Source: Rhodospirillales bacterium
Lineage (GTDB): Bacteria; Pseudomonadota; Alphaproteobacteria; Rhodospirillales; 2-12-FULL-67-15
Length of the DNA stretch: 64,000 nt
Assembly (NCBI GenBank): GCA_016872535.1
Contig: VGZQ01000002.1
Location: 9,514 to 73,513, forward strand
Direction of reading: 5' to 3'
The position numbers were made by a program, and so were the translations under genes. The notes beneath the pieces are model-generated. The model saw only the letters and a program-made list of their open reading frames with translations. It made no database searches and was not told the DNA's origin. This document shows, in pieces, positions 1 to 64,000 of this stretch; positions within the stretch are counted from its first letter, which is position 1; the number at the start of each line of letters is the position of its first letter.

Positions 1-297
1 CTTGTGGCCGATGTAATGGAAATCGCCGACCAGCGGCACGGTGACGCCGCGTCGTTCGAGCAGCTCGCGAATGCGGGGCACGGCGCGGGCGCTTTCTTCG
101 CGATCGACCGTGACGCGCACGAGTTCGGAGCCGGCCCGCGCGAGGTCGGCGACCTGCGCCGCCGTCGCCTCGGCGTCGGCGGTGTCGGTATTGGTCATCG
201 ACTGGACGACGATGGGCGCGCCGCCGCCGACGATCACGCCGCCGACGGACACGGGAACGCTCTGACGCCGGACTCCCGGCTCGACCGTGCTGGACAT
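1..297 (-). CDS. ispG: 4-hydroxy-3-methylbut-2-en-1-yl diphosphate synthase, N-terminal part (runs off window)
   Basis: Not in ORF track. My manual translation from ATG at 297 gives [41 protein letters not shown]...GSELVRVTV...[12 protein letters not shown], the IspG N-terminal signature. Confidence 0.95.
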
Positions 298-357
298 GGA
301 AAAACCCGCTTCGACAGTTCGTTAAGTATCGCCTCTCGCAGGCCCGACCGCAATGGC

Positions 358-404
358 GCGCGCGGACACGTCCGCGCGCCCGATGCGGCGCCCCCTATGC
401 GGGG
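358..404 (+). repeat. Intergenic relative of the short palindromic element family
   Basis: GCGCGCGGA-cacg-TCCGCGCGC (9-bp stem, 358-379) followed by CCCCC-TATGC-GGGG (391-404); same two-part layout as the coding copies at 5516-5570 and 9986-10040. Confidence 0.6.
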
Positions 405-419
405 TCCGCGGGCGCGGTG

Positions 420-1526
420 CTATTCGGATACGGCGGTGCCTTGCTTAAGGCGTTCGGCGTCGAGCGCGATCGAACGTCGGACCGCGCCTTCGGGACCGAG
501 CGACGGTACGGCCGCGCCATCGACGCGGATCTCAAGCGCCCCGGCGTTGCCCGTGAGCAGGCTCAACCCCTCGCGATCGGGCGCCGTGTAGGTCTCGCCC
601 TCGCGCAAGAGCCGGGTGAGGAGAAGCTCGTTGGCGCCGCCGTCGCGCACCTGGATCCAGCTGTCGGCCTTGGCCAGCACCTCGATGCGCGGGCGTTTCG
701 GCTTTTCGGGCGGCGTTGCCGCCGGCGCCAAGGCCGCGATCGCCGTTTGTGTCGCCGTCGGAGCTGCCGCGGGTGGGAGCGAGGAAGCGGACGACGGGAC
801 CGGCACCGAGGCAGCCACGGACGGAGGCGCCGGAGTGAGCGTGGGTGCGGGCGCGGCGGCGGTCACGCTGGAAGGTGGGGCGGAAGGCGCAGACTGCGTA
901 TCGGCCTGTGCGCCGAACGACGAGGCCGCCGGCGGAGCCACCGATGTGACGATGGGCGAGGACACGACGACGGCAGGAAGCGCAGCCGCCGCCGGCGCCG
1001 GAAGAGACACCGGAGACTTGCTCTCGTTGATTGCAGGCAACGCGGTCGCGGTCGCGGCGGGCGGCGGAGCGGTCCGGCCGTCGTCGCGCGCGAGACGCTC
1101 CGGAACGGGCGAGACGCGCGCGATCGAATCGCCATCGCGCGACGTTCCCGCGAGATATGCGCCGTAGGCGACCGCCGCCACCACCAAGCCGACCATCACG
1201 ACCGCTCCGCTCGGCATCGAACTGTCGGACAGCGGCACCGGGAAAGACAACGGTGGTTTTGTGACGGCAATCTCCGTTTCCACGCGCAACCGACGAACTA
1301 CTTCCTCGCCGTCGAGCCCGAGATAGTTGGCGTAGGTGCGCACGAAGCCCAGCGCGTACGCCGGGCCGGGTAATTCGTTGAAGCGACCGGCTTCGATCGC
1401 CTCGAGGTGGCAGAGGCGAATGCGCAGCGCATCCGCGACCTGCGACAACTCCTCTCCGCAACGGACACGGCTTGCGCGCAACAACGCGCCGACGCCTTCA
1501 CCGCTCTTGGCTTTCGTTTCTTCCAT
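420..1526 (-). CDS. rodZ: RodZ-like helix-turn-helix / DUF4115 membrane protein
   Basis: N-terminal HTH (VGALLRASR...LRIRLCHLEAIEAG...YALGFVRTYANYLGLD), one TM segment, Pro/Ala linker, C-terminal SWIQVRD...GNAGALEI domain; adjacent to ispG. Start placed at ATG 1526 (track start 1583). Confidence 0.88.
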   Translation of the reverse strand: MEETKAKSGEGVGALLRASRVRCGEELSQVADALRIRLCHLEAIEAGRFNELPGPAYALGFVRTYANYLGLDGEEVVRRLRVETEIAVTKPPLSFPVPLSDSSMPSGAVVMVGLVVAAVAYGAYLAGTSRDGDSIARVSPVPERLARDDGRTAPPPAATATALPAINESKSPVSLPAPAAAALPAVVVSSPIVTSVAPPAASSFGAQADTQSAPSAPPSSVTAAAPAPTLTPAPPSVAASVPVPSSASSLPPAAAPTATQTAIAALAPAATPPEKPKRPRIEVLAKADSWIQVRDGGANELLLTRLLREGETYTAPDREGLSLLTGNAGALEIRVDGAAVPSLGPEGAVRRSIALDAERLKQGTAVSE

Positions 1527-1626
1527 CAGTCCGGCCAAAACGAGTTCTCCGTTTTCTCGCGCGCGGTGAAAGGAATTTTGCAAAAAAATCGAGTAATTTC
1601 AAGAGCAAATGGATTTTCGCCGAAAA

Positions 1627-3933
1627 TTACACCGCGAGCCCGCGCTGGCGCGCAAACCTTTCGAGCGCCGCGCGCGGCGGTTCCCGGCCGTCGCCGGTGA
1701 CGGTCTGCAGTAACGCCTTGACCTCGTTAAGGTTAACCGACCGGATCATGTCCTTGATGAGTCCGATCGCCGGCGGTGACATGGACAGGTCGCGAAAGCC
1801 CAAGCCGATCAAAGCCAGCGCCTCGAGCGGACGGCCGGCCATTTCTCCGCACAACCCCACCGGGCAGCCGGCGCGCCCGGCGCGCGCGACGATATCGCCG
1901 AGGCATGTAAGCACCGGAGGCGACAGGGGGTCGTAGCGTTCCGCCAATCCCGGCGCGGTACGGTCGCTGGCGAACAGAAATTGCAGGAGATCGTTGCTGC
2001 CGACGGAAACGAAATCCGCGCGCGCAAACAGAGCCTCCAGATCGAACAGCAGCGAGGGCACTTCGAGCATCGCGCCGACACGGAACGGTTCGGGAAGCCT
2101 TCGTCCGGCCTTGCGCTCGCGCGCGATCTCGCGTTCGAAGATCGCGCGCGCGGATTCGAATTCCTGAACCGTAGCGATCATCGGGAACATGACGCGCAAT
2201 TCGCTACCCGCCGCCGCCTGGATAAGCGCGCGCGCTTGCTGACGCAGGATCGCGGGCCGGTCGAACGCGACCCGGATCGCCCGCCAGCCCATCGCCGGAT
2301 TTTCTTCGCCCGCGCGGTCCCAATAGGGCGCCATTTTGTCGCCGCCGACGTCGAGCGTGCGAAAGACAACCGGTTTTCCCCTGGCCTGCTCGCGGACGCG
2401 CACGTAGAGATCGCGCTGGGCGGCGACATCGGGAAACGTCGGCCGGACCAGAAACGGAATCTCGGTGCGGTAGAGACCTACTCCGTCGGCGCCGAATTCG
2501 TGCATCAGGCTCATGTCGAGCAAAAGACCGGCGTTGATGTTGACCGCGATTCGCACTCCGTCACGGGTGACGGCGGGTTCGTCGCGTCGCTCGACGTAAC
2601 CGGCGCGCCGCTCGGCACCGGCGCGAATCGCGTCGCGGAACGCTTTTTTCACGTCCTCGCCGGGGCGAACGATCACCTGGGCGTTGTCGCCGTCGACCAC
2701 CACGTCGTCGCCCGGCTCGATCTCGGCGAGCGCGCGGGCGCAACGGCCGACGATCGGGATTTCGAGCGCGCGCGCGAGCAACGCGGCGTGCGACGTCGCC
2801 GAGCCTTCTTCCAGCACCACGCCGCGCAAACGGGCGGGATCGAAGTCGAGCAACTCGGCGGGTCCGAGCGCGCGGGCCACCAGCACAATGTGTTCGGGCA
2901 AGGCCGGACGCGGGCCGCCGTCGCGCCCGGGCGCGCCGTCGATCAGATGCTGGATCAGCCGGTTGGCGAGATCGTCGAAATCGTCCACCCGTTCGCGCAA
3001 ATAGGGATCGTCGACCTGGGCCAGTCGCGCGCGGATGTCGTTCTGGACCTTTTGCACCGCCGCTTCGGCGGTCAGGCCGCCGTCGATCGCCGCCTCGATC
3101 CGGCCGAGCCAACCGGCGTCCTCGGCGATCATCCGGTAGGTGTCGAGCACGTCGCGGTGCGCGCCGGCGGCTTTCAGTTTTCCCGCGCCGAACAGTTCGT
3201 CGAGAGCGCCGTGCATGTCGGCGAAGGCGCGCCCGAGCCGCTCGCGTTCGGCTGCCGGATCGTCGGCGACCATGCGATCGATGGCAAAGCGCGGGCGATG
3301 CAGAACTGCGGTGCCCAGGCCGACGCCGGGGGAAAGTCGCGTGCCGACGAGCCGTTGCGGCTTGGTCGCAATCACGCCCGCCTCGCGCGCGCCGGCCGCC
3401 TGACCGAAGCGCGCGCCCGCGATCATCTCGGCGAGCACCATGGCCACCGTCTGGAGGGTTTCCACTTCCTCGTCGGTGTAATGGCGCCGGGTCCGATTTT
3501 GGACCGCGACCACGCCGACGACAAAGCCGTCGCGCAGGATCGGCACGCCCATCATCGAGTGGTAGATTTCCTCGCCGGTTTCCGGTCGGTAGGCGAAATT
3601 GGGGTGGGCCTGGGCGTCGGCGAGCGCGAAAGGCCGCGCGCCGGCGGCGATATCCCCGACGATGCCCTCGCCCACCTTCAGCCGGGTCCGGTGCACCGCC
3701 TCGGGCTTCAAGCCCTGGGTCGCGAACAACTCCAACACGTCGCCCGGCCGGCGGACATAGATCGAACACACCTCGGCCACCATGTCGGCGGCGATCACGG
3801 CGACGAGCCGCTGAAGGCGGCTGCCGGCGTCGCCCGGCCCGGCCATAACGTCGCGCACGCGCGCAAGCAGGCGCCGCGACGCCGGTTGCGTCTTGGACGA
3901 ATGAAACGGCGGATGCGAATCGTGCGGGATCAT
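1627..3933 (-). CDS. ptsP: Phosphoenolpyruvate-protein phosphotransferase EI-Ntr (GAF domain + EI)
   Basis: N-terminal GAF (VCSIYV...LELFATQGL), TSHAA phospho-His motif, GVGLYRTE, FRTLDVGGDK, VGAMLEVP, SVGSNDLLQF. Confidence 0.96.
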   Translation of the reverse strand: MIPHDSHPPFHSSKTQPASRRLLARVRDVMAGPGDAGSRLQRLVAVIAADMVAEVCSIYVRRPGDVLELFATQGLKPEAVHRTRLKVGEGIVGDIAAGARPFALADAQAHPNFAYRPETGEEIYHSMMGVPILRDGFVVGVVAVQNRTRRHYTDEEVETLQTVAMVLAEMIAGARFGQAAGAREAGVIATKPQRLVGTRLSPGVGLGTAVLHRPRFAIDRMVADDPAAERERLGRAFADMHGALDELFGAGKLKAAGAHRDVLDTYRMIAEDAGWLGRIEAAIDGGLTAEAAVQKVQNDIRARLAQVDDPYLRERVDDFDDLANRLIQHLIDGAPGRDGGPRPALPEHIVLVARALGPAELLDFDPARLRGVVLEEGSATSHAALLARALEIPIVGRCARALAEIEPGDDVVVDGDNAQVIVRPGEDVKKAFRDAIRAGAERRAGYVERRDEPAVTRDGVRIAVNINAGLLLDMSLMHEFGADGVGLYRTEIPFLVRPTFPDVAAQRDLYVRVREQARGKPVVFRTLDVGGDKMAPYWDRAGEENPAMGWRAIRVAFDRPAILRQQARALIQAAAGSELRVMFPMIATVQEFESARAIFEREIARERKAGRRLPEPFRVGAMLEVPSLLFDLEALFARADFVSVGSNDLLQFLFASDRTAPGLAERYDPLSPPVLTCLGDIVARAGRAGCPVGLCGEMAGRPLEALALIGLGFRDLSMSPPAIGLIKDMIRSVNLNEVKALLQTVTGDGREPPRAALERFARQRGLAV

Positions 3934-3991
3934 GCTCGCGATCGCCTGAAATCCGGCGGGACCGCCCCTTTGCGATCCCTCCGCCGCCGCC

Positions 3992-5239
3992 TTAGTCGGC
4001 GTCGAGACCGTAGGCCGAATGCAGCGCGCGGACGGCGAGTTCGGTGTATTCCTCGGCGATCAGAACGCTGATCTTGATTTCCGACGTGGTGATCGCCTGG
4101 ATGTTGATGCCTTTCTCGGCGAGCGCGCGGAACATGCCGAGCGCGACGCCGGCGTGGCTGCGCATGCCGACGCCGATAACCGAGACTTTGACCACGTTCT
4201 TGTCTTGGATCAGCCCGGCGTAGCCGAGGTCCTTCTTGCGCGCCTCCAGGATGGCGACGGCGCGATCCAGGTCCGCCTTGGTCACGGTGAAGGTGAGATC
4301 CGTGGTCTTGCCGTCGGCGGAGACGTTCTGGACGATCACGTCGACGTTGACATTGGCGTCCGCGAGCGGGCCGAATACGGCCGCGGCCACGCCGGGTCGG
4401 TCGGCAACCGCCGCGAGCGTGATTTTCGCTTCATCGCGGCTGTAGGCGACGCCGCTGACCAGGGCTTTTTCCACGATTTCGTCCTCGTCCACCACCAGGG
4501 TTCCGGGCGCGTCGGAGAAACTCGACAGCACCTGCAGCCGGACGCCCTGCTTCATCGCCAGTTCGACCGAGCGCGTCTGCAGAACCTTCGCGCCGACCGA
4601 AGCCATTTCGAGCATTTCTTCGTAGGTGATTTTATCGAGCTTCCTCGCTTTGGCAACGATGCGCGGATCGGTGGTGTAAACCCCGTCCACGTCCGTATAA
4701 ATGTCGCAGCGGTCGGCCTTGAGCGCGGCCGCCAGCGCCACCGCGCTGGTGTCGGAGCCGCCGCGCCCGAGCGTGGTCACCCGCCCGTTTCGCGTCACGC
4801 CCTGAAAACCGGGCACGATCGGCACCTCGCCCGCGGCCATCGCCGCCAGCAAATCCTCGGCCGCGATCGAGTCGATGCGCGCCTTGCTATGGGCCTCGTC
4901 GCTCATGATCGGAATTTGCCAGGATAGCCAGGAGCGCGATTTAAGGCCGAGCGCTTGCAGCGCGAGCGCGGTCAGGCCCGTGGTCACCTGTTCGCCGGTT
5001 GCCACCACCACGTCGTATTCGCGATCGGCGGCGAGCGCCGCGCCGGGGTCGTGCGCCGCGCGACCGCGGAGTTCGTTGACCCAGGTGACCAGTTGGTTGG
5101 TGACCCCGGACATGGCCGAAACCACCACCGCAACCTCGTGACCGGCGTCGCGCTCGCGCTTGACGCGCGCGGCCACCGCCCGGATGCGCTCCAGGTCCGC
5201 GACCGAGGTGCCGCCGAATTTCATCACGATCCGCGCCAT
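3992..5239 (-). CDS. lysC: Aspartate kinase
   Basis: MARIVMKFGGTSV, TLGRGGSDTSAVA, DVDGVYTTDPR, two ACT domains ending TSEIKISVLI. Start at ATG 5239. Confidence 0.97.
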   Translation of the reverse strand: MARIVMKFGGTSVADLERIRAVAARVKRERDAGHEVAVVVSAMSGVTNQLVTWVNELRGRAAHDPGAALAADREYDVVVATGEQVTTGLTALALQALGLKSRSWLSWQIPIMSDEAHSKARIDSIAAEDLLAAMAAGEVPIVPGFQGVTRNGRVTTLGRGGSDTSAVALAAALKADRCDIYTDVDGVYTTDPRIVAKARKLDKITYEEMLEMASVGAKVLQTRSVELAMKQGVRLQVLSSFSDAPGTLVVDEDEIVEKALVSGVAYSRDEAKITLAAVADRPGVAAAVFGPLADANVNVDVIVQNVSADGKTTDLTFTVTKADLDRAVAILEARKKDLGYAGLIQDKNVVKVSVIGVGMRSHAGVALGMFRALAEKGINIQAITTSEIKISVLIAEEYTELAVRALHSAYGLDAD

Positions 5240-5286
5240 GGGAGCCTTTCGCTCGTGGATGCGGGTTGCGCCGTGGAAAGCGGGGT

Positions 5287-5315
5287 TACATACTCTGTCG
5301 GCACCCGACTGGCAA
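5287..5315 (-). promoter_or_regulatory. Candidate sigma70 promoter for lysC
   Basis: Minus strand TTGCCA-N17-TATGTA; the spacer holds a GTCGG-gtg-CCGAC inverted repeat. Pattern match only. Confidence 0.35.
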
Positions 5316-5324
5316 TAAGCCGAC

Positions 5325-6266
5325 ATGGCCGCTCCCCGCACCCGCTTGCGCCCGACGCCCCGGCGCTACCCCTCGACGCGAGACGAGGACGAAATCGCCC
5401 GCTTCGAGGCCGACGCCGGGGATTGGTGGCGATCCGACGGCGCCTTCGCGGCGCTGCACCGCCTCAACCCGGTCCGCATCGCCTTTATCCGCGACGCCGT
5501 CTTGGCGCACTTCGGGCGCTCCGGTAGGGGCGCGTCATCCAAATATGCGCGCGGGGATTCGCCCGCGCGCCCGTTGAAGGGCCTCGACGTGCTCGATGTC
5601 GGCTGCGGCGGCGGCATCGTGTGCGAGCCGCTCGCCCGGCTCGGCGCGCGCGTGACCGGGATCGACGCCGGCGCCGACAACGTGCGCGCAGCCGCCCTGC
5701 ACGCCCGCGCCTCGCGTCTCGACATCACCTATCGCACCGCCGCGCCCGAAGACTTGATTCGCGACAAGGCCCGCTTCGACGTCGTGCTCAACATGGAGGT
5801 GATCGAGCACGTCGCCGAGCCGGGCGCGTTCGTCGAAACCTGCGCCGCGCTGGTGCGGCCGGGCGGGCTGATGGTGCTCGCCACCCTCAACCGCACGCTG
5901 AAGTCGCTGCTGCTCGGCAAGATCGCGGCGGAATACGTGCTCGGCTGGATACCGCCCGGTACCCACGATTGGAGCAAGTTCGTCCGGCCGGACGAACTGG
6001 CGGGCATGCTTGCGAACGCGGGGTGCGTCGCCATCCGCCGGGCGGGTGTCGCGTTCGATCCGTGGCGGGGCGAATGGCGTCTCGCCGACGATCTCGGCGT
6101 CAATTACATGATGGCGGCGGCGAAAGAGAGAAAGCGCGATCCAGCGCGGCGGCGCGGGCCGGCGCGGCCTGTTCAGCTGTCGCGACGGGGACGGCCCGGC
6201 AGGGGAAAAACCTCAATGCCCTCGTCGTCGAGGCGGCGGGTGTCGTCCGGGCTGGCCTCGCCGTAG
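5325..6266 (+). CDS. ubiG: Ubiquinone biosynthesis O-methyltransferase, with 17-aa insertion and extended C-terminus
   Basis: EIARF...WW...LHRLNPVRIAFIR, VLDVGCGGG, EVIEHV, GTHDWSKF, NYMM; divergent from lysC as is usual in Alphaproteobacteria. Confidence 0.93.
   Translation: MAAPRTRLRPTPRRYPSTRDEDEIARFEADAGDWWRSDGAFAALHRLNPVRIAFIRDAVLAHFGRSGRGASSKYARGDSPARPLKGLDVLDVGCGGGIVCEPLARLGARVTGIDAGADNVRAAALHARASRLDITYRTAAPEDLIRDKARFDVVLNMEVIEHVAEPGAFVETCAALVRPGGLMVLATLNRTLKSLLLGKIAAEYVLGWIPPGTHDWSKFVRPDELAGMLANAGCVAIRRAGVAFDPWRGEWRLADDLGVNYMMAAAKERKRDPARRRGPARPVQLSRRGRPGRGKTSMPSSSRRRVSSGLASP
5516..5570 (-). repeat. Palindromic element inside ubiG (antisense orientation)
   Basis: GCGCGCGGG-GATTCG-CCCGCGCGC at 5547-5570. 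The reverse complement of 5516-5570 matches 9986-10040 at 47/55 positions without gaps (hand count). Confidence 0.85.
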
Positions 6267-6619
6267 ATGCCGCGCTCCGGCTTCTTTTCGCCGTAATGAA
6301 TGCGGCGGGCTTCCTCGGGAAAGGCGTCGCCGACGTAATCGCAGTTCTCCTCGACGTGACGGCGGATCTTGCCGAACGCCTCCGCCACTTTGCCGGCGAT
6401 GGTGTGGGCGGCGTCATCCTTGGACTCCACATCGCCGCGGCTTCCGACCACGCCCCTGCCGATGACGTTGGGCGCCATCGGCGCCTTGGCGATCTTGGTC
6501 GAGCCGCAAAACGGGCATTCGACCGCGCCCTTGCGATTCTGCGCCTCGAAGCCGGCGCTGCCCTTGAACCAGGCTTCGAACTCGTGATTTTTCGCGCAGC
6601 GGAGTTGATAAAGGATCAT
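6173..6619 (-). CDS. DUF1178 family protein
   Basis: MILYQLRC...HEFEAWF, CPFCGS, KAPMAP, DYVGDAFPEEARRIHYGE, IYGEAS, EGIEVFPLP. Confidence 0.92.
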   Translation of the reverse strand: MILYQLRCAKNHEFEAWFKGSAGFEAQNRKGAVECPFCGSTKIAKAPMAPNVIGRGVVGSRGDVESKDDAAHTIAGKVAEAFGKIRRHVEENCDYVGDAFPEEARRIHYGEKKPERGIYGEASPDDTRRLDDEGIEVFPLPGRPRRDS

Positions 6620-6702
6620 GGTCCGAAAACTTGGCATATCCGGGGGTGTTTTAAAATGGGAAATGTCCGGGACGCCGGAACGGATTTCCGACCATCACCG
6701 TG

Positions 6703-7830
6703 TCAGACGGCTCCGATCCACGCCATAAGGTCCCGCGCGCGGTGCTTCCATGTGTGATGTTGCGCCTGCCAAGCCCGACCGTTGGCCGCGATCCGCTCCG
6801 TCTCCCGATTGCGCGCGAGCCGACGGCCGATGTTGTCCGCCGCGTCGGCCATGTCGAGTCGAATAACCGCCTCCTCGGGGGCGTGCGCATCGAACCAGCG
6901 CGTCGGCACGGTCGCGGCCGCCGCGCCCGCGGCTTGGGCGTCGAATACCCGCTCGTGGGTTCCGTGAAATCCGGTGCAGGCGTTGAGCACGATCTTCGCG
7001 CGCGCCATCAACGCCTGAATCTCGTCCGCCGGACGCACGCCGAGAAAAACGAAACCGCAGTCCGCGTGACGCGCGGCAAACGCGTCCCATCCGCCCCCGG
7101 CCACGGTCACCGGCAGCCCTCGAAGCGACTCCAACAGTCGCCAGCGCGCATGGGCTCGCAAATAAACGTCGAGCGTCGCGAAGTACGGATGGATCGCGTA
7201 GGGGTTCCTGACATCGAGCCGGCCGCCGAGAATCTCTTCGATGGCCGCGGTCAACGGGCGCAGCGGCGCGGCGAGGTGGTTTTCGAGCACCGCGTTCAAT
7301 TCCGCGGCGACCTTGGCGCCGTGTCGGATCCAGCTTTCCCGCGTCCGTTCCGGATTCTCGCATCCGGTGGCCGGAAACAGGAGCGCAATGTCGCGCTCCG
7401 CCCACGGCCGGCCCGATCCCGGCTCGGCCGCGTGCGGCAAATGGCGAACCGCAATCGCCGGCGCGACGGCATGCCAATAGTCGAGATCGCAATCGGACAC
7501 CGTAGTGACGATCCGCCGTCGGATCGGAACCAAAACCTGATCGGCGTAGCCGACCAGCGGGTCGAAATAGATCGAAACCAACGGAAGCCCGATCCGGTCG
7601 AAGAGGTTGTTCTCGGCCCTGAGATCGAGACCGAGACCGGTCGCGCTGACGAAGAAATCCGCTTCGCCGCCTGCGACCGCCCGCCGCAACGTTTCGGCGA
7701 AGTCCGGCCGGCGAACGTCGAGCAGGGACGCACCCACGCCGCAAGCGGCGAGGCCCCGCGCCAATCCCGCCAGCATGCGTGCCACGTTGCCGTGGAGTAC
7801 GTCGCCGGTGAACAGTATGGCCTTCTTCAT
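6703..7830 (-). CDS. Glycosyltransferase-like protein (GT-B, CgeB/Glyco_trans_1_2-like C-terminus)
   Basis: C-terminal VTVAGGGW...MARAKIVLNACTGFHGTHERVFDAQAAGAA...HTWKHRA pattern. Start at ATG 7830. Confidence 0.65.
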   Translation of the reverse strand: MKKAILFTGDVLHGNVARMLAGLARGLAACGVGASLLDVRRPDFAETLRRAVAGGEADFFVSATGLGLDLRAENNLFDRIGLPLVSIYFDPLVGYADQVLVPIRRRIVTTVSDCDLDYWHAVAPAIAVRHLPHAAEPGSGRPWAERDIALLFPATGCENPERTRESWIRHGAKVAAELNAVLENHLAAPLRPLTAAIEEILGGRLDVRNPYAIHPYFATLDVYLRAHARWRLLESLRGLPVTVAGGGWDAFAARHADCGFVFLGVRPADEIQALMARAKIVLNACTGFHGTHERVFDAQAAGAAAATVPTRWFDAHAPEEAVIRLDMADAADNIGRRLARNRETERIAANGRAWQAQHHTWKHRARDLMAWIGAV

Positions 7831-7920
7831 TCGTAGGGTTTCGAACCGTGAACTCCGACCGTCGGGGAGTATATTCGGCGGCAGGCGAAATCGTGCATAA
7901 TGATGATGGTCCCGCCCGAC

Positions 7921-8604
7921 ATGATGCCCGAATCCGCAAAGACCGACGACGAGCTCCGCGCCCGCCACCTGCGCGTGGCCGAGCCGTCCCCCTGGGTCGC
8001 GCGTTTCGCCCACCTGGTTCCGGCCAAGGGCTTGGTGCTCGATCTCGCCTGCGGCGGCGGACGACACGCGCGCTATTTCGCCGGGCGCAGCCACCCGGTA
8101 GTGGCGCTCGACCGCGACACGACGGCGCTCAGGGAATCCGCTCCGGCCGGCGTCGAAATCCTCACCGCCGATCTCGAGAACGGCGCGCCGGTGTTCGATC
8201 CGCCCGGTCCGCTCGCCGGACGCGCGTTTGCCGGCATCGTTGTCGTCAATTATTTGTATCGCCCGCTTTTGCCCCGGCTACTCGCCCTGCTCAATCCCGG
8301 CGGCGCGTTGATCTACGAAACCTTCGCGCGCGGCAACGAACGCTTCACCCGGCCGCGCAATCCCGATCACCTGCTGAAGGCGGGCGAGCTGCTGGAATTC
8401 GCGCGCGGCAGGCTCCAGGTCGTCGCCTACGAGCACGGGATAGTCGAGGGCGATCCGATCCCCGGCGTCAAACAACGCCTCGCCGCCGTCAACGACCTCG
8501 GACGTTCGACCCGCGCGGCGGCGGGCGAATCCCTGCCGCCAAATGACAAAGGCCGCGAGGATTCGCTCGCGGCGGGCGAGCCGGAACCGCATCCGCTCGC
8601 TTAG
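7921..8604 (+). CDS. Class I SAM-dependent methyltransferase (TehB-like)
   Basis: PSPWV, VLDLACGGGRH, IVVVNYLYRPL, LIYETFARGNERFTRPRNPDHLLKAGELL. Alternative start at 7900. Confidence 0.85.
   Translation: MMPESAKTDDELRARHLRVAEPSPWVARFAHLVPAKGLVLDLACGGGRHARYFAGRSHPVVALDRDTTALRESAPAGVEILTADLENGAPVFDPPGPLAGRAFAGIVVVNYLYRPLLPRLLALLNPGGALIYETFARGNERFTRPRNPDHLLKAGELLEFARGRLQVVAYEHGIVEGDPIPGVKQRLAAVNDLGRSTRAAAGESLPPNDKGREDSLAAGEPEPHPLA
8517..8579 (+). repeat. Inverted doublet of CGAATC-loop hairpins inside the methyltransferase 3' end
   Basis: GGCGGCGGG-CGAATC-CCTGCCGCC (8517-8540) and GCCGCGAG-GATTCG-CTCGCGGC (8552-8573); 11-bp direct repeat GCGGCGGGCGA at 8518 and 8569, 51 nt apart. Confidence 0.75.
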
Positions 8605-9428
8605 GAAAACTCCCGATCGCTCGAAATCGCCGGCACCTTGGCGCGCGCCTCGGCAACGCGGGCCGGGTCGATGCGCGCGACCACTATGCCCGGCTCCTCG
8701 CCGCCGTCGGCGAGCACTTCGCCCCACGGATCGACGATCAGCGAATGGCCATAGGTCTTGCGCCCGTCCGCATGCTCGCCGCATTGGGCCGGAGCGAAGA
8801 CGAAGGTGCCGTTTTCGATCGCGCGCGCGCGCAGCAACACGTGCCAGTGCGCCCGTCCGGTCGGCCGGGTGAAGGCCGCCGGCACCGAAAAGAAGTCCGC
8901 GCCCCTTTTCGCCAGGGCGCGGTAGAGCTGCGGAAAGCGCATGTCGTAGCAGACGGTCATGCCGAGCCGCCCCCACGGCAGGTCCGCCGTCACCGCCCGA
9001 TCGCCGGGGCGATAAGTGCGCGATTCGTGGTAGCGCTCGCCCTCGCCCAGATCGACGTCGAACATGTGAATCTTGTCGTAGCGGGCGGCGACGGTTCCGT
9101 CGGGCGCAAGCAGGAACGAGCGGTTGGCGACGCGCTCCGGCTCGCTCTCGGTCTTGACCACCAGCGAGCCCGCGAGCAGCCACGCCCCGGTTTTGCGCGC
9201 AAGATCGCGAAACGCCGCCAATGCCGGGTCTTCCGCCTCGGGCCGCGCCTTGGCCAGCACGGCGTCGCGCTTCGGCTCCAGCATGTTGACGATTTCCGGC
9301 AGCAGAATGAAATCGGCGCCCCGGTCGCGCGCGCGTCGGACCAGATCGACGGCGACGGGGATATTAATGTCGGGTTCGCGCGCCGAGGTGATCTGTACGC
9401 AGGCGACGGTGAAAATTGCTCCGGGCAC
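8601..9428 (-). CDS. Carbon-nitrogen hydrolase (Nit1-like)
   Basis: LLPE, YDKIHMFDVD, GMTVCYDMRFP, VPAAFT, HWHVLLRARAIEN, TYGHSLIVDPWG (Glu-Lys-Cys triad). Confidence 0.95.
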   Translation of the reverse strand: MPGAIFTVACVQITSAREPDINIPVAVDLVRRARDRGADFILLPEIVNMLEPKRDAVLAKARPEAEDPALAAFRDLARKTGAWLLAGSLVVKTESEPERVANRSFLLAPDGTVAARYDKIHMFDVDLGEGERYHESRTYRPGDRAVTADLPWGRLGMTVCYDMRFPQLYRALAKRGADFFSVPAAFTRPTGRAHWHVLLRARAIENGTFVFAPAQCGEHADGRKTYGHSLIVDPWGEVLADGGEEPGIVVARIDPARVAEARAKVPAISSDREFS

Positions 9429-9444
9429 TTGGTCGGCCCTCGCC

Positions 9445-9708
9445 TCAGGCCGCGAGGCCCAACAGCGTATCGAGCTTGCCCTGGCGATCGAGGGCGTGGA
9501 GATCGTCGGACCCGCCGATGCTTTTGCCGTCGATGAAGATTTGCGGCACCGTGCGCCGGCCTTCCGCGCGCTTCAGCATTTCGTCGAGCTTGCCCGGCGT
9601 GACGTCCACCTCGTATTCGGTGTAGGCGACACCCTTCTTGTCGAGCAGCGCCTTAGCCCGCCGACAATAGGGGCAGAGCGCGGTGGTGTAGATTTCGATC
9701 TTGGGCAC
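9445..9708 (-). CDS. grxC: Glutaredoxin 3
   Basis: GTG start 9708; PKIEIYT..CPYC..AKALL...TVPQIFI..IGGSDDL. Confidence 0.95.
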   Translation of the reverse strand: MPKIEIYTTALCPYCRRAKALLDKKGVAYTEYEVDVTPGKLDEMLKRAEGRRTVPQIFIDGKSIGGSDDLHALDRQGKLDTLLGLAA

Positions 9709-9788
9709 GGTTTTCTCCTTCCGCTCGGTCGCTTGATATAGACCGGGCCCCCGCGCCAATCTAGGGGGGCCGGCCGCAGGAGCCCCCG

Positions 9789-10994
9789 ATGTCCAGCCGC
9801 CTCGTGATCGTTTTTTGCCTGGTTCTGCCGCTCGCCTGGACGGGCGCGGCTTTCGCCGATCCCGTGGTCGGGCCGAGGCCGCAGGCGGTGGACGATATCC
9901 CGAGCGAAGGCGCGCCCGGCCACCGGGTGGAAACCTGGATCGGGGGGCTGGAGGCGCCCTGGTCGCTCGCGTTTCTGCCCGACGCGCGCGCGGGCGAATC
10001 CCCGCGCGCATCATCGAATGATGGGCCCCTATCGGGGCGCGCCCTGGTCAGCGAGCGGCCGGGTCGTATCCGCCTGATCCAAAACGGCGCGCTAAGGCCC
10101 GAACCCTACGCCCGGATCGACGTCGCCACCGGCGGCGAAGGCGGCCTGATGGGCTTGGCGCTCCATCCCGATTTTCCGCGGGCACCTTTCGTCTACGTCA
10201 TGCACACCTATTTTCCGGGGCCGCTGCCGGCGTTCGCCCGCCGCAACAAGGTCATCCGCCTCCGCCATCTCGGCGATACGGGCGCGTTCGATCGCGTCGT
10301 GCTCGACGGCATTCCGGGCGCCCTCAACCACAACGGCGGGCGGATCGGCTTCGGCCCCGACCGCATGCTCTACGTAACGACCGGGGAAATCTACGAAGCG
10401 GAGCTGGCCCAGGACCCCGCTTCCCTCGCCGGAAAAATTCTGCGCGTCACCCCCGAAGGCGACGTTCCCGCCGACAATCCCATTTCCGGATCGCCGGTCT
10501 GGTCGCTCGGCCACCGCAACCCGCAAGGGCTCGCCTGGCAGCCGGCGAACGGGGACCTGTTCGCCTCCGAGCACGGACCGTCGGGCGAATTTGGCCTCGG
10601 CGGCCACGACGAAATCAACCTGATCCTCCGGGGAGCCAATTACGGCTGGCCGCGCGCCGTCGGCGCGCCGAACGTGGCGGCCTACCGCGATCCGCTGGTG
10701 GTCTGGAAGACGCCGACCACGCCGCCCTCGGGCATCGCCTTCTGGCGCGGCGATCTTTACGTCGCGACGCTCCGCAGCCAAGCGCTGATGCGCATCGCGC
10801 TCGCCCGCGCCGGAAACGATTACCGGATCACGCGCATCGAGCGCTGGTTCGCGCACGGTGACAATCGTCCCGGGCGGCTGCGCGACGCCGTCGCCGGGCC
10901 CGACGGGGCGCTGTACGTGCTCACCAACAACCGCGACGGCCGCGGGCGGCCGCGCGAGGGCGACGACCGGATTCTGAGAATCACTCGACCCTGA
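9789..10994 (+). CDS. PQQ-dependent sugar dehydrogenase family (GSDH) protein, exported, with 17-aa insertion
   Basis: Signal peptide; GLEAPWSLAFLPD, GEGGLMGLALHPDF, HNGGRIGFGPD, GKILR, GHRNPQGL, DEINLI..GANYGWP, GRLRDAVAGPDGALYVLT. Confidence 0.92.
   Translation: MSSRLVIVFCLVLPLAWTGAAFADPVVGPRPQAVDDIPSEGAPGHRVETWIGGLEAPWSLAFLPDARAGESPRASSNDGPLSGRALVSERPGRIRLIQNGALRPEPYARIDVATGGEGGLMGLALHPDFPRAPFVYVMHTYFPGPLPAFARRNKVIRLRHLGDTGAFDRVVLDGIPGALNHNGGRIGFGPDRMLYVTTGEIYEAELAQDPASLAGKILRVTPEGDVPADNPISGSPVWSLGHRNPQGLAWQPANGDLFASEHGPSGEFGLGGHDEINLILRGANYGWPRAVGAPNVAAYRDPLVVWKTPTTPPSGIAFWRGDLYVATLRSQALMRIALARAGNDYRITRIERWFAHGDNRPGRLRDAVAGPDGALYVLTNNRDGRGRPREGDDRILRITRP
9986..10042 (+). repeat. Palindromic element inside the GSDH gene (sense orientation)
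   Basis: GCGCGCGGG-CGAATC-CCCGCGCGC-ATCATCGAATGATGGGCCCCTATCGGGGCGC; GCGCGC direct repeat at 9986 and 10037, 51 nt apart. Confidence 0.85.
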
Positions 10995-11742
10995 TCACGC
11001 GGGCGAGCGTCAGCACGTCGACGGCGGAAGCGCCGGCGGCCATCAGCGCGCGGGCGCAGGCGTTGGCGGTCGCGCCGGTGGTCAGCACGTCGTCGATCAG
11101 CAGGATTCGCCGCCCGGCGACGCGGGCCTTTTCCGGCACCGCGATCGCGCCCCGGAGGTTGCGTTCGCGCGCCGACGGATTCAGTTTTCCCTGCGCGGGC
11201 GTGCGGCGGCGGCGCGCCAACAACCCGGCCTCGACCGGAATCCCCGTCCGTTCCCCGAGCGCGCGCGCGAGCAGCGCCGCCTGATTGTAGCGGCGCGCGA
11301 ACAACCGCGTCCAATGCAGCGGCACCGGCGCCAGCACGTCGGCGTCGGCCAGCAGTTCGGCGCCCGCGCGCTGCAACCAGGTGCCGAAGGCGGGCGCGGC
11401 GTCGGTGCGGTCCCCGTGCTTGAAGCCGAGAATCAGGCCCCGGCTTGCCTCGTCGTAGACGAACGCGGCCCGGGCGCGGGCGAACGCCGGCCGCTCGGCC
11501 GCGCACGCGCCGCAGAGCGCGCCGGGGCCCGGATCGGCCTCGAACGGAACGCCGCACGCTTCGCATACCGGCCGGGCGAGGAAACGAAGTCCGCGCCAGC
11601 AGTCCGCGCACAGCGCCTCGCTCTCCACCACCCGACCGCACACCAGGCAGCGCGGCGGCAGCAGCGCGTCGAGACCCCAGCGGATCGCCCGGGCGATCCC
11701 GCTGCCGGCGGCGTCGTGCACGGCAACCCTTTCTTGTGCCAT
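10981..11742 (-). CDS. comF: ComF family protein (double Zn ribbon + phosphoribosyltransferase)
   Basis: PPRCLVC, LCADC, CEACG, CGAC, PVPLHWTRLFARRYNQA, ILLIDDVLTTGAT. Confidence 0.93.
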   Translation of the reverse strand: MAQERVAVHDAAGSGIARAIRWGLDALLPPRCLVCGRVVESEALCADCWRGLRFLARPVCEACGVPFEADPGPGALCGACAAERPAFARARAAFVYDEASRGLILGFKHGDRTDAAPAFGTWLQRAGAELLADADVLAPVPLHWTRLFARRYNQAALLARALGERTGIPVEAGLLARRRRTPAQGKLNPSARERNLRGAIAVPEKARVAGRRILLIDDVLTTGATANACARALMAAGASAVDVLTLARVIRVE

Positions 11743-11753
11743 ATATAACGAGC

Positions 11754-12653
11754 ATGTCGGAAATACCCGTGGTCTTCAATCGCCGCGCCGTGCGCCGCCA
11801 CCGCGACCGCGCCGCCGCCCGCTTCGCCGAACACGACTTCCTGTTCCGCGAGGTGGCCGAGCGCCTGCTCGACCGCCTCGACGACGTGACCCGCGCCTTT
11901 CCGCTCGCCCTCGACCTCGGCTGCCGCGCGGGCGCTATCGGCCGGATGCTGGGCGGGCGGGGCAAGGTCGAAACCCTGATCCAGTGCGATCTGTCGGAGG
12001 CGATGGCGAATGCCGCGAGCGGCCTTGCCGCCGTCGCCGACGAGGAAGCCCTGCCGTTCGCGCCCGCAACCTTCGATCTGGTCTTAAGCGCGCTCGCGCT
12101 TCACTGGACCAACGACCTGCCCGGCGCGCTGCTGCAAATCCGGCGCGCCCTCAAGCCCGACGGCCTTTTCCTCGGCGCGCTGTTCGGCGCCGACACGCTG
12201 CAGGAGCTGCGCCGCGCGCTGACCGAAGCCGAATTGGAGGTCGCGGGCGGGGCCAGCCCCCGCGTCGCGCCGTTCGCCGACGTGCGCGATTTGGGCGCGC
12301 TGCTGCAGCGCGCGGGCTTCGCGCTGCCGGTCGTCGACCGCGACACGATCACCGTCTCCTACACCGACCCCCTGCGCCTGATGCGGGACTTGCGCGGCAT
12401 GGGCGAAGCCAATGCGGTCGCGGCGCGCCCCAAGCGGTTTTCGCGCCGTGCCCTGTTCGCCGCCGCGACCGAGCGTTATCTTCGCGTTTCGCGTGGCGCC
12501 GGGTCCGATGGCCGCGTGCCGGCGACCTTCCAGGTGATATTCCTGACCGCCTGGGCCCCGCACCCCGGCCAGCAACGGCCCTTGAAACCCGGCAGCGCCA
12601 CGACTCGCCTCGCCCAAGCCCTCGACGCCGAAACCCGGAACCCGCGCCGATGA
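11754..12653 (+). CDS. SAM-dependent methyltransferase (BioC/NDUFAF5-like)
   Basis: VFNRRAVRRHRDRAA, ALDLGCR, DEEALPF, LHWTNDLPG, TLQELR, PRVAPF, FALPVVD, LMRDLRGMGE, KPGSA; divergent from comF. Confidence 0.9.
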   Translation: MSEIPVVFNRRAVRRHRDRAAARFAEHDFLFREVAERLLDRLDDVTRAFPLALDLGCRAGAIGRMLGGRGKVETLIQCDLSEAMANAASGLAAVADEEALPFAPATFDLVLSALALHWTNDLPGALLQIRRALKPDGLFLGALFGADTLQELRRALTEAELEVAGGASPRVAPFADVRDLGALLQRAGFALPVVDRDTITVSYTDPLRLMRDLRGMGEANAVAARPKRFSRRALFAAATERYLRVSRGAGSDGRVPATFQVIFLTAWAPHPGQQRPLKPGSATTRLAQALDAETRNPRR

Positions 12654-13360
12654 AATTTCCGACGCCCCTGGTGCGCGGCACGCTGCTCAGGCGCTACAAG
12701 CGCTTCCTCGCCGATGTCGAACTCGACGGCCGCGGGACGGTGACCGCCCATTGCGCCAACCCGGGCTCGATGCTGAGCGTAAACGCGCCCGGCTCGGAGG
12801 TATGGCTCTCCCAATCTCCCGACCCCGCGCGCAAGCTCCGTTATTCGTGGGAGTTGATCCGGGTCGGCGACACGCTCGTCGGCATCAACACCCAGCATCC
12901 CAATCGGCTGGTGGAGGAGGCGATCCACTACAAAAAAATTCCCGAGCTCGCCGGGTACGCCGCCTTGCGCCGCGAGGTGCGCTACGGCACGAATTCGCGC
13001 ATCGACCTGCTGCTCGAAGATCCGCAGCGGCCTTCGTGCCACGTCGAGGTCAAGAACGTGACCATGAAACGCGACCTTGCGCCGTCCGCGCCGGCGGAGT
13101 TTCCCGATTCCCCGACCGCGCGCGGGAAAAAGCATCTCGATGAACTCGCCCGGGTGGCGGCCCGCGGCGGGCGGGCGGTGATGTTTTTTCTGGTCCAGCG
13201 CCAGGACGCCCGCGCCTTTGCCGTGGCCGCCGATATCGACCCGGCCTACGCCCGGGGGCTCGCCCGCGCCAAGGCCGAGGGCGTCGAGGTGCTGTGCTAC
13301 GGTTGCCGCGTGAGTCCACGCGAAATCCACCTCGCCGGCCCGCTTGTCATCGGACTTTAG
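12650..13360 (+). CDS. sfsA: Sugar fermentation stimulation protein SfsA
   Basis: ATGA overlap; RRYKRFLADV, AHCANPGSM, SRIDLLL, VEVKNV, AEFPDS.TARGKKHL.EL. Confidence 0.95.
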   Translation: MKFPTPLVRGTLLRRYKRFLADVELDGRGTVTAHCANPGSMLSVNAPGSEVWLSQSPDPARKLRYSWELIRVGDTLVGINTQHPNRLVEEAIHYKKIPELAGYAALRREVRYGTNSRIDLLLEDPQRPSCHVEVKNVTMKRDLAPSAPAEFPDSPTARGKKHLDELARVAARGGRAVMFFLVQRQDARAFAVAADIDPAYARGLARAKAEGVEVLCYGCRVSPREIHLAGPLVIGL

Positions 13361-13420
13361 CTTGCGATCCGGCTTTAGCTTGGGGGTCGCTCCGGGCATA
13401 ATGCGGGTTCGGGTCACGTC

Positions 13421-14257
13421 ATGAACAACAATATGGATTTCGGCGAACGGCAAAGCGCGCACCGCGCCCCCCGCCACGTCAAGATTCACGGGGCGGAGGA
13501 TTTCGCCGCCATGCGCAAGGCGGGAAGACTCGCCGCCGAGGTGCTCGACTTCGTCACCCCTTACGTCAAGCCCGGGGTAACGACCGAGGCGCTCGATCGC
13601 CTCTGCCACGATTTCATCGTCGGCGCGGGCGCCGTGCCGGCGCCGCTCAATTACCGCGGCTTTCCGAAATCCATCTGCGCGTCGGTCAACCACGTCGTCT
13701 GCCACGGCATTCCCGGTCCCAAGACGCTGGAGAACGGCGACATCGTCAACCTCGACATCACCGTGATCCTGGACGGCTGGTACGGCGACACCAGCCGCAT
13801 GTTCTATGTGGGCGAGGTGGGCGTGAAGGCGCGCAGGCTGGTGGAAGCGACCTTCGAGGCGATGTGGAAGGGGATCGAGGCCGTGCGGCCGGGAGCGACG
13901 CTCGGCGATATCGGCCACGCCATCCAGATGCACGCCGAGGCGCGGCGCTTTTCCGTGGTGCGCGATTTCTGCGGTCACGGCATCGGGCGCGTGTTTCACG
14001 ACGCGCCCAACATCATGCATTTCGGCAAACCCGGCGAAGGCCTGGTCTTGAAGGCCGGCATGTTCTTCACCATCGAGCCGATGATCAACGCCGGGCGCTT
14101 CGAGGTGAAGATCCTCGACGACGGCTGGACGGCGGTGACGCGCGATCGTTCGCTGTCGGCCCAGTTCGAGCACACCGTCGGCGTCAACGCCGACGGCTAT
14201 GAAGTGTTCACCCTGTCGCCCAGGGGCTGGCACCAACCGCCCTACCCCGCGCCTTGA
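13421..14257 (+). CDS. map: Methionine aminopeptidase type I
   Basis: GFPKSICASVNHVVCHGIP, DITVILDGWYGDTSR, CGHGIG, FFTIEPMIN, SAQFEHTVGV. Confidence 0.97.
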   Translation: MNNNMDFGERQSAHRAPRHVKIHGAEDFAAMRKAGRLAAEVLDFVTPYVKPGVTTEALDRLCHDFIVGAGAVPAPLNYRGFPKSICASVNHVVCHGIPGPKTLENGDIVNLDITVILDGWYGDTSRMFYVGEVGVKARRLVEATFEAMWKGIEAVRPGATLGDIGHAIQMHAEARRFSVVRDFCGHGIGRVFHDAPNIMHFGKPGEGLVLKAGMFFTIEPMINAGRFEVKILDDGWTAVTRDRSLSAQFEHTVGVNADGYEVFTLSPRGWHQPPYPAP

Positions 14258-14943
14258 CCGCGCCCGAGGGCAAATCCCCCCATGCCGGCCATCGCCGACG
14301 GCTGCGCGATCGATTCCTCAAGGGCGGCTCGGGCGCGCTTGCCGACTATGAATTGCTGGAATTGGTCCTCTGTCTCGCCCACCCGCGCGGCGACACCAAG
14401 CCGCTGGCCAAGCGCCTGATCGCCCGCTTCGGCTCGTTCGCCGCCGTGCTCGCCGCCGAATCCGAACGCGTCCGCGAGGTCGAGGGCGCCGGCGAGACCA
14501 CCGCCGCCGCTCTCGCCGTGGTGCGCGCGGCGGCCGAACGGCTGGCGCGCGAGGAGGCGATGGTCAAGCCCGTGCTGTCGTCCTGGCAGGCGCTGACCGA
14601 TTACCTGCGCGTCAGTATGGCGCGCGAAACCCGCGAGCAGTTCCGCGTGCTGTTCCTCAATCGCAAGAACATGCTGATCGCCGACGAGGTCCAGGGTCAG
14701 GGCACCATCGACCATACGCCCCTCTATCCGCGCGAGGTGGTCAAGCGCGCCCTCGAGCACGGCGCCGCCGCGCTCATCCTCGTCCACAACCATCCGAGCG
14801 GCGATCCGACGCCCTCCAAGGCCGACATCGCGATGACGCGCGAGGTCAAGGACGCCTGCGCCAAGCTCGGCATCGTGCTGCACGATCACCTGATCGTGTC
14901 GAAGCACGGCACGGCATCCCTGAAGTCGATGGGGATGTTGTAG
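14254..14943 (+). CDS. radC: RadC (UPF0758) JAB-domain protein
   Basis: HAGHRRRLRDRF, DYELLEL, EQFRVLFL, YPREVVKRAL, VHNHPSGDPTPS..D, LHDHLIV. Confidence 0.96.
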   Translation: MTAPEGKSPHAGHRRRLRDRFLKGGSGALADYELLELVLCLAHPRGDTKPLAKRLIARFGSFAAVLAAESERVREVEGAGETTAAALAVVRAAAERLAREEAMVKPVLSSWQALTDYLRVSMARETREQFRVLFLNRKNMLIADEVQGQGTIDHTPLYPREVVKRALEHGAAALILVHNHPSGDPTPSKADIAMTREVKDACAKLGIVLHDHLIVSKHGTASLKSMGML

Positions 14944-14946
14944 GAC

Positions 14947-15420
14947 TCAGGGCGCCCGTGGCGACCGGCGGGCCGCCCAAAAGCAGAACGCCGGAATGGC
15001 GATCCATTGCAATAACGGCGTAAGACCGGTCCCCCACGGCGGCACCACCGGCATCGCCTCGGCATAAGCCCAGCTTTGGCGCACCACGGTGTTGAGCCAT
15101 TCGCTGTAGATCGTGTAGGCGATTCCGGCGGTGACGGTCACGGCGGCGACCGTGCCGAACCGCTCCGCCGGCCAGCGGGACCGGCCGCACGCGACCAGCG
15201 CCAAGGCCAACGCCGCCGCCGCGATGCCGAGATCGCCGGCGGTGCAGTGAACGACCGCCCACGCCATTTCGCCGGGCGAGGCGGTCGTCCACAGAGTGTA
15301 GAGCGGCAGCTGCGCGGATTCCCAAACGAGATGGCCGACGGCCCCCGCCGCCAGATAGCGGCGGAAAGCCGCCAGCCAGTTCGCCGGCGAATCCAAAGTC
15401 GTCGCCATCCGTATCATCAA
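14947..15420 (-). CDS. Hypothetical multi-pass membrane protein
   Basis: About four hydrophobic segments; HLVWESAQLPLYTLW, VVHCTAGD, YSEWLN, SWAYAEAMPVVP..GTGLTPLLQW. Resembles uncharacterised proteins I associate with metal-resistance clusters. Confidence 0.7.
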   Translation of the reverse strand: MMIRMATTLDSPANWLAAFRRYLAAGAVGHLVWESAQLPLYTLWTTASPGEMAWAVVHCTAGDLGIAAAALALALVACGRSRWPAERFGTVAAVTVTAGIAYTIYSEWLNTVVRQSWAYAEAMPVVPPWGTGLTPLLQWIAIPAFCFWAARRSPRAP

Positions 15421-15435
15421 AGGCCTCCCGGCACT

Positions 15436-15891
15436 TCACCTTCCGATGTCGATCACGTGCTGAAAGGTTCCATCGGGAAGGCGAATATCGATTCGCCACC
15501 GCCCGGACATGGTGACCGGTCCCGTCGCGCGATACACGCCGGGCGCCAGATGTTCGACCGTCGCACGGGTTGGAGGCATCGCATGCCCGACCATTTCAAA
15601 ACCGACATCGACCCGGGCATCTTTCGGCATGGGGCCATTGTTTCGATCCTGGACCTGGAATTCGATGCGGACTATGCCCATCGGCGTCTCGATCAGGCGC
15701 CCGCGCACGGTCCACGCCGGGGTCCGCCCCTCGAAGGTGCCGGCGGCAGCAATGGTCCCGAGCGCTGGCGCGTTCGGCCGGCCGGCCGACGAACCGCTGC
15801 CGTCCCCGAAAAATAGGACAACGGCAAGAAAGCTTCCGGCCACCGCCAGAATTAATCCGAAGACGATGAAGAAGAACGCTCGCGACAGCAT
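15436..15891 (-). CDS. YtkA/FixH-like exported protein
   Basis: N-terminal TM anchor, then FEMVGHAMPP and GVYRA...MSGRWRIDI, typical of the YtkA-like Ig fold. Confidence 0.75.
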   Translation of the reverse strand: MLSRAFFFIVFGLILAVAGSFLAVVLFFGDGSGSSAGRPNAPALGTIAAAGTFEGRTPAWTVRGRLIETPMGIVRIEFQVQDRNNGPMPKDARVDVGFEMVGHAMPPTRATVEHLAPGVYRATGPVTMSGRWRIDIRLPDGTFQHVIDIGR

Positions 15892-15969
15892 TGGTCTACC
15901 CGCTCGCAATCTTTGCCGGATTCGGGGCCACCCGGCTATGGCCGCGTATCCGCGGGGTCGCGCCCGACC

Positions 15970-16767
15970 TCAAGGCGGCGCCGCCCACGCATTATCCTGT
16001 TGACCGGATTTTCCCAGGCACTCGTAACGCCAGATCGCCGCCGGCGGCAAGTTCAGCCATATATGGTCCGCACGGATGACTTTCAATTTCAGCCGCCGAA
16101 TGATCGGTTCGGAAACCGGCGGAAACGGGCCATATGTAAACTGGATGAACGGTCCTTCGGTCGCCATCAACCGAAAAGCGGATTTCAGGATCGCGCCCTG
16201 CTGACGGATGCTCATGAACAAAAACGGCAGACTGGACACGACGGCGGCAGCCCGGGTCACGCCTGCCTCCCGTGCAATCTTCCCGAGTCGCGACGCGTTG
16301 CTTTCGACGACATGAGCCCCTCGGAAACGGCGGCGCAGATGTTCCGCCATGCGACTGTCGAACTCCACGATCAACATCCGCTCCGGCCGAACGCCGGAAT
16401 TGATGAGTGCTTCCGTCACCGACCCCGTTCCGGCGCCCAATTCGACGATCGTGCCCCTGGTTCGCCCGTCGATCTGCCGCGCCAGCGCCTCGGCGAGCGG
16501 ACGGCCGCTGGGTAAGACCGAGCCCGTGCGCAGCGGGTTGCGGAACCAGCGGGACAAGAACAGCCAAGCCGGAACGGCCAGATCGGTCATCACGCCGTTT
16601 CGAACCGACGCCAGCGGCATTCCATCGACAGCTTGCGCCGTCATGTCTTGTACTCGACGGTCGTAATCATGTCGGCCGCCATGTGGCGCGGGTTGTGGTA
16701 ATGGAGCGCCCGGTGCCGCGGTAGCAACGGGCGAGGCCAAGAACTGAGGGCGGGAAAGCGTGGTCAT
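15970..16767 (-). CDS. pmtA: Phospholipid N-methyltransferase-like protein (rhizobial PmtA type) with N-terminal extension
   Basis: FLSRWFRNPLRTGSVLPSG, IVELGAGTGSVT, VVSSLPF, FIQFTYG, WLNLPPAAIWRY; GGGAG SD upstream of ATG 16767. Confidence 0.75.
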   Translation of the reverse strand: MTTLSRPQFLASPVATAAPGAPLPQPAPHGGRHDYDRRVQDMTAQAVDGMPLASVRNGVMTDLAVPAWLFLSRWFRNPLRTGSVLPSGRPLAEALARQIDGRTRGTIVELGAGTGSVTEALINSGVRPERMLIVEFDSRMAEHLRRRFRGAHVVESNASRLGKIAREAGVTRAAAVVSSLPFLFMSIRQQGAILKSAFRLMATEGPFIQFTYGPFPPVSEPIIRRLKLKVIRADHIWLNLPPAAIWRYECLGKSGQQDNAWAAPP

Positions 16768-16844
16768 GACAAAACTCCCAGCTGTTAAGAACGGCGCCAC
16801 CGGCCGACGCCGATGGCGCCCGACACCATGCGGCGCCGGTTCAA

Positions 16845-17225
16845 TCAGTCCTGGGTCGTAAGTTTGGGAGGTCGGTATTCGGGGTGGACGATCCGCGCTG
16901 GTCCAAGATCGATGGCCGCCCACCGCACGACGCCCGCTTCGTCGTCGGACACGACCGCACTTGCGCGCGGCGGTCCGGCAAACGAGCAGTGGGCGCTGGC
17001 TTCGCACTGCTGGACGATGTTGTGGCTGTTTTTGGGCAAATCGTGGTCACTCGATCCGGCAACGCCGATGACAGCCATCCTGCTCGCATCCGCTTGGGCG
17101 GACGAAAGGTGGCCGTAATGAAGGAGAACGCCGAACGCAACCAGCAGACCCATAACGGCGCCAAGCCAACGCCCCCGCGCCGGCCAGCAACCGCGTCGCC
17201 TCCTGTCGTCGTCTCCGCCCGTCAC
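16845..17225 (-). CDS. Small exported-type leader ORF 3 (CxxxxxC, C-terminal PEYRPPK); candidate stalling uORF
   Basis: GTG start; basic N-terminus plus hydrophobic segment, QQCEASAHCSF, ends HPEYRPPKLTTQD, 77 nt before pmtA. Confidence 0.6.
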   Translation of the reverse strand: MTGGDDDRRRRGCWPARGRWLGAVMGLLVAFGVLLHYGHLSSAQADASRMAVIGVAGSSDHDLPKNSHNIVQQCEASAHCSFAGPPRASAVVSDDEAGVVRWAAIDLGPARIVHPEYRPPKLTTQD

Positions 17226-17454
17226 GTCCCGATCCCTTACGTCCGCCGATCTCGGATGTGCCCCGGAAAACCCTTACGATGGTGACATCCCGCAGTCAAA
17301 ATATATCCCTGGGCCCGACGCAAATCGAGAGCCTCCGTTTACTTCCATATGCCGTGGGGCGTGTGGCTCCGTTGATCTCGCGAATTGCGAAACCACACCC
17401 CCGACTTGCCGCCGGATTTAGTCCACGATCGATATCAACCGGCGTCGCAGATCC

Positions 17455-18003
17455 TCATTGCTTGGGCATGCCCGGCATGGGTGCCGCCCCGGACCCTTGC
17501 CCCATACCCTGACCTGGCCCCATTCCTGACCCGGGCCCCATACCCTGTCCCATGCCTTGGCCCATCGTGCCCTGGCCCTGGGGCATCGATCCGCCGCCCA
17601 TCATTCCCCCGCCCATATGGCCGGGCGGCATCATTCCGGGTTGCATCATTCCCTGGCCCGTCATACCCCCGCCGCCGGGCGCCGCCGCGCCGGGCTGAAT
17701 GGCGACGCCGAGCTTGTCGAGAGTCGCCTTGTCGGGCTCGCCGGTGACGGGCAGATGGTGCTGCGACTGGTACTTGCGGACCGCCTCGCGCGTCGCGCCG
17801 TCGAGCACGCCATCGGTCTTGACCGCGATCCCTTGCTTGTTGAGCGCCTCCTGCAGCGCCTTGATGGTGGCCGAAGAAAGCCCCGAAGGCGCGGTTGGCG
17901 CCGGCGCCTGGGCGAAAACGGGAACCGGCGTCCCTCCGGTCACTCCGGCCGCCAGCACAACGGCCGCAATCGCAATCAAACGCGGGATCATCGAAGTCTT
18001 CAT
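17455..18003 (-). CDS. Exported peptidoglycan-binding domain protein with Met/Gly/Gln-rich tail
   Basis: Signal peptide; IKALQEALNKQG..DGVLDGATREAVRKYQSQHHLPVTGEPDKATL (PG_binding_1); tail of GM(G/P)QG repeats; AAGGA SD. Confidence 0.85.
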   Translation of the reverse strand: MKTSMIPRLIAIAAVVLAAGVTGGTPVPVFAQAPAPTAPSGLSSATIKALQEALNKQGIAVKTDGVLDGATREAVRKYQSQHHLPVTGEPDKATLDKLGVAIQPGAAAPGGGGMTGQGMMQPGMMPPGHMGGGMMGGGSMPQGQGTMGQGMGQGMGPGSGMGPGQGMGQGSGAAPMPGMPKQ

Positions 18004-18056
18004 GGCACGTTTCCTTTCATGGTTGGCGAAAATCCCCTCCAGGCACGCACACGACC

Positions 18057-18767
18057 TCAAAACCAGAATCGCACGCCGGCGACGACCGAGCGGTTGTCCG
18101 CCCGGTTCCCCTCTTCGCGCGCGTAGTCGGCGGCCTGGCCGAGCTTCCGCTCCCAATGGAAGCCGACGTAAGGCGCAAATTCGCGGACGATTTCGTAACG
18201 CAAGCGCAGGCCGGCGCTGACTGAATCGACGCCGGAGCCGACGTGACGCTCCTTGACGCTTTGCACCGCCAAATTGATCTCGGCGCTCGGTTGCAGGATC
18301 AATTTCTGGGTGACGAGCCAGTCGGTCTCGCCCTTGAGCCGGGCCGACACCTCGCCCTCATGGCTGACGAAGGCCGCGGCGTCGACCTCGATCATGTATG
18401 GCGCCGTTCCTTGCGCGCCGAACACGGCGAAGGTGCGATCGGGGTCCGGCTTGATGTCCTGGCGCAAACCCACCACCGCGTCGAAAAAATCCGAGACTCG
18501 GCGGCTGTAGAGAAGCTGGAATTCCCCTTTTTCCAGTTTGCCGTCGTTGGGCTTTTCGCCTTCGGCCTTGATTCGAATCTTGTCGTCGTCGGTGCCGATC
18601 CAGCCTTCGGCGTCCCAGGCGAGATTGTCCTTGCCGGTGCCGCTCCGGTATTCGAGCTGCTCGGCCTGAACGAACGTAAATATCTGTCCGGGCTCGGCGG
18701 CATCCACCGGCGACACGGACAAGGGCGCGACGATCACGGCGGCGAGCAAACGGTACATTTTCGTCAT
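18057..18767 (-). CDS. copB: Copper resistance protein B (outer-membrane barrel)
   Basis: EQLEYR, WDAEGWIG.D.DK, QLLYSR, FDAVVGLRQD, GLRLRYEIVREFAPYVG, GVRFWF; ATGA overlap with the copA stop. Confidence 0.93.
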   Translation of the reverse strand: MTKMYRLLAAVIVAPLSVSPVDAAEPGQIFTFVQAEQLEYRSGTGKDNLAWDAEGWIGTDDDKIRIKAEGEKPNDGKLEKGEFQLLYSRRVSDFFDAVVGLRQDIKPDPDRTFAVFGAQGTAPYMIEVDAAAFVSHEGEVSARLKGETDWLVTQKLILQPSAEINLAVQSVKERHVGSGVDSVSAGLRLRYEIVREFAPYVGFHWERKLGQAADYAREEGNRADNRSVVAGVRFWF

Positions 18768-20482
18768 GTGCTCGCCCCCTTCGGCCCAACAATGAAGCGA
18801 GTCATCATCCCCGATGCCATGTGGTACATGAGGTGGCAATGGAACGGCCAATCGCCCGGTTCGTCGGCGGTGAGCAGGGCCGAGACTTCTTGCCCCGGCG
18901 GCACGACGACCACGTGCTTGAGCGGCCGGCGGTCGGTTTGCCCGTTCTCCACCTCGACGAACATCCCGTGCAGGTGCATCGGGTGCGCCATCATGGTTTC
19001 GTTGACGAACTTGATCCGCACCCGTTCGCCGTATTTGACGCGGATCGGTTCTTCCTTGCCGAACGGGCGGCCGTTCAGGTTCCACATGTAGCGATCCATG
19101 ATCCCGGTGAGGCGGACCTCAATCTCCTGGCTCGGTTCGCGCGCGTCCGCGTTCTTAGCCGCCGAACGGAGATCGGCGTAGGCGAGCGCCTTCTGGCCCG
19201 GCGGCGTCGCGGCATCCGCCCAGCCGAATGGCCGCTTGCCGCTGGCGTCTTGGGTCGTTGGCATGGCGCCGTGCCCCATGGCCGAATGGTCCATCCCGGG
19301 CATGGACATCTTGCTGTGGTCCATGCCGGACATGGCGCCGCCTTGGCCCATCGCCCCATGGCCCATCGCCGAGTGATCCATACCGGCATGCGCCGCACCC
19401 ATGTCGGCCATGCTGAGGATGGTGCGCGGGCGCTGTTCGGGGATCGCCCCTTCCATCCCTTCGCGGGGCGCGAGCGTCGCCCGGGCATAGCCCGAACGGT
19501 CGATCGGCTCGGCGAAGACGGTAAAGGCCTTGTCCTCGCGCGGCAGCACGATCACGTCGTAGGTCTCGCCGACGCCGAAGCGGAACTCGTCGACGCGGAC
19601 CGGCTGGACGTTCTGGCCGTCCGCCGCAACCACCGTCATCGGCAAGCCCGGAATCCGCACGTCGAAGAAGCTCATGGCCGAGGCGTTGATGAAGCGCAGC
19701 CTGACCCGCTCGCCCGGCTTGAACAGCGCCGTCCAGTTGTCGCGAGGGCCCTTTCCGTTGACCAGAAAAGCGTAGCCGGTGACGTCGGCAAGATCGGTCG
19801 GGTCCATCCGCATTTCGCCCCATTCGAGGCGGTCCTTGAGCGCGGCGCCGAAGCCGTCGCGGTCCGCGTCGCGGAAAAAGTCGACCAGCGTCCGCTTGCC
19901 CCGGTTGTAATACCCGGCGTTGGCCTTGAGCTTGGCCATCACCCGCATCGGGTCTTCCTGGGTATGGTCGGAAAGCGCCACCACATAGTCGCGGTCGGCG
20001 CGGACGGGATCGCGGCCCCGGGGCTCGATCACGATTCCCCCGTACATGCCGGCCTGCTCCTGCAAGCCGGAATGGCTGTGGTACCAATAGGTGCCGCTCT
20101 GGCGGAGCTTGAAGCGGTAGGTGAAGGTCTCGCCCGGCGGGATCGGAGCAAATCCGTTGAATCCCGGCGCGCCGTCCATGTCGCCGTCGAGCAGCAGCCC
20201 GTGCCAGTGGATCGAGGTCGATTCCTTGAGACGGTTGGTGGCCTGGATGGTCACTTCTTCGCCTTCGCGCCAGCGCAACGTCGGCGCCGGAACCGAACCG
20301 CCCATCATGACAGCGTTGCTCTCGATTCCGTCGACGACGATCCGGCCCGCCTCGACGGCAATCGCGTATTCTTTCGTCGCCGAGGCGAAGCTGATCCGGC
20401 CGGGATAGACGGCGACGAGGCCGGCCGCGCCGGCGAGCTTGAGCGCGTTCCGCCGGGAAAGGCCGTGAAGATCGGTGGACAT
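18764..20482 (-). CDS. copA: Copper resistance multicopper oxidase (Tat-exported)
   Basis: SRRNALK Tat motif, SIHWHG, YWYHSHS, MDHSxM repeats, HPMHLHG, HCHLMYHMASGM. Confidence 0.96.
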   Translation of the reverse strand: MSTDLHGLSRRNALKLAGAAGLVAVYPGRISFASATKEYAIAVEAGRIVVDGIESNAVMMGGSVPAPTLRWREGEEVTIQATNRLKESTSIHWHGLLLDGDMDGAPGFNGFAPIPPGETFTYRFKLRQSGTYWYHSHSGLQEQAGMYGGIVIEPRGRDPVRADRDYVVALSDHTQEDPMRVMAKLKANAGYYNRGKRTLVDFFRDADRDGFGAALKDRLEWGEMRMDPTDLADVTGYAFLVNGKGPRDNWTALFKPGERVRLRFINASAMSFFDVRIPGLPMTVVAADGQNVQPVRVDEFRFGVGETYDVIVLPREDKAFTVFAEPIDRSGYARATLAPREGMEGAIPEQRPRTILSMADMGAAHAGMDHSAMGHGAMGQGGAMSGMDHSKMSMPGMDHSAMGHGAMPTTQDASGKRPFGWADAATPPGQKALAYADLRSAAKNADAREPSQEIEVRLTGIMDRYMWNLNGRPFGKEEPIRVKYGERVRIKFVNETMMAHPMHLHGMFVEVENGQTDRRPLKHVVVVPPGQEVSALLTADEPGDWPFHCHLMYHMASGMMTRFIVGPKGAST

Positions 20483-20496
20483 GGCGCGATCCCTCC

Positions 20497-21042
20497 TCAC
20501 CATCCGCCGCTAAAGTCGAGCTTGCCGACCATGCCCGCCTCGTAATGGCCGGGAATGGTGCAGGCGAATTCGAGTTCTATCGCCTTGGAGAATTTCCAGA
20601 CCAGCTCGGCCTGCTTGCCCGGCTCAACCAGCACGCTGCCGGTTTCCGGGCCGTGGTCGTGCGCGGCCATGCCCATCTTGGCGTGGTCCATCTTCATCAT
20701 GTCCTTGTTGATCCCGGTCGCCGTAATCATGCCGTGGTCCATCATCATCTTCATCATGTCCTGGTGTTTGGCGTGGTCGTTGGGCTGGCCGAGCGCGAAC
20801 TCGTGCAAAAGATCGCCCTTGTTGACGATGACGAAGCGGACCGTCTCGCCCGCCTTCACGGCGACGGTTTCCGGTTCGTAAAGATTGTCCTTCATGATGA
20901 TGGTGACGGTGCGGGTCGTGGACGTGGCTTTGGCCACTTCGCCGAAGGGGTGTTTCTGGGCCGGGCCGGCGAGGGCGGCGCCGGCCCCAAGCGTTATGAG
21001 GCCGAAAACGGCGGCGACGAAACTTGAGCGAATCATATGCAT
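20497..21042 (-). CDS. Cupredoxin (CopI-like) with Met/His-rich insert
   Basis: Signal peptide; LLHEF, HQDMMKMMMDHGM...MMKMDHAKMGMAAHDHG, FACTIPGHYEAGM type-1 copper loop. Confidence 0.92.
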   Translation of the reverse strand: MHMIRSSFVAAVFGLITLGAGAALAGPAQKHPFGEVAKATSTTRTVTIIMKDNLYEPETVAVKAGETVRFVIVNKGDLLHEFALGQPNDHAKHQDMMKMMMDHGMITATGINKDMMKMDHAKMGMAAHDHGPETGSVLVEPGKQAELVWKFSKAIELEFACTIPGHYEAGMVGKLDFSGGW

Positions 21043-21156
21043 GACGCGTGCAATCCTTGTCTGGTGTTGAAGTCGAACGGATGGCGCTCACGCGCGAGCT
21101 GCGGCCCGGCCGTTCAAGCCCGGCACGGCTAAAGACGCGCGAAGAGCGGATTTAGA
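21043..21156 (-). promoter_or_regulatory. 114-nt structured leader, copy A (between uORF stop and cupredoxin ATG)
   Basis: 108/114 identical to 23330-23443 (hand count); contains GAACGG/CCGTTC and GCTC/GAGC nested stems and the SD AAGGA. Confidence 0.8.
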
Positions 21157-21504
21157 TCAGGAAGCGCGCGGAGGGCGCAGCGGCGGCGCGGACGAGCCGA
21201 GCGGAACGAAGGTGTCGGGCGCCAGCACCGAAACGGTGGCTGGCGCGCGGAGGACGGTTCCGGACGGAATCGGCGTCACGGCCGAAAACGAGCAGCCGGG
21301 CGGGCAGCAGCGGTCGATGCCGCCAGCAGAGTTTTCGTCGCACGAACCCAGCAGGGCTTCGGCATCGCTCCCGACGTGCGCGGACGCGGAAACTATCGGC
21401 GAGCCTGCCGTTTCGTGCCCGGGCGCGGCAACGCCGGCCAAGCCCCACAGCAGGGTCGCGGCGACCGCAAAGGCGGAAACGATTTTACGGAACCGGCGCG
21501 ACAC
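21157..21504 (-). CDS. Small exported-type leader ORF 2 (CC-x3-C, C-terminal PPLRPPRAS); CutF/CruR-like candidate
   Basis: GAGGA SD then GTG 21504; MSRRFRKIVSAFAVAATLLWGLAG signal-like N-terminus, DRCCPPGCSF, SSAPPLRPPRAS. Confidence 0.75.
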   Translation of the reverse strand: MSRRFRKIVSAFAVAATLLWGLAGVAAPGHETAGSPIVSASAHVGSDAEALLGSCDENSAGGIDRCCPPGCSFSAVTPIPSGTVLRAPATVSVLAPDTFVPLGSSAPPLRPPRAS

Positions 21505-21668
21505 GCAAATATTTCCTCGGACGTTCCTCGCCCACGAGCGGGCGAGAGGCGTGGATAGCAAAAGCGGATTCTAAAGACAAGCCGAAAAAGGGCCATCTTC
21601 AATCACAAGCGCGAAATCCGTATTCCCGCCAAAAACTGTTTCCCATTGCAAACTCCATGGTCTTCGTC

Positions 21669-23261
21669 TCACGTCCTCACGGCGCGAAGGGTCGCCCAGA
21701 GGGCGGCGGCAAAGCCGAGAACGCCGAGCAGCGGCACGTCGGCATAGTCGCCGAAGACGTGAGGGCCGATGTCGTACTGGAGGAGCAAGGAAGAAGCGAC
21801 GAATAAACCCATCGACACCAGCGCGAACGCCACCCGCCGGCCGCCGCGCTCCACGGCGTCCTCGACGCGATCGATACCGTGAAGACGCAAGCCGAACTCC
21901 GGTCTTCCTCCTTCGCCCTGGAGCCGGTGGAGCCAGGCGCCAAGCAGCGCCGGTAAATCCTCCGCGGTCATTGCGGCTTCGCTCTTCAGCCGCTCCATCT
22001 TGCCGGTGCTCTGCGATTGCCGGAGGGTAGTCTCGAATATCTTTTCGCCCTTGGCCAACAGTTCCTTGACGAGGATGTATTCGGGATCGAGGCTTCGTAC
22101 CGTGCTTTCGATCAGAAACATGGTGCGCAAAAGGACGAGCAGATTAGGCGGAATGGTCACACTTTCGCCGCGCCCGATCCGCAAGATTTGCAGAAAGGCC
22201 TGGGCGATCGACAGATCGTTGAGCGGCAACGCGGCGTAATCGGCCATGATCTCGTCGAAGGCGCGCCGGAATTCCGCGCGATCGACCGCCGCGTCGATCA
22301 CGCCGAGGGCAATCGCCGTGTCGAGCAGCCAAGCCGAGTCTTGATGGGCGAATGCCTGCGTGAACAGCGCAAGATTTCGACGCGTTGCGCGGTCGAGATA
22401 GCCGGTCAGACCGAAATCGTGAAAGCAGATGCGTCCCGAGTTCATGATAAACAAATTGCCCGGGTGCGGATCGCCGTGGAAGACGCCGAGCACGAAGAAC
22501 TGGTGGAGATAGGCGTCAACGAAATTATCGGCCAAGCGCCGTCTGTCTTCGTCGTTAATCGGATCGTCAACGCGGCGGCCACTGCTCATCTCCTGCACCA
22601 GGACTGACTCGGCGCCGAGTCCGTCGATCACTGTCGGTACATGCACCGTCTTCCAATCCTTGAAGGCCTCCTTGAAACGCCGGGCGTTGCGTGCCTCCCG
22701 CCGGAAGTCGGTCTCGTTGCGGAGATTGGTCCAGGTCTCCTCCACCAGGCGAAGCGGGTGGTAGCGGCGGAGACGAGGGGCCAGAAGTTCAGTCGCGCGC
22801 GCGAACATCCGCAGCATGCGCATGTCCCGGCGGATTTGATCCTGAATCCCCGGTCTGCGCACTTTGACGACCACCATCCGTCCGTCGTGGAGGCGTGCTT
22901 TGTGCGCCTGCGCGATGGAAGCGGCGGCGAAGGGGACCGGATCGAATTCCGCAAACAACTCGGCGATCGGCCGGCCGAGCGCCGTTTCGATCTCGCGTAT
23001 CGCCTTCGCGGCGGGAAAAGGATTTACATGCTCATGAAACCGTTGCAGAGCCTTGATGTAGTGGTCCGGCAGCATTTCCTGGTGCAAGCTCAGGATTTGG
23101 CCGAACTTGACGAACGTCGTGCCAAGCCGTTCGAGGGTCACGGCGAATCGCTCCGCCAGCGTCGGCAAACGCCGGGGACGAAACAGGTACAGATAGAGGG
23201 CGTGAACCGCGAAATTCGCCGCCGCGAACCCAACGCGCAGCAACCGGCCGATAAACATCAT
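21669..23261 (-). CDS. ABC1/UbiB/AarF family atypical kinase
   Basis: LERLGTTFVKFGQILS, FAAASIAQAHKA, VVVKVRRPG, DFRREA, VFHGDPHPGNL, HDFG, C-terminal TM helices. Start re-placed at ATG 23261. Confidence 0.9.
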   Translation of the reverse strand: MMFIGRLLRVGFAAANFAVHALYLYLFRPRRLPTLAERFAVTLERLGTTFVKFGQILSLHQEMLPDHYIKALQRFHEHVNPFPAAKAIREIETALGRPIAELFAEFDPVPFAAASIAQAHKARLHDGRMVVVKVRRPGIQDQIRRDMRMLRMFARATELLAPRLRRYHPLRLVEETWTNLRNETDFRREARNARRFKEAFKDWKTVHVPTVIDGLGAESVLVQEMSSGRRVDDPINDEDRRRLADNFVDAYLHQFFVLGVFHGDPHPGNLFIMNSGRICFHDFGLTGYLDRATRRNLALFTQAFAHQDSAWLLDTAIALGVIDAAVDRAEFRRAFDEIMADYAALPLNDLSIAQAFLQILRIGRGESVTIPPNLLVLLRTMFLIESTVRSLDPEYILVKELLAKGEKIFETTLRQSQSTGKMERLKSEAAMTAEDLPALLGAWLHRLQGEGGRPEFGLRLHGIDRVEDAVERGGRRVAFALVSMGLFVASSLLLQYDIGPHVFGDYADVPLLGVLGFAAALWATLRAVRT

Positions 23262-23329
23262 TTCATGGCATCCATGTCTGCAGGGGAAGCATCCGATTGA
23301 AAGGTGAACTTCGAGCGGATCGTACGCAT
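23258..23329 (-). CDS. 23-aa mini-ORF MRTIRSKFTFQSDASPADMDAMK, putative translational coupler
   Basis: ATG at the same position as the cupredoxin ATG in leader copy A; first codons resemble MHMIRSSF; its TGA overlaps the kinase ATG (ATGA). Confidence 0.55.
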   Translation of the reverse strand: MRTIRSKFTFQSDASPADMDAMK

Positions 23330-23443
23330 GACGCGTGCAATCCTTGTCTGGTGTTGAAGTCGAACGGATGGCGCTCGCGCGCGAGCTGCGGCCCGGCCGT
23401 TCAAGCCCGGCGCGGCTCAAGACGCGCGCAAAACGGATTTAGA
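23330..23443 (-). promoter_or_regulatory. 114-nt structured leader, copy B
   Basis: Direct repeat of 21043-21156, same length, 6 substitutions. Confidence 0.8.
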
Positions 23444-23830
23444 TCAGGAAACGCGCGGAGGACGCAAAGGCGGCGCGGATGAGCGGAGCGGAACGAAAGC
23501 GTCCGGCGTCAGGGCTGGAATGCCGGATGATTCGTGAAAAACGATTCCCGAAGGTGCGGCTGTCATCGCCGAAAAGGCGCATTCCGGCGGACAGCAGCGG
23601 TCGAATCCGCCGCCGTAACCGTGGAGGGAATTTCGGTCGCACGAACCCGGGGCGGCGTCGACGACGTGTCCGCCTTGCGCGGACGCAGCGATTCCGCCGG
23701 TCGACGCTATCATCGGCGAACCCGTCATTTCGTGTCCTGGAACAACTGCGCCTGCGAATCCCCAAAGCAAGGTCGCAGTGACCGCGAACATGGAAACGAT
23801 TCGCCGGATTTGGCGCGGCAGACGGATCAA
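23444..23830 (-). CDS. Small exported-type leader ORF 1 (CC-x3-C, C-terminal PPLRPPRVS); paralog of leader ORF 2
   Basis: GGAGAG SD then TTG 23830; RRIVSMFAVTATLLWGFAG, DRCCPPECAF, SSAPPLRPPRVS. Confidence 0.75.
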   Translation of the reverse strand: MIRLPRQIRRIVSMFAVTATLLWGFAGAVVPGHEMTGSPMIASTGGIAASAQGGHVVDAAPGSCDRNSLHGYGGGFDRCCPPECAFSAMTAAPSGIVFHESSGIPALTPDAFVPLRSSAPPLRPPRVS

Positions 23831-23912
23831 CTTTCTCTCCGGGACTTGCCCTCGATCATGAAATGACGGACGTTGCGTTCTGTCAAGCGCGCCCGCGAAG
23901 GACAGCCGCAAG

Positions 23913-24575
23913 ATGAGCAAATTCACCCGCCTCGACGAACGCCTGCACGATTACCTGGTCGCGGTCGGGACGCGCGAGCATCCCGCCCTCGCGCGTCTTC
24001 GCGCCGAAACTGCGACCATGCCCAAGGCGGGCATGCAGATTTCCCCCGATCAGGGGGCGTTCATGCAATTTCTCGTGCGGTCACTCGGCGCGCGGGCGTG
24101 CCTCGAAATCGGCGTGTTCACCGGCTACAGCTCGCTGGCGGTCGCGCTGGCGCTGCCCGCCGACGGGCGGCTCACCGCCCTCGACGCGAACGCCGAATGG
24201 ACCGCCGTCGCCAGGCGCTATTGGGCCGAAGCCGGCGTCGCCGACAAGATCGAGTTTCGCCTCGGCCCGGCGGCCGGCTCCCTCGACGCCCTTCTCGCCG
24301 AAGGTCGCGCCGGAACGTACGACTTCGCCTTCATCGACGCCGACAAGGAAAACTACGAGCCGTACTTCGAGCGCTGCCTCGCGCTCGTGCGTCCGGGCGG
24401 CGTGATCGCCGCCGACAACGTGCTGTGGGACGGCGCGGTGATCGATCCCAAGGATACCGACGCGGATACCGAGGCGATCCGCGCTTTCAACCGCGCCCGC
24501 CACATCGACGAGCGCATCGATCTCTGCCTGGTGCCGATCGCCGACGGGCTTACGCTTGCCCGCAAGCGCGGCTGA
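23913..24575 (+). CDS. O-methyltransferase (Methyltransf_3, caffeoyl-CoA OMT/MdmC-like)
   Basis: MQISPDQG, LEIGVFTGYSSL, YDFAFIDADKENY, GGVIAADNVLWDG, PIADGLTLARK. Confidence 0.93.
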   Translation: MSKFTRLDERLHDYLVAVGTREHPALARLRAETATMPKAGMQISPDQGAFMQFLVRSLGARACLEIGVFTGYSSLAVALALPADGRLTALDANAEWTAVARRYWAEAGVADKIEFRLGPAAGSLDALLAEGRAGTYDFAFIDADKENYEPYFERCLALVRPGGVIAADNVLWDGAVIDPKDTDADTEAIRAFNRARHIDERIDLCLVPIADGLTLARKRG

Positions 24576-24601
24576 TCGCCGAGGATCGCTTAATCACTTG
24601 A

Positions 24602-25603
24602 TCACTTCGGCGCGAATTCGGGAAAGGCGCGCCTCAGGTTGCGCTCGATGCGCTCGCGCACCGGAAGCTCGGGCTCGACCGGGACGAATTCCTGGCCGGT
24701 CATCTGCTCGTAAAGGCGCACGTACTTGGCGCTGAACTCGGCGAGCGTCGCGGGCGGAATTTCGGGGATCGGCTCCTTGTAGGGATCGCAGCGCGCCGCG
24801 ATCCAAAGTCTCAGGAATTCCTTGTCGAGGCTGTCGGGTTCGAGGCCCTGGTCCGCGCGCTCGGGATAGGTGGCGGCGATCCAGTAACGGCTGGAATCGG
24901 GCGTGTGAATTTCGTCGGCGACGCGCAGCCTTCCTTCGCGGTCGAGGCCGAATTCGTACTTGGTGTCGACCAGGATCAACCCTTGCGCGGCGGCGAGATC
25001 CCGCCCGCGCCGGAACAGCGCCATGCCTAAGCGCTCGATCTCGCGCCAGCGATCGGCGGGCACCAGGCCGCGCGCGACGATCTCGGCGGCGGTGATCGGC
25101 ACGTCGTGGGCGGTCGCGCCTTTGTCCGTGGTGGCGCCCTTGGTGGTCGGCGTGATCAGGGTCGCGGACAGGCGCTGGTTCTTGCGCATGCCGTCGGGAA
25201 GCCGGTGGCCGTAAACGACGCGCGCGCCCGTCGCGTATTGGGTCCAGATGCTGGTCGAGGTCGCGCCGGTGAGATAATCGCGCACCACCACCTCGACCGG
25301 GATCATGTCGAGCTTGATCCCGACCGTCACGTTCGGGTCCGGGTAGGCGAGCACGTGGCTCGGGCAGACGTCGGCGGTGGCGTCGAACCAATAGCGCGCC
25401 GTTTGCGTCAGCACTTGGCCCTTGAACGGAACCGCCGCCAACACCTGATCGAACGCCGACTGGCGGTCGGTCGCGATCATGATCCGCCGGCCGTCGGGCA
25501 GGTCGTAGGAATCGCGTACCTTGCCGCGCTGGAAATTGGGCAGCCACGGAAAGTGAGCGTCGGTCAGACAGCGGCCGAGGCTGTTCAAGTAATCGATCAC
25601 CAT
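24602..25603 (-). CDS. purC: SAICAR synthase, long (Ade1/plant-like) family
   Basis: RGKVRD, TDRQSAFD, PFKGQVL, IPVEVVVRDYLTG, LVDTKYEFG, ADEIHTPDSSRYW, LDKEFLR. Confidence 0.92.
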   Translation of the reverse strand: MVIDYLNSLGRCLTDAHFPWLPNFQRGKVRDSYDLPDGRRIMIATDRQSAFDQVLAAVPFKGQVLTQTARYWFDATADVCPSHVLAYPDPNVTVGIKLDMIPVEVVVRDYLTGATSTSIWTQYATGARVVYGHRLPDGMRKNQRLSATLITPTTKGATTDKGATAHDVPITAAEIVARGLVPADRWREIERLGMALFRRGRDLAAAQGLILVDTKYEFGLDREGRLRVADEIHTPDSSRYWIAATYPERADQGLEPDSLDKEFLRLWIAARCDPYKEPIPEIPPATLAEFSAKYVRLYEQMTGQEFVPVEPELPVRERIERNLRRAFPEFAPK

Positions 25604-25667
25604 GCGCGCTCCCGAACCTATTTCCCCTGTTGCCCCGCTCGGGCCCGACCGCTAGCTTCCGCCGATC

Positions 25668-26897
25668 ATGCCCGCTTTGACCCGCACGCTCGCGGCTCGC
25701 GTGTTCGTGCCTTTCGCGGTCGGCTATTTCCTTTCCTACCTGGGCCGGGTTGTCAACGCCGTGCTGGCGCCGCGCCTGATGGCCGAATTCGATCTCGGCG
25801 CGGCCGATCTCGGCTTTTTGACCAGCGTCTATTTCCTGGCCTTCGCCGCGTTCCAACTGCCGCTCGGCATCCTGCTCGACCGCTTCGGGCCGAAGCGGGT
25901 CGAAGCGGCGTTGATCCTGGTCGCGGCCCTCGGCGCCTTCGGATTTGGGATGGCGGGCGGGCTGGCCGGGCTCGTTTCGGGTCGCGCCCTGATGGGGCTC
26001 GGCGTTTCCGCTTGCCTGGTGGCGCCCTTCACCGCCTACCGCATCTGGTTTCCGGCCGCACGGGTGCCGCTCGCCAACGGCCTCCTGATGTCGTGCGGCG
26101 GCCTCGGCGCCATCGCCGGCACCGTGCCGGTCGAGGTGACGCTCGGATTCGTCGGCTGGCGCGGCGTGCTGATGCTTTATGCGCTGGCCATCGTCGCCGC
26201 CGCGGCCCTGATCTACCTTGTCGTTCCCGACGACGGCCGAACCGGCAAGCCGCCGCCGCTCGCCCGCCAGTTGCGCGAGCTGGTCGGCATCCTGCGCGAT
26301 CCCTTGTTCGTGCGCGTGGTCGGCTCGACCGCGTTGATCCAGGGATCGTTCATCGGCCTGCAGAGCCTGTGGGTCGGCCCGTGGCTCGCGGACGTCGCCG
26401 GGCTCAAGGGCCCGGCCGTCGCCGATTATCTGCTCTGGATCGCGCTCGGCATGACCTCGGGCTACGCCGCCATGGGCGCGATCGCCGACCGGCTGGCGCG
26501 CCTCGGCATCGCCGCGCACACGGTCGCGCTGGCGGCGACCGTCGGCCTGCTCGCGACCCAGGGCGCCATCGTCCTGCTGCCGCCCGCCGAGGCGGCGCCG
26601 CTCTGGGTCCTGTTCACGTTCCTCGGCGCATCGAACGTGTTGTGGTATTCGGCGTTCTACCAGAGCTTTCCGCTCGAGATGGCCGGCCGCGCCGCGACCG
26701 CGTTCAACGTCTCGGTTTTTCTCGGAACCTTCGCCTGCCAGTGGGGCGTCGGCGTGGTGGTCGATTTCTGGCCGCGCGGCGCGGACGGATCGTATCCGCC
26801 GGAAGCCTATCGTGCCGCGTTCGCGGCGCTGCTCGCGGCCCAAACCGCCGGACTTGCCTGGTACATGCTCAAACGCCGGGCGAAATTTCGCACCTGA
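25668..26897 (+). CDS. MFS transporter
   Basis: About 12 hydrophobic segments; motif A GILLDRFGPKRV. Confidence 0.9.
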   Translation: MPALTRTLAARVFVPFAVGYFLSYLGRVVNAVLAPRLMAEFDLGAADLGFLTSVYFLAFAAFQLPLGILLDRFGPKRVEAALILVAALGAFGFGMAGGLAGLVSGRALMGLGVSACLVAPFTAYRIWFPAARVPLANGLLMSCGGLGAIAGTVPVEVTLGFVGWRGVLMLYALAIVAAAALIYLVVPDDGRTGKPPPLARQLRELVGILRDPLFVRVVGSTALIQGSFIGLQSLWVGPWLADVAGLKGPAVADYLLWIALGMTSGYAAMGAIADRLARLGIAAHTVALAATVGLLATQGAIVLLPPAEAAPLWVLFTFLGASNVLWYSAFYQSFPLEMAGRAATAFNVSVFLGTFACQWGVGVVVDFWPRGADGSYPPEAYRAAFAALLAAQTAGLAWYMLKRRAKFRT

Positions 26898-26898
26898 A

Positions 26899-27903
26899 TC
26901 AGGGCAGCGTCAGCGGCGCGGTCGCCGGTCCGTCCGCCTCGAAGCCCTGGACCCAAAGCGTGCCGCGCCGAGCGTTGGCGACCACCGCCGCCCGCGTGGT
27001 GCGGTTGAGGATCGGCGCGGTCAGCCATGCGAAGCCGTCGGGCGCGCGGCGATGGATTTCGGCCAGCGTTCGCGCGCGCTTGACGCTGTCGGCCCCCCGC
27101 GCGCGGCCCGGCCGGTGGAATCCCTGCCAATGGTTGGCGGAACACGCGGGCGATTCGCGCACGCTCGCGCCCGTTTCGGTGCGCTCGATCACGCAGCCTT
27201 GGTCCGGCTCCGCGCCGCTCAGGACGAAGATCGCGGGCAGGCACATGGGCGTTTCGACGAGCTGGGCGCGTGCTTCGGCGTAAGTACGGCAGGTATCGAA
27301 CACGCGCCGCAACAGATGCGCGGGCGGAAGCTGGCCGCGCGCCGCGAGGCGGATGCGCGTGACCGCCCAATCGAGCCAACAGGAAGGCGTGTAGCGCGGC
27401 ATCGGCGCCTGATTGAGCGCGGCGGCGAATCGGCCGGGCGCCATCGCGGTGGCGATGCCGGCGAATCCGGGCCACGTGACGTTCAGGTAATCCCCGGCCG
27501 CGCCCGACTGCCGGGCGACCACCAGGGCGCGGCCGAGACCGTCGAGCGGCCAGTCGAGGGTGCGCAGCATCCGGTTGCCGGCACCCGAAGGATCGGGCGC
27601 GACGCCGCTGGTGCAGGTCCATTCGTAGGAGAGGTTGAGAAGATGCGCGCCCGCGCGCCCCAAGCGCGCGGCGACCGTGTCGATCTCCGGCAGGTAGGGA
27701 TTGTTCGCGCGCATCAGCCATTGTCGCGAAAGCGCGTCGCCGAGGCGAAGCGGGATCCGGCCGTAGCGCGTTTCGGCCGAGGCGAGAATCAGGGCCAACC
27801 GCTCGGGCGCGGAGGCGGCGAGCGCGTCGGCGCCGCCGCCGCCGATATCGAAAACCGGAATCGGTGCCGGAAGTTTGGAGACGAAAGCGAAACTGTCGTG
27901 CAT
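26899..27903 (-). CDS. Ntn-hydrolase, acid ceramidase / C45 acyltransferase-like
   Basis: LNLSYEWT-CTS (candidate autocleavage Cys nucleophile), RTLDWP, WPGFAG..TAMAPGRFAAALNQ, ANHW. Confidence 0.7.
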   Translation of the reverse strand: MHDSFAFVSKLPAPIPVFDIGGGGADALAASAPERLALILASAETRYGRIPLRLGDALSRQWLMRANNPYLPEIDTVAARLGRAGAHLLNLSYEWTCTSGVAPDPSGAGNRMLRTLDWPLDGLGRALVVARQSGAAGDYLNVTWPGFAGIATAMAPGRFAAALNQAPMPRYTPSCWLDWAVTRIRLAARGQLPPAHLLRRVFDTCRTYAEARAQLVETPMCLPAIFVLSGAEPDQGCVIERTETGASVRESPACSANHWQGFHRPGRARGADSVKRARTLAEIHRRAPDGFAWLTAPILNRTTRAAVVANARRGTLWVQGFEADGPATAPLTLP

Positions 27904-28001
27904 GCGTGATCCGAGCGACGGAGCATCCGGGAAAGGCCGATTTCCTCCGCCGGGGATATGTTCTAGGATGTTCCCCCTGCCGAATCCAGGACGCCGTTCC
28001 G

Positions 28002-29339
<1,338 letters not shown>

Positions 29340-29675
29340 TTACTTCTTGCCCTGGTCCCTGGCGACCTGCTCGAGGGCGACGGCGTGGCAACGCCGCATT
29401 TCCTTCTCCACCTCGGCGCGGACGAGGGTGATGTTCCGCGCTTCCGCGTCCTTCATGATCTTGTCGAGAAGGTCGTCGTGCCCGGGCTTATCCAGATCGG
29501 CGATCGCCAGTTCCTTGCCGTAGGCCTGGCGCTGGTCGGCGGACATGCCGAACCTTTCGCCCACCCATTCCGCCAGCATCTTGTTGCCGCGCGAGGTGGC
29601 CTTGAATTTCAACTCCTCGTCGAGCTTGAATTTCGCCTCAAAACCCTTTTCGCGTTCGTTGAAGACATCGGCCAT
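29340..29675 (-). CDS. DUF1476 (ATPase inhibitor zeta subunit) family protein
   Basis: FNEREKGFEAKFKLDEELKFKA..RGNKML..W. Confidence 0.9.
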   Translation of the reverse strand: MADVFNEREKGFEAKFKLDEELKFKATSRGNKMLAEWVGERFGMSADQRQAYGKELAIADLDKPGHDDLLDKIMKDAEARNITLVRAEVEKEMRRCHAVALEQVARDQGKK

Positions 29676-29786
29676 CGGCTGCTCCGGTCAAAAGTTGGGG
29701 GCGTTCGGGCGCCGGAAATGTATGGTGGACGGCCGCGGCTTGCAACGGCCATGGCACGAGCGCGCCTTCGGACATAACATTCCGCC

Positions 29787-30533
29787 ATGTGCACCGTCGT
29801 CGTCCTCTTCCGCCCCGGCCACGCCTGGCCGCTGATCCTTGCCGCGAACCGCGACGAGATGATCGATCGGCCGTGGCGCGCGCCCGGCCGCCACTGGCCC
29901 GACCGACCGCGCGTGGTCGCGGGCCAAGACCAACTCGCGGGCGGAACCTGGCTCGGGCGCAACGACGAAGGCGTCGTCGCCGGGATCCTCAACCGGCCGG
30001 GCTCCCTCGGACCCGAAAAGGGCAAGCGGAGCCGGGGCGAGTTGCCGCTCGCGGCGCTCGACCGCGCCGACGCGCGTGCCGCCGCCGACGCGCTCGCCCG
30101 CGTCGATCCCGGCGCCTACCGTACGTTCAACATGGTCGTCGCCGACCGCCGATCCGCGTTCTGGCTGCGGCGCGCCGACGAAACCGACATGATCGAATCG
30201 TTTCCGATGCCGGAAGGGCTGTCGATGATCACCGCCCACGATCGCAACGATTCCGCGTCGGCCCGCATCCGGCATTATCTGCCGCTGTTCGCCGAGGCGA
30301 CCCCGCCCGATCCCGGCGCGGGCGACTGGGCGGATTGGCGGGCGCTGCTGGCGAGCGGCGAGACGGCGCCCGGCGCGGGCCCGCGCGAGGCGATGTTCAT
30401 CGCGCCCGATCGCGGCTACGGCACCGTGTCGTCCTCGCTCGTCGCGCTGCCCGCGAACGCCGATGCCGGTCCGGTCTGGCTGTTCGCGCCGGGCTTTCCG
30501 AATCCCGCGCCGTTCGCGCCCGTGGCGGCGTAG
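29787..30533 (+). CDS. NRDE/TANGO2 family protein
   Basis: MCT start, LILAANRDE...[25 protein letters not shown]. Confidence 0.92.
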
Positions 30534-30663
30534 GCCCGGCCGCCAAAAACCCGCGGAAACGGCGCGGAATCGAGATAACGCGGACCATTTGTTTTCGCGG
30601 GGACCCCCTGCTATACCAACCTCGTTCAGCCGCGATTTCCGCCTCCCCAACCCCGGCCGACCC

Positions 30664-31428
30664 ATGACCCGGCGCAGACGCATCTATGAGGGCAAGGCCA
30701 AGGTCCTGTTCGAAGGACCCGAGCCCGGAACCCTGGTCCAGTACTTCAAGGACGACACCGCCGTCGAAGGCGACGACAAGACCTCGGTCGTCACCGGCAA
30801 GGGCGTCCTCAACAACCGGATTTCCGAATACCTGATGACGCGCTTGAACGAAATCGGCGTGCCGACCCACTTCGTCCGCCGCCTCAACATGCGCGAGCAA
30901 TTGGTGCGCGAGGCCGAAATCATTCCGATCCAGGTGGTGGTGCGCAACGCCGCCGCCGGATCGCTCGCCCAGCGCTTCGGCATCGCCGAGGGCACGGCGC
31001 TGCCGCGCTCGATCGTCGAATTCTACTACAAGGCCGAAAACGGCCAGCGGCCGATGGTGTCGGAAGAACACATCACCGCCTTCGGTTGGGCCGCGCCCGA
31101 GGATCTGGACGAGATGATGAATCTCGCGCTCAGGGTCAACGACTTTCTCTCCGGGTTGTTCCTCGGCATCGGCCTCAGGCTGGTCGACTTCAAGGTCGAA
31201 TTCGGGCGCTTGTGGGAAAACGATTACATGCGGATCGTGCTCGCCGACGAAATCAGCCCGGACAATTGCCGGCTGTGGGACATCAAGACCAGCGAGCGGT
31301 TCGACCGCGACCGGGTGATCCGCGGCCAGGGCCCGGTCGAGGAAGTCTATCAGGAAGTCGCCCGCCGGCTCGGCATCCTGCCCGAGGGCGGCCCGCGCGA
31401 CCTCAAGGGCCCCAAGGTGATGCAGTAG
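30664..31428 (+). CDS. purC: PurC homologue (bacterial short family) with substituted catalytic-site motifs
   Basis: [44 protein letters not shown]; located directly before purS. Confidence 0.9.
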
Positions 31429-31456
31429 CCCTCTAAAATAAGAAAGAGCCAGCGTC

Positions 31457-31699
31457 TTGAAGGCCCGCATCCACGTCACGCTCAAGAACGGCGTCCTCGA
31501 TCCGCAAGGCAAGGCGATCGGGCACGCGCTCGCCGGCCTCGGCTTCGCCGGCATCGGCGAAGTGCGCCAGGGCAAGTTCATCGAGCTGGAATTGGCCGAG
31601 CGCGACAAAAATCGCGCGCGCGAATCGGTCGACGCCATGTGCCGCAAGCTGCTCGCCAACACCGTGATCGAGAACTACACGATCGAGATCGCCGACTGA
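31457..31699 (+). CDS. purS: FGAM synthase subunit PurS
   Basis: TTG start; [30 protein letters not shown]. Confidence 0.96.
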
Positions 31700-32388
31700 T
31701 GCGCGCCGCCGTCATCGTCTTTCCCGGCTCCAACTGCGACCGCGACGTCCAGGTCGCGCTCGCGCAGAGCATGGGCCGGGAGCCGGCGATGGTCTGGCAC
31801 CGCGAAACCGAGCTGCCCCGGGTCGACCTGATCGTGCTCCCCGGCGGCTTTTCCTACGGCGACTATCTCAGGAGCGGCGCCATGGCCGCGCGTTCGCCGG
31901 TGATGCGCGAAGTGATCGCCCGCGCCGAAAAGGGCGTACCGGTGCTCGGCATCTGCAACGGATTCCAGGTGCTGACCGAAACCGGGCTCCTGCCCGGCGC
32001 CCTGATGCGCAACGCCGGCCTGAAGTTCATCTGCCGCGACGTGTGGCTGAAGGTGGAGACCGCCGACAGCGTTTTCACCGGCGGCTACGCCAGGGATCAG
32101 GTGATCCGCATCCCGGTCGCCCACGCCGACGGCAACTATTTCGCCGACGCCGAGACCTTGAAGCGGCTGGAGGCCGAAGGCCGGATCGCGTTCCGCTATT
32201 GCGACGACCGCGGCCGCGTCACCGCGGAGGCCAACATCAACGGCAGCCTCGGCAACATCGCCGGTATCCTGAGCGAAAAGCGCAACGTGCTCGGCCTGAT
32301 GCCGCACCCCGAGCGGCTGGCCGATCCGGAACTCGGCGGCACCGACGGGCGCGCCATGTTCGACCATTTCATCCGCGTTCTGCACTGA
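31699..32388 (+). CDS. purQ: FGAM synthase glutaminase subunit PurQ
   Basis: TGATG overlap; [34 protein letters not shown]. Confidence 0.97.
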
Positions 32389-32411
32389 TCGCGCCCCGCC
32401 GGAGAGTCGCC

Positions 32412-33143
32412 TTGCTGATCCCGCTGCACGACGAGAACCCGCTCCGCCACATCCGTTTCCAGTACGTCACGGTCGCGATCATCGCCGTGTGCGTCGCGGT
32501 GTTTCTCTACCAATCGACGCTGGACGTCCGCGCTGAGCGGGTGTTCGTGATGAGCTATGGCGCGATTCCGGCGGCCGTGTTCGGCCTCGCCGAGCGCGGG
32601 GCTGAGATCTCGGCGATCCCGCCGTCCGTCACGCTTCTCACCAGCATGTTTCTGCACGGCGGCTTCATGCACCTCGCCGGCAACATGCTGTTCCTGTGGG
32701 TGCTCGGCGACAACGTCGAGGACGCCATGGGCCACGCGCGCTACGTCGCGTTCTATCTGTTGTCGGGCCTCGCCGCGGCGCTGGCGCACGCCGGGCTCGA
32801 TCCCGTCTCCAAGATTCCGATGATCGGGGCAAGCGGCGCGATCTCCGGCGTCATCGGCGCCTACTTGATTCTGCACCCCAAGGCGCCGATCAAGACTCTC
32901 GTTCTGCGCATGATCGTTTATCTCCCGGCCTGGGTGGTGCTGGGCCTCTGGTTCGCGTTCCAGCTGATCAACGTGGCGATGACGCCGAAGGGCGCGGGCG
33001 GCGTCGCGTGGTGGGCGCACATCGGCGGCTTCGTCGCCGGTGCGATCCTGATTTTCCTGTTCCGCAAGCGCGACGTGACGCTGTTCGACCGCGGCTACGT
33101 GCCGAAATCACGCCGCCGTTCCATCATTCCCAATTCGGAGTAG
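32412..33143 (+). CDS. Rhomboid family intramembrane serine protease
   Basis: [51 protein letters not shown]. Confidence 0.93.
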
Positions 33144-33148
33144 CGCGG

Positions 33149-35344
<2,196 letters not shown>

Positions 35345-35366
35345 CGACACTTCGAGGTTGACGTTC

Positions 35367-35600
35367 ATGCCGATGGCGGCGTTCGAAATCGAGCGGTTGA
35401 TCAAGCAAGGCATCCCCGACGCCAAGGTCACGATCGAGGATTTGCGCGGCGACGGCGACCATTACGCCGCCCGGGTCGAATCCGCGGCCTTCAAGGGCAA
35501 GTCGCGGGTGCAACAGCACCAACTCGTCTATCAGGCGCTGCAGGGCCGCATGGGCGGGGCGTTGCACGCGCTGCAACTGACCACCGTCGCCCCGGATTGA
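35367..35600 (+). CDS. bolA: BolA family protein
   Basis: IEDLRGDGDHY, FKGKSRVQQHQLVY, LHALQL. Confidence 0.93.
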   Translation: MPMAAFEIERLIKQGIPDAKVTIEDLRGDGDHYAARVESAAFKGKSRVQQHQLVYQALQGRMGGALHALQLTTVAPD

Positions 35601-35645
35601 CGTTCGACCGGATTCGAGAATCGACGCAACGCAAAGGAACCGCAC

Positions 35646-35984
35646 ATGAGCGAACCCGCCGTCTTCGCCCGCATCCGCGAAGAGATCGCCGAAAACCCCG
35701 TCACCCTTTTCATGAAGGGTTCGCCGATCTTTCCCCAATGCGGATTTTCCGCCGCCGTGGTCGGCGTCCTCAGCCACATGAACGTCAAGTTCAAGGGCAT
35801 CGACGTGCTCTCCGACCAGGATATCCGCGAGGGCATCAAGGCCTTCTCCAACTGGCCGACCATTCCGCAGCTCTACGTCAAGGGCGAGTTCGTCGGCGGC
35901 TGCGACATCGTGCGCGAAATGTACCAGTCGGGCGAACTGCAGAAGCTGCTCAAGGACAAGGGCGTGCCGTTCGCCGACGCGTGA
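35646..35984 (+). CDS. grxD: Monothiol glutaredoxin Grx4
   Basis: LFMKG..FPQCGFS, WPTIPQLYVKGEFVGGCDI. Confidence 0.96.
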   Translation: MSEPAVFARIREEIAENPVTLFMKGSPIFPQCGFSAAVVGVLSHMNVKFKGIDVLSDQDIREGIKAFSNWPTIPQLYVKGEFVGGCDIVREMYQSGELQKLLKDKGVPFADA

Positions 35985-36013
35985 GTCCGTCCGACGCGAG
36001 CGCGCGTGGACAT

Positions 36014-36045
36014 AGGGCCCGGGGGAACTCCCGCGGCCCTTTTTT
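36014..36045 (+). terminator. Rho-independent terminator after grxD
   Basis: AGGGCC-CGGGGGAACTCCCG-C-GGCCCT followed by a T run. Confidence 0.75.
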
Positions 36046-36258
36046 CCGGGCATAACGGCGGTTTTCCGCTAGTCGGAAATCGCCCCGAGTGCTATACAGC
36101 CACCCCACGAGTGCGCCGGACGATTCCATCCGGGCGCGACGGTTGCCGCCACACGGCGGCCTTCGCCGCTACCTTCGTCGCCCCCGCATTCACGCTTTCA
36201 CATGGCACGGCTTTGAAACCGACCTGACGGTCGGTTTTGTTCCATTTGGAGGATTTGC

Positions 36259-38556
36259 GTGGCGGCGGAAATTGGGTCTTTCGGTTATCGGCGGCGGCTG
36301 GCCAGTATTTTTCCGTTTCTGGAATGGCTGCCGCTCGTCAACCGCCGCACCATGACGGCGGACTTGAGCGCCGGGTTGACCGGCGCGATCGTCGTCCTGC
36401 CGCAGGGCGTGGCGTTCGCCACCATCGCCGGCATGCCGCCGGAATACGGGCTCTACGCCGGGATCGTGCCGGCCATCGTCGCGGCGATGTTCGGTTCCTC
36501 CTGGCACCTGGTGTCGGGCCCGACCACCGCGGCCTCGATCGTTCTCTATTCGTCGCTCAGCGTCATGGCCACCCCGGGCACGACGGACTACGTACAGCTG
36601 GCCATCACGCTCGCCTTCATGGTCGGCGTGCTCGAAATCGTCATGGGGGTGTTCCGGCTCGGCGCATTGGTCAATTTCATTTCCCATTCGGTGGTGATCG
36701 GCTTCACCGCCGGCGCCGGCATTCTGATCGCCGCCAACCAAGCCAAGAACTTCTTCGGCCTGTCGATCCCGCGGGGCGCGTCGTTCCACGACGTCGCCGT
36801 CTACCTGTTCGAGCACATCGACGAAAGCTCCCTGGCGGTGACGACGGTCAGCGTCGTCACCCTGCTGACCGGAATCGTCGCCCGGCGACTGATCCCCCGC
36901 GTTCCCTACATGCTGGTGGCGATCGTCGTCGGCAGCCTGGTCGGCCTGGTTCTCGAGTTCGGTCTCGGCGCGGCGATCCCGATGGTCGGGGCGTTGCCTT
37001 CGCACCTGCCGCCGTTGTCGATGCCGGATTTCTCGATGCAGAAGATGCGCGATCTGGCGCCGACCGCGCTCGCGGTCACCCTGTTCGCGCTGACCGAGGC
37101 GATTTCGATCTCGCGCGCGCTGGCGGTGCGCAGCGGCCAGCACATCAGCAGCAACCAGGAATTCATCGGCCAGGGACTTTCCAACATCGCTGGAAGCTTT
37201 TTTTCCGCTTACGTCGCGACCGGTTCCTTCAACCGCAGCGGCCTCAACTACGACGCGGGCGCGCGCACGCCGTTGGCGGCGATGATCGGGGGAGCGGCGT
37301 TGCTTGCCGTCCTCGTCCTGGTCGCGCCGCTGGTCGCGTATCTTCCCGACGCGGCGATGGCGGGCATCCTGTTTTTGGTCGCCTGGGGGCTGATCGACTT
37401 CAAGCATATCGCCCAGATCGCCCGCACCAGCCGTTCGGAAACCGCCGTGCTCGCGGTTACGTTCGTCGCCACGCTCTTGTTCCCGCTCGAATTCGCCATC
37501 CTCGCCGGCGTTCTGTTGTCGCTGCTGCTTTATCTCAACCGCACCTCGCACCCGACCATCCTGTCGCGGGTTCCCGACCCCGCGGCGGAAAGGCGGAAGT
37601 TCACCTCCGCCCACCAATTGCCCGAATGCCCGCAAGTCAAGATTTTGCGCATCGACGGCTCGTTGTTCTTCGGCGCGGTCAACTATTTCCAGGAAACCCT
37701 GCGCGCCTACGAACGCAAGCAGCCCGAGCAGAAGCACGTCGCGTTGTTCATGTCGGGGGTCAACTTCACCGACGTCGCCGGCGCCGAGGCGTTGGCCCAG
37801 GCGGCGCGCCGGCAACGGGATCGCGGCGGCGGGCTTTACCTCATCAACACCAAGGAAGCGGTTTTGTCCCGCCTGCGCCGCGGCCGCTACATCGACGAGA
37901 TCGGCGCCGGCAACATCTTCGCCTCGAAAACCGAGGCGTTTGCGACCATCTACCGTAGCCTCGACCGGCCGACGTGCCAGGCCTGCCGCGCGCGCATTTT
38001 CAGGGAATGCTTGGACGAATACGGCAAGCCCGAGCCGTTGCCCGAGGCGCCCCGCGTCTTCCCCGAGCTCGCCGAGGGCAAGGCGCCGAAGCGCATTCTC
38101 GCGGTGCCCGCCCTCGATTTGGGCGATCACGCGCTCGCCGAATACGCCTGGGCGCTGGCGCAATCGCGCGGCGCCAAGCTCGCCTTCGGCCATGTCGCCG
38201 AGTGGGAGCCGGGACTCGGGTTCGAAAGCTACCTGACCCCGGCCGAGGTCGAGAAAAAGCTGGAGGAGATCGTGCGCCGCAAGCTTGCCGACCTGGCGGC
38301 CGAAGTCGGCGCGATGGAAGCGGAAACCCTGGTCGCGTTCCCCGGCTGGGATCGCGGTCTCGCCGATTTGGCGCGCGCCTGGAAACCCGACCTGGTGATC
38401 GTGCCGTCGAACAAGAGCCACGACCTCTCGGGCGGCGGCCGCCTGGTGGTGCGCGACTGGGAATGCGACGCGGTCATCTTCCGGGTGCCGTGGTTCGGGG
38501 CGCTCGGCCGCGCGATGAAGTCCCTATGGGCCGATCCCGACGGCAGCGCGCGTTGA
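36259..38556 (+). CDS. SulP/SLC26 anion transporter with STAS domain and extra C-terminal USP-like domain
   Basis: DLSAGLTGAIVVLPQGVAFA, GLYA, GPT, NQEFIGQG, GSFNRS, STAS (LRIDGSLFFGA..NFTDVAG), CQAC...IFREC, then about 150 extra aa. Confidence 0.92.
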   Translation: MAAEIGSFGYRRRLASIFPFLEWLPLVNRRTMTADLSAGLTGAIVVLPQGVAFATIAGMPPEYGLYAGIVPAIVAAMFGSSWHLVSGPTTAASIVLYSSLSVMATPGTTDYVQLAITLAFMVGVLEIVMGVFRLGALVNFISHSVVIGFTAGAGILIAANQAKNFFGLSIPRGASFHDVAVYLFEHIDESSLAVTTVSVVTLLTGIVARRLIPRVPYMLVAIVVGSLVGLVLEFGLGAAIPMVGALPSHLPPLSMPDFSMQKMRDLAPTALAVTLFALTEAISISRALAVRSGQHISSNQEFIGQGLSNIAGSFFSAYVATGSFNRSGLNYDAGARTPLAAMIGGAALLAVLVLVAPLVAYLPDAAMAGILFLVAWGLIDFKHIAQIARTSRSETAVLAVTFVATLLFPLEFAILAGVLLSLLLYLNRTSHPTILSRVPDPAAERRKFTSAHQLPECPQVKILRIDGSLFFGAVNYFQETLRAYERKQPEQKHVALFMSGVNFTDVAGAEALAQAARRQRDRGGGLYLINTKEAVLSRLRRGRYIDEIGAGNIFASKTEAFATIYRSLDRPTCQACRARIFRECLDEYGKPEPLPEAPRVFPELAEGKAPKRILAVPALDLGDHALAEYAWALAQSRGAKLAFGHVAEWEPGLGFESYLTPAEVEKKLEEIVRRKLADLAAEVGAMEAETLVAFPGWDRGLADLARAWKPDLVIVPSNKSHDLSGGGRLVVRDWECDAVIFRVPWFGALGRAMKSLWADPDGSAR

Positions 38557-38570
38557 CCCCCGTACCGATG

Positions 38571-38601
38571 AAAAAGGGCCGCGAGTTTCCTCGCGGCCCT
38601 T
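38571..38601 (-). terminator. Rho-independent terminator of rpsD (possibly bidirectional)
   Basis: AAGGGCCGCGAG-loop4-CTCGCGGCCCTT, with a U run on the minus strand. Confidence 0.85.
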
Positions 38602-38623
38602 CGTCGTTCGGCGGATACGGCGA

Positions 38624-39241
38624 TCAGCGCGAATAGAATTCGACCACCAGGTTCGGCTCCATCTGCACCGGGTACGGCACGTCGCCGAATTTGGGCGTGC
38701 GCACGAAGGTGCCTTTCATGGCCGAATGATCGACCTGGAGGTAATCGGGCACGTCGCGTTCGGCGAGCTGGACGGACGCCAGCACCGAGGCGAGCTGCTT
38801 GGACGATTCCTTGAGTTCGATGGTGTCGCCGTCCTTGACCAGATAGGACGGGATGTTGACCCGCCGGCCGTTGACCTTGACGTGGCCGTGGTTGACGAAC
38901 TGGCGCGCGGCGAAAACGGTGGGCACGAACTTCATGCGGTAGACGACCGCGTCGAGGCGCCGTTCCAGGAGCCCGATCAGATGTTCGGAGGTGTCGCCCT
39001 TCCGGCGCGCGGCTTCGGCGTAATAGCGGCGGAACTGGCGCTCGCCGATATTGCCGTAATAGCCCTTCAATTTTTGTTTGGCGCGCAGCTGGGTGCCGAA
39101 GTCGGACGGCTTGCGGCCGCGCCGCTGGCCATGCTGGCCGGGGCCGTATTCGCGAACGTTGAGGGGACTTTTCGGCCGACCCCAGAGATTGGCGTTGAGG
39201 CGGCGATTGATCTTGTACTTGGACTCGGCGCGTTTGGTCAT
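38624..39241 (-). CDS. rpsD: 30S ribosomal protein S4
   Basis: [55 protein letters not shown]. Confidence 0.98.
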
Positions 39242-39358
39242 GTGACTCGGTTTCCCGTTGGTTGTTGTCCCGATAGGCCCCGGCGCGAAATTCCCGGCCG
39301 GGGCGTGGCTGCGGCCAACGAAGGGCCGGGCCCGCGTTCTCGGAAATCAAGGGGCGGC

Positions 39359-39386
39359 AGTATAGGCGCGCGCGCGCGCCTGTCAA
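39359..39386 (-). promoter_or_regulatory. sigma70 promoter of rpsD
   Basis: Minus strand TTGACA-GGCGCGCGCGCGCGCC(16)-TATACT, about 117 nt upstream of the ATG. Confidence 0.8.
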
Positions 39387-39407
39387 ACGCCGCAAGCCAC
39401 TGGAATC

Positions 39408-39971
39408 TCAGGTCGATTCCAGCTCGCTGTCCCAATAGAGGAAGTCGCGCCAGCTTTCGTGCAGGTAGTTGGGCGGGAAACCCCGGCCGTTTTCCTGCAA
39501 CTCGACGTTGGTCGGCGCGTACGGTTTGCGCCGGAGCGCGAGCCCGACCTCGTTCGGCAGGCGGCGGCCCTTGGTCATGTTGCACGGCTCGCACGCGGTC
39601 ACCACGTTCGACCAGACCGTGCGGCCGCCGCGCGAGCGCGGCACCACGTGGTCGAAGGTCAGGTGTTCGGTCGGAAAATGGCCGCCGCAGTACTGGCAGC
39701 GGAACCGGTCGCGCAGGAATACGTTGAACCGGGTGAACGCCGGCCGGCGCGAGACGGGCACGAATTCCTTGAGCGCGATCACGCTCGGCAACTGGATGCG
39801 CGCGCTCGGCGAGCGCACGACGCGGTCGTATTCGGAAATCACGCTGACGCGGTCGAGAAACACGGCCTTGACCGAATCCTGCCACGACCACAGCGACAAC
39901 GGGAAATAGCTGAGCGGCCGAAAGTCGGCGTTCAACACCAAGGCCGGGAAACTGTTGACGGCGATACTCAC
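39408..39971 (-). CDS. HNH endonuclease family protein (conserved alphaproteobacterial type)
   Basis: PALVLNADFRPLSYFPLSLW, PAFTRFNVFLRD, CQYCG, LTFDHVVPRSRGG, NVVTACEPCN. Confidence 0.93.
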   Translation of the reverse strand: MSIAVNSFPALVLNADFRPLSYFPLSLWSWQDSVKAVFLDRVSVISEYDRVVRSPSARIQLPSVIALKEFVPVSRRPAFTRFNVFLRDRFRCQYCGGHFPTEHLTFDHVVPRSRGGRTVWSNVVTACEPCNMTKGRRLPNEVGLALRRKPYAPTNVELQENGRGFPPNYLHESWRDFLYWDSELEST

Positions 39972-40043
39972 GTTGAACTCCCGCTCAGCATCCGGGGCAT
40001 ACTACAGGATGGCGGGGTGGTTGCAAATCGGAGCGGCGAGGGT

Positions 40044-40715
40044 TTACCGGCCGTCCGGGCGAAGGGTTTGCCGGAGAAATTCCTGGGCCAGTTTGATCCC
40101 TTCCTCGTCGATGCCGTGGGCCAGTCCGGGGCGCGTGTGGGCGCGCACCGCGACCTTGTTCGCCTCGAGCGCCTTCTTGGCGTGGTCGAGGGACTGCACG
40201 GGCACGATGGCGTCGGCGTCGCCGTGGACCAGCAATACCGGCGGGCGCGAGCGCAATTCGGTAGCGAGCGAATCGTCCCCGACCAGCATGCCCGAAAAGC
40301 CGACGATCCCGGCCAAGGTTTTCGCGCGGCGGAGCCCGACGTAGAGCGCCATCATGGTGCCTTGCGAAAAGCCGATCAGGGCCATGTCCTTGTCTTCGAG
40401 CCCGAAGACAGCGAGCAGATGGTCGATGAAATGGTCGAGGATCGGCGCCGCGGCCCGGGTGCCCTTGAGCCGCGCCTCGGGCCCGAAATCGCTGAGGCTG
40501 AACCACTGATAGCCGTAGGGCGCCATGTCGAACCGTTGCGGCGCGTTGGGGGAAAAGAACGCGGCTTCGGGCAACACCTGCTGAAAGAAGGGCGCGAGCC
40601 CGATCAGGTCATTGCCGTCGGCGCCGACGCCGTGCAGCAACAACACCAACTGGCGCGGCGGCCCGCCGGCGGCGGGCGGCAACGTCGGACCGGACAGCAA
40701 GGGAAGCTCGGGCAT
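40044..40715 (-). CDS. Phospholipase/carboxylesterase (alpha/beta hydrolase)
   Basis: LLHGVGADG.DL, YQWF, GFSQG, VHGDADAIVP, HGI. Confidence 0.92.
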   Translation of the reverse strand: MPELPLLSGPTLPPAAGGPPRQLVLLLHGVGADGNDLIGLAPFFQQVLPEAAFFSPNAPQRFDMAPYGYQWFSLSDFGPEARLKGTRAAAPILDHFIDHLLAVFGLEDKDMALIGFSQGTMMALYVGLRRAKTLAGIVGFSGMLVGDDSLATELRSRPPVLLVHGDADAIVPVQSLDHAKKALEANKVAVRAHTRPGLAHGIDEEGIKLAQEFLRQTLRPDGR

Positions 40716-40770
40716 GAACGAAGTGGTAGCCAATTTGGCCCGCTTCTGCCATCCCTTCCGGCGAGGAATC

Positions 40771-41607
40771 ATGACCATCGTCACCCGATTCGCGCCGAGC
40801 CCGACCGGCCTTTTGCACCTCGGCCACGCTTTCGCCGCCCTGTTCGCCGAAGCGCGCGCGCGCGAAGTGGGCGGGCGGTTCCTGCTCCGGATCGAGGACA
40901 TCGACCCGATCCGCTGCCGGCCCGAATTCGAGGCGGCGTTGGTGCAAGACCTGGCCTGGCTCGGGCTCGTTTGGGAAGAGCCGGTGCGGCGGCAATCGGA
41001 ACGCATGGCCGACTACCGCGCCGCGCTGGCCCGCCTCGAATCCGAAGGGCTCGTCTATCCCTGCTTCTGCACCCGGCGCGAGATCGCGGCGGAGATCGCG
41101 GCCGCCGCCGAGGCCCCTCACGGTCCCGACGGGCCGGTCTATCCCGGCATCTGCCGCGCGCTGACCGAGGCGGAACGGCGCGAACGGATCGCGACTGGAG
41201 TTCCGTTCGCGCTCCGGCTCGACATGGCCGAGGCGCTGCGCCGCGCGGGTCCGCTCGCCTGGACCGACCGCGCGCGCGGGCCGCAGGACGCGCGCCCCGA
41301 AATTTTCGGCGACGTGGTGCTGGCGCGCAAGGACACGCCCGCCAGCTATCACCTCGCCGTCACCGTCGACGACGCGCGCCAAGGCGTGACGCTGGTGACC
41401 CGGGGCGAGGACCTGTTCGCCGCCACCCACGTGCACCGTCTGTTGCAGGCGCTGCTCGGGTTGCCGGCGCCCGCGTATTTCCACCATCGGCTGCTGGTCG
41501 GCGCCGATGGGCAACGCTTCGCCAAGCGCGACCGGTCGCTCACCCTGCGCGCCCTGCGCGAAGCCGGGCACACGCCGGCGGAAGTGCGGACGATGGCGGG
41601 GTTTTGA
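40771..41607 (+). CDS. gluQ: Glutamyl-queuosine tRNA(Asp) synthetase
   Basis: RFAPSPTGLLHLGH, LRIEDID, YPCFCTR, YHLAVTVDD, VTRGEDL, RFAKRD; no anticodon-binding domain. Confidence 0.93.
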   Translation: MTIVTRFAPSPTGLLHLGHAFAALFAEARAREVGGRFLLRIEDIDPIRCRPEFEAALVQDLAWLGLVWEEPVRRQSERMADYRAALARLESEGLVYPCFCTRREIAAEIAAAAEAPHGPDGPVYPGICRALTEAERRERIATGVPFALRLDMAEALRRAGPLAWTDRARGPQDARPEIFGDVVLARKDTPASYHLAVTVDDARQGVTLVTRGEDLFAATHVHRLLQALLGLPAPAYFHHRLLVGADGQRFAKRDRSLTLRALREAGHTPAEVRTMAGF

Positions 41608-41691
41608 CGGAACTACGGCAAGCAAAGTAAATTCACGCAATAGGCGATTTTAGTGGTGATAATCCCTATCCTTTTAACCGAATAATTATGA

Positions 41692-41913
41692 GCGGTAGAA
41701 AATTCAAGCTCGAGCCGGTCGCGGCTTCGTTTCCAGGTGTTGAAACGAGACGACTTCCGCTGCCGCGCGTGCGGCGCCAACCCACCAACCTCGCCGGGAC
41801 TTCGCCTGCATGTTGACCACATCGTGCCATGGAGCAAAGGCGGAGAAACCATAATGGACAATCTCCAAACCCTTTGCGAACGGTGCAACTTGGGCAAGAG
41901 CAATACGCTTTAA
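41692..41913 (+). pseudogene. HNH endonuclease domain remnant (5' truncated or very short ORF)
   Basis: Not in ORF track. The frame reads RLRFQVLKRDDFRCRACG...LHVDHIVPWSKGGETIMDNLQTLCERCNLGKSN*; in-frame TGA at 41689-41691 upstream; only GTG 41737 or TTG 41740 could serve as start. Confidence 0.75.
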
Positions 41914-41955
41914 CGGGCTATCGCCGCCAAGCTAAGCGGTTGCGCCTTTGTCGGC

Positions 41956-41986
41956 TTGAATAATTATGTGAAATAACACATAATTA
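41956..41986 (+). promoter_or_regulatory. Promoter and inverted-repeat operator of the TA operon
   Basis: TTGAAT-N17-CATAAT overlapped by TAATTATGTG-aaataa-CACATAATTA (10-bp arms, 41961-41986). Confidence 0.75.
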
Positions 41987-41992
41987 AACATA

Positions 41993-42361
41993 ATGCGGGA
42001 CTACGCCGAACCGAAGCCGTTGATTTGGCGCGCGACCTCGAAGGCGGACTTCATGGCTTTTCCGGCGACCGTGCAACGCGAGATGGGATACGCGCTCTTT
42101 CTCGCACAAATGGGCAAGCGTCATCCGATCATGGCGAAGACGCTGAAAGGCTTTGGCGGCGGCACGGTGATGGAGGTCAGGGAGAGCCATCAGGGTGACG
42201 CATATCGCGCCGTTTATACGGTGCGACATGCCGATGCAATCTATGTCCTTCATGCCTTTCAAAAGAAGTCGAAGAAGGGCGTTGCGACGCCGAAGGCCGA
42301 CATGGCGCTGGTCCGAAAGCGATGGGCCGATCTGATCGCAGACATGGAGAAGCGAAGATGA
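41993..42361 (+). CDS. RelE/HigB-like type II toxin (Gp49/DUF891 type)
   Basis: FP..VQREMGYALFLAQMG, LKGFGGGTVMEV, YRAVY.VR...IYVLHAFQKKSK.G..TP; toxin precedes antitoxin. Confidence 0.88.
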   Translation: MRDYAEPKPLIWRATSKADFMAFPATVQREMGYALFLAQMGKRHPIMAKTLKGFGGGTVMEVRESHQGDAYRAVYTVRHADAIYVLHAFQKKSKKGVATPKADMALVRKRWADLIADMEKRR

Positions 42362-42699
42362 CCCGAATTCCCACGGCGAAAGACCCGACTCGGAACGTCT
42401 GGCTGCAGCTCGGGCTGCCCGACGCCGAAGAGCATTATCTCAAGGCTGAGTTGGTTTTTAGGCTCGACAAAACGATCAAGGTCCTCGGCCTGACGCAGCA
42501 TGCGGCGGCGCGTAGGCTCCGTACCACCCAACCCGAGTTGTCGAAGATTCTCCGGGGTAAGTTTTCCGAAGTTTCCCTGGAACGACTGATGCGTTTCCTG
42601 ACGGCCTTGGGTCAACGCATCGAAATCAAGATTGGTGCGGCAAAGAAAGGCGAACCCGGCGAAGTGGTGATCGGAGATATTCGCCGACGCGCGGCTTGA
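42358..42699 (+). CDS. HigA-like XRE/HTH antitoxin
   Basis: ATGA overlap; NVWLQLGLPDAEE..LKAEL, LTQHAAARRL.TTQPELSKILRGK...SLERLMRFL. Confidence 0.9.
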   Translation: MTRIPTAKDPTRNVWLQLGLPDAEEHYLKAELVFRLDKTIKVLGLTQHAAARRLRTTQPELSKILRGKFSEVSLERLMRFLTALGQRIEIKIGAAKKGEPGEVVIGDIRRRAA

Positions 42700-43494
42700 T
42701 TATCGCGTTGGCGTGAACTGCTCGGGGTGACTGGCGTCGATCATCGGACCGTCCTTGAAGCGCAGCCAGCCGCGCACCTCGACCCGTTCGCCTTTGAATG
42801 TCAGCGGATCGACTCCGGCCGCGCGAAAGAGCTTGAGCGCCGCGCCGTCGAGCCGGACGGTGAAATCGGTCCGCCAATCGGGACCGAAGTTGAGGAACAC
42901 CGCGTTCTTGACCTTGACCGCGTCGACCACGGTCCCGGCGACGATCTGGAAAGTATCGAGATCGCCCTTGAGTCCTTCGGGCGCGCGCACCGCATAGAAC
43001 GGGTGCGCCCAGATGCCGCGCCGCGCGGCGCGCGCCTCGGCCTCCAGGGCGTACATTTCGGCGGCGCGCGCGCGGTTGTCGGGAAACGTATAGACCCGGG
43101 CCTGGCCCTGCCTCAGCATTTCGCCCTGCACCCACAAGCCGTCGGCGCGATGGAGGTGTGCCAGCACGCGGCCGTGGCGGTCTCGGTTGGCGCCACCGTG
43201 GCGAAGGATCACGCGCTGACCGACCACGAGCGCGGCGACGGCGCGCTTCGAGTCTTCCGCCAACGGCCAGTCCTTGAAGTTCCTGCGGCCGAGGGCGAGT
43301 TTCGGCGCCTGCAGACCGACCAGGCGCACCTCGCGCCCGTCGGCGAGAAGGACCGTATCGCCGTCCACCGCCTCGCGCACGATTTCCTCGCCGCCCGCGA
43401 CCAAATCTTCGCCGGCGCGCGCGTCCGCGAACGGAAGCGCCGCCGCGACCAAGGCGAGAACGGCAACGAGCGCAAATAACCATCGGCGCGACAT
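42700..43494 (-). CDS. Exported thermonuclease (SNase) family protein
   Basis: Signal peptide; AVDGDT, VRLVGLQAP, DRHGRVLAH, QGEML..GQARVY, EAEARAARRGIW. Confidence 0.9.
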   Translation of the reverse strand: MSRRWLFALVAVLALVAAALPFADARAGEDLVAGGEEIVREAVDGDTVLLADGREVRLVGLQAPKLALGRRNFKDWPLAEDSKRAVAALVVGQRVILRHGGANRDRHGRVLAHLHRADGLWVQGEMLRQGQARVYTFPDNRARAAEMYALEAEARAARRGIWAHPFYAVRAPEGLKGDLDTFQIVAGTVVDAVKVKNAVFLNFGPDWRTDFTVRLDGAALKLFRAAGVDPLTFKGERVEVRGWLRFKDGPMIDASHPEQFTPTR

Positions 43495-43668
43495 GGATAG
43501 ATCGTAGCTCGCCCGGGCCCGAGCGCAACACGGCGGATGTAACCAATCGCTAACCATCGACGGTGATTTTCGTGGATCGATTCCATTATTCCGCCATAAT
43601 CCCGGGCCATTATCGGGCTAGCGGCGCTCACGCCATTGCCCGCCGCCGCCCATCGCTTCGTTGTCGCC

Positions 43669-44697
43669 ATGCCTGGTCCGTTGCCGATCCGTCTTTCGAT
43701 CCTGCTCGCGGCGCTCGCGATCGCGCCCGGCGTCGCGCGCGCGGAGATGGCCATCCCGAACGGCACCTGGACGCTGCTGATGGAAAACGACCGCTTCGCG
43801 GATACCGACCGGCATTACACCCACGGCACCCGGCTCGCCTGGGTGTCGGACAAGACCGGCACCGGACCCGGTTGGGTGCGCGACCTGTTGGGCCGAGCCT
43901 ATCCCTTCGCCGACGTGCGCGGCGGGCGGATCGGCTTCGCCCTCGGCCAGAACATCTACACGCCCGAAAACATTTCGCGCAGCGACCTGATCGTCAACGA
44001 CCGGCCCTACGCCGGCTGGCTCTACGGCGCGGCCTCCGTGCACGCCGAGACGCGGCAGAACCTGCTCGGCCGGAAGCTCGACGTGCTCGACACCGTCGAG
44101 ATGCAGCTCGGCATGATCGGGCCGCTGTCGCTCGCCGAGCCGACCCAGAAAACGGTGCACGAACTGATCGACACCACCCGGCCGCGCGGCTGGAGCCACC
44201 AGCTCGACACCGAGCCGGGCATCGCGCTGCTCGCCGAGCGCAAATGGCGCACGCCGGAAACGAAACTCGGCGCGGGCAGAATCGCGTTCGACGTCATTCC
44301 CCATCTCGGCGCGGCGCTCGGCAACGTCTATACCCACGTCAACGCCGGGGCGATGGCGCGTATCGGGCGCAACCTCGCCTTCGATTACGGTCCGCCCCAT
44401 ATCCAACCGGCGCTGTCGGGGTTGGAGGCGATCGATTCGGGAGGCGAGGTCGGCTGGTACCTGTTCGCCGGCGTCGAGGGCCGCGCGGTCGGGCGCAATA
44501 TCTTTCTCGACGGCAACACGTTTTCCGACAGCCACAGCGTCGATAAGCACACCCTGGTCGGCGATTTTCAGGTCGGCGCCGCGCTCGTCGCCGGGCGCTT
44601 CCGTATCGCCTACACCCACGTGTTCCGGACCCGCGAATTCGAAAACCAGAACGAACCCGACCGGTTCGGCGCCGTCAGCATCTCCGCCCGATTCTGA
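43669..44697 (+). CDS. Lipid A deacylase LpxR family outer-membrane protein
   Basis: Signal peptide; MENDRF..TDRHYTHG, GQNIYTP, RPYAGWL, GWSHQL, RNIFLDGNTF, C-terminal Phe. Confidence 0.88.
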   Translation: MPGPLPIRLSILLAALAIAPGVARAEMAIPNGTWTLLMENDRFADTDRHYTHGTRLAWVSDKTGTGPGWVRDLLGRAYPFADVRGGRIGFALGQNIYTPENISRSDLIVNDRPYAGWLYGAASVHAETRQNLLGRKLDVLDTVEMQLGMIGPLSLAEPTQKTVHELIDTTRPRGWSHQLDTEPGIALLAERKWRTPETKLGAGRIAFDVIPHLGAALGNVYTHVNAGAMARIGRNLAFDYGPPHIQPALSGLEAIDSGGEVGWYLFAGVEGRAVGRNIFLDGNTFSDSHSVDKHTLVGDFQVGAALVAGRFRIAYTHVFRTREFENQNEPDRFGAVSISARF

Positions 44698-44734
44698 TTG
44701 CGCCCTGCCCGACGGTGCGGATTAAATTGGAGCC

Positions 44735-46225
44735 ATGCCCGGACCCCTTTCCCGCGTCGCTTTCGCCTTCGTTCTCGCCGGCGCGCTCGCGCCGCTCGCG
44801 GCCTGCACCGTCAATCCCGCGACCGGGCAGCAGAGCTTCACCGGCTTCATGTCGGAAAGCGAAGAGCTGCGCGTCGGCGCCCAGGAGCATCCCAAGATCC
44901 TGCGCGAATTCGGCGGCGCCTACGACAATCCGGCGCTCGCCGATTACGTGCGGCGGGTCGGGGAATCGCTCGTGCGCGTCTCGGAAACGCCGAACCTTCG
45001 CTATACTTTCACTGTTCTCAATGACGACAAGGTCAACGCCTTCGCGCTGCCCGGCGGTTACGTCTACATCACCCGCGGCCTGCTCGCGCTCGCCGAAAAC
45101 GAAGCCGAAATGGCGGGGGTGCTCGCCCACGAAATCGGCCATGTGGTCGCCCGCCACACCGCCCAGCGCTACAGCCAGGCGATGGCCGCCAACATCGGCC
45201 TGACCGTCCTCGGCGTGCTCGGTCAGGCCGCCGGCGTGCCGGGCGCCGCCTCCGACCTCGCCCAATTCGGCGCCGCCGCCGCGCTGCAAAGCTATTCGCG
45301 CGAGCAGGAATTGGAATCGGACATGCTCGCGGTCCGCTACATGGTCCGGACCGGCTACGCGCCCGGGGCCATGAACAGCTTCTTCCGCAAGATGGAGGCC
45401 AACGACCGCCTGCTGGCCGAACTGGAAGGGCGGCCCGGCGGCGACGACCGCTACAACATCATGTCGACGCACCCGCGCACGTCGCAGCGCATCGACCAGG
45501 CGATCGCGCTGGCCCAGGTCAATTCGGCGCCCGGTCTCCGTTACGAACGCAAGGCCTTCCTCGACCGCATCGACGGCATGACCTTCGGCGACGATCCCCG
45601 CCAGGGTATCCGGCGCGGCCGCGAGTTCGTTCACCCCGAACTGCGCTTCCGCTTCACCGTGCCGCAGGGGTTCGCGCTGTTCAACTCGCCGCGCCAGGTG
45701 ATCGCGCGCGGGCCGCAGCAATCGCTGATCGTTTTCGACATGGAATCCGAAGCCAAGGCGCGCGCCGCCGGCCCGCTCGACCGCTACCTGACCCACGAGT
45801 GGGGCGCGCGGTTCGCGCTGCGCGACGTCGAACCCATTACCGTCAACGGCCTGTCCGGCGCGACCGGCCGGACGCGGGTGCAAACCCGGAACGGCGTGAT
45901 GGACCTGCGCCTGGTGGCCATGCGCGCGGACGCGGCGCGGATCTATCGCATGGTGTTCGTGACGCCGCCCCGGTTGACCGATTCGCTCCGCACCGAGTTG
46001 CAGCGCACCACCTATTCGTTTCGCCTGTTGACGCCGGCCGAGGCGGCGGGGGTCAAGCCGCTGCGCATCGCCCTGGTTACCGCCAAGGCGGGCGACACCG
46101 CCGAATCGCTCGCGGCGCGCATGCCGTTCCCGGACCACAGGCTCGAATGGTTCGAGACCCTGAACGGCCTCGCCCGCGGGCAACCGCTGGTGCCGGGCGA
46201 AACCTTCAAGACGGTCGTCGAATAA
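44735..46225 (+). CDS. M48 family Zn metalloprotease lipoprotein with C-terminal LysM-like region
   Basis: Lipobox LAAC; VNAFALPGG, LAHEIGH, YSREQELESD, STHP, GDTAESLA. Confidence 0.9.
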   Translation: MPGPLSRVAFAFVLAGALAPLAACTVNPATGQQSFTGFMSESEELRVGAQEHPKILREFGGAYDNPALADYVRRVGESLVRVSETPNLRYTFTVLNDDKVNAFALPGGYVYITRGLLALAENEAEMAGVLAHEIGHVVARHTAQRYSQAMAANIGLTVLGVLGQAAGVPGAASDLAQFGAAAALQSYSREQELESDMLAVRYMVRTGYAPGAMNSFFRKMEANDRLLAELEGRPGGDDRYNIMSTHPRTSQRIDQAIALAQVNSAPGLRYERKAFLDRIDGMTFGDDPRQGIRRGREFVHPELRFRFTVPQGFALFNSPRQVIARGPQQSLIVFDMESEAKARAAGPLDRYLTHEWGARFALRDVEPITVNGLSGATGRTRVQTRNGVMDLRLVAMRADAARIYRMVFVTPPRLTDSLRTELQRTTYSFRLLTPAEAAGVKPLRIALVTAKAGDTAESLAARMPFPDHRLEWFETLNGLARGQPLVPGETFKTVVE

Positions 46226-46238
46226 GGAAAGCCCGGAC

Positions 46239-46859
46239 ATGGATCTATTGATCGAGGGTTACCGCCGCTTTCGCGCCCGCACCTGGGACCGCCAGCGAAC
46301 CCGCTTCCGGGCGCTCGCCGACAGCGGCCAACGGCCGCAAGCCCTCGTCGTCGCCTGCGCCGATTCGCGGGTCGATCCGCAAATGATCTTCGATGCCGCG
46401 CCGGGAGAGCTGTTCGTCGTCCGCAACGTCGCCAACCTCGTGCCCCCCTATATGCCGGACAAGAAGCTGCACGGCACCAGCGCCGCGCTCGAATTCGGCG
46501 TTCGTGCCCTCGCCGTTCCGAATTTGATCGTGATCGGCCACGCCATGTGCGGGGGCATCCAGGCGCTGCTTCAGGGGGCGCCGAAGGAAACGCCCGATTT
46601 CGTCGAATCCTGGGTGGCGATCGCCGATCCGGCGCGCCAAGCGGTCAGCCAAACGCCGGCGGCCGACCGCCAACAGGCCTGCGAACACGAAGCCATCCGG
46701 TTGTCGCTCAGAAATCTCGACACGTTCCCGTGGATTCGGGACAGGGTCGCCGCCGGCCGGCTGCGACTCGACGGTTATTACTTCGATATCCGTTCGGGGA
46801 TTCTGATGCGCCTCGGCGCCGACGGCGTTTTCGCGCCCGTCCCCATAGACGCCGAATAA
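46239..46859 (+). CDS. Beta-class carbonic anhydrase
   Basis: ACADSRV, FVVRNVANLVPP, GHAMCGG. Confidence 0.95.
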   Translation: MDLLIEGYRRFRARTWDRQRTRFRALADSGQRPQALVVACADSRVDPQMIFDAAPGELFVVRNVANLVPPYMPDKKLHGTSAALEFGVRALAVPNLIVIGHAMCGGIQALLQGAPKETPDFVESWVAIADPARQAVSQTPAADRQQACEHEAIRLSLRNLDTFPWIRDRVAAGRLRLDGYYFDIRSGILMRLGADGVFAPVPIDAE

Positions 46860-46862
46860 CGC

Positions 46863-47498
46863 TTACGTTCCGGCGAGCAGGTTTTCCAGCTTCTGGGTCG
46901 CCTGGGCGACGTCGACGCGCTCGACCGCCGCCAATTCGGCGGCGAGGCGGTCGCGCGCGGCCTCGTAGATCTGCCGCTCGCTGAACGACTGGTCGGGCTG
47001 GCCGACGTTGCGGTGCAAATCGCGCACCACCTCGGCGATGGCGATGGGATCGCCGGAATTGATCTTGGCCTCGTACTCCTGGGCGCGGCGGCTCCACATG
47101 GTGCGCTTGACGCGGGCGCGACCCTTGAGGGTGGCCAGCGCGGCTTCCATGTGCTTGCGCGAGCTCAATTTGCGCAGCCCCGAGGTCGCGACCTTGACGA
47201 TCGGAACCTTGAGCGTCATGCGGTCGCGTTCGAAGGAAATCACGAACAGTTCCAGCTTGTGGCCGGCGATTTCCTGCGCCTGGATTTCCTGGATCAAGCC
47301 GACGCCATGGGTCGGATAGACCACGTGATCGCCGACCTTGAACAGGATGTCGGCCTTTTTGACCGGCGTCTTGCTCGCGGCCTTGGCCGCGGGAGCGGCC
47401 GGTTTTGCCGGCGCGGCCTTCGTCCGGGCCGGGGCGGGCTTGGCTTTGGTTTTCGCTGCCGGCTTGGATGCCTTCGCGGGTTTTTTCTTGGTCGTCAT
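46863..47498 (-). CDS. carD: CarD/CdnL family transcription factor with Lys/Ala/Pro-rich N-extension
   Basis: FKVGDHVVYPTHGVG, MWSRRAQEYEAKINSGD, EQ/ERQIYEAA; start at ATG 47498. Confidence 0.93.
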   Translation of the reverse strand: MTTKKKPAKASKPAAKTKAKPAPARTKAAPAKPAAPAAKAASKTPVKKADILFKVGDHVVYPTHGVGLIQEIQAQEIAGHKLELFVISFERDRMTLKVPIVKVATSGLRKLSSRKHMEAALATLKGRARVKRTMWSRRAQEYEAKINSGDPIAIAEVVRDLHRNVGQPDQSFSERQIYEAARDRLAAELAAVERVDVAQATQKLENLLAGT

Positions 47499-47664
47499 GG
47501 ATCGGAACGGTGGGTGGAGGGGGCGCTCAGGCTGCTCGTAAAAACAACGCCTTCCGGCGAGAAACCGGTCGGCGTCCAAAGCGGACGCTATCACATTTTC
47601 AAGCCGAAATACAGGGCGAGCGGGGAAAAACGCGCCGCGACGCAACGCGCAAGCGATGGATGCG

Positions 47665-48000
47665 TCAGGCCTTCTTGCCCGGATTGGGGCTGAAGTATTG
47701 CGCCTTGTCTTTCTTGTCTTTCCACTCGTCCGCGTCGGCCGGTGGCGTTCCCTTGCGGGTGATGTTGGGCCACTTGGTCGAGTATTCGCGGTTGATCTCC
47801 AGCCACTTGTCGATTCCCTTTTCGGTGTCGGGAACGATGGCCTCGACCGGGCATTCGGGCTCGCATACCCCGCAGTCGATGCATTCGTCGGGATGGATGA
47901 CCAGGAAGTTCTCGCCCTCGTAGAAGCAGTCGACGGGGCAAACCTCGACGCAATCCTGCAATTTGCACCTGATGCAGCTTTCGGTGACGACGTAAGTCAT
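47665..48000 (-). CDS. fdxA: Ferredoxin ([3Fe-4S]/[4Fe-4S] FdI type)
   Basis: [41 protein letters not shown]. Confidence 0.96.
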
Positions 48001-48149
48001 GCGCTAGTTGTCCTTCACAAGGCCCCTCCCGCGGGCGCGCAGCGCCCGGACGGCGCGCCTTGCTATCACATCCGCCCGGACCGGGACAACCCCGATGGCC
48101 CGCGGAATGCGCGCCGCGCATGGGAGCACTGCCGAAGGGCGGGGCCCGC

Positions 48150-48461
48150 TTATTCCTTATTCCTGGCCGGGGCATCCGGCGCGGCCGGCGCGATCTCCTG
48201 GTACATGGCGGCGGCCTCGGCCGCCGGGCCCCGGCGGGTACCCAGTCCCCGAATGCGGACGACGCGCAGTCGTCCGCCGACGACGAACGTGAGCACATCG
48301 CCTTCCTTGATCGCATGGCTGGCCTTGGCGATGGACGCCGCGTTGACCCGCATGCGGCCGGCCGAGCAATAATGGGCGGCGGCCGTACGGCTTTTGAACA
48401 AGCGCGCGAACCACAGCCACTGATCGATCCGGCGCGTCGAAGCGGACTTGGTCTCGACCAC
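48150..48461 (-). CDS. hslR: RNA-binding S4 domain protein (Hsp15)
   Basis: RIDQWLWFARLFKSR, GTRRGPAAEA. Confidence 0.88.
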   Translation of the reverse strand: MVETKSASTRRIDQWLWFARLFKSRTAAAHYCSAGRMRVNAASIAKASHAIKEGDVLTFVVGGRLRVVRIRGLGTRRGPAAEAAAMYQEIAPAAPDAPARNKE

Positions 48462-48464
48462 GTT

Positions 48465-51044
48465 TCAACGCCGCCGGGGGCGCGCTTTGTCGCGGGCGCT
48501 TTTGTCGAGGAACGCCTCGAGCACCGCGAAGGGAGAATCCCGGTCCCGAGTCCGATGCCGTCCGCGCGACGGCGGAAGGGTTTCCCGCGCCCGGCGCCGG
48601 CGGCGGGGTTGCCACAACGTCTTCTCGCCCTGCCCGACCGGCTCGAAGCCGAGCGCGCCGAGTACGGCGGCGATCTCGCGCGGGCCGCAACCGGGAAGCT
48701 CGGGCCAATCGGACGGCGGCGCGAACGGACCCTGTTTCGCCAGCGACCACGCGCGCGCCGCCGCCCGTTCGAGCGCGTCCGCGCGGACGGCGATCGGTCC
48801 CAAGACGCGGAACCCGACCGCTTCGAGGAAATCGGGCGGCGCGGAGGATGCGTCTTCGCGCCGCAGCCACGTCCGGCCGGGCAACGGCGCGGATGGCGGC
48901 ATGGGCGACGAAACGGCCTGGCCCTTCGCGGCGGCCCACAGGCGGGCGCGCAGGTCGATGGCCGCCGGCTTGAGCAGCGCCGGCATGAAAACGCTTTCGC
49001 GTCCGATGACGATTCCGCGCCGCGCCAGCCAGCGGCGCTCGTCGCGGGTCAACACCGCGATCTGCGCCTCGGCGAGCCCGCGCGGCATCGTGCCGAACCC
49101 TTCGGCGAGCCGAAACACGAGGCCGCGCAACGCGCCGCCCGACGCCGCCTCGTGCGCGGCGAACAACGGCGCGAAAACCCGTTGCGCCGCGCCCTTGGCC
49201 CAGTCGACCAGGCGGCGCCGGATGCGCTCGCGCTCGCCGCCTTCGAGCAGCTCGCTCGCGATCACCGCGATCTGCGGCGCGTAGGGGCCGGCGCCGGGCG
49301 CGAGGCGGGCGACGTCGGCGCCGCGCCAGAGGACGCCGCCGCCCGCGCCGAAGGCGAAGGCGTCGTCGTCGGACTGCTCGAGCGCGCGCACGCGCGCGGC
49401 CGCCTCGCCGCGCAACGCCCGCGTCACCGCGGACGCGATCGCCCGTTCCGCGCCGCCCGGCCGCGAATCCGCCGCCGCGCCGGATTCGGCGACGAACCGG
49501 AAACCTTCGAGCCGTCCGACCGCTTCGCCTTCGACCGTCACGCGGCCGTCGCGCGCGACCGCCGCGATGAAGGCGCGGCTGTCCCGGAGCCGGCTCACCA
49601 GCAACGCGGCGCGCCGATCCACGAACCGTTGGGTCAGCCGCTCGTGCAGCGCGTCGGAAAGCCGGTCCTCGACCAGGCGCGCGCGGTCCCGCCAATGGAC
49701 CGGATCGGCGAGCCAGCCGGCCTGGTAGGCGACATAGGTCCACGTCCGGATGTTGGCGATGCGCTGGATCAGCGTTTCCATGTCGCCGTCGGTGCGGTCG
49801 ATGCGGGCGATCTGGTCGGCGACCCAGTCGGCGGGCAACCGTTCTTCCGGTCCAACCAGATGGAGGAACAAGCGTTTCAAAAAACGCGCGTGCGCCTCGC
49901 TCATCACCTTGCGGAAATCCGGCACCTGGCAGACCGCCCACAGCAGCCGCACGCGATCCTCGGCATCGGCGGCGCGCACGATGTCGGGGTCCTTGCCGAG
50001 GACGGCGAAGGCGAGCTCGTCCTGCGCTTCGCGCGCGCGGCGCAGGCCGGACAACGGGGGCGGCAAGGTCAATCCGCGTTGCAATCCGGCGAGCGAGCCG
50101 AAATCGAGGTCCGGATTGCGCCAATAGAGGAACTCCAGGGGATCGAAGCGGTGATTTTCGATCCGCTCGACCATTTCCCCGTCGAGCGGGCCGACGTCGG
50201 CGGTCGTGCCGAACGTGCCGTCGTTCATGTGGCGGCCGGCCCGCCCGGCGGTTTGGGCCAACTCGGCGGCGCCGAGGGTGCGCCAACCGCGGCCGTCGAA
50301 CTTGCGCAACCCCGCGAACGCGACATGGTCGATATCCATGTTGAGGCCCATGCCGATCGCGTCGGTCGCGACCAGGTAGTCGACGTCGCCGGCCTGATAC
50401 ATGGCGACCTGCGCGTTGCGGGTTCGCGGGCTGAGCGCCCCGAGCACGACCGCCGCCCCGCCCCGGGTGCGCCGCACCAGTTCGGCGATGGCGTAGACCT
50501 CGGCGGCGGAGAACGCCACCACCGCGCTGCGCGGGGCCAAGCGCGCGATCTTGCGGCTGCCGGTGTAGGCGAGCGTCGAAAAACGCCGGCGCGGCGCCAC
50601 CTCGGCCCGCGGCGCCAGCCGGCGCAGCAACGGGCGGATCGTTTCCGCGCCCATGACCATGGTTTCCGAGATCCCGCGCGCGTGCAGCAGGCGATCGGTG
50701 AAGACATGGCCGCGGTCGGGATCGGCGCACATCTGGATTTCGTCGACGGCAAGAAAATCGAACGGCCGGTCGAGCGGCATCGATTCGACGGTGCAGACGA
50801 AATAGCGCGCCCCCGGCGGCACGATCTTTTCCTCGCCGGTGACCAGGGCGACTTGCGCCTTGCCCTTGAGCGCCACCGCGCGGTCGTAGTTCTCGCGCGC
50901 GAGCAGGCGGAGCGGAAAACCGATGACCCCGGTCGGATGGGCGAGCATCCGCTCGAGCGCAAGGTGGGTCTTGCCGGTGTTGGTCGGCCCCAACACCGCG
51001 GTGATCCGGCCCGCCTCGGGCCGCGCGCCGTCCGCGAACGCCAT
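48465..51044 (-). CDS. SUV3/MgpS-like ATP-dependent helicase
   Basis: LGPTNTGKT, PLRLLARE, VDEIQ, ATDAIGMGLN, QTAGRAGR, DALHERLTQRFVDRR. Confidence 0.93.
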   Translation of the reverse strand: MAFADGARPEAGRITAVLGPTNTGKTHLALERMLAHPTGVIGFPLRLLARENYDRAVALKGKAQVALVTGEEKIVPPGARYFVCTVESMPLDRPFDFLAVDEIQMCADPDRGHVFTDRLLHARGISETMVMGAETIRPLLRRLAPRAEVAPRRRFSTLAYTGSRKIARLAPRSAVVAFSAAEVYAIAELVRRTRGGAAVVLGALSPRTRNAQVAMYQAGDVDYLVATDAIGMGLNMDIDHVAFAGLRKFDGRGWRTLGAAELAQTAGRAGRHMNDGTFGTTADVGPLDGEMVERIENHRFDPLEFLYWRNPDLDFGSLAGLQRGLTLPPPLSGLRRAREAQDELAFAVLGKDPDIVRAADAEDRVRLLWAVCQVPDFRKVMSEAHARFLKRLFLHLVGPEERLPADWVADQIARIDRTDGDMETLIQRIANIRTWTYVAYQAGWLADPVHWRDRARLVEDRLSDALHERLTQRFVDRRAALLVSRLRDSRAFIAAVARDGRVTVEGEAVGRLEGFRFVAESGAAADSRPGGAERAIASAVTRALRGEAAARVRALEQSDDDAFAFGAGGGVLWRGADVARLAPGAGPYAPQIAVIASELLEGGERERIRRRLVDWAKGAAQRVFAPLFAAHEAASGGALRGLVFRLAEGFGTMPRGLAEAQIAVLTRDERRWLARRGIVIGRESVFMPALLKPAAIDLRARLWAAAKGQAVSSPMPPSAPLPGRTWLRREDASSAPPDFLEAVGFRVLGPIAVRADALERAAARAWSLAKQGPFAPPSDWPELPGCGPREIAAVLGALGFEPVGQGEKTLWQPRRRRRARETLPPSRGRHRTRDRDSPFAVLEAFLDKSARDKARPRRR

Positions 51045-51108
51045 GGGCGAACCATCCGGTTTCGGGCGTACGATGACAAGGGGACAAGAGACCTCGGCCG
51101 GAACGGTA

Positions 51109-51163
51109 TTGACGACGGGAATGGGGCCGGTTAAATAATATCGACTCGATATTATTTAACCGG
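51109..51163 (+). promoter_or_regulatory. Promoter overlapped by a 37-bp palindrome (candidate operator)
   Basis: TTGACG(51109)-N17-TAAATA(51132); CCGGTTAAATAATATCGA-C-TCGATATTATTTAACCGG at 51127-51163. Confidence 0.8.
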
Positions 51164-51173
51164 AGGCTCCCTC

Positions 51174-51662
51174 ATGACCATCACCACCCGATTCGCCAGC
51201 CGTTTGGCGGTTGTCGCCGCTCTTGCCGTCGCCGGCGCGGCCGCCGCCGAATCCCCCGTTCCCTATCCCGACGGCTACCGCGCTTGGCGCCATATCAAGT
51301 CCATGGTCATCCTGCCCGGCCATCCGCTCGCCGACCCGTTCGCCGGCGTCCATCACGTCTATGGCAACGACAAGGCGCTCCAGGGCCTTGCCGGCGGCGC
51401 ATACGCCGACGGTGCCGTGTTCGTGTTCGATCTGCTCGAAGGCGGGGTCAAGGACAACGCCGTGGTCGAAGGCCCGCGCAAGCTGATCGGCGTCATGCAT
51501 CGCAACGCCAAGGCCTATGCCGCGACCGGCGGCTGGGGCTTCGAGGGATTCGCCGGGGACGCGCGCGACAAGCGCTTGGCATCGGACGGCGGCAAGTCGT
51601 GCTTCGCCTGCCACGAACAGCAGAAGGCGAAGGCGTTCGTGTTTACCGAAAACCGGAAATAA
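51174..51662 (+). CDS. Cytochrome P460 / c'-beta family periplasmic heme protein
   Basis: Signal peptide; YPDGYRAW.H, GVHHVYGN, DGAVFVFDL, GGWGFEGF, C-terminal CFACH heme motif. Confidence 0.88.
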   Translation: MTITTRFASRLAVVAALAVAGAAAAESPVPYPDGYRAWRHIKSMVILPGHPLADPFAGVHHVYGNDKALQGLAGGAYADGAVFVFDLLEGGVKDNAVVEGPRKLIGVMHRNAKAYAATGGWGFEGFAGDARDKRLASDGGKSCFACHEQQKAKAFVFTENRK

Positions 51663-51750
51663 GTTGCGATTGATTTCCGCTTTTCTCCTCCATGAGGTAA
51701 CGTTAATGTAAACGGAGACGACGCCAATATAAGTTCCCAGGAAACCGACG

Positions 51751-52344
51751 GTGTCCCAGCAAGCCGCATCACCGGCCGCGCATCGAATCGCCGCGTTGAT
51801 CGAACGCCTGTCCCGGCTCGGGCGCATGGAGCGGTTTCGCCGCGGCCTTAACCCCGCGCAATGTGACGCGCTCAATTACATTGCCGTCGCCAACCGCTAT
51901 TCGCGCAACCCGAGCGCGTTGGCCGATTTTCTCGGCTCGACGCGGGGTACCGTGTCGCAAACCCTGATTGCCCTCGAGCGCAAGGGGCTGATCGCGCGGC
52001 GTTCGGATGCCCGCGATGGGCGCGGCGTGACCCTCGAACTGACCCGCGCCGGACGGGCTCGACTCGAGAACGGGGATCAGTGTCCGGTCGACCGGGCCGC
52101 GCGCGCGCTCGCCGGCGCCGATCAGGCCGAACTCGCGGACCTGCTGGCCGCGATGCTGGGCCAGGCGCAACGGCAAAACAACTTCCGCACGTTCGGCATG
52201 TGCCGAACCTGCGTTCACTTCCGGCGCAACGGCGCGGACGGCGCCGAAGGCGGTCCGCATTTGTGCGGCTTGACCCGCGAACCCTTGAGCGATTCCGACT
52301 CGTTGCTGATCTGCCGCGAACACATTCCGCCGCAAGCGGCATAG
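51751..52344 (+). CDS. MarR family regulator with Cys-rich C-terminal extension
   Basis: LNPAQ..ALNY...NRYSRNPSALADFLGSTRGTVSQT..LERKGL..R..D.RDGR...L.LT..G; tail CRTC...CGLT...ICREH. Confidence 0.9.
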   Translation: MSQQAASPAAHRIAALIERLSRLGRMERFRRGLNPAQCDALNYIAVANRYSRNPSALADFLGSTRGTVSQTLIALERKGLIARRSDARDGRGVTLELTRAGRARLENGDQCPVDRAARALAGADQAELADLLAAMLGQAQRQNNFRTFGMCRTCVHFRRNGADGAEGGPHLCGLTREPLSDSDSLLICREHIPPQAA

Positions 52345-52349
52345 GTTTC

Positions 52350-53141
52350 TTACCGCCCGAGGTGGCGGCGTTCGTCCTCGCTCTTGTCCCGGATCATCGG
52401 CACGAAGGCGACCGGCAGCTTGTTTTCGCACGCGAGCTTGCCGTTATCGCCCTTGACGCATCGCTGCAACGATTGCGGCTCCCATTGCCGGCCGAGCGGA
52501 ATCACCAACCGGCCGCCCGGCTTGAGTTGTTCGACCAGGGTTTCGGGGATCCGCTCCGGCGCGGCGGTGACGATGATGGCGTCGAACGGCGCCGCCTCGG
52601 GCCAGCCCTTGAAGCCGTCCCCGATCCGCACCTGGACGTTGCCGTATCCCAGGTCCTCCAGCCGCCGCTCGGCGGCGCGGCCCAACGCCTCCACGATTTC
52701 GACGGTGTAGACCTCGCGCGCCAGTTCCGCCAACACCGCCGCCTGATAACCGGAGCCGGCGCCGATTTCCAGCACCCGGTCGGCCGGATCGAGATCGAGC
52801 AGCTCGGTCATCAGCGCGACGATGAACGGCTGCGAGATGGTCTGCCCGTGCCCGATCGGACGCGGCCGGTTGAGGTAGGCGTAAGGCGCTTCCGCCTCCG
52901 GCACGAAGCGGTGCCGCTCGACCTTGGCCATCGCCGCCCACACGCGCGGCGACAGATCGCGTCGGCCGGTCCAGGACGCGGTCTCGGCGGTATCCGCCCG
53001 GATCGCCTCCAGCATCGCCTGATGTTGCTTGGTCATCGGATGGGCCCCGGGGGCGCCGGCCGGGTCGTTTTGTCCGCGCGCCGGCATAACGGCCGATGCC
53101 GCCAGCGCCACGCCGACGAGTGTCGCACGGATCGTATTCAT
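52350..53141 (-). CDS. pcm: Protein-L-isoaspartate O-methyltransferase
   Basis: VERHRFVP, IGHGQTISQP, VLEIGAGSGYQAA, GDGFKGWPEAAPFDAIIVTAA, LKPGGRLVIP, FVPM. Confidence 0.93.
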   Translation of the reverse strand: MNTIRATLVGVALAASAVMPARGQNDPAGAPGAHPMTKQHQAMLEAIRADTAETASWTGRRDLSPRVWAAMAKVERHRFVPEAEAPYAYLNRPRPIGHGQTISQPFIVALMTELLDLDPADRVLEIGAGSGYQAAVLAELAREVYTVEIVEALGRAAERRLEDLGYGNVQVRIGDGFKGWPEAAPFDAIIVTAAPERIPETLVEQLKPGGRLVIPLGRQWEPQSLQRCVKGDNGKLACENKLPVAFVPMIRDKSEDERRHLGR

Positions 53142-53211
53142 CGGAAACGGGATAGCCCGGAAAGCGCCGCAGGGCCCGGGCCCCGATTATCCCCGGAAAT
53201 GCGGCCGGCCG

Positions 53212-53958
53212 CTAGCGGTTCGACGCCAGACGCGCCGCGCCGAGGATGCGTCCCGTCGCCTGCGACTGGACGAGGACGGCGATCCCGCGACCGCCGGCCG
53301 CGTCGGCCACCGCGTCCGGCACGCGCTGGGCGACCGCGTCGCCGTTCCAGTTGCCGATCAGATCGAACCGGCGCACGACGTTGCGGTTGACGATCGTCCG
53401 GCCCTTGTTTTCGCCGCGCGCGACCGCCGTCTGGTGGCGTTCGTCGAACGCGACGAGCCAGATGGACGCGTCCTCGGCCGCGACGCCCGATGCGCCCGCC
53501 GCCCCGACCCGAACGGCGAGTCCGCCGGCCTCCCGCGCCAGCGCGATGTCGAGACTCGGCAACGCCCGGGCGCTTTTGATCCGCTCCGCCACTTCGCCCC
53601 GCTTCGATCCCACCGTCTGATAGGCGCCGTGGATGACCATCTGCGGCGTGTACACGTAGCGGATGTTGAAATGTTTCTGATACTGGCGCTGCCGCTCCGT
53701 ATAGGCCGGGTCGGCGAACGGGTCCTTCCAGCCGATGTAATCCCAATAATCGACGTGCAACGACAGCGCCAGCAGATCGCTCCGTTCGGCGAGCTGGCCG
53801 AGGTATTCGTCGGCGGGCGGGCAGGAGGAGCACCCTTGCGACGTGAACAACTCGACGACCGTCAGCCGCTCGCCGCCGCGCGCATCGGCGGAAACGAACG
53901 CGGCGATCAGCGCCAACGTCGCCATCCAAGCCGCGCGAAAGGACTGTCCGTGAACCAC
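53212..53958 (-). CDS. DUF1223 thioredoxin-like exported protein
   Basis: VVELFTSQGCSSCPPAD, LHVDYWDYIGWKD, YTPQMVI, RGENKGR. Confidence 0.93.
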   Translation of the reverse strand: MVHGQSFRAAWMATLALIAAFVSADARGGERLTVVELFTSQGCSSCPPADEYLGQLAERSDLLALSLHVDYWDYIGWKDPFADPAYTERQRQYQKHFNIRYVYTPQMVIHGAYQTVGSKRGEVAERIKSARALPSLDIALAREAGGLAVRVGAAGASGVAAEDASIWLVAFDERHQTAVARGENKGRTIVNRNVVRRFDLIGNWNGDAVAQRVPDAVADAAGGRGIAVLVQSQATGRILGAARLASNR

Positions 53959-54017
53959 GCCGAAATCCTAGTTGGCCGCCGGTCGCCGGGCGAATCACGA
54001 CGCGGTGAGAACGGCCC

Positions 54018-56702
<2,685 letters not shown>

Positions 56703-56911
56703 GGATGTCTCCTTGGCGTCGGGTCGGGCGCGCGGCAGGGCGCCCGCGGTTCCCATCGGATCGGGGCTCTTTATATCATACGGTCCCGGGAATGCGCGCC
56801 CCCCGCCCGCGATCCGGGGGACTTGAGTGCCCCAATCTTCTGGGTTTTACTAGGCGAACGAATACGAGGCGCCGTCTATAAAATAATGCGCCCCTGGGAG
56901 AGCCGAGCGTC

Positions 56912-58876
56912 ATGACCGTGCCCGCCGACGTGCCCGCGGCCGATCTCGACACCTTGCCCAAATGGCTGCTGGAAAACGCCCGGCGCCGCGGCGACCGCCC
57001 GGCCTTTCGCGAGAAGGACTATGGCATCTGGCAGCAGCGGACCTGGGCCGAGGCGGCGGACGAAGTCCGCGATTTCGCCTGCGGCTTGGCCGCGCTCGGC
57101 CTCAAGCCGGGCGACAAGATCACCACCGTCGGCGACAACCGCCCGAGACTCTACTGGGCGGTGGTCGCCGCGCAGGCGGTCGGCGGCATTCCGGTGCCGG
57201 TCTATCAGGATTCGGTCGCGGCCGAGATGGGCAAGGTGCTCATCCACGCCGGGGTCCGTTTCGCCGTCGCCGAAAACCAGGAGCAGGTGGACAAGCTGAT
57301 CGACATCAAGGCCACCTGCCCGAGCCTCGAATTGATCGTCTACAGCGACCCGCGCGGCCTCAAGCATTACCCGCAGGCCTACCTCAAGTCCTACGACGAG
57401 GTGCAGGAAATGGGGCGCGCCTTCGCCAAGGCCAACCCGACTTTCTTCGCCGACGGCGTCGCCAAGGGCCGCGGCGGCGACATCGCATTGATCGCCTACA
57501 CCTCGGGCACCACCGGCCAGTCGAAGGGCGTGGTGCTGACGTTCGCCAACCTGATCGAAACCGCGCTCAGCGCCGCGCGCATGGACAAGCTCGGCGACGA
57601 CGAGGAGATGCTCTCCTACCTGCCGATGGCCTGGATCGGCGACATCATCTTCTCGCTCGGGCAAAGCTACGTCTGCGGCTTCTGCATCAGTTGCCCGGAA
57701 AGCGCCGCGACCGTGCTTACCGACATGCGCGAAATCGGGCCGACCTACTTTTTCGCGCCGCCCCGCATCTTCGAGAGCATCCTGACCACGGTGATGATCC
57801 GCATCGAGGACGCGAGCGCGATCAAGCGCGCGATTTTCCATTATTTCATGGACGTCGCCCGCCGCGTCGGCGCCGACGTTCTCGACCGCAAGCCGGTGCC
57901 GTTGTGGGACCGGTTGAACTACGCGCTCGGCGAAATCCTGGTCTACGGTCCGCTGCGCAACGTGCTCGGCTTTTCCCGCATCCGGCTCGCCTACACGGCG
58001 GGCGAGGCGATCGGGCCGGACATCTTCCGCTTCTACCGTTCGCTCGGCGTCAACATCAAACAGCTTTACGGCTCGACCGAGGCCTCGGTGTTCGTCACCG
58101 TCCAGCCCGACGGCCGCATCAAGCCCGAATCGGTCGGCGTGCCGGTGCCGGGCGTCGAACTGCGCATCGCCGAGTCGGGCGAGGTGCTGTTCCGCAGCCC
58201 GGGCGTGTTCCATTCGTATTACAAGAACGAGGACGCGACCCGCGCGACCAAGACGCCCGACGGCTGGGTGCTGACGGGCGACGCCGGCTTTCTCGACGAC
58301 GACGGGCAGTTGCACATCATCGACCGGGCCAAGGACGTGGGCCGGATGAAGGCGGGCGGCCTGTTCGCGCCCAAGTACATCGAGAACAAGCTCAAGTTCT
58401 TCCCCTACATCAAGGAAGCGGTCACGTTCGGCGACGGCCGCGATTACGTCGCCGCGTTCATCAACATCGACCTGGCGGCGGTCGGCAACTGGGCGGAACG
58501 GCGCGGCCTCGCCTATTCCGGCTACGCCGACCTCGCCCAGCAGCCGGCGGTGCTCGAACTGCTCGACGACTGCGTGCGCAAGGTGAACGCCGACCTCGCG
58601 GCCGAAACCCGCCTCGCCGGGTCGCAGATCCGGCGCTATCTGGTGCTGCACAAGGAGCTCGACGCCGACGACGGCGAATTGACCCGCACGCGCAAGGTGC
58701 GCCGCGGCTTCATCGCCGAAAAGTACGCGCCGCTGGTGGACGCCCTCTATTCGAACCGCGACCGCTGTTCGGTCGAGGCCGAAGTCACCTTCGAGGACGG
58801 CCGCAAGGGCAAGATCAGCGCCGAGCTGACGATCCGCGACGTGCCGACGGTCGAACCGTTGCGCAAGGCCGGGTGA
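56912..58876 (+). CDS. AMP-binding long-chain acyl-CoA synthetase-like protein
   Basis: YTSGTTGQSKGV, SYLPMAW, YGSTE, TGDAG, IIDRAKD, ELTRTRKVRR. Confidence 0.93.
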   Translation: MTVPADVPAADLDTLPKWLLENARRRGDRPAFREKDYGIWQQRTWAEAADEVRDFACGLAALGLKPGDKITTVGDNRPRLYWAVVAAQAVGGIPVPVYQDSVAAEMGKVLIHAGVRFAVAENQEQVDKLIDIKATCPSLELIVYSDPRGLKHYPQAYLKSYDEVQEMGRAFAKANPTFFADGVAKGRGGDIALIAYTSGTTGQSKGVVLTFANLIETALSAARMDKLGDDEEMLSYLPMAWIGDIIFSLGQSYVCGFCISCPESAATVLTDMREIGPTYFFAPPRIFESILTTVMIRIEDASAIKRAIFHYFMDVARRVGADVLDRKPVPLWDRLNYALGEILVYGPLRNVLGFSRIRLAYTAGEAIGPDIFRFYRSLGVNIKQLYGSTEASVFVTVQPDGRIKPESVGVPVPGVELRIAESGEVLFRSPGVFHSYYKNEDATRATKTPDGWVLTGDAGFLDDDGQLHIIDRAKDVGRMKAGGLFAPKYIENKLKFFPYIKEAVTFGDGRDYVAAFINIDLAAVGNWAERRGLAYSGYADLAQQPAVLELLDDCVRKVNADLAAETRLAGSQIRRYLVLHKELDADDGELTRTRKVRRGFIAEKYAPLVDALYSNRDRCSVEAEVTFEDGRKGKISAELTIRDVPTVEPLRKAG

Positions 58877-58881
58877 GCGCG

Positions 58882-59670
58882 ATGGAACGCCTGAGCAGGA
58901 TCGGCGACGCGGTTCTGACGCTGGACAACATCAGCCTCGCGTTCGGCGGCGTCAAGGCGCTGACCGACGTGAGCTTCGCGGTGCGCGCGCACGAGATTCT
59001 CGCCATCATCGGGCCCAACGGCGCGGGCAAAAGCTCGATGCTCAACGTCATCAACGGCTTTTATCATCCGCAGCAGGGCACCATCACCTTCGAGGGCAGG
59101 CCCCGCAAGCGGATGGAGCCGCACGAGGCCGCCACCCACGGCATCGCCCGCACCTTCCAGAACATCGCGCTGTTCAAGGGCATGAGCACGCTCGACAACA
59201 TCATGACCGGGCGCAACACCAAGATGAAACGGAACCTGCTCTGGCAGGCGCTCTACTACGGGCCCGCCCTCCAGGAGGAGGTCGAGCACCGCGCCGTGTG
59301 CGAGAAGATCATCGACTTCCTCGAAATCGAATCGATCCGCAAGACGCCCGTGGGCAAGCTCCCCTACGGCTTGCAGAAGCGGGTCGAATTGGGCCGCGCG
59401 CTCGCCGCCGAGCCGACCCTTCTCCTGCTCGACGAGCCGATGGCCGGCATGAACCTCGAGGAAAAGCAGGACATGTGCCGCTTCATCCTCGACGTCAACG
59501 ACGAATTCGGCACCACCATCGTCCTGATCGAGCACGACATGGGCGTGGTGATGGACATTTCCGACCGGGTGGTGGTGCTCGACTACGGCCGCAAGATCGC
59601 CGAAGGCACCCCCGACCAGGTGCGCGCCAACCAGGACGTGATCGACGCCTACCTCGGCGTTTCCCACTGA
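58882..59670 (+). CDS. ABC transporter ATP-binding protein (LivG-like)
   Basis: GPNGAGKS, RTFQN, LPYGLQKRVELGRAL, LLLDEP, IEHDM. Confidence 0.95.
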   Translation: MERLSRIGDAVLTLDNISLAFGGVKALTDVSFAVRAHEILAIIGPNGAGKSSMLNVINGFYHPQQGTITFEGRPRKRMEPHEAATHGIARTFQNIALFKGMSTLDNIMTGRNTKMKRNLLWQALYYGPALQEEVEHRAVCEKIIDFLEIESIRKTPVGKLPYGLQKRVELGRALAAEPTLLLLDEPMAGMNLEEKQDMCRFILDVNDEFGTTIVLIEHDMGVVMDISDRVVVLDYGRKIAEGTPDQVRANQDVIDAYLGVSH

Positions 59671-59691
59671 GGACCGCAACGGACATCGGCC

Positions 59692-60579
59692 ATGGACATC
59701 CTGTTTTTCTTCGAGGTTCTGATCGGCGGCCTTCTCTCCGGCACCATGTATTCGCTGGTGGCGCTCGGGTTCGTCCTGATCTTCAAGGCCTCCGGCGTGT
59801 TCAACTTCGCGCAAGGCACCATGGTCCTGTTCGCGGCGTTGACCTTCGTGCGCCTGGTCGAAATGGGCTGGAACTTCTGGCTCGCCATCGCCGCCACTTT
59901 CGCCGCCATGGTCGCGCTGGCGTTCGCGGTCGAGCGGTTCGTGCTCCGCCCGATGATCAATCAGCCGCTCATCATCCTGTTCATGGCGACCATCGGCATC
60001 ACCTTCTTCCTCGAGGGCTTCACCCAGACGGTCTGGGACAGCGACGTGCACCGGCTCGACCTCGGCATCAAGGACACGCCGTGGGAAATCAAGGGCATGC
60101 TGATCAGCCAGTTCGACGTGTTCGCCGCCGTCGCCGCCGGTTCCATGGTCGCGGCGCTGGCCGTTTTCTTCAACAAGACCCGGATCGGGCGCGCGCTGCG
60201 CGCGGTCGCCGACGACCACCAGGCGGCGATGTCGGTCGGCATTCCGCTGCAGCACATTTGGGTGGTGGTGTGGACCGCCGCCGGGGTGGTCGCCCTGGTC
60301 GCCGGGCTGTTGTGGGGCGCGCGGCTCGGCGTGCAGTTCTCGATCACCATCGTCGCCCTGAAGGCGCTGCCGGTGCTGATCCTCGGCGGCTTCACCTCGG
60401 TGCCGGGCGCGATCATCGGCGGCCTGATCATCGGCGCCGGCGAAAAGCTGGCCGAAGTCTACATCGGCCCGTTGGTCGGCGGCGCGATCGAGAACTGGTT
60501 CCCCTACATGCTCGCCATGGTCTTCCTGCTGTTCCGGCCGCAGGGATTGTTCGGCGAGAAGATCATCGAACGGGTGTGA
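59692..60579 (+). CDS. ABC transporter permease (LivH-like)
   Basis: YSLVALGFVLIFKASGVFNFAQG, GRALRAVADD, ILGGF.SVPGAIIGG. Confidence 0.94.
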   Translation: MDILFFFEVLIGGLLSGTMYSLVALGFVLIFKASGVFNFAQGTMVLFAALTFVRLVEMGWNFWLAIAATFAAMVALAFAVERFVLRPMINQPLIILFMATIGITFFLEGFTQTVWDSDVHRLDLGIKDTPWEIKGMLISQFDVFAAVAAGSMVAALAVFFNKTRIGRALRAVADDHQAAMSVGIPLQHIWVVVWTAAGVVALVAGLLWGARLGVQFSITIVALKALPVLILGGFTSVPGAIIGGLIIGAGEKLAEVYIGPLVGGAIENWFPYMLAMVFLLFRPQGLFGEKIIERV

Positions 60580-60582
60580 ACG

Positions 60583-61650
60583 ATGTTTTACCGCGAAGCG
60601 GGGCTGTTCAAGACCACCTACCCGGCGGACCAGGCGATCTTTCCCCTGCCGCTCGACCGCTGGGGCATGGCGGGCGTGCTGGTCGTCGCCTACGCCGTCA
60701 TCCCGGTCGTCGCCGACGATTACTGGCTGCGCTCGATTTTGATCCCGTTCCTGATCTACTCGCTCGGCGCCATCGGCCTCAATATTCTCACCGGCTACGC
60801 CGGGCAGTTGAGTCTCGGCACCGCCGGGTTCATGGCGGTCGGCGCGTTCGCCGCCTATAACTTTTCGATCCGCCTGCCGGAAGTCCCCTTGCTCGTCAAC
60901 TTTGCCCTGTCCGGCCTCATCACCGCCGGCGTCGGCGTGCTGTTCGGCATTCCGTCGCTCCGCATCAAGGGGTTTTATCTCGCGGTCGCGACCCTGGCGG
61001 CGCAGTTCTTCCTGGTCTGGCTGTTCACCCGGGTCGGCTGGTTCACCAACTACTCGCCCTCCGGCGTCATCACCGCGCCGCCGATGCAGGTGTTCGGCAT
61101 TCCGATCGACAGTTCGGTCAGCCGCTATCTCTTCACCCTGTCGGTGGTCGCGGTGCTCGCGCTCGCCGCCAAGAACATGGTGCGCGGCAACATCGGGCGC
61201 AAATGGATGGCGATCCGCGACATGGACATCGCCGCCGAGATCATCGGCATTTCCCCGCTCGGCGCCAAGCTCTCGGCCTTCGCGGTCAGTTCGTTCTACT
61301 GCGGCGTCGCCGGCGCCCTGTGGGCCTACCTGTACCTCGGCACGGTCGAGCCCGACGCGTTCGGAATCGACCGCTCGTTCCAGTTCCTGTTCATGATCAT
61401 CATCGGCGGGCTGGGATCGATCCTGGGATCGTTCCTCGGCGCCGGTTTCATCGTCCTGCTGCCGATCCTGATCACCAACGTCGGCTACCTGGCGACCGGC
61501 GGGTCGCTGCCGGCGCACGTGGTCACCCACACCCAGTACATGATCTTCGGCGCGCTGATCGTGTTCTTCCTGATCGTCGAGCCGCACGGCCTCGCGCGGC
61601 TGTGGCAGATCGCCAAGGAGAAACTGCGGCTTTGGCCCTTCCCGTACTGA
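60583..61650 (+). CDS. ABC transporter permease (LivM-like)
   Basis: GLNILTGYAGQLSLG, LRIKGFYLAVATLA, GRKWMAIRD, MIIIGGLGSILG. Confidence 0.94.
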   Translation: MFYREAGLFKTTYPADQAIFPLPLDRWGMAGVLVVAYAVIPVVADDYWLRSILIPFLIYSLGAIGLNILTGYAGQLSLGTAGFMAVGAFAAYNFSIRLPEVPLLVNFALSGLITAGVGVLFGIPSLRIKGFYLAVATLAAQFFLVWLFTRVGWFTNYSPSGVITAPPMQVFGIPIDSSVSRYLFTLSVVAVLALAAKNMVRGNIGRKWMAIRDMDIAAEIIGISPLGAKLSAFAVSSFYCGVAGALWAYLYLGTVEPDAFGIDRSFQFLFMIIIGGLGSILGSFLGAGFIVLLPILITNVGYLATGGSLPAHVVTHTQYMIFGALIVFFLIVEPHGLARLWQIAKEKLRLWPFPY

Positions 61651-61737
61651 TTGCGGGGAGATCGGCCCGCATGTTAGATTTGAGTCAACACCAAAAAACG
61701 AAACACGCGTCCGTGTTCACACCCTAGGGAGGATCCC

Positions 61738-63066
61738 ATGAACCTGAAGAAGCTTGCCTTGAATCTCGCCGGCGCCGCCGCGGTGGCGGCGTTCGCCGCG
61801 ACGCCGGCTCTGGCGCAAAACGAGCAATTCATTCCGGTGACCACCTACGACACCGGACCGTTCGCGGTGAACGGCCAGCCGTTCATGGACGGCTTCGTCG
61901 ACTACTTCAAGATGATCAACGCCCGCGACGGCGGCGTCGGCGGCGTCAAGCTGGTTTGGGAGGAATGCGAAACCGAATACAAGCCCGACCGCTTCGTCGA
62001 ATGCTACGAGAAGCTGAAGAAGAAGGGCCCGACCGGCGCGGCGGTGTTCAATCCGCTCGGCACCGGCCTGACCTACGCGGTGATCGACCGCGCCGCGGTC
62101 GACAAGGTTCCGGTCATCTCCATGGGCTACGGCCGCACCGACGCGACCGACGGCCGCGTGTTCCCCTACATCTTCCCGCTGATCACCAACTACTGGTCGC
62201 AGAGCACCACCAAGATCAAGTTCATCGGCCAACAATTGGGCGGCATGGACAAGCTCAAGGGCAAGAAGATCGCCAACCTCTACCACGACTCGGCCTACGG
62301 CAAGGAAACGCTGCCGATCCTCGAGGAGCAGGCGAAGAAATACGGCTTCGAGCTCAAGTCCTATGCCGTCGGCGGCGCGGCCATGACCGACCAGACTGCG
62401 ATCTGGCAGCAGATCCGCCAATACCGGCCCGACTTCGTGATCGTGCGCGGCTGGGGCGTGATGAACAAGGTGGCGATCGAAACCGCCGCCCGCATGGCGA
62501 TCCCGCGCGAGAAGCTGATCGGCGTGTGGTGGAGCTGCGCCGAGCAGGACACCGTGCCCGCCGGCGACGCCGCCGCCAACTACATCTGCGCCAGCTTCCA
62601 CGGCGCGGGCAAGGATTACCCGGTGGTGCAAGATGTTCTCAAACACGTCTACGCCAAGAAGGAAGGCGCCGGACCCGAAGCCGCCGTCGGCACCATCATG
62701 TGGAATCGCGGCCTGGTGAACGCCATCCTGGTGGTGGAAGCCATCAAGAAGGCGCAGGGCAAGTTCGGCAAGAAGCCGCTCACCGGCGAGCAGGTCCGTT
62801 GGGGCATCGAAAACCTCGACCTCACCAACGACTACATCAAGTCGATCGGCGCGACCGGCTTGGTGCCGCCGATGAAGGTCACCTGCAACGACCACGAGGG
62901 CTCGGGCCGCGCCCGCTTCGTGCAGTGGACCGGCAAGGAATGGAAGAACGTTTCCGATTGGATCGATTCCGACCAGTCCCTGGTGCGGCCGATGATCGAG
63001 GCGTCATCGATGCAGTACGCCAAGGAGAAGAACATCACGCCGCGCGACTGCTCGAAGGAGATGTAA
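61738..63066 (+). CDS. ABC transporter substrate-binding protein (LIV/type I periplasmic fold)
   Basis: GGAGG SD; signal peptide; INARDGGVGGV, ECETEY, MGYGR, HDSAYGKE, GWGVMN, CNDHEG. Confidence 0.94.
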   Translation: MNLKKLALNLAGAAAVAAFAATPALAQNEQFIPVTTYDTGPFAVNGQPFMDGFVDYFKMINARDGGVGGVKLVWEECETEYKPDRFVECYEKLKKKGPTGAAVFNPLGTGLTYAVIDRAAVDKVPVISMGYGRTDATDGRVFPYIFPLITNYWSQSTTKIKFIGQQLGGMDKLKGKKIANLYHDSAYGKETLPILEEQAKKYGFELKSYAVGGAAMTDQTAIWQQIRQYRPDFVIVRGWGVMNKVAIETAARMAIPREKLIGVWWSCAEQDTVPAGDAAANYICASFHGAGKDYPVVQDVLKHVYAKKEGAGPEAAVGTIMWNRGLVNAILVVEAIKKAQGKFGKKPLTGEQVRWGIENLDLTNDYIKSIGATGLVPPMKVTCNDHEGSGRARFVQWTGKEWKNVSDWIDSDQSLVRPMIEASSMQYAKEKNITPRDCSKEM

Positions 63067-63101
63067 GCGCGCGCGATACGCATCGAACGCGCGGGGACGC
63101 C

Positions 63102-63911
63102 GTGACCACCGGGGCCTTGCTCGACGTCAACAACGTCGAGGTCATCTACGATCACGTGATCCTGGTGCTGAAAGGCGTTTCGCTCCGGGTTCCCGAGGGG
63201 GGCATCGTCGCCCTCCTCGGGGCCAACGGCGCGGGCAAGACCACCACCCTCAAGGCCGTCTCCAACCTGCTCAAGGCCGAGCGCGGCGAGGTGACCAAGG
63301 GCGGCATCTCGTTTCGCGGCGAGCGCATCGACCGCCTGACACCGACCGATCTCGTCAAGCGCGGCGTCATCCAGGTGATGGAAGGACGCCACTGCTTCGA
63401 ACACCTGACGGTCGAGGAAAACCTCCTCACCGGCGCCTACACCCGCCGCGACGGCGGCGCCGCGATAAGGGACAGCCTCGAAAAGGTCTATCACTATTTT
63501 CCCCGCCTGAAGGAGCGGCGCGACGCCCAGGCCGGCTACACCTCGGGCGGCGAACAGCAGATGACCGCCATCGGACGCGCGCTGATGGCGAACCCGAAAA
63601 TGATCCTGCTCGACGAGCCTTCCATGGGCCTCGCGCCGCAGTTGGTCGGGGAAATCTTCGAAATCGTCGAGCGCCTCAACCGCGACGAAAAGGTGAGCAT
63701 CCTGCTCGCCGAGCAGAACACCCGCATCGCGCTCAAGTACGCGACCTACGGCTACATCCTGGAAAACGGCCGCGTGGTGATGGACGGCGACGCGGCGCAA
63801 TTGCGCGAGAACGAGGACGTCAAGGAATTCTACCTCGGCTTCGGCGGCGGCGAGCGCAAAAGCTTCCGCGACGTCAAGCACTACCGCCGTCGCAAGCGCT
63901 GGCTGTCGTAA
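63102..63911 (+). CDS. ABC transporter ATP-binding protein (LivF-like)
   Basis: GTG start; GANGAGKTT, TSGGEQQM, LLDEPSMGLAP, AEQN, DVKEFYLG. Confidence 0.94.
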   Translation: MTTGALLDVNNVEVIYDHVILVLKGVSLRVPEGGIVALLGANGAGKTTTLKAVSNLLKAERGEVTKGGISFRGERIDRLTPTDLVKRGVIQVMEGRHCFEHLTVEENLLTGAYTRRDGGAAIRDSLEKVYHYFPRLKERRDAQAGYTSGGEQQMTAIGRALMANPKMILLDEPSMGLAPQLVGEIFEIVERLNRDEKVSILLAEQNTRIALKYATYGYILENGRVVMDGDAAQLRENEDVKEFYLGFGGGERKSFRDVKHYRRRKRWLS

Positions 63912-63921
63912 GGCGCGCGCC

Positions 63922-64000
63922 ATGTCCGCCGCGCCCGCCGGCCGTTACTACGATTCCCTCGAAACCCGCGACCCCGAGCGGCGCGAGCGCGACCAGTTCG
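63922..64000 (+). CDS. Probable phenylacetate-CoA ligase family protein, N-terminus (runs off window)
   Basis: MSAAPAGRYYDSLETRDPERRERDQF; the YDxLETRDP start and cluster position fit this family. Only 26 codons are visible. Confidence 0.6.
   Translation, partial: MSAAPAGRYYDSLETRDPERRERDQF

Follow-up and report, generated by a model that had tools for sequence, protein, structure and literature searches.

Locus and gene order

The window analysed here is a 64-kb (64,000 nt) stretch of DNA from a Rhodospirillales bacterium (GCA_016872535.1, contig VGZQ01000002.1), and all coordinates are window positions of minus-strand features. Two cassettes were found, each with a small upstream open reading frame (uORF) and a 114-nt leader that is the exact spacer from the uORF stop codon to the next ATG. 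In copy A, uORF A (21157..21504; from the ORF list) encodes 115 aa, with a GTG start and an upstream Shine-Dalgarno (SD) sequence GAGGAAA, and its product shares 87% amino acid identity with P0002 of the closest relative, L001. It is followed by leader A (21043..21156, read from 21156 to 21043) and by copI-copA-copB. The copI-like cupredoxin gene (20497..21042) matched NCBIfam CopI (4e-61, under the equivalog cutoff) and Pfam Cupredoxin_1 and Copper-bind, the copA multicopper oxidase gene with a Tat signal (18764..20503) matched TIGR01480 (1e-215), and the copB-like gene (18057..18767, approximate start) is an ORF whose syntenic gene in L001, L002, and L030 matched Pfam CopB. Leader A contains a conserved long hairpin (21085..21148, leader nt 9-72, −34.7 kcal/mol; from folding and covariation), a G-poor, A/C-rich tail (21059-21084; from base composition), and the copI SD AAGGA (21054..21058), with the ATG 11 nt further on.

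In copy B, uORF B (23444..23830; 128 aa, TTG start, from the ORF list) encodes a peptide that is predicted to be exported and has a Cys motif and, at its C-terminus, an arrest-like motif. Leader B (23330..23443, read from 23443 to 23330) contains the same long hairpin (23372..23435, leader nt 9-72; folding and covariation) and an SD AAGGA (23341..23345), again with the ATG 11 nt further on. That ATG opens a 23-codon copI remnant (23258..23329), the first 8 codons of which are homologous to the copI start (MRTIRSKF vs MHMIRSSF). The TGA of the remnant overlaps the ATG (ATGA) of the coupled ABC1/UbiB-like atypical kinase gene (21669..23261; Pfam ABC1 1e-67; TIGR01982 2e-99, under that equivalog's cutoff). 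The relatives lack the kinase gene at this locus, and their order is methyltransferase gene, uORF, and copI directly.

Copy B is in the ancestral position and has the putative promoter. A promoter-like site, TTGACA-N17-TTTCAT (23858..23886), was read from the sequence 5' of uORF B, in the gap to a divergent O-methyltransferase gene; the −35 and −10 words stand at equal places in L001 and L002, and the spacer varies. The strict consensus promoter scan did not return this site, so it is treated as the putative promoter of uORF B.

The layout is shared by the family, of which only ~9-10 lineages in the comparison are independent. In all 15 leaders compared, the spacer after the uORF was 109-117 nt, with a short pyrimidine-rich tract, a ~64-nt hairpin, the G-poor A/C-rich tail, the SD, and the ATG. 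In the 12 loci with a Pfam call, the gene that follows encodes a cupredoxin, and the predicted N-terminus is copI-like throughout the set of 15; the exceptions are the copy B remnant and a copI 5'-end fusion in L010. CopA and CopB come next wherever the contig extends. The uORF, leader, and first copI codons have moved jointly in two independent rearrangements (copy B and L010), and the cassette has been placed at least twice before unrelated genes: the ABC1 kinase gene in the window and the gene of a PG_binding/Met-rich protein in L010.

uORF peptides

Both uORF products carry a Cx4C motif and a C-terminal APPLRPPRxS. The Cys motif is CCPPGC in uORF A (21292..21309; alignment and motif table) and CCPPEC in uORF B (23579..23596; alignment A4 and motif table), where Glu stands in place of the Gly found in the other 11 sequences of that alignment. 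Across the family, C66 and C71 are invariant, and in about half of the members the motif reads CCPPGC and so includes CxxxC as well. The arrest-like motif is APPLRPPRAS in uORF A (21160..21189; alignment, motif table, and codon-bias test) and APPLRPPRVS followed by the stop in uORF B (23447..23476; family alignment). RPP never varies, and APPL and the Arg after it hardly do. In 17/18 family proteins, the R of RPP comes exactly 39 residues after the last Cys, and 3 residues follow PP. The C-terminal 10 residues are the most conserved stretch, the Cys-to-RPP spacing is fixed, and the remainder is variable. RPP had been put forward as the site of a ribosome pause, and its invariance and fixed distance to the Cys motif, together with the published CutF and CruR systems, make it a plausible arrest site.

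All members with a full N-terminus have a basic n-region (RRFRK or RQIRR) and then a 17-20-residue hydrophobic run; uORF B has LIRLPRQIRR and then a run of 20 residues. Judged from these features, the peptides carry a predicted Sec-type signal sequence. uORF B is orthologue-like to P0003/P0004, with 86% nucleotide identity to L002 in the ORF body.

UUCCU spans the uORF stop in both copies (21159-21163 and 23446-23450) and runs counter to codon bias: UCC was used in 13/14 terminal Ser codons vs 23% in general usage, and the codon before the terminal Ser ends in U in 11/14. Since UUCCU is kept against codon bias, it may still have a role at the RNA level.

A Pfam search of both uORF proteins gave no match at E ≤ 1, and neither reached any score for DUF2946 (PF11162; gathering threshold 23.7 bits). 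Sub-threshold, collinear, full-length matches to DUF2946 were obtained for three relatives (E 0.007-0.04; 15.1-17.6 bits in two of them, P0014 and P0015), which suggests a possible remote relationship below the membership threshold.

Leader hairpin

The RNA fold of the leader is under selection, as shown by covariation in the 15 homologous leaders. Each homologue folds to one common long hairpin (z-scores −1.0 to −4.1), and RNAalifold on 7 distant homologues gave the hairpin of leader nt 9-72. A covariance model made from distant homologues only, without window sequences, recovered both leaders at full length and nothing else in the 64-kb window; with covariance model R1, E was 2e-6 for leader A and 1.6e-5 for leader B. 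In alignment A8, which was fitted to the model structure so that pair counts are somewhat inflated, 90.5% of cells were paired vs 28-52% in slid controls, and two-sided changes were seen at 17/22 pairs, a number reached by 0/500 shuffles. The sense strand exceeded the antisense strand in stability in 13/15 leaders, with 1-5 G-U pairs each. All six differences between leaders A and B (leader positions 11, 13, 15, 26, 32, and 67) are inside the hairpin fold and keep or add pairs. In the basal helix, P0, GAGC is paired with GCUC at leader 10-13. The SD, at leader nt 99-103, is outside this hairpin, which is the only covariation-supported structure.

G makes up 36% of the hairpin but just 6% of the tract 5' of it and 11% of the tail 3' of it. 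All 11 loci examined have a C>G bubble with its maximum at the uORF stop (mean skew +0.34); near the stop the mean (C-G)/(C+G) over these loci rises to between +0.24 and +0.34, and the tail has values from +0.19 to +0.22. No intrinsic terminator-like site (GC-rich hairpin and U tract) was found within either leader; the sequence 3' of the hairpin is UGAGCGCCAUCC. An Rfam search of 17000-26000 at E ≤ 1 returned no family matching either leader.

Pairing of the SD

The original prediction placed the SD region (AAGGAUU) in pairing with AAUCC or UCCU at the uORF stop, around the nested stems GAACGG/CCGUUC and GCUC/GAGC, and had a ribosome paused at RPP free the SD. Its claim that the RNA fold is under selection stands, but the fold that it drew does not: the selected hairpin is nt 9-72, leaves the SD outside, and cannot form together with GAACGG/CCGUUC or with an inner GCUC/GAGC stem that uses the GCUC at leader 57-60. 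The complementary words of the nested stems are present, but the fold with them has −22.3/−25.6 kcal/mol vs −40.0/−41.1 kcal/mol for the conserved-hairpin fold, i.e., it is ~15-18 kcal/mol less stable. The nested stems were paired in 59% of homologue cells, which is not above the slid controls. The analysis gives no backing to the nested-stem fold as a favoured structure.

The complementarity between the SD region and the stop region is present in the letters. The best duplex (−10.3 kcal/mol) is, however, matched or beaten by 10-13% of random same-strand 32-nt windows, and the pairing is therefore not above chance. The duplex energy was above chance in only 2/13 leaders, and a Fisher combination (by hand) of the per-leader chance fractions gave p ~0.15. 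Sequestration of the SD by the stop region was well predicted only in two distant homologues, L012 (15 bp) and L011 (12 bp), and moderately in copy A (pairing probability 0.42-0.55); it was absent in copy B and in most homologues. Covariation was sought across homologues for the helices UCCU/AGGA and AAUCC/GGAUU, and none was found. Blocking the footprint of an RPP-paused ribosome lifted the predicted unpaired probability of the SD from 0.40 to 0.45 only, on average, and the proposed freeing of the SD is not borne out by the predictions.

Recombination between the two copies

The match between the two copies greatly exceeds chance expectation (blastn E = 3e-77 over 306 nt). As had been noticed earlier, the leaders are both 114 nt and differ at six positions (94.7% identity), whereas the uORFs are separated by indels of 18 and 12 nt and by numerous substitutions (ORF body ~62% nucleotide and 60% amino acid identity). 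Compared segment by segment, copies A and B show 62% identity over the uORF body and 95% over the leader. L001 has 93% identical flanks. Aligned with copy A, it reaches 88% identity over the uORF body, 97% over the final 75 nt of the uORF, and 96% where copI starts, yet only 64% across the leader. The L001 leader is of a different sequence type, common to L002 and L015, and the leader tree conflicts with the uORF tree. A 64% identical leader between 96-97% identical flanks means that the leader tolerates large sequence change.

The segment identities thus point to recent intragenomic recombination (gene conversion), and not to purifying selection alone, as the source of the 95% leader identity, with crossovers in the conserved uORF 3' end and in the region of the ribosome-binding site and start; leader A is the apparent conversion tract. 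The original prediction had given recent gene conversion as a bracketed alternative, and the comparison with relatives agrees with it. That very strong purifying selection after an old duplication kept the leaders alike, with no recent recombination, is hardly credible: the hairpin is indeed under selection and the six differences fit its structure, but the divergent L001 leader, the tolerance of the leader to change, and the conflicting trees speak against it. This reading is contradicted by the segment and sliding identities.

Comparison with known systems

The likeness to CutF of Rhodobacter capsulatus (cutFOG) was drawn from the published description (Ozturk et al., mBio 2023; PMC9973294). 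In CutF, ~45 aa separate the Cu motif from the C-terminal GPPPRL (PMC9973294; bioRxiv 10.1101/2025.02.05.636593), and the SD of the following gene lies within an intergenic stem-loop that shields it (PMC9973294). Shared features are a small Sec-exported (here predicted) uORF peptide with a Cys Cu-binding motif ~40-45 residues before a C-terminal proline arrest motif, a position directly before an operon for periplasmic copper detoxification that includes a multicopper oxidase, an alphaproteobacterial host, and a stem-loop in the intergenic region. The peptide ends are GPPPRL-stop in CutF and LRPPRxS-stop here, both with Arg and 1-2 last residues. The cassettes differ from CutF in their RPP plus APP instead of PPP, in Cx4C/CCPPGC instead of CxxxC alone, in the spacer of 109-117 nt, in a CopI-like cupredoxin rather than the oxidase as the first regulated gene, and in the lack of any Pfam DUF2946 score for the window proteins. 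No SD-containing stem-loop of the CutF type was found in the leaders: the supported hairpin ends at nt 72, the SD is ~27-40 nt further downstream in the G-poor tail, and its predicted accessibility is ~0.4.

CutF-like (DUF2946-like) uORF proteins have a rule-based definition (Ozturk et al. 2023) that covers length (<150 aa), an N-terminal Sec-type signal peptide, a Cys motif, PP within the last 15 residues, and gene context. The window proteins have 115 and 128 aa, a signal peptide as judged from sequence, Cx4C with the invariant C66 and C71, and APPLRPPRxS-stop, and they stand 114 nt before genes for CopI-like cupredoxin, CopA, and CopB (the last three in copy A). This anatomy fits the definition.

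CruR of Bordetella pertussis (bp2923; Roy et al., mBio 2022) is a DUF2946 uORF with a 162-nt spacer and RAPP and CXXC motifs; Cu lowers expression of a TonB-dependent transporter through Rho, reportedly independent of the signal sequence (PMC9426467). As in this DUF2946-type uORF, a Cys motif is combined with an arrest motif 3 residues before the stop, the intergenic region is long, structured, and GC-rich (162 nt in CruR vs 114 nt here), and a C>G bubble covers the 3' portion of the uORF and continues into the spacer. The RAPP motif of CruR was not found in the window peptides, which have LRPP after [S/A/G]APP. The genes downstream here are resistance genes and not that of a TonB-dependent transporter, so regulation of the opposite sign is expected.

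In the passages of Ozturk et al. (PMC9973294) that concern CopL (Xanthomonas, Stenotrophomonas; copLAB), CopL is described as CutF-like and needed in cis for copper-induced CopA expression, and neither CutF nor CopL acts in trans. Compared with that description, the cassettes likewise have a small ORF directly 5' of copA-copB; CopL as described there belongs to another sequence cluster and a gammaproteobacterial context. TnaC, SecM, and the RAPP-type peptides (ApdA, ApdP; Nat Commun 2024, PMC10987492) also have an Arg/Pro-rich C-terminal arrest motif near the stop and control a downstream gene in cis, but other ligands or signals are sensed (tryptophan, secretion activity). SecM-like peptides are exported and sense pulling force, and TnaC blocks Rho next to its stop codon. 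The tested RAPP-type consensus, (R/Q/H)-(A/G/D)-(P/G/S)-(P/G) (PMC10987492), is not exactly matched by LRPP or [S/A/G]APP.

Several observations count against assignment to the class. The window proteins have no Pfam match; the hairpin lacks the SD, unlike the CutF stem-loop, and the SD is predicted to be ~40% unpaired with or without a stalled ribosome; duplexes of the SD with the stop region do not surpass random windows in most homologues; and the motif is RPP/APP and not the tested RAPP or PPP.

Proposed mechanism and alternatives

The cassette is probably (roughly 0.7, output step excluded) an arrest-peptide copper cassette of the CutF/CopL/CruR type that was duplicated and whose leaders were homogenised by recombination. 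As such it is a rare instance of a known arrest-peptide copper switch, not a new mechanism. Copper dependence, export, and arrest are proposed from the motifs and from other systems. By analogy with CutF, periplasmic Cu bound to the Cys motif during peptide export would prolong ribosome arrest at RPP, the arrested ribosome would cover the last ~30 nt of the uORF including UUCCU at the stop, and such coverage would raise expression of the downstream gene. The best guess for the output step, at slightly under even odds, is that a translational block at the copI ribosome-binding site is lifted; protection from Rho-dependent termination is the main alternative, and both together or another mechanism take the rest.

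A translational block in the specific form first drawn, with the SD masked by UCCU/AAUCC at the stop over the two inner stems until a pause at RPP frees it, is unlikely. It has in its favour the copy A pairing probability, the L012 and L011 duplexes, the conservation of UUCCU at the nucleotide level, and the precedent of the CutF stem-loop shielding the SD. Its inner stems are energetically worse, incompatible with the covariation-supported hairpin, and paired like the controls, its SD helices lack covariation, its duplexes seldom exceed chance, and copy B, with a near-identical leader, is predicted never to use the pairing. A tna/CruR-type attenuator can tentatively be proposed instead, in which a split Rho-loading site is made up of C-rich, G-poor stretches at the end of the uORF and beside the hairpin on both sides, an RPP-arrested ribosome blocks Rho and lets transcription proceed into copI-copA-copB, and the SD is constitutively open. 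The strong G depletion of the flanks, the bubble peak at the stop in every locus examined, the mostly unpaired SD in predictions, the long spacer of conserved length, and the Rho-dependent action of CruR (PMC9426467) are consistent with it; Rho sites are not reliably predicted, Pro and Arg codons in the motif account for part of the C-richness, and the tracts without structure measure just 8-17 nt and 18-33 nt. Moreover, Cu lowers expression via CruR and a resistance operon needs the reverse sign, so the Rho reading requires a CutF-like effect of Cu on the arrest.

It is speculative to go further and regard stop-UUCCU, pyrimidine tract, ~64-nt hairpin, G-poor tail, and SD as an undescribed, portable class of leader RNA that couples an exported copper sensor like CutF to an output of the tna type, with copper-induced antitermination through blocking of the split Rho-loading site. 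The small ORFs might also encode ordinary periplasmic copper-binding proteins acting in trans, with the hairpin serving only to process or stabilise the mRNA or to insulate the cistrons from each other. The Cys motif, signal peptide, and genomic context fit a periplasmic Cu protein, and the hairpin with single-stranded pyrimidine-rich flanks could be an RNase E site with a protective 5' hairpin. This is improbable, as neither the conserved C-terminal 10 residues nor the fixed 39-residue spacing is expected of a simple binder, UUCCU is kept at the nucleotide level, the uORF, leader, and first copI codons travelled together twice, and CutF and CopL, as described in the passages cited above, do not act in trans.

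Significance

Descriptions of copper sensing by exported nascent peptides (CutF, CruR) date only from 2022-2025 and rest on two model systems with different outputs. In the rare alphaproteobacterial subfamily studied here, the exact 39-residue Cys-to-arrest spacing is what a pulling-force or tunnel-length sensing model predicts. The covariation-supported leader hairpin of the subfamily does not contain the SD, and the CutF picture of an SD-shielding stem-loop is therefore not simply transferable to it. For annotation, uORFs of this kind escape Pfam, and gene conversion can homogenise their leaders. The natural rearrangements that moved uORF, leader, and first copI codons jointly define the minimal cassette.

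Organization of the two cassettes

Both cassettes are encoded on the minus strand and consist of a small upstream ORF (uORF) and a 114-nt leader. In copy A, the uORF (21504..21157; 115 aa from GTG, 134 aa in the mechanical ORF list) and the leader (21156..21043) precede genes for a CopI-like cupredoxin (21042..20497; NCBIfam CopI, 4e-61) and a CopA multicopper oxidase (20503..18764; TIGR01480, 1e-215), followed in the ORF list by a copB-like gene, all on the same strand. In copy B, the uORF (23830..23444; 128 aa from TTG) and the leader (23443..23330) precede a 23-codon ORF (23329..23258), a copI remnant that shares homology with the copI start over its first 8 codons. The ATG of an ABC1/UbiB-like kinase gene (23261..21669, minus strand) overlaps the TGA of the remnant as ATGA, so translation of the kinase may be coupled to that of the remnant and come under the copy B copper cassette. 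Syntenic relatives carry a single copy in the order divergent O-methyltransferase gene, uORF, copI-copA-copB, and the ABC1 gene found between the two cassettes is missing at this locus in all of them.

A promoter-like TTGACA-N17-TTTCAT/TTTTAT is located upstream of uORF B (23858-23886, minus strand), in the interval that separates the uORF from the divergent methyltransferase gene, and is kept in the equivalent positions of the relatives L001 and L002. Upstream of copy A (21505-21668) the sequence differs, with no more than a weak TTGTCT-N17-TATCCA plus a GC hairpin of 7 bp (CUCGCCC...GGGCGAG); the conserved TTGACA-N17-TTTCAT of copy B and of the relatives' single copies was not found in it. 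Copy A may be transcribed by read-through.

CopI of the window has a Met/His-rich insert (HQDMMKMMMDHG...MMKMDHAKMGMAAHDHG). In relatives, copB is followed by a gene for a PG_binding_1 protein whose long Met/Gly/Pro-rich tail contains MMPPGHGMM repeats (L001:9479-10027, L030:8507-8947, L002:8646-9107). The tail and the insert are likely periplasmic Cu(I)-binding segments. In one distant relative (L010:1367-2276), the uORF, the leader, and the first ~20 codons, which specify a signal peptide of CopI type (MHSTRTVFAAAALGVSFLAF), have been joined to the gene for the PG_binding_1/Met-rich protein, which normally sits after copB, and copI-copA-copB are absent. This locus is a second, independent instance of the cassette placed before another gene.

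The uORF proteins and their relatives

The uORF A and B proteins had no meaningful matches in Pfam or NCBIfam. The word-indexed search found five relatives, the profile search 14, and HMMER just 6 clusters in 1.8 billion representatives; among the GTDB species genomes, a single locus was found (L006, a Rhodospirillales MAG). A protein-pattern scan of metagenome contigs yielded no relatives. A DNA-pattern scan for the C-terminal motif yielded 14 loci, none belonging to the family and most resembling out-of-frame GC-rich matches. On a human-gut metagenome contig (L017:5203-5286), a short ORF ends in SPPLRPPRFS-stop and has no other features of the family; chance, or an unrelated uORF of the arrest type, may explain the match. 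The uORFs form a rare subfamily missed by Pfam and Rfam.

The N-terminus of every relative resembles a Sec-type signal, with a basic n-region and then a hydrophobic stretch of 16-24 residues (17-20 in most). The Cx4C motif (Cys66 and Cys71 in uORF A), mostly DRCCPPGC[SA]F, and the C-terminus, APPLRPPRxS-stop, are invariant. In 17 of the 18 proteins, the Arg of RPP lies exactly 39 residues after the last Cys, and the stretch that links the signal peptide to the Cys motif differs in length by tens of residues. Sub-threshold collinear matches to Pfam DUF2946 were present in three relatives. The motif of uORF B is CCPPEC, with Glu (23582-23584, minus strand) in the position occupied by Gly in the other 11 sequences of the protein alignment (CCPPGC or C..SGC); this could mean that metal binding is relaxed or altered in the copy now preceding the kinase.

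Origin of the leader identity

The two leaders are of equal length and differ at six positions (11, 13, 15, 26, 32, and 67; 94.7% identity), whereas the uORF bodies share 62% DNA identity, with indels of 18 and 12 nt, and their proteins are 60% identical. The core observation of the original prediction, near-identical leaders beside diverged uORFs, was thus confirmed. Selection on the RNA fold and recent gene conversion had been offered as explanations, and the comparison with L001, the closest relative (93% identity to the window on either side), and L002 bears on both.

The uORF body of copy A is 88% identical to that of L001 (97% over the last 75 nt), and that of copy B is 86% identical to that of L002. 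For the leaders, identity is 64% between A and L001, 71% between B and L002, 84% between L001 and L002, and 95% between A and B. The first 24 nt of copI are again 96% identical between A and L001; the same stretch of the copy B remnant is 67-75% identical to all others. When identity between copy A and L001 was followed in 30-nt steps, it was 77-100% along the aligned uORF from ~21488 (97-100% over its last ~120 nt), dropped to 50-77% exactly from 21158 to 21043, and returned to 97% at 21042. The leader tree, grouping A with B, is therefore in conflict with the uORF tree, which groups A with L001 and B with L002. This mosaic is the signature of recombination or gene conversion, and of the two explanations it is gene conversion that holds. 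Purifying selection alone is insufficient, because a genome only 7% diverged has a leader that is 36% different. The end points of the event lie in flanks conserved across all leader types (left, …CGCGC[C/T]TTCCTGATCTA; right, CAAGGAT…GCGTCATGC), and the nearest other type to that of the window, in L007, is just 73-76% identical.

In the leader type of L001, L002, and L015, the start region reads GGAUGACAUGCGUCAUGCA (e.g., L001:6449-6466), and AUGAC can pair with GUCAU in a small hairpin that covers an upstream AUG as well as part of the Shine-Dalgarno (SD) sequence. This hairpin is missing from the window leader type.

A conserved hairpin in the leader

The spacer is 109-117 nt long in 15 of 15 homologous leaders, and the same long imperfect hairpin, starting 4-17 nt past the uORF stop, folds in each of them. 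The copy A hairpin covers leader nt 9-72 (counted from the first base after the stop; −34.7 kcal/mol), and its helix P1 joins nt 16-21 to nt 61-66. The z-scores of the hairpins were −1.0 to −4.1, with some bias, as the segment boundaries were picked after seeing the folds. The 161-nt segments folded singly gave z = +0.80 and −0.35, and their MFE folds differed between the copies. When all 13 leaders were aligned with MAFFT, RNAalifold yielded no more than the outer CGCGC/GCGCG stem, owing to misalignment of the apical hairpin; this alignment was superseded by a model from seven well-aligned distant homologues, in which RNAalifold recovered the hairpin with compensatory changes in 7 of 22 pairs.

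The covariance model (R1), built from those seven homologues only and without the window sequences, matched no place in the window other than the two leaders, each over its full length (E = 2e-6 and 1.6e-5); it also matched L007, L013, L001, L002, and L015. In the model-guided alignment, which favours the model structure, 90.5% of hairpin cells were paired, compared with 28-52% for slid partners. Both-side changes were seen in 17 of 22 pairs (0-6 in slid controls), and none of 500 shuffles attained the observed values. All six differences between copies A and B are within the hairpin and keep or add pairs: C11U and C13U create G-U pairs, a G-U pair becomes G-C through U32C, U15G and U67C jointly replace a U/U mismatch with a G-C pair, and U26G gains one pair. 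The 8 nt 5′ and the 42 nt 3′ of the hairpin are identical. An extension of the stem, CGCUC/GAGCG (P0), was 69% paired (39-50% in slid controls) with no covariation, and is only a tentative part of the structure. A second small hairpin directly after the main one (helix 5 of R1) was dropped, being just 75% paired.

Other readings of the leader were considered. Each hairpin has 1-5 G-U pairs and the mRNA sense is the more stable in 13 of 15 leaders, which argues for an RNA structure rather than a DNA palindrome; an operator or an antisense RNA is likewise unlikely, as the sequence varies with pairing kept. An intrinsic terminator was rejected because there is no U tract. The leaders are spanned almost exactly by 35-codon plus-strand ORFs (21048-21155 and 23335-23442), but coding was rejected since homologous leaders share no conserved frame or peptide; three of the six A/B differences alter the 35-aa peptide, and the ORFs are taken as a by-product of GC-rich sequence. 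An Rfam scan gave no match on the leaders.

Pairing around the uORF stop and the SD

A fold is conserved, as the original prediction had inferred, but it is the hairpin at leader nt 9-72, and the helices originally proposed are not supported. The nested stems GAACGG/CCGUUC and GCUC/GAGC form an alternative fold that competes with the hairpin. It was seen in the MFE of copy B in the 161-nt context, was 15-18 kcal/mol worse in the leader alone, and was paired in 59% of cells across homologues, equal to slid controls. The proposed pairing of the SD with the stop region (UCCU/AGGA, AAUCC/GGAUU) showed no covariation across homologues. Only in L012 (15 bp, p ~0.02) and L011 (12 bp, p ~0.04) did the stop-region/SD duplex stand above random same-strand windows; it was equalled by 10-13% of such windows for copies A and B. 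In full partition functions, this pairing reached a probability of 0.8 in L012 and 0.4-0.55 in copy A, and was ~0 in copy B and in most of the other leaders. Sequestration of the SD is not supported as a family-wide feature. The idea that a ribosome paused at RPP frees the SD gained little from folding: with the stall footprint forced single-stranded, the mean unpaired probability of the SD rose only from 0.40 to 0.45.

The bases across the stop are nevertheless constrained. UCC serves as the terminal Ser codon in 13 of 14 leaders, compared with a UCC usage of 23% here (AGC and UCG make up 68%), and the penultimate codon ends in U in 11 of 14, with GCU, GUU, and CUU usage at 4-12%. This codon choice against usage indicates that UUCCU-stop is conserved at the nucleotide level, which favours an RNA role for the word.

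Proposed regulation

In Rhodobacter capsulatus, nascent exported CutF binds Cu via CxxxC, Cu binding lengthens arrest at a C-terminal PPP (…GPPPRL-stop), and the arrest lets the oxidase gene behind a stem-loop be translated (PMC9973294; bioRxiv 10.1101/2025.02.05.636593). Ozturk et al. (PMC9973294) class a protein as CutF-like if it is shorter than 150 aa, carries a signal peptide and a metal motif, has PP among its last 15 residues, and is encoded upstream of a metal-homeostasis gene; the window uORFs have all of these features. Bordetella CruR combines a RAPP motif with Rho-dependent termination over a 162-nt spacer (PMC9426467). Compared with CutF, CruR, and CopL through their published descriptions, the window cassettes are genuine and represent a known kind of regulatory device. 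Given the experimentally studied CutF and CruR precedents, the original idea of a pause at RPP matches a published class.

By analogy, the uORF peptide would be exported, its Cys motif would bind Cu, and Cu would prolong arrest at RPP. The leading edge of the arrested ribosome would lie near the stop codon, so that UUCCU is covered and the hairpin is not, and expression of copI-copA-copB would be raised. For the output step, translational unmasking is our tentative preference (probability roughly 0.45). Protection of the transcript from Rho by the arrested ribosome is the main alternative, at a somewhat lower probability. The G content is 6% before the hairpin and 11% after it, compared with 36% inside, and the C>G skew has its maximum at the uORF stop in 11 of 11 loci examined, resembling the C>G bubble of cruR. 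These properties fit a tna-like model, with Rho blocked by the arrested ribosome, and also the plain need for an unstructured ribosome-binding region. The remaining probability falls to unmasking and Rho protection acting together, or to another mechanism. Whether by unmasking or otherwise, copy B would bring the ABC1 kinase, via the coupled remnant ORF, under identical control.

Follow-up and report, generated by a model that had tools for sequence, protein, structure and literature searches.

A 23-codon open reading frame (ORF) that ends on the start codon of an ABC1-family kinase gene would be the junction scar left when this kinase was placed inside a copper-resistance operon, and the kinase is, on balance, probably translated through it. 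The window is the whole 64,000-nt stretch of DNA from a Rhodospirillales bacterium (GCA_016872535.1, VGZQ01000002.1:9514-73513) that was analysed, and the receiving operon within it encodes a CopL-like small protein, the CopI cupredoxin, CopA and CopB. The scar, hereafter the stub, would consist of eight copI-type codons, still preceded by a leader and ribosome-binding site of the copI type, and then 15 unrelated junction codons. In the proposed mechanism, ribosomes recruited at the copI-type site would read the stub and terminate at its TGA, which shares bases with the kinase ATG; the ATGATG sequence at this point provides both -4 and -1 overlap geometries. The kinase, which has no Shine-Dalgarno signal, would most likely depend on reinitiation by the ribosomes terminating on the stub. 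Its transcription would most likely originate from a cop promoter upstream of the first small ORF (small ORF B), so that the kinase would be made together with the copper-resistance proteins. The sequences themselves establish the homology, the position of the kinase start, its missing Shine-Dalgarno signal, the insertion relative to syntenic loci that lack a kinase, and a mosaic history. Translation of the stub, dependence of the kinase on it and a response of the unit to copper are inferred from the arrangement of the locus.

The features of the locus are listed in Table 1; loci retrieved for comparison are denoted by L numbers. The order small ORF, CopI, CopA and CopB is shared by the window, L012, L013, L015 and L023, and the contigs of L014 and L021 end after the first genes of this order. 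The copA and copB genes overlap by 4 nt, the ATG of CopA at 20482 is preceded by a strong Shine-Dalgarno signal as judged from anti-SD pairing, and a gene for a Met-rich peptidoglycan-binding-domain protein follows CopB at the end of the locus. The intergenic region between the O-methyltransferase gene and small ORF B, presumed to be the promoter region of the cop operon, is approximately 85% identical to its counterpart in L013 and 57–82% identical to that in L012. A scan of positions 20400-24100 detected no sigma-70-like or promoter-like site, and terminator-like sites occurred there at chance frequency. The spacer downstream of the kinase holds only a weak terminator-like hairpin (21629-21611).

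Table 1. Features of the copper-resistance locus and the embedded kinase gene, in the direction of the operon.
Feature	Coordinates	Strand	Description
Divergent O-methyltransferase gene	23913-24575	+	Upstream neighbour of small ORF B
Intergenic region, O-methyltransferase / small ORF B	23828..23912	-	Position same in syntenic L012 and L013
Small ORF B	23444..23827	-	127 aa, TTG start, CopL-like, Cys/His, secreted or membrane-anchored
Leader B	23330..23443	-	114 nt, from small ORF B stop to stub ATG
Stub codons 1-8 (MRTIRSKF)	23306..23329	-	Relic of a copI-type signal-peptide start
Whole stub ORF	23258..23329	-	23 codons plus TGA overlapping the kinase start (ATGATG)
ABC1/UbiB-family atypical kinase	21669..23261	-	530 aa, C-terminal hydrophobic helices, inside the cop operon
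Spacer, kinase stop to small ORF A	21505..21668	-	164 nt, 51% GC
Small ORF A	21157..21504	-	115 aa, GTG start, resident-type allele
Leader A, before copI	21043..21156	-	114 nt
CopI-like cupredoxin	20497..21042	-	181 aa, intact gene mirrored by the stub start
CopA multicopper oxidase	20482-18764	-	TIGR01480, 717 bits
CopB	18770-18057	-	PF05275, 284 bits

The original prediction had described a 23-residue stub whose TGA lies over the kinase ATG, and both its coordinates and its sequence are confirmed. The ATG at 23329-23327 opens MRTIRSKFTFQSDASPADMDAMK, which is terminated by a TGA at 23260-23258 on the minus strand. This stop codon overlaps the kinase ATG at 23261-23259, the shared ATGA occupying 23261-23258. 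The kinase frame opens with ATG ATG TTT ATC (MMFIGRLLR...) at 23261, and its second ATG at 23258-23256 turns the hexamer ATGATG (23261-23256) into a TGATG geometry as well. The stub and the kinase are thereby co-directional ORFs with an overlapping stop and start of the ATGA or TGATG type. The predicted resemblance of the stub to the cupredoxin start also holds: codons 1–8 match the resident copI start (ATGCATATGATTCGCTCAAGTTTC, 21042-21019; one match in the window, none expected) at 18 of 24 bases, and the copI genes of other lineages at 16–18 of 24. Expressed as identity, the first 24 nt of the stub reach 75% with the resident copI and likewise 75% with L021, within a range of 67–75% across all comparisons; the same 24 nt of copI are 96% identical between the resident gene and L012. 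The homology between copI and the stub stops after codon 8, with 9 of 30 bases matching in the next 30-nt window. The remaining 15 codons have no homologue, and no homologue of the 44-nt junction (23262-23305) was found in the window or in any fetched locus. At the protein level, MRTIRSKF differs from all the copI starts (MHMIRSSF, MHIIRSSF, MHMIRPSF, MHTIRPNF, and MRTILSRL). The sequence comparison supports the view that the stub descends from the 5' end of a copI-type gene and was placed before the kinase together with a leader and ribosome-binding site of the same type. Related genomes had been named as the place to look for the stub, and it is absent from all the syntenic relatives and from the closest kinase homologues. 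It is confined to one essentially clonal population, whose contigs are all identical, with no variation among them.

The stub and copI carry an identical AAGGA located 11 nt before the ATG, with an anti-SD pairing energy of -5.2 kcal/mol; the spacing is long and the pairing moderate. At either kinase ATG the corresponding value is -3.1 kcal/mol. Since this is close to the mean of -3.26 kcal/mol for random 22-mers drawn from the window as background, the kinase has no recognizable Shine-Dalgarno signal. Overlapping starts recur in this context: members of the same kinase subfamily are called with a 4-nt overlap on the upstream gene in L017 and L009-L011. In published reporter tests, strict coupling was observed for 13 of 14 ATGA/TGATG gene pairs (Huber et al. 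2019, PMC6728339). Because the kinase lacks a Shine-Dalgarno signal and the stub bears that of copI, and because of the 4-nt overlaps in the subfamily and in copA/copB together with the published coupling, termination-reinitiation from the stub is considered the most likely mode of kinase translation, with a probability somewhat above even.

Alternatively, the stub may be a neutral scar, in which case the kinase would start independently at the ATG at 23261 or 23258 without a Shine-Dalgarno signal and the ATGA would be a coincidence of frame. The kinase start region is A/U-rich and weakly structured, and the predicted fold places both start codons within the loop of a weak hairpin rich in A/U, a position that could permit SD-independent initiation. 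The homologue in L008 also has no Shine-Dalgarno signal and no overlapping upstream gene call. The TGA is formed by the kinase's own start codon and the A of its second codon, and it is equally present in the closest homologues that have no stub (ATGATT in L007 and GTGATC in L008). An ORF entering 15 codons (45 nt) upstream in a random frame ends on the ATGA with a probability of about (1/3) x 0.71 = 0.24. Because the TGA is intrinsic to the kinase start and its use by chance is this frequent, the ATGA overlap is no evidence of selection. The original prediction had held that the stub was kept as a translational coupler; no sign of such selection is found, given a stop codon built into the kinase 5' end, an unconserved peptide and an occurrence in a single population, and the restriction to this population also fits a neutral scar. 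Against independent initiation, however, the stub is preceded by exactly the initiation region that serves copI, whose translation must be efficient, and ribosomes very likely reach the stub TGA in any case. Moreover, the tested ATGA/TGATG pairs are almost all strictly coupled and the kinase's own anti-SD pairing is only at the background level. Independent initiation is consequently regarded as rather unlikely, and coupling to the stub as the preferred reading.

The stub belongs to a repeat that is far above chance. Positions 21019-21318 and 23306-23605 are 82% identical over 300 nt, and a further 59-nt block can be aligned. The repeat begins near the starts of the two small ORFs (~21505 and ~23825). 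In 30-nt windows, the identity is 60–80% across most of the small ORF, lower in gapped windows, and 83–100% from the 3' end of the small ORF through the leader. Six independent metagenome contigs (JGI, ENA, and Logan) carry the identical kinase and agree with the window at every base throughout their overlap with 20942-24846. Of these contigs, four span both repeat copies, a fifth breaks within the first copI codons, and a k=31-type Logan contig breaks exactly where 31-mers become common to both copies. An assembly artefact is ruled out by the identical independent contigs spanning both copies.

Syntenic loci without the kinase are available in L012-L016, L021, and L023 (Rhodospirillales MAG). 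In each, the methyltransferase or a different neighbour is followed by a single small ORF, a single leader of about 115 nt and then directly by copI; the flanking genes of L012 are 97–100% identical to those of the window. Compared with these loci, the kinase is an insertion. The segments around it have different affinities. Small ORF A is 90% identical to that of L012 at the nucleotide level (86% in amino acids; dS 0.21), and small ORF B is 85% identical to that of L013, whereas the two ORFs are only 73% identical to each other (dS 0.77). Leaders A and B, in contrast, are 95% identical, reaching 99% over the last 80 nt. Their identity to the leaders of other lineages is 65–80%, the nearest being L022 at 75–80%, and leader B by itself shows 73–80%. 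Both are 71–77% identical to the L012 leader (71% for leader A), although small ORF A and copI on either side of leader A are 90–97% identical to L012. Along the locus, the window matches L012 at 95–100% up to the methyltransferase start (~23911) and again from ~21060, with divergent sequence in between. Base composition also varies: GC3 is 0.64 in small ORF B and 0.765 in the kinase, compared with 0.85–0.92 in the host genes, and the spacer, with a GC content of 0.51, is atypical relative to the host genes. No homologue of the 164-nt spacer was found in the window or in any fetched locus.

The low GC3 suggests that copy B and the kinase were imported. The near identity of the leaders would be due to gene conversion, an imported mosaic segment or both, and most probably to conversion. 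In the simplest reading of these sequences, small ORF B, its leader, the stub, the kinase and the spacer would have arrived from another lineage, or the whole composite haplotype would have been imported, and a short gene-conversion tract would subsequently have homogenized the leaders. The same reading has conversion running from copy B into copy A, since leader A differs from the L012 leader in spite of L012-like flanks on both sides. With this direction, simple borrowing of the resident copI leader by the kinase is not the explanation; copI has, if anything, ended up with the leader of the kinase copy.

The original prediction had instead proposed that the upstream ORF, the leader and the first cupredoxin codons were duplicated in front of the kinase. 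The repeat it relied on is real, but copy B is no recent copy of A, as the dS of 0.77 and the affinities to different lineages indicate. A recent in-place duplication of the resident small ORF, leader and copI start, preserved by selection as a regulatory cassette, would explain why the leaders agree at 95–99% even at lineage-variable positions. It would also be in keeping with leader boxes conserved across seven lineages (TTCGCGCGC ... GCGCGCGAA, and the AAGGA region), which suggest a functional leader. On the other hand, the two small ORFs are each closer to a different outside lineage than to one another, the stub is no closer to the resident copI than to L021, leader A departs from L012 between flanks that are 90–100% identical to it, and the composition of small ORF B, the kinase and the spacer is atypical. 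A single recent duplication cannot explain the locus because three adjacent segments have three different trees, and we regard this history as improbable. Import, followed by leader conversion, is preferred.

The kinase matches the ABC1 domain family PF03109 with 228 bits (cut-off 22.9) and carries all the invariant columns of an 18-sequence alignment. Because its scores lie below the UbiB equivalog cut-offs (333 vs 487.6 bits for TIGR01982 and 260 vs 667 bits for NF003404), it counts as a paralogue within the ABC1 family rather than as a demonstrable UbiB. The N-termini of 14 of 17 homologues (51–74% identical) lie at, or a few residues from, the MMFIGRLLR column; the three longer gene calls (P0004, P0018, and P0038) have extensions unlike each other and unlike that of the window. 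Since the homologue N-termini align there, the kinase start is assigned by alignment to 23261 or 23258, and the gene calls on all six population contigs use 23261. An upstream in-frame start at TTG 23420, which had been raised as an alternative and would yield a 583-aa protein to which the stub is irrelevant, can be dismissed as extremely unlikely: the frame is open back to 23420, but a GC content of 67% is expected to give rise to long spurious frames of this kind, the 53-residue extension has no counterpart in any homologue and reads the leader in another frame, from which leader A yields a similar out-of-frame peptide, and neither the homologues nor the population gene calls start there. 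No kinase homologue of 75% to 99% identity was found in a 5.8-billion-protein collection, and a single-protein scan of GTDB genomes revealed no kinase relatives.

The neighbours of related kinases suggest a recurrent link of this subfamily to metal-stress loci. In L007, the locus of a 74% identical homologue that has no stub, the kinase lies between the 3' end of a Met-rich gene and a decayed 3' fragment of copB, so that cop relics and a Met-rich protein adjoin it. DUF2933 and ICMT genes and a Met-rich protein are the neighbours in L009-L011 and L017, and an efflux system followed by a heavy-metal P-type ATPase in L018. No small-ORF relatives were found beside kinase homologues elsewhere, and our literature search on bacterial ABC1 kinases and copper operons returned nothing relevant. 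A small-ORF profile search of genome contigs identified one locus, in the Rhodospirillales MAG; a 530-aa ORF at that locus was considered as a kinase and ruled out, being an FGase/GNAT protein. In the metagenome contigs, neither the small-ORF profile nor a leader 22-mer gave a match.

The copI leader, its ribosome-binding site and the 8-codon stub may also be read as a portable module of regulated translation that was fused to a horizontally acquired kinase devoid of its own initiation signal. Gene conversion would hold this module in register with the leader of the resident copI, and the kinase would thereby be co-induced with copper resistance. This proposal is tentative, and we consider it doubtful that all of its parts apply. 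The occurrence of the kinase subfamily beside cop genes, Met-rich periplasmic proteins, DUF2933/ICMT genes and heavy-metal ATPases fits it. If it is true, a UbiB-family atypical kinase would be tied functionally to periplasmic copper stress.

The small ORF upstream of each leader, which had been taken for a uORF, proves to be a protein gene of 115–127 aa under purifying selection. Both copies are real, constrained genes because their dN/dS values are all about 0.3 (0.27 for B against L013 and 0.31 for A against L012). Members of the family have an N-terminal hydrophobic segment, an invariant His, the motif DRCCPPGCSF and a C-terminal APPLRPPRxS. Small ORF B is intact and retains the invariant residues (H, DRCCPP, C, F, and RPPR); the gene calls on the metagenome contigs overlook it and give a 47-aa ORF from a different frame in its place. 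With six cluster representatives among 1.84 billion, this is a very rare family. The small ORFs of the window have no match to the CopL model NF033807, ORF A not even at E values up to 10. Weak matches to this model were obtained from 4 of 12 family members (best E 2.6e-4), and one member matches DUF2946. By position, a small ORF lies directly upstream of, and co-oriented with, a copper multicopper-oxidase operon, as in CopL loci. The cupredoxin matches Pfam Cupredoxin_1 and Copper-bind. Because its match to the NCBIfam CopI models is strong (E 4e-61) and the scores remain under the curated cut-offs (205.8 vs 280 bits for NF051440 and 82.8 vs 200 bits for NF047895), it is CopI-like and not an equivalog. 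In the leader, two GC-rich boxes and the AAGGA region are kept across seven lineages. A structured RNA in the leader is unsupported by Rfam, folding energy or covariation: Rfam returned nothing relevant within 20000-25000 at E values up to 1, single-sequence folds are no better than shuffles (z -0.44 and +0.63), and the seven-lineage consensus has a conserved outer stem with zero compensatory pairs.

The locus hints at a role in copper or metal stress for this ABC1/UbiB-like kinase subfamily. Its two divergent small-ORF alleles, joined to near-identical leaders, also make it a compact illustration of probable gene conversion over a short tract inside an operon.

Among known systems, work cited in PMC8073393 connects copL of Xanthomonas with control of copAB at both the transcriptional and the translational level. 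Like CopL, a small Cys/His ORF stands here directly upstream of a multicopper-oxidase operon. Unlike CopL, the window proteins miss the CopL model, CopI lies between the small ORF and copA, and the family is very rare. The analogy of the small ORF to CopL is accordingly positional and unproven. Regulatory leader peptides of the ermCL, TnaC, and SecM type work through their conserved sequences, by programmed stalling. The stub resembles them as a short ORF in the 5' region of a putatively regulated gene, and it differs in lacking sequence conservation, any evident stalling motif and any homologue beyond one population.

The arrangement is closer to the ATGA/TGATG coupled pairs (PMC6728339), in that the ORFs are co-directional, a TGA lies over an ATG and the downstream gene has no Shine-Dalgarno signal. 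In contrast to those pairs, the upstream partner here is a 23-codon remnant with no conserved product rather than a gene, and its coupling to the kinase is predicted from geometry. The proposed mechanism is textbook translational coupling and leaves current understanding unchanged; the recombination history is the instructive part. In the synthetic bicistronic design attributed to Mutalik and colleagues in 2013, a short leader ORF is said to carry a ribosome-binding site of its own and to end on the start codon of the target. Downstream gene expression in such designs is made to follow an upstream signal. As in these designs, a short functionless ORF with a proven initiation region would deliver ribosomes to an overlapping start. 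The stub differs from them in being natural, in deriving from a recombination junction and in showing no sign of selection for a coupling role. If the coupling is true, the locus would be a clear natural counterpart of engineered bicistronic expression designs, and would show how an incoming gene with no ribosome-binding site can join a stress operon through a few codons of the gene it displaced.

The kinase and small ORF B differ in composition from their surroundings. GC3 is 0.64 in small ORF B and 0.77 in the kinase, compared with 0.85–0.92 in the neighbouring genes, and the GC content of the spacer between copy A and the kinase is similarly low (0.51). These low values are consistent with a foreign origin of small ORF B, the kinase, and the spacer. 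The closest homologue of the kinase (74% identical; locus L007) likewise resides inside a cop locus, at a different position from that in the window. It directly follows the 3' end of the gene for the Met-rich peptidoglycan-binding-domain protein, and a decayed 3' fragment of copB and a short relic of the end of the Met-rich gene lie downstream. Thus, duplicated pieces of the cop operon flank the kinase in two lineages, which hints at a recurrent mechanism by which it may insert into cop loci.

Features of the cop locus and related contigs (window coordinates unless a contig is named)
Feature	Position	Remark
Kinase to small ORF B	21669-23827	low GC3
Spacer	21505-21668	low GC
Leaders, copies A and B	21043-21156; 23330-23443	two GC-rich boxes
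Small ORFs A and B	21157-21504; 23444-23827
47-aa ORF	23439-23582	called in place of small ORF B, other frame; metagenome gene calls, 4/5 contigs
Cop-operon pieces at the kinase homologue	L007:1-225; L007:1823-2070	Met-rich gene end; copB fragment and Met-rich relic
Segment identical in L002	20942-24846	methyltransferase, copy B, kinase, copy A
Segment differing in L002	24847-27154	all differing positions
Gap in copA	19769-19782	missing from L001
SAICAR-synthase-domain genes	24602-25603; L001:1-598	PF01259

Comparison of the window with L002, a metagenome contig of the same population, revealed 39 differing positions, all confined to one side of a 3.9-kb segment without any difference. This invariant segment could reflect its recent sweep or transfer. 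In another population contig, L001, copA lacks 14 internal nt and is consequently called as a split gene in that assembly; the gap represents either a population frameshift variant or an assembly error. Two SAICAR-synthase-domain genes, one of 333 aa and the other of 254 aa, are located approximately 6 kb or less apart, and both are conserved in L012, a kinase-less syntenic relative.

The intercistronic leader retains two complementary GC-rich boxes, TTCGCGCGC and GCGCGCGAA, which lie approximately 45 nt apart and enclose a variable inner hairpin. The boxes are kept in seven lineages, including a relative with 43% identity (alignment A7). Since neither covarying pairs in this alignment nor an Rfam match for the leader was found, the boxes could form an RNA stem or serve as a protein-binding site.

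Of the five population contigs covering copy B, four carry no metagenome gene call for small ORF B, and the second gene copy is therefore invisible in existing annotations. The small-ORF family is very rare, with six representatives among 1.84 billion clusters. Its members share an invariant His along with two motifs, DRCCPPGCSF and, at the C-terminus, APPLRPPRxS; the latter is also the best-conserved stretch in the DNA (alignment A5). Some members, and only these, weakly match the CopL family model.

Follow-up and report, generated by a model that had tools for sequence, protein, structure and literature searches.

An operonic PurC homologue with substituted metal- and aspartate-site residues, and an intact long-family PurC nearby, in a Rhodospirillales bacterium

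PurC, a textbook housekeeping enzyme, is also a drug target, and in genome annotation any operonic purC is called a SAICAR synthetase. The locus described here raises the question of whether that assignment always holds. A 64-kb stretch of the genome of a freshwater Rhodospirillales bacterium (contig VGZQ01000002.1; hereafter the window, meaning the whole of the DNA analysed) carries two PurC homologues, one heading a cluster of purine genes and altered at positions that are catalytic in the family, and one of the long family that is intact. A preliminary description of the locus proposed that the operonic copy is catalytically degenerate, that an acquired copy took over SAICAR synthesis, and that the native one persists as a full-length pseudoenzyme or has a new activity or scaffolding role. 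The operonic gene is referred to here as purC* and its product as PurC*.

The purC* gene and its cluster

purC* (30664..31428, plus strand) is an intact open reading frame of 254 codons, and its translation is a full-length 254-aa homologue of the short PurC family in which the subsite for MgB, MgC and aspartate is degenerate. Domain and fold are those of the family: Pfam PF01259 (SAICAR_synt) matches residues 7–235 with 226.6 bits, and the best Foldseek matches are 3kre, 4fe2 and 2gqr (E 5e-24 to 1e-20; TM 0.70–0.78). The AF2 model has a mean pLDDT of 69.9, a moderate value from a shallow alignment, and falls below 50 at residues 215–222; the low pLDDT of the remodelled loop described below carries no reading, because conserved N-terminal strands are also modelled with low confidence.

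The cluster headed by purC* is a typical alphaproteobacterial purine cluster, with the order purB, an ATPase-inhibitor zeta gene (minus strand), TANGO2, purC*, purS, purQ, a rhomboid gene, purL, bolA and grxD. The gene after purC* is purS (31457..31699, plus strand; Pfam PF02700), followed by purQ (31699..32388, plus strand; Pfam GATase_5), the rhomboid gene (about 32400–33143) and purL (33149..35344, plus strand), which codes for the small PurL and has a TTG start with GGAG in front; the related loci L166 and L171 have an identical gene order. The adenylosuccinate lyase gene purB (28002..29339, plus strand; Lyase_1/ADSL_C in syntenic loci) is located between both purC genes, and an MFS transporter gene and a 334-aa open reading frame with a weak, sub-threshold AAT match lie between the long purC and purB. 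There is no third SAICAR_synt copy within the 64-kb window.

Upstream of purC*, 48–75 nt from the ATG, there is a promoter-like element, TTGTTT-N16-CTATAC (30589..30616, plus strand), with the palindrome GGGGACCCCC in its spacer. The element is kept in eight related loci (alignment A1), in which TTGT and CCTGCTATA are invariant, and we infer that it is a promoter, its function being a prediction. Nowhere in the window does a match to an Rfam family attain the gathering threshold, and no riboswitch or other known RNA is seen in front of purC*; as regards expression, no RNA run contains more than about 20% of the words of the gene.

Substituted and retained residues in PurC*

The preliminary description quoted IPIQVVVRN (residues 87–95), KDDTAVEG (29–36), FDRDRVIRG (213–221), a 12-residue motif (121–132) and two codons (CAG at 30931 and CGG at 31048), all of which translation places where they were reported. 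Its substitutions E90Q, D129R and R215I are also numbered correctly: when PurC* is aligned with HMMER to chain 2gqr (E. coli PurC), Q90 corresponds to E90, R129 to D129 and I219 to R215. In the C-terminal part the two numberings are offset, such that K215R of the window protein is K211R in E. coli, and D195 and R203 are D191 and R199. The alignment adds further changes to those already listed: S/T33A, F35E, N36G, N37D, D125E, L127G, K211R (E. coli numbering), F218V and D221G.

The functional meaning of these positions was taken from human PAICS, onto which PurC* was mapped; the PAICS sequence used reproduces all 24 residue numbers given in a quantum-chemical study (PMC9376930), which validates it. 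In that study, PAICS E97 and D137 bridge MgB and MgC. The two ions contact CAIR through its carboxylate and N3, and ATP through the gamma-phosphate; they also stabilise the oxyanion and the transition states. The equivalents in PurC* are Q90 and R129, neither of which is an acidic ligand. Q90 (codon CAG, 30931..30933, plus strand) replaces the Glu that bridges MgB and MgC, and is invariant in all seven members of the clade described below as well as present in the nearest partly degenerate relatives. The second site lies in residues 125–129, ENGQR (31036..31050, plus strand), where D125E, L127G and D129R are found and Arg (CGG, 31048) stands in place of the Asp bridging MgB and MgC; E125, G127 and R129 are invariant inside the clade.

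Two other segments are concerned with aspartate. Residues 32–43 (30757..30792, plus strand) form a remodelled loop in place of the canonical A[TS]AFNNxK, without the Thr/Ser that binds an aspartate carboxylate and without the Asn that hydrogen-bonds ATP; the loop was mapped onto T40/N43 of human PAICS and S33/D36 of E. coli, and its positions vary inside the clade. Residues 208–228, including FDRDRVIRG (31285..31347, plus strand), correspond to the helix near the C terminus with which true PurC binds aspartate, and carry K215R, F218V, R219I and D221G, with positions 218, 219, 225 and 228 varying inside the clade. PAICS T40, K191, K228 and R232 hold both aspartate carboxylates and N43 hydrogen-bonds ATP (PMC9376930); the PurC* equivalents are A33, K177, R215 and I219, and G36. 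Of the five aspartate and gamma-phosphate contacts, three are lost (S/T33A, N36G and R219I), a fourth is conservatively changed (K215R) and K177 is kept. The mapping to PAICS therefore indicates that both MgB/MgC ligands have been lost together with three of these five contacts. We note that Arg129 could in principle act as a stand-in for Mg beside the CAIR carboxylate.

The remainder of the active site is retained. The ATP-site motifs GKAK, DFKVEFG and DEISPD, which the preliminary description listed as remaining, are found at 10–13, 175–181 and 195–200, and G10, K11, A12, K13, K123, E179 and D195 are all present; the ATP-loop residues, K123 and the MgA ligands are invariant or nearly so across 43 aligned homologues. 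The CAIR ribose and phosphate contacts, as known from the E. coli enzyme (PMC3261824), are also present (R94, S100, D175 and R203), with one clade member, P0006, carrying R94L.

The NCBIfam model TIGR00081, the PurC equivalog, has a curated cutoff of 189.9 bits, and PurC* scores below it (176.9 bits), as do the other clade members (162–175), whereas partly degenerate relatives score 207–215 and canonical relatives 214–217. Canonical short PurC (E. coli 2GQR and 2GQS, Ehrlichia chaffeensis 3KRE; TIGR00081; EC 6.3.2.6) has the same fold and length as PurC*, with identities of 48% to 3KRE in the Foldseek alignment and 78–82% to canonical relatives such as Azospirillum PurC; it also heads purC-purS-purQ-purL, and its ATP loop, MgA ligands and ribotide-phosphate contacts are as in PurC*. 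Unlike canonical short PurC, PurC* is without E90, D129, Ser/Thr33, Asn36 (of the TAFN loop) and R215 in E. coli numbering, is under the TIGR00081 cutoff, and has an aspartate subsite that is under relaxed selection. Fold, domain and gene context place PurC* in the PurC superfamily, but it departs from the SAICAR synthetase equivalog on three defining points: its score against the curated cutoff, its Mg ligands and its aspartate contacts. An annotation of purC* as EC 6.3.2.6 would need supporting evidence.

Selection, the second PurC and related loci

Six other proteins with 89–94% identity carry the PurC* set of changes (P0003–P0007 and the PurC of locus L182), and Q90, E125, G127, R129, R215 and G221 are common to all seven clade members. 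In 149 canonical relatives, 181 positions reach a conservation of at least 90%. The clade differs at only 16 of them, and these lie at residue 90 or within 32–43, 125–129 and 208–228, the sole changed position elsewhere being 97, where the change is conservative; on this comparison, the changes are not due to chance. Half of the 16 are newly fixed in the clade (D37, Q90, E125, G127, R129, R212, R215 and G221) and the other half are variable (35, 36, 41, 97, 218, 219, 225 and 228), as compared to 154 invariant positions among the 165 conserved positions that are retained (Fisher p = 2.5e-5).

Within the clade, purC* has a dN/dS of 0.135 (Nei-Gojobori; dS about 0.37–0.39), the lowest among nine neighbouring genes; the ratio is 0.19 for purS, 0.17 for purQ, purB and the long purC, and 0.23–0.33 for TANGO2, the zeta gene, the MFS gene and the 334-aa gene. 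The persistence of a full-length operonic gene, as initially proposed, is supported by this value (0.13), which excludes simple decay and fits a pseudoenzyme or a new role. Two features expected of a pseudoenzyme are present: residues central to catalysis in the parent family have been lost, and the open reading frame is intact in all seven sequences and under purifying selection. When partitioned (21 pairs of 7 sequences), the ratio is 0.076 for the 215 codons outside the remodelled subsite, vs 0.080 in canonical Azospirillum and Dongia PurC, and 0.37 for the 39 subsite codons, vs 0.16 in canonical PurC. By these measures, the fold and surfaces and the sites for ATP and ribotide are constrained like those of a real enzyme, the aspartate subsite is relaxed, and the former metal site has newly fixed residues.

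The second PurC (24602..25603, minus strand) is an intact 333-aa protein of the long family and is presumed to be a working SAICAR synthetase. It scores 442.4 bits with NF009251 (cutoff 371), placing it in that equivalog, and in alignments to M. abscessus PurC (6yvq) and yeast Ade1 (1a48) it keeps all of the catalytic motifs, GKVRD, SAFD, PVEVVVR, HD, DTKYEFG, DEIHTPDSSRYW and DKEFLR, in agreement with the earlier reading of this copy as intact, which had not given its strand. The long form (yeast Ade1 1A48 and 2CNQ, M. abscessus 6YVQ; NF009251) shares the PF01259 superfamily with PurC* but is about 80 residues longer, and is the family of the second copy and not of PurC*; the two window proteins are about 23% identical. 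That the long copy supplies SAICAR synthesis is, from its sequence, most likely.

The long purC sits 5 kb upstream of purC* in each clade contig that reaches that far (five clade loci do so), with the shared order long purC (minus strand), MFS, 334-aa open reading frame, purB, zeta, TANGO2, purC* and purS; this order is seen in the window and in L081, L171, L170 and L182–184, with the L170 long PurC being a partial N-terminal fragment of 89% identity. Recent horizontal acquisition of the long copy was considered and is rejected: its GC and GC3 match its neighbours (GC3 0.87 vs 0.85–0.92), it is syntenic in diverged relatives, and its family is present in Azospirillum. The preliminary proposal is thus partly supported: residues are lost from the operonic protein and the long copy is intact, but a takeover by an acquired copy is not supported in the form proposed.

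Seven Azospirillum species (A. brasilense, A. argentinense, A. thermophilum, A. oryzae, A. ramasamyi, A. lipoferum 4B and Azospirillum sp. B510) have an intact long-family PurC, located on chromids in unrelated gene contexts, and their operonic PurC is canonical or differs solely at D129 (N, H, K or S). Two-copy redundancy is old and permissive, and is an insufficient cause of degeneration, because Azospirillum carries both families with a canonical operonic PurC. The Azospirillum variants also bear on the argument that degeneracy would be doubtful if the substitutions were common in sole-copy PurCs. This applies to them singly, as D129 alone is commonly N, H, K or S in Azospirillum and a methanogen (an archaeon) has a sole PurC that ends before R215 (PMC3261824). 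Individual residues are thus not strictly indispensable and no single substitution proves inactivity; that PurC* is inactive is argued from the losses taken together.

The closest non-clade relatives by purB identity (75–77%) have an adjoining long copy and a partly degenerate PurC: P0018 carries N36H and E90Q, and P0011 carries E90Q, K215R and R219S, each with the long copy adjacent. This suggests a stepwise loss in which E90 may have gone first. The neighbour-joining tree does not place the partly degenerate group beside the fully degenerate clade, and the kinship of the two rests on synteny and purB identity.

Degenerate operonic PurCs are also found elsewhere. A contig scan, in a set that does not include the genome of the window, returned 80 GTDB loci of at most 80% identity, and 58 of these are canonical. 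L050, L060, L068 and L071 form a separate group with E90I/V, K177R, K39R, K215R/H and R219D/E; the same loop is changed, with an N37D identical to that of the window clade. A search with L068 yields about 22 protein clusters of this group, early forms of which have only E90V/I, D129N and K177R. The group is also operonic (purC*-purS-purQ), scores 168 bits with TIGR00081 and has a dN/dS of 0.04–0.05; degeneration arose there in parallel, with purifying selection acting on the gene. A Stellaceae MAG (L029) independently has D129R together with a loop deletion. Among the 61 nearest full-coverage representatives of 50%-identity clusters, 24 are without canonical residues at key sites, a count that measures diversity and not frequency, since cluster representatives over-sample fast-evolving outliers; most of the 24 keep K13, D175, E179, D195 and R203. 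The gene context was examined for three divergent representatives. L175 (38.7% GC) has the order purB-hydrolase-purC*-purQ-purL with purS absent, and in L178 and L180 purC* is located beside purB and zeta, with purS, purQ and purL missing from their usual place.

None of the 80 GTDB loci, independent degenerate clades included, has a long copy within 10 kb, and a metagenome scan with the long copy gave only relatives of 45–68% identity, none with a short PurC nearby. Co-occurrence of a degenerate PurC with a second PurC is observed as synteny in the window's own lineage only, and these observations are phylogenetically non-independent.

Possible roles of PurC*

The reading we favour, with a probability of roughly 0.55, is that PurC* is a selectively retained derivative without efficient SAICAR synthesis that binds nucleotide and probably ribotide phosphate, with the activity itself supplied by the long PurC. 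In this scheme, the long-family PurC would make SAICAR, and PurC* would bind ATP/ADP-Mg and probably a ribotide 5'-phosphate but be unable to activate the carboxylate or to hold aspartate. Co-expressed with PurS, PurQ and PurL from what is predicted to be its own conserved promoter, it may, more speculatively, assist the purine machinery without catalysis of its own, by binding ligands, by docking or by regulation. PurC is reported to be a hub of purine-enzyme interaction networks in E. coli and P. aeruginosa (bioRxiv 10.1101/2025.07.15.664858), and a PurC of A. brasilense has been recovered using the PII protein GlnZ as bait; on both grounds, a role in docking or regulation is plausible. As to its history, a long-standing redundancy of the kind seen in Azospirillum could have permitted a stepwise loss, in which E90 would have gone first (as in the nearest relatives), then R219 and K215, and then D129 and the 33–37 loop.

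The substitutions are not sequencing or assembly errors or a community chimera. The source data are of a metagenome type and reads of other PurCs partially overlap the window sequence, but three independent lake-water metagenome assemblies match purC* with no differences, a fourth source, a groundwater run, contains a near-identical variant (differing at 9 of 787 nt, with codons 90 and 129 unchanged), and the same residue set recurs in the six diverged sequences from other samples, by which an artefact is refuted. That purC* is decaying after redundancy and is intact so far by chance is very improbable: the loss of catalytic residues, the intact paralogue nearby and the relaxed subsite would all be expected of a decaying gene, but the reading frame is free of stops and frameshifts in all seven clade members and throughout the independent clade (about 22 clusters), and the dN/dS of 0.13 at a dS of about 0.39 is the lowest of the neighbourhood and, outside the subsite (0.076), equals that of canonical PurC.

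Strong purifying selection, the maintained operon position and promoter, and the intact ATP, MgA and ribotide contacts would also suit a working SAICAR synthetase isozyme with an altered site, in which Arg129 and Gln90 serve for Mg and Arg215 for aspartate, and the two PurCs are redundant or differentially regulated. The tolerance of D129 changes in Azospirillum and of a missing R215 in the archaeal sole PurC points the same way, as does the coexistence of both families with canonical residues in Azospirillum, where two active isozymes would be normal. We nonetheless consider an active isozyme unlikely, as both MgB/MgC ligands are lost together and the quantum-chemical model has these ions binding the substrates and stabilising the transition states; the drift of the aspartate loop and helix positions in the clade (dN/dS 0.37) is unexpected for an aspartate binder, and the score is under the equivalog cutoff. 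Rather doubtful, too, is a neofunctionalised ATP-dependent enzyme with a changed nucleophile or acyl substrate, in which, for instance, ammonia or an amine other than aspartate would react with CAIR or a similar ribotide. The new fixation of half of the changed positions suggests that a new constraint has been gained and not simply that an old one was relaxed, the independent clade is altered at these positions too (N37D and K215R identically), the ATP, MgA and ribotide sites are retained, PurC paralogues with related chemistry have been proposed for archaea (PMC3261824), and very divergent PurC-like open reading frames are maintained at loci without purS, purQ and purL alongside. The acyl-phosphate chemistry of the fold, however, depends on Mg ions whose ligands are gone, the replacements differ between clades (Q vs I/V at 90, and I/A/S vs D/E at 219), which argues against one shared substrate, and the linked genes at these loci suggest no new pathway. 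A broader proposal, to be held only tentatively, is that PurC* belongs to a recurrent and selectively maintained class of ATP- and ribotide-binding proteins in the Alphaproteobacteria with a non-SAICAR function (a regulator or docking subunit, or a new ligase), with at least three independent origins and persisting without adjacent purS, purQ and purL.

In the literature searched, nothing joins 'SAICAR synthetase' and 'pseudoenzyme', and on purC1/purC2 or two purC genes only an archaeal survey (PMC3261824) and the P. aeruginosa interaction preprint were found. The nearest precedent there is the truncated second purC-like gene of Thermococcus kodakaraensis and T. gammatolerans, possibly inactive or with another function (PMC3261824). 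These genes resemble PurC* in being without R215, a CAIR/aspartate contact, and in having another PurC in the genome, but they are archaeal C-terminal truncations mentioned in passing, whereas PurC* is full length with its Mg ligands lost and the selection on it measured, and its state, unlike the Thermococcus case, recurs across alphaproteobacterial lineages. By comparison of the sequences, PurC* appears to be a pseudoenzyme, or an enzyme put to a new use, that has not been described before in this well-known pathway. HisZ, an inactive HisRS paralogue that regulates HisG, has a proven partner and function. PurC* is similar in being an enzyme homologue seemingly without catalytic capacity that is conserved in a biosynthetic cluster and retains ligand-binding residues; the partner of HisZ is proven, whereas the role of PurC* is predicted only.

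The graded series that runs from Azospirillum, with two intact copies, through E90Q and E90Q with R219S to the full set, together with the parallel clade, would be a natural experiment in redundancy turning an enzyme into something else if the operonic copy is dead yet conserved. In that case, metabolic reconstructions that rely on the operonic copy assign the SAICAR step to the wrong gene. If the favoured reading is true, de novo purine synthesis would hold an unrecognised pseudoenzyme, and the non-catalytic roles proposed for PurC in assemblies would become testable.

Gene order and the upstream region of the degenerate purC

Throughout the lineage of the degenerate operonic purC (window 30664-31428), a gene coding for a rhomboid-family membrane protease (window about 32400-33143) lies between purQ and purL, as seen in the window and in the homologous loci L081, L171, L166 and L182; its stop codon is followed after 5 nt by the TTG start of purL. 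In one clade member (L182, 1696-3811; also L183 and L184), genes for a BrnT-type toxin and a SocA_Panacea protein, together with ORFs of 123 aa and 248 aa, are inserted between purS and purQ, splitting the operon 3' of the degenerate purC and purS. A class I O-methyltransferase gene adjoins the long-family purC in the window (23913-24575) and in L182, and is located between purB and zeta in L171 (5275-5937), the differing positions reflecting local rearrangement within the clade.

Upstream of the degenerate purC is a promoter-like element, TTGTTT-N16-CTATA(C/T) (window 30589-30616), which is conserved in an alignment of the upstream regions of eight related loci. The spacer is occupied by a possible operator, a G/C palindrome that reads GGGGGGACCCCC in most members of the clade. 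The ATG of the degenerate purC is not preceded by a Shine-Dalgarno sequence.

Altered operonic PurC proteins in other lineages

A second clade of degenerate operonic PurC, independent of the window clade, is represented by L050, L068 and L071 (gene at 10001-10762 in each), L060 (8611-9372) and proteins P0241-P0262. It includes about 22 protein clusters, with two complete MAG chromosomes among the sources, and is characterized by the changes E90I/V/M, K177R, K39R and R219D/E and a remodelled 33-37 loop; N37D is common to both clades. The dN/dS of the second-clade genes is 0.04-0.05, and there is no long-family copy within 10 kb of them.

The PurC of L029 (3091-3846), from a Stellaceae MAG, has an independently arisen D129R and an FN loop shortened by a two-residue deletion, retains E90, K215 and R219, and scores 193.9 bits against the PurC equivalog model TIGR00081, slightly above the cutoff of 189.9 bits. 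The operonic PurC of many Azospirillum species, among them A. brasilense, has N, H, K or S in place of the Mg-bridging Asp129 in an otherwise canonical active site (P0071, P0030, P0064, P0111 and others); these species also have a chromid-borne long-family PurC.

P0121, which shares 96% identity with the long-family PurC of the window, has a source MAG named 'Acidimicrobiia bacterium' at NCBI; the relatives, in contrast, are all Rhodospirillales, and the contig is probably mis-binned. P0002 is encoded on a contig of 1339 bp and, at 385 aa, exceeds the expected length by 130 residues. Its scores of 553 and 577 bits, each from a separate search, are above expectation for only 66% identity; a partial tandem duplication or a chimeric gene call may be the explanation.

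More divergent PurC-like genes

Three PurC-like ORFs, P0346 (L175, 3366-4130), P0366 (L178, 5056-5868) and P0369 (L180, 10001-10777), are far more divergent (45-51% identity) and lack both E90 and D129. In L175, where purS is absent, purQ and purL come immediately after the degenerate purC; in L178 and L180 it adjoins purB and zeta, and purS, purQ and purL are absent from their usual place. A degenerate PurC is therefore retained even where adjacent FGAM-synthetase genes are missing.
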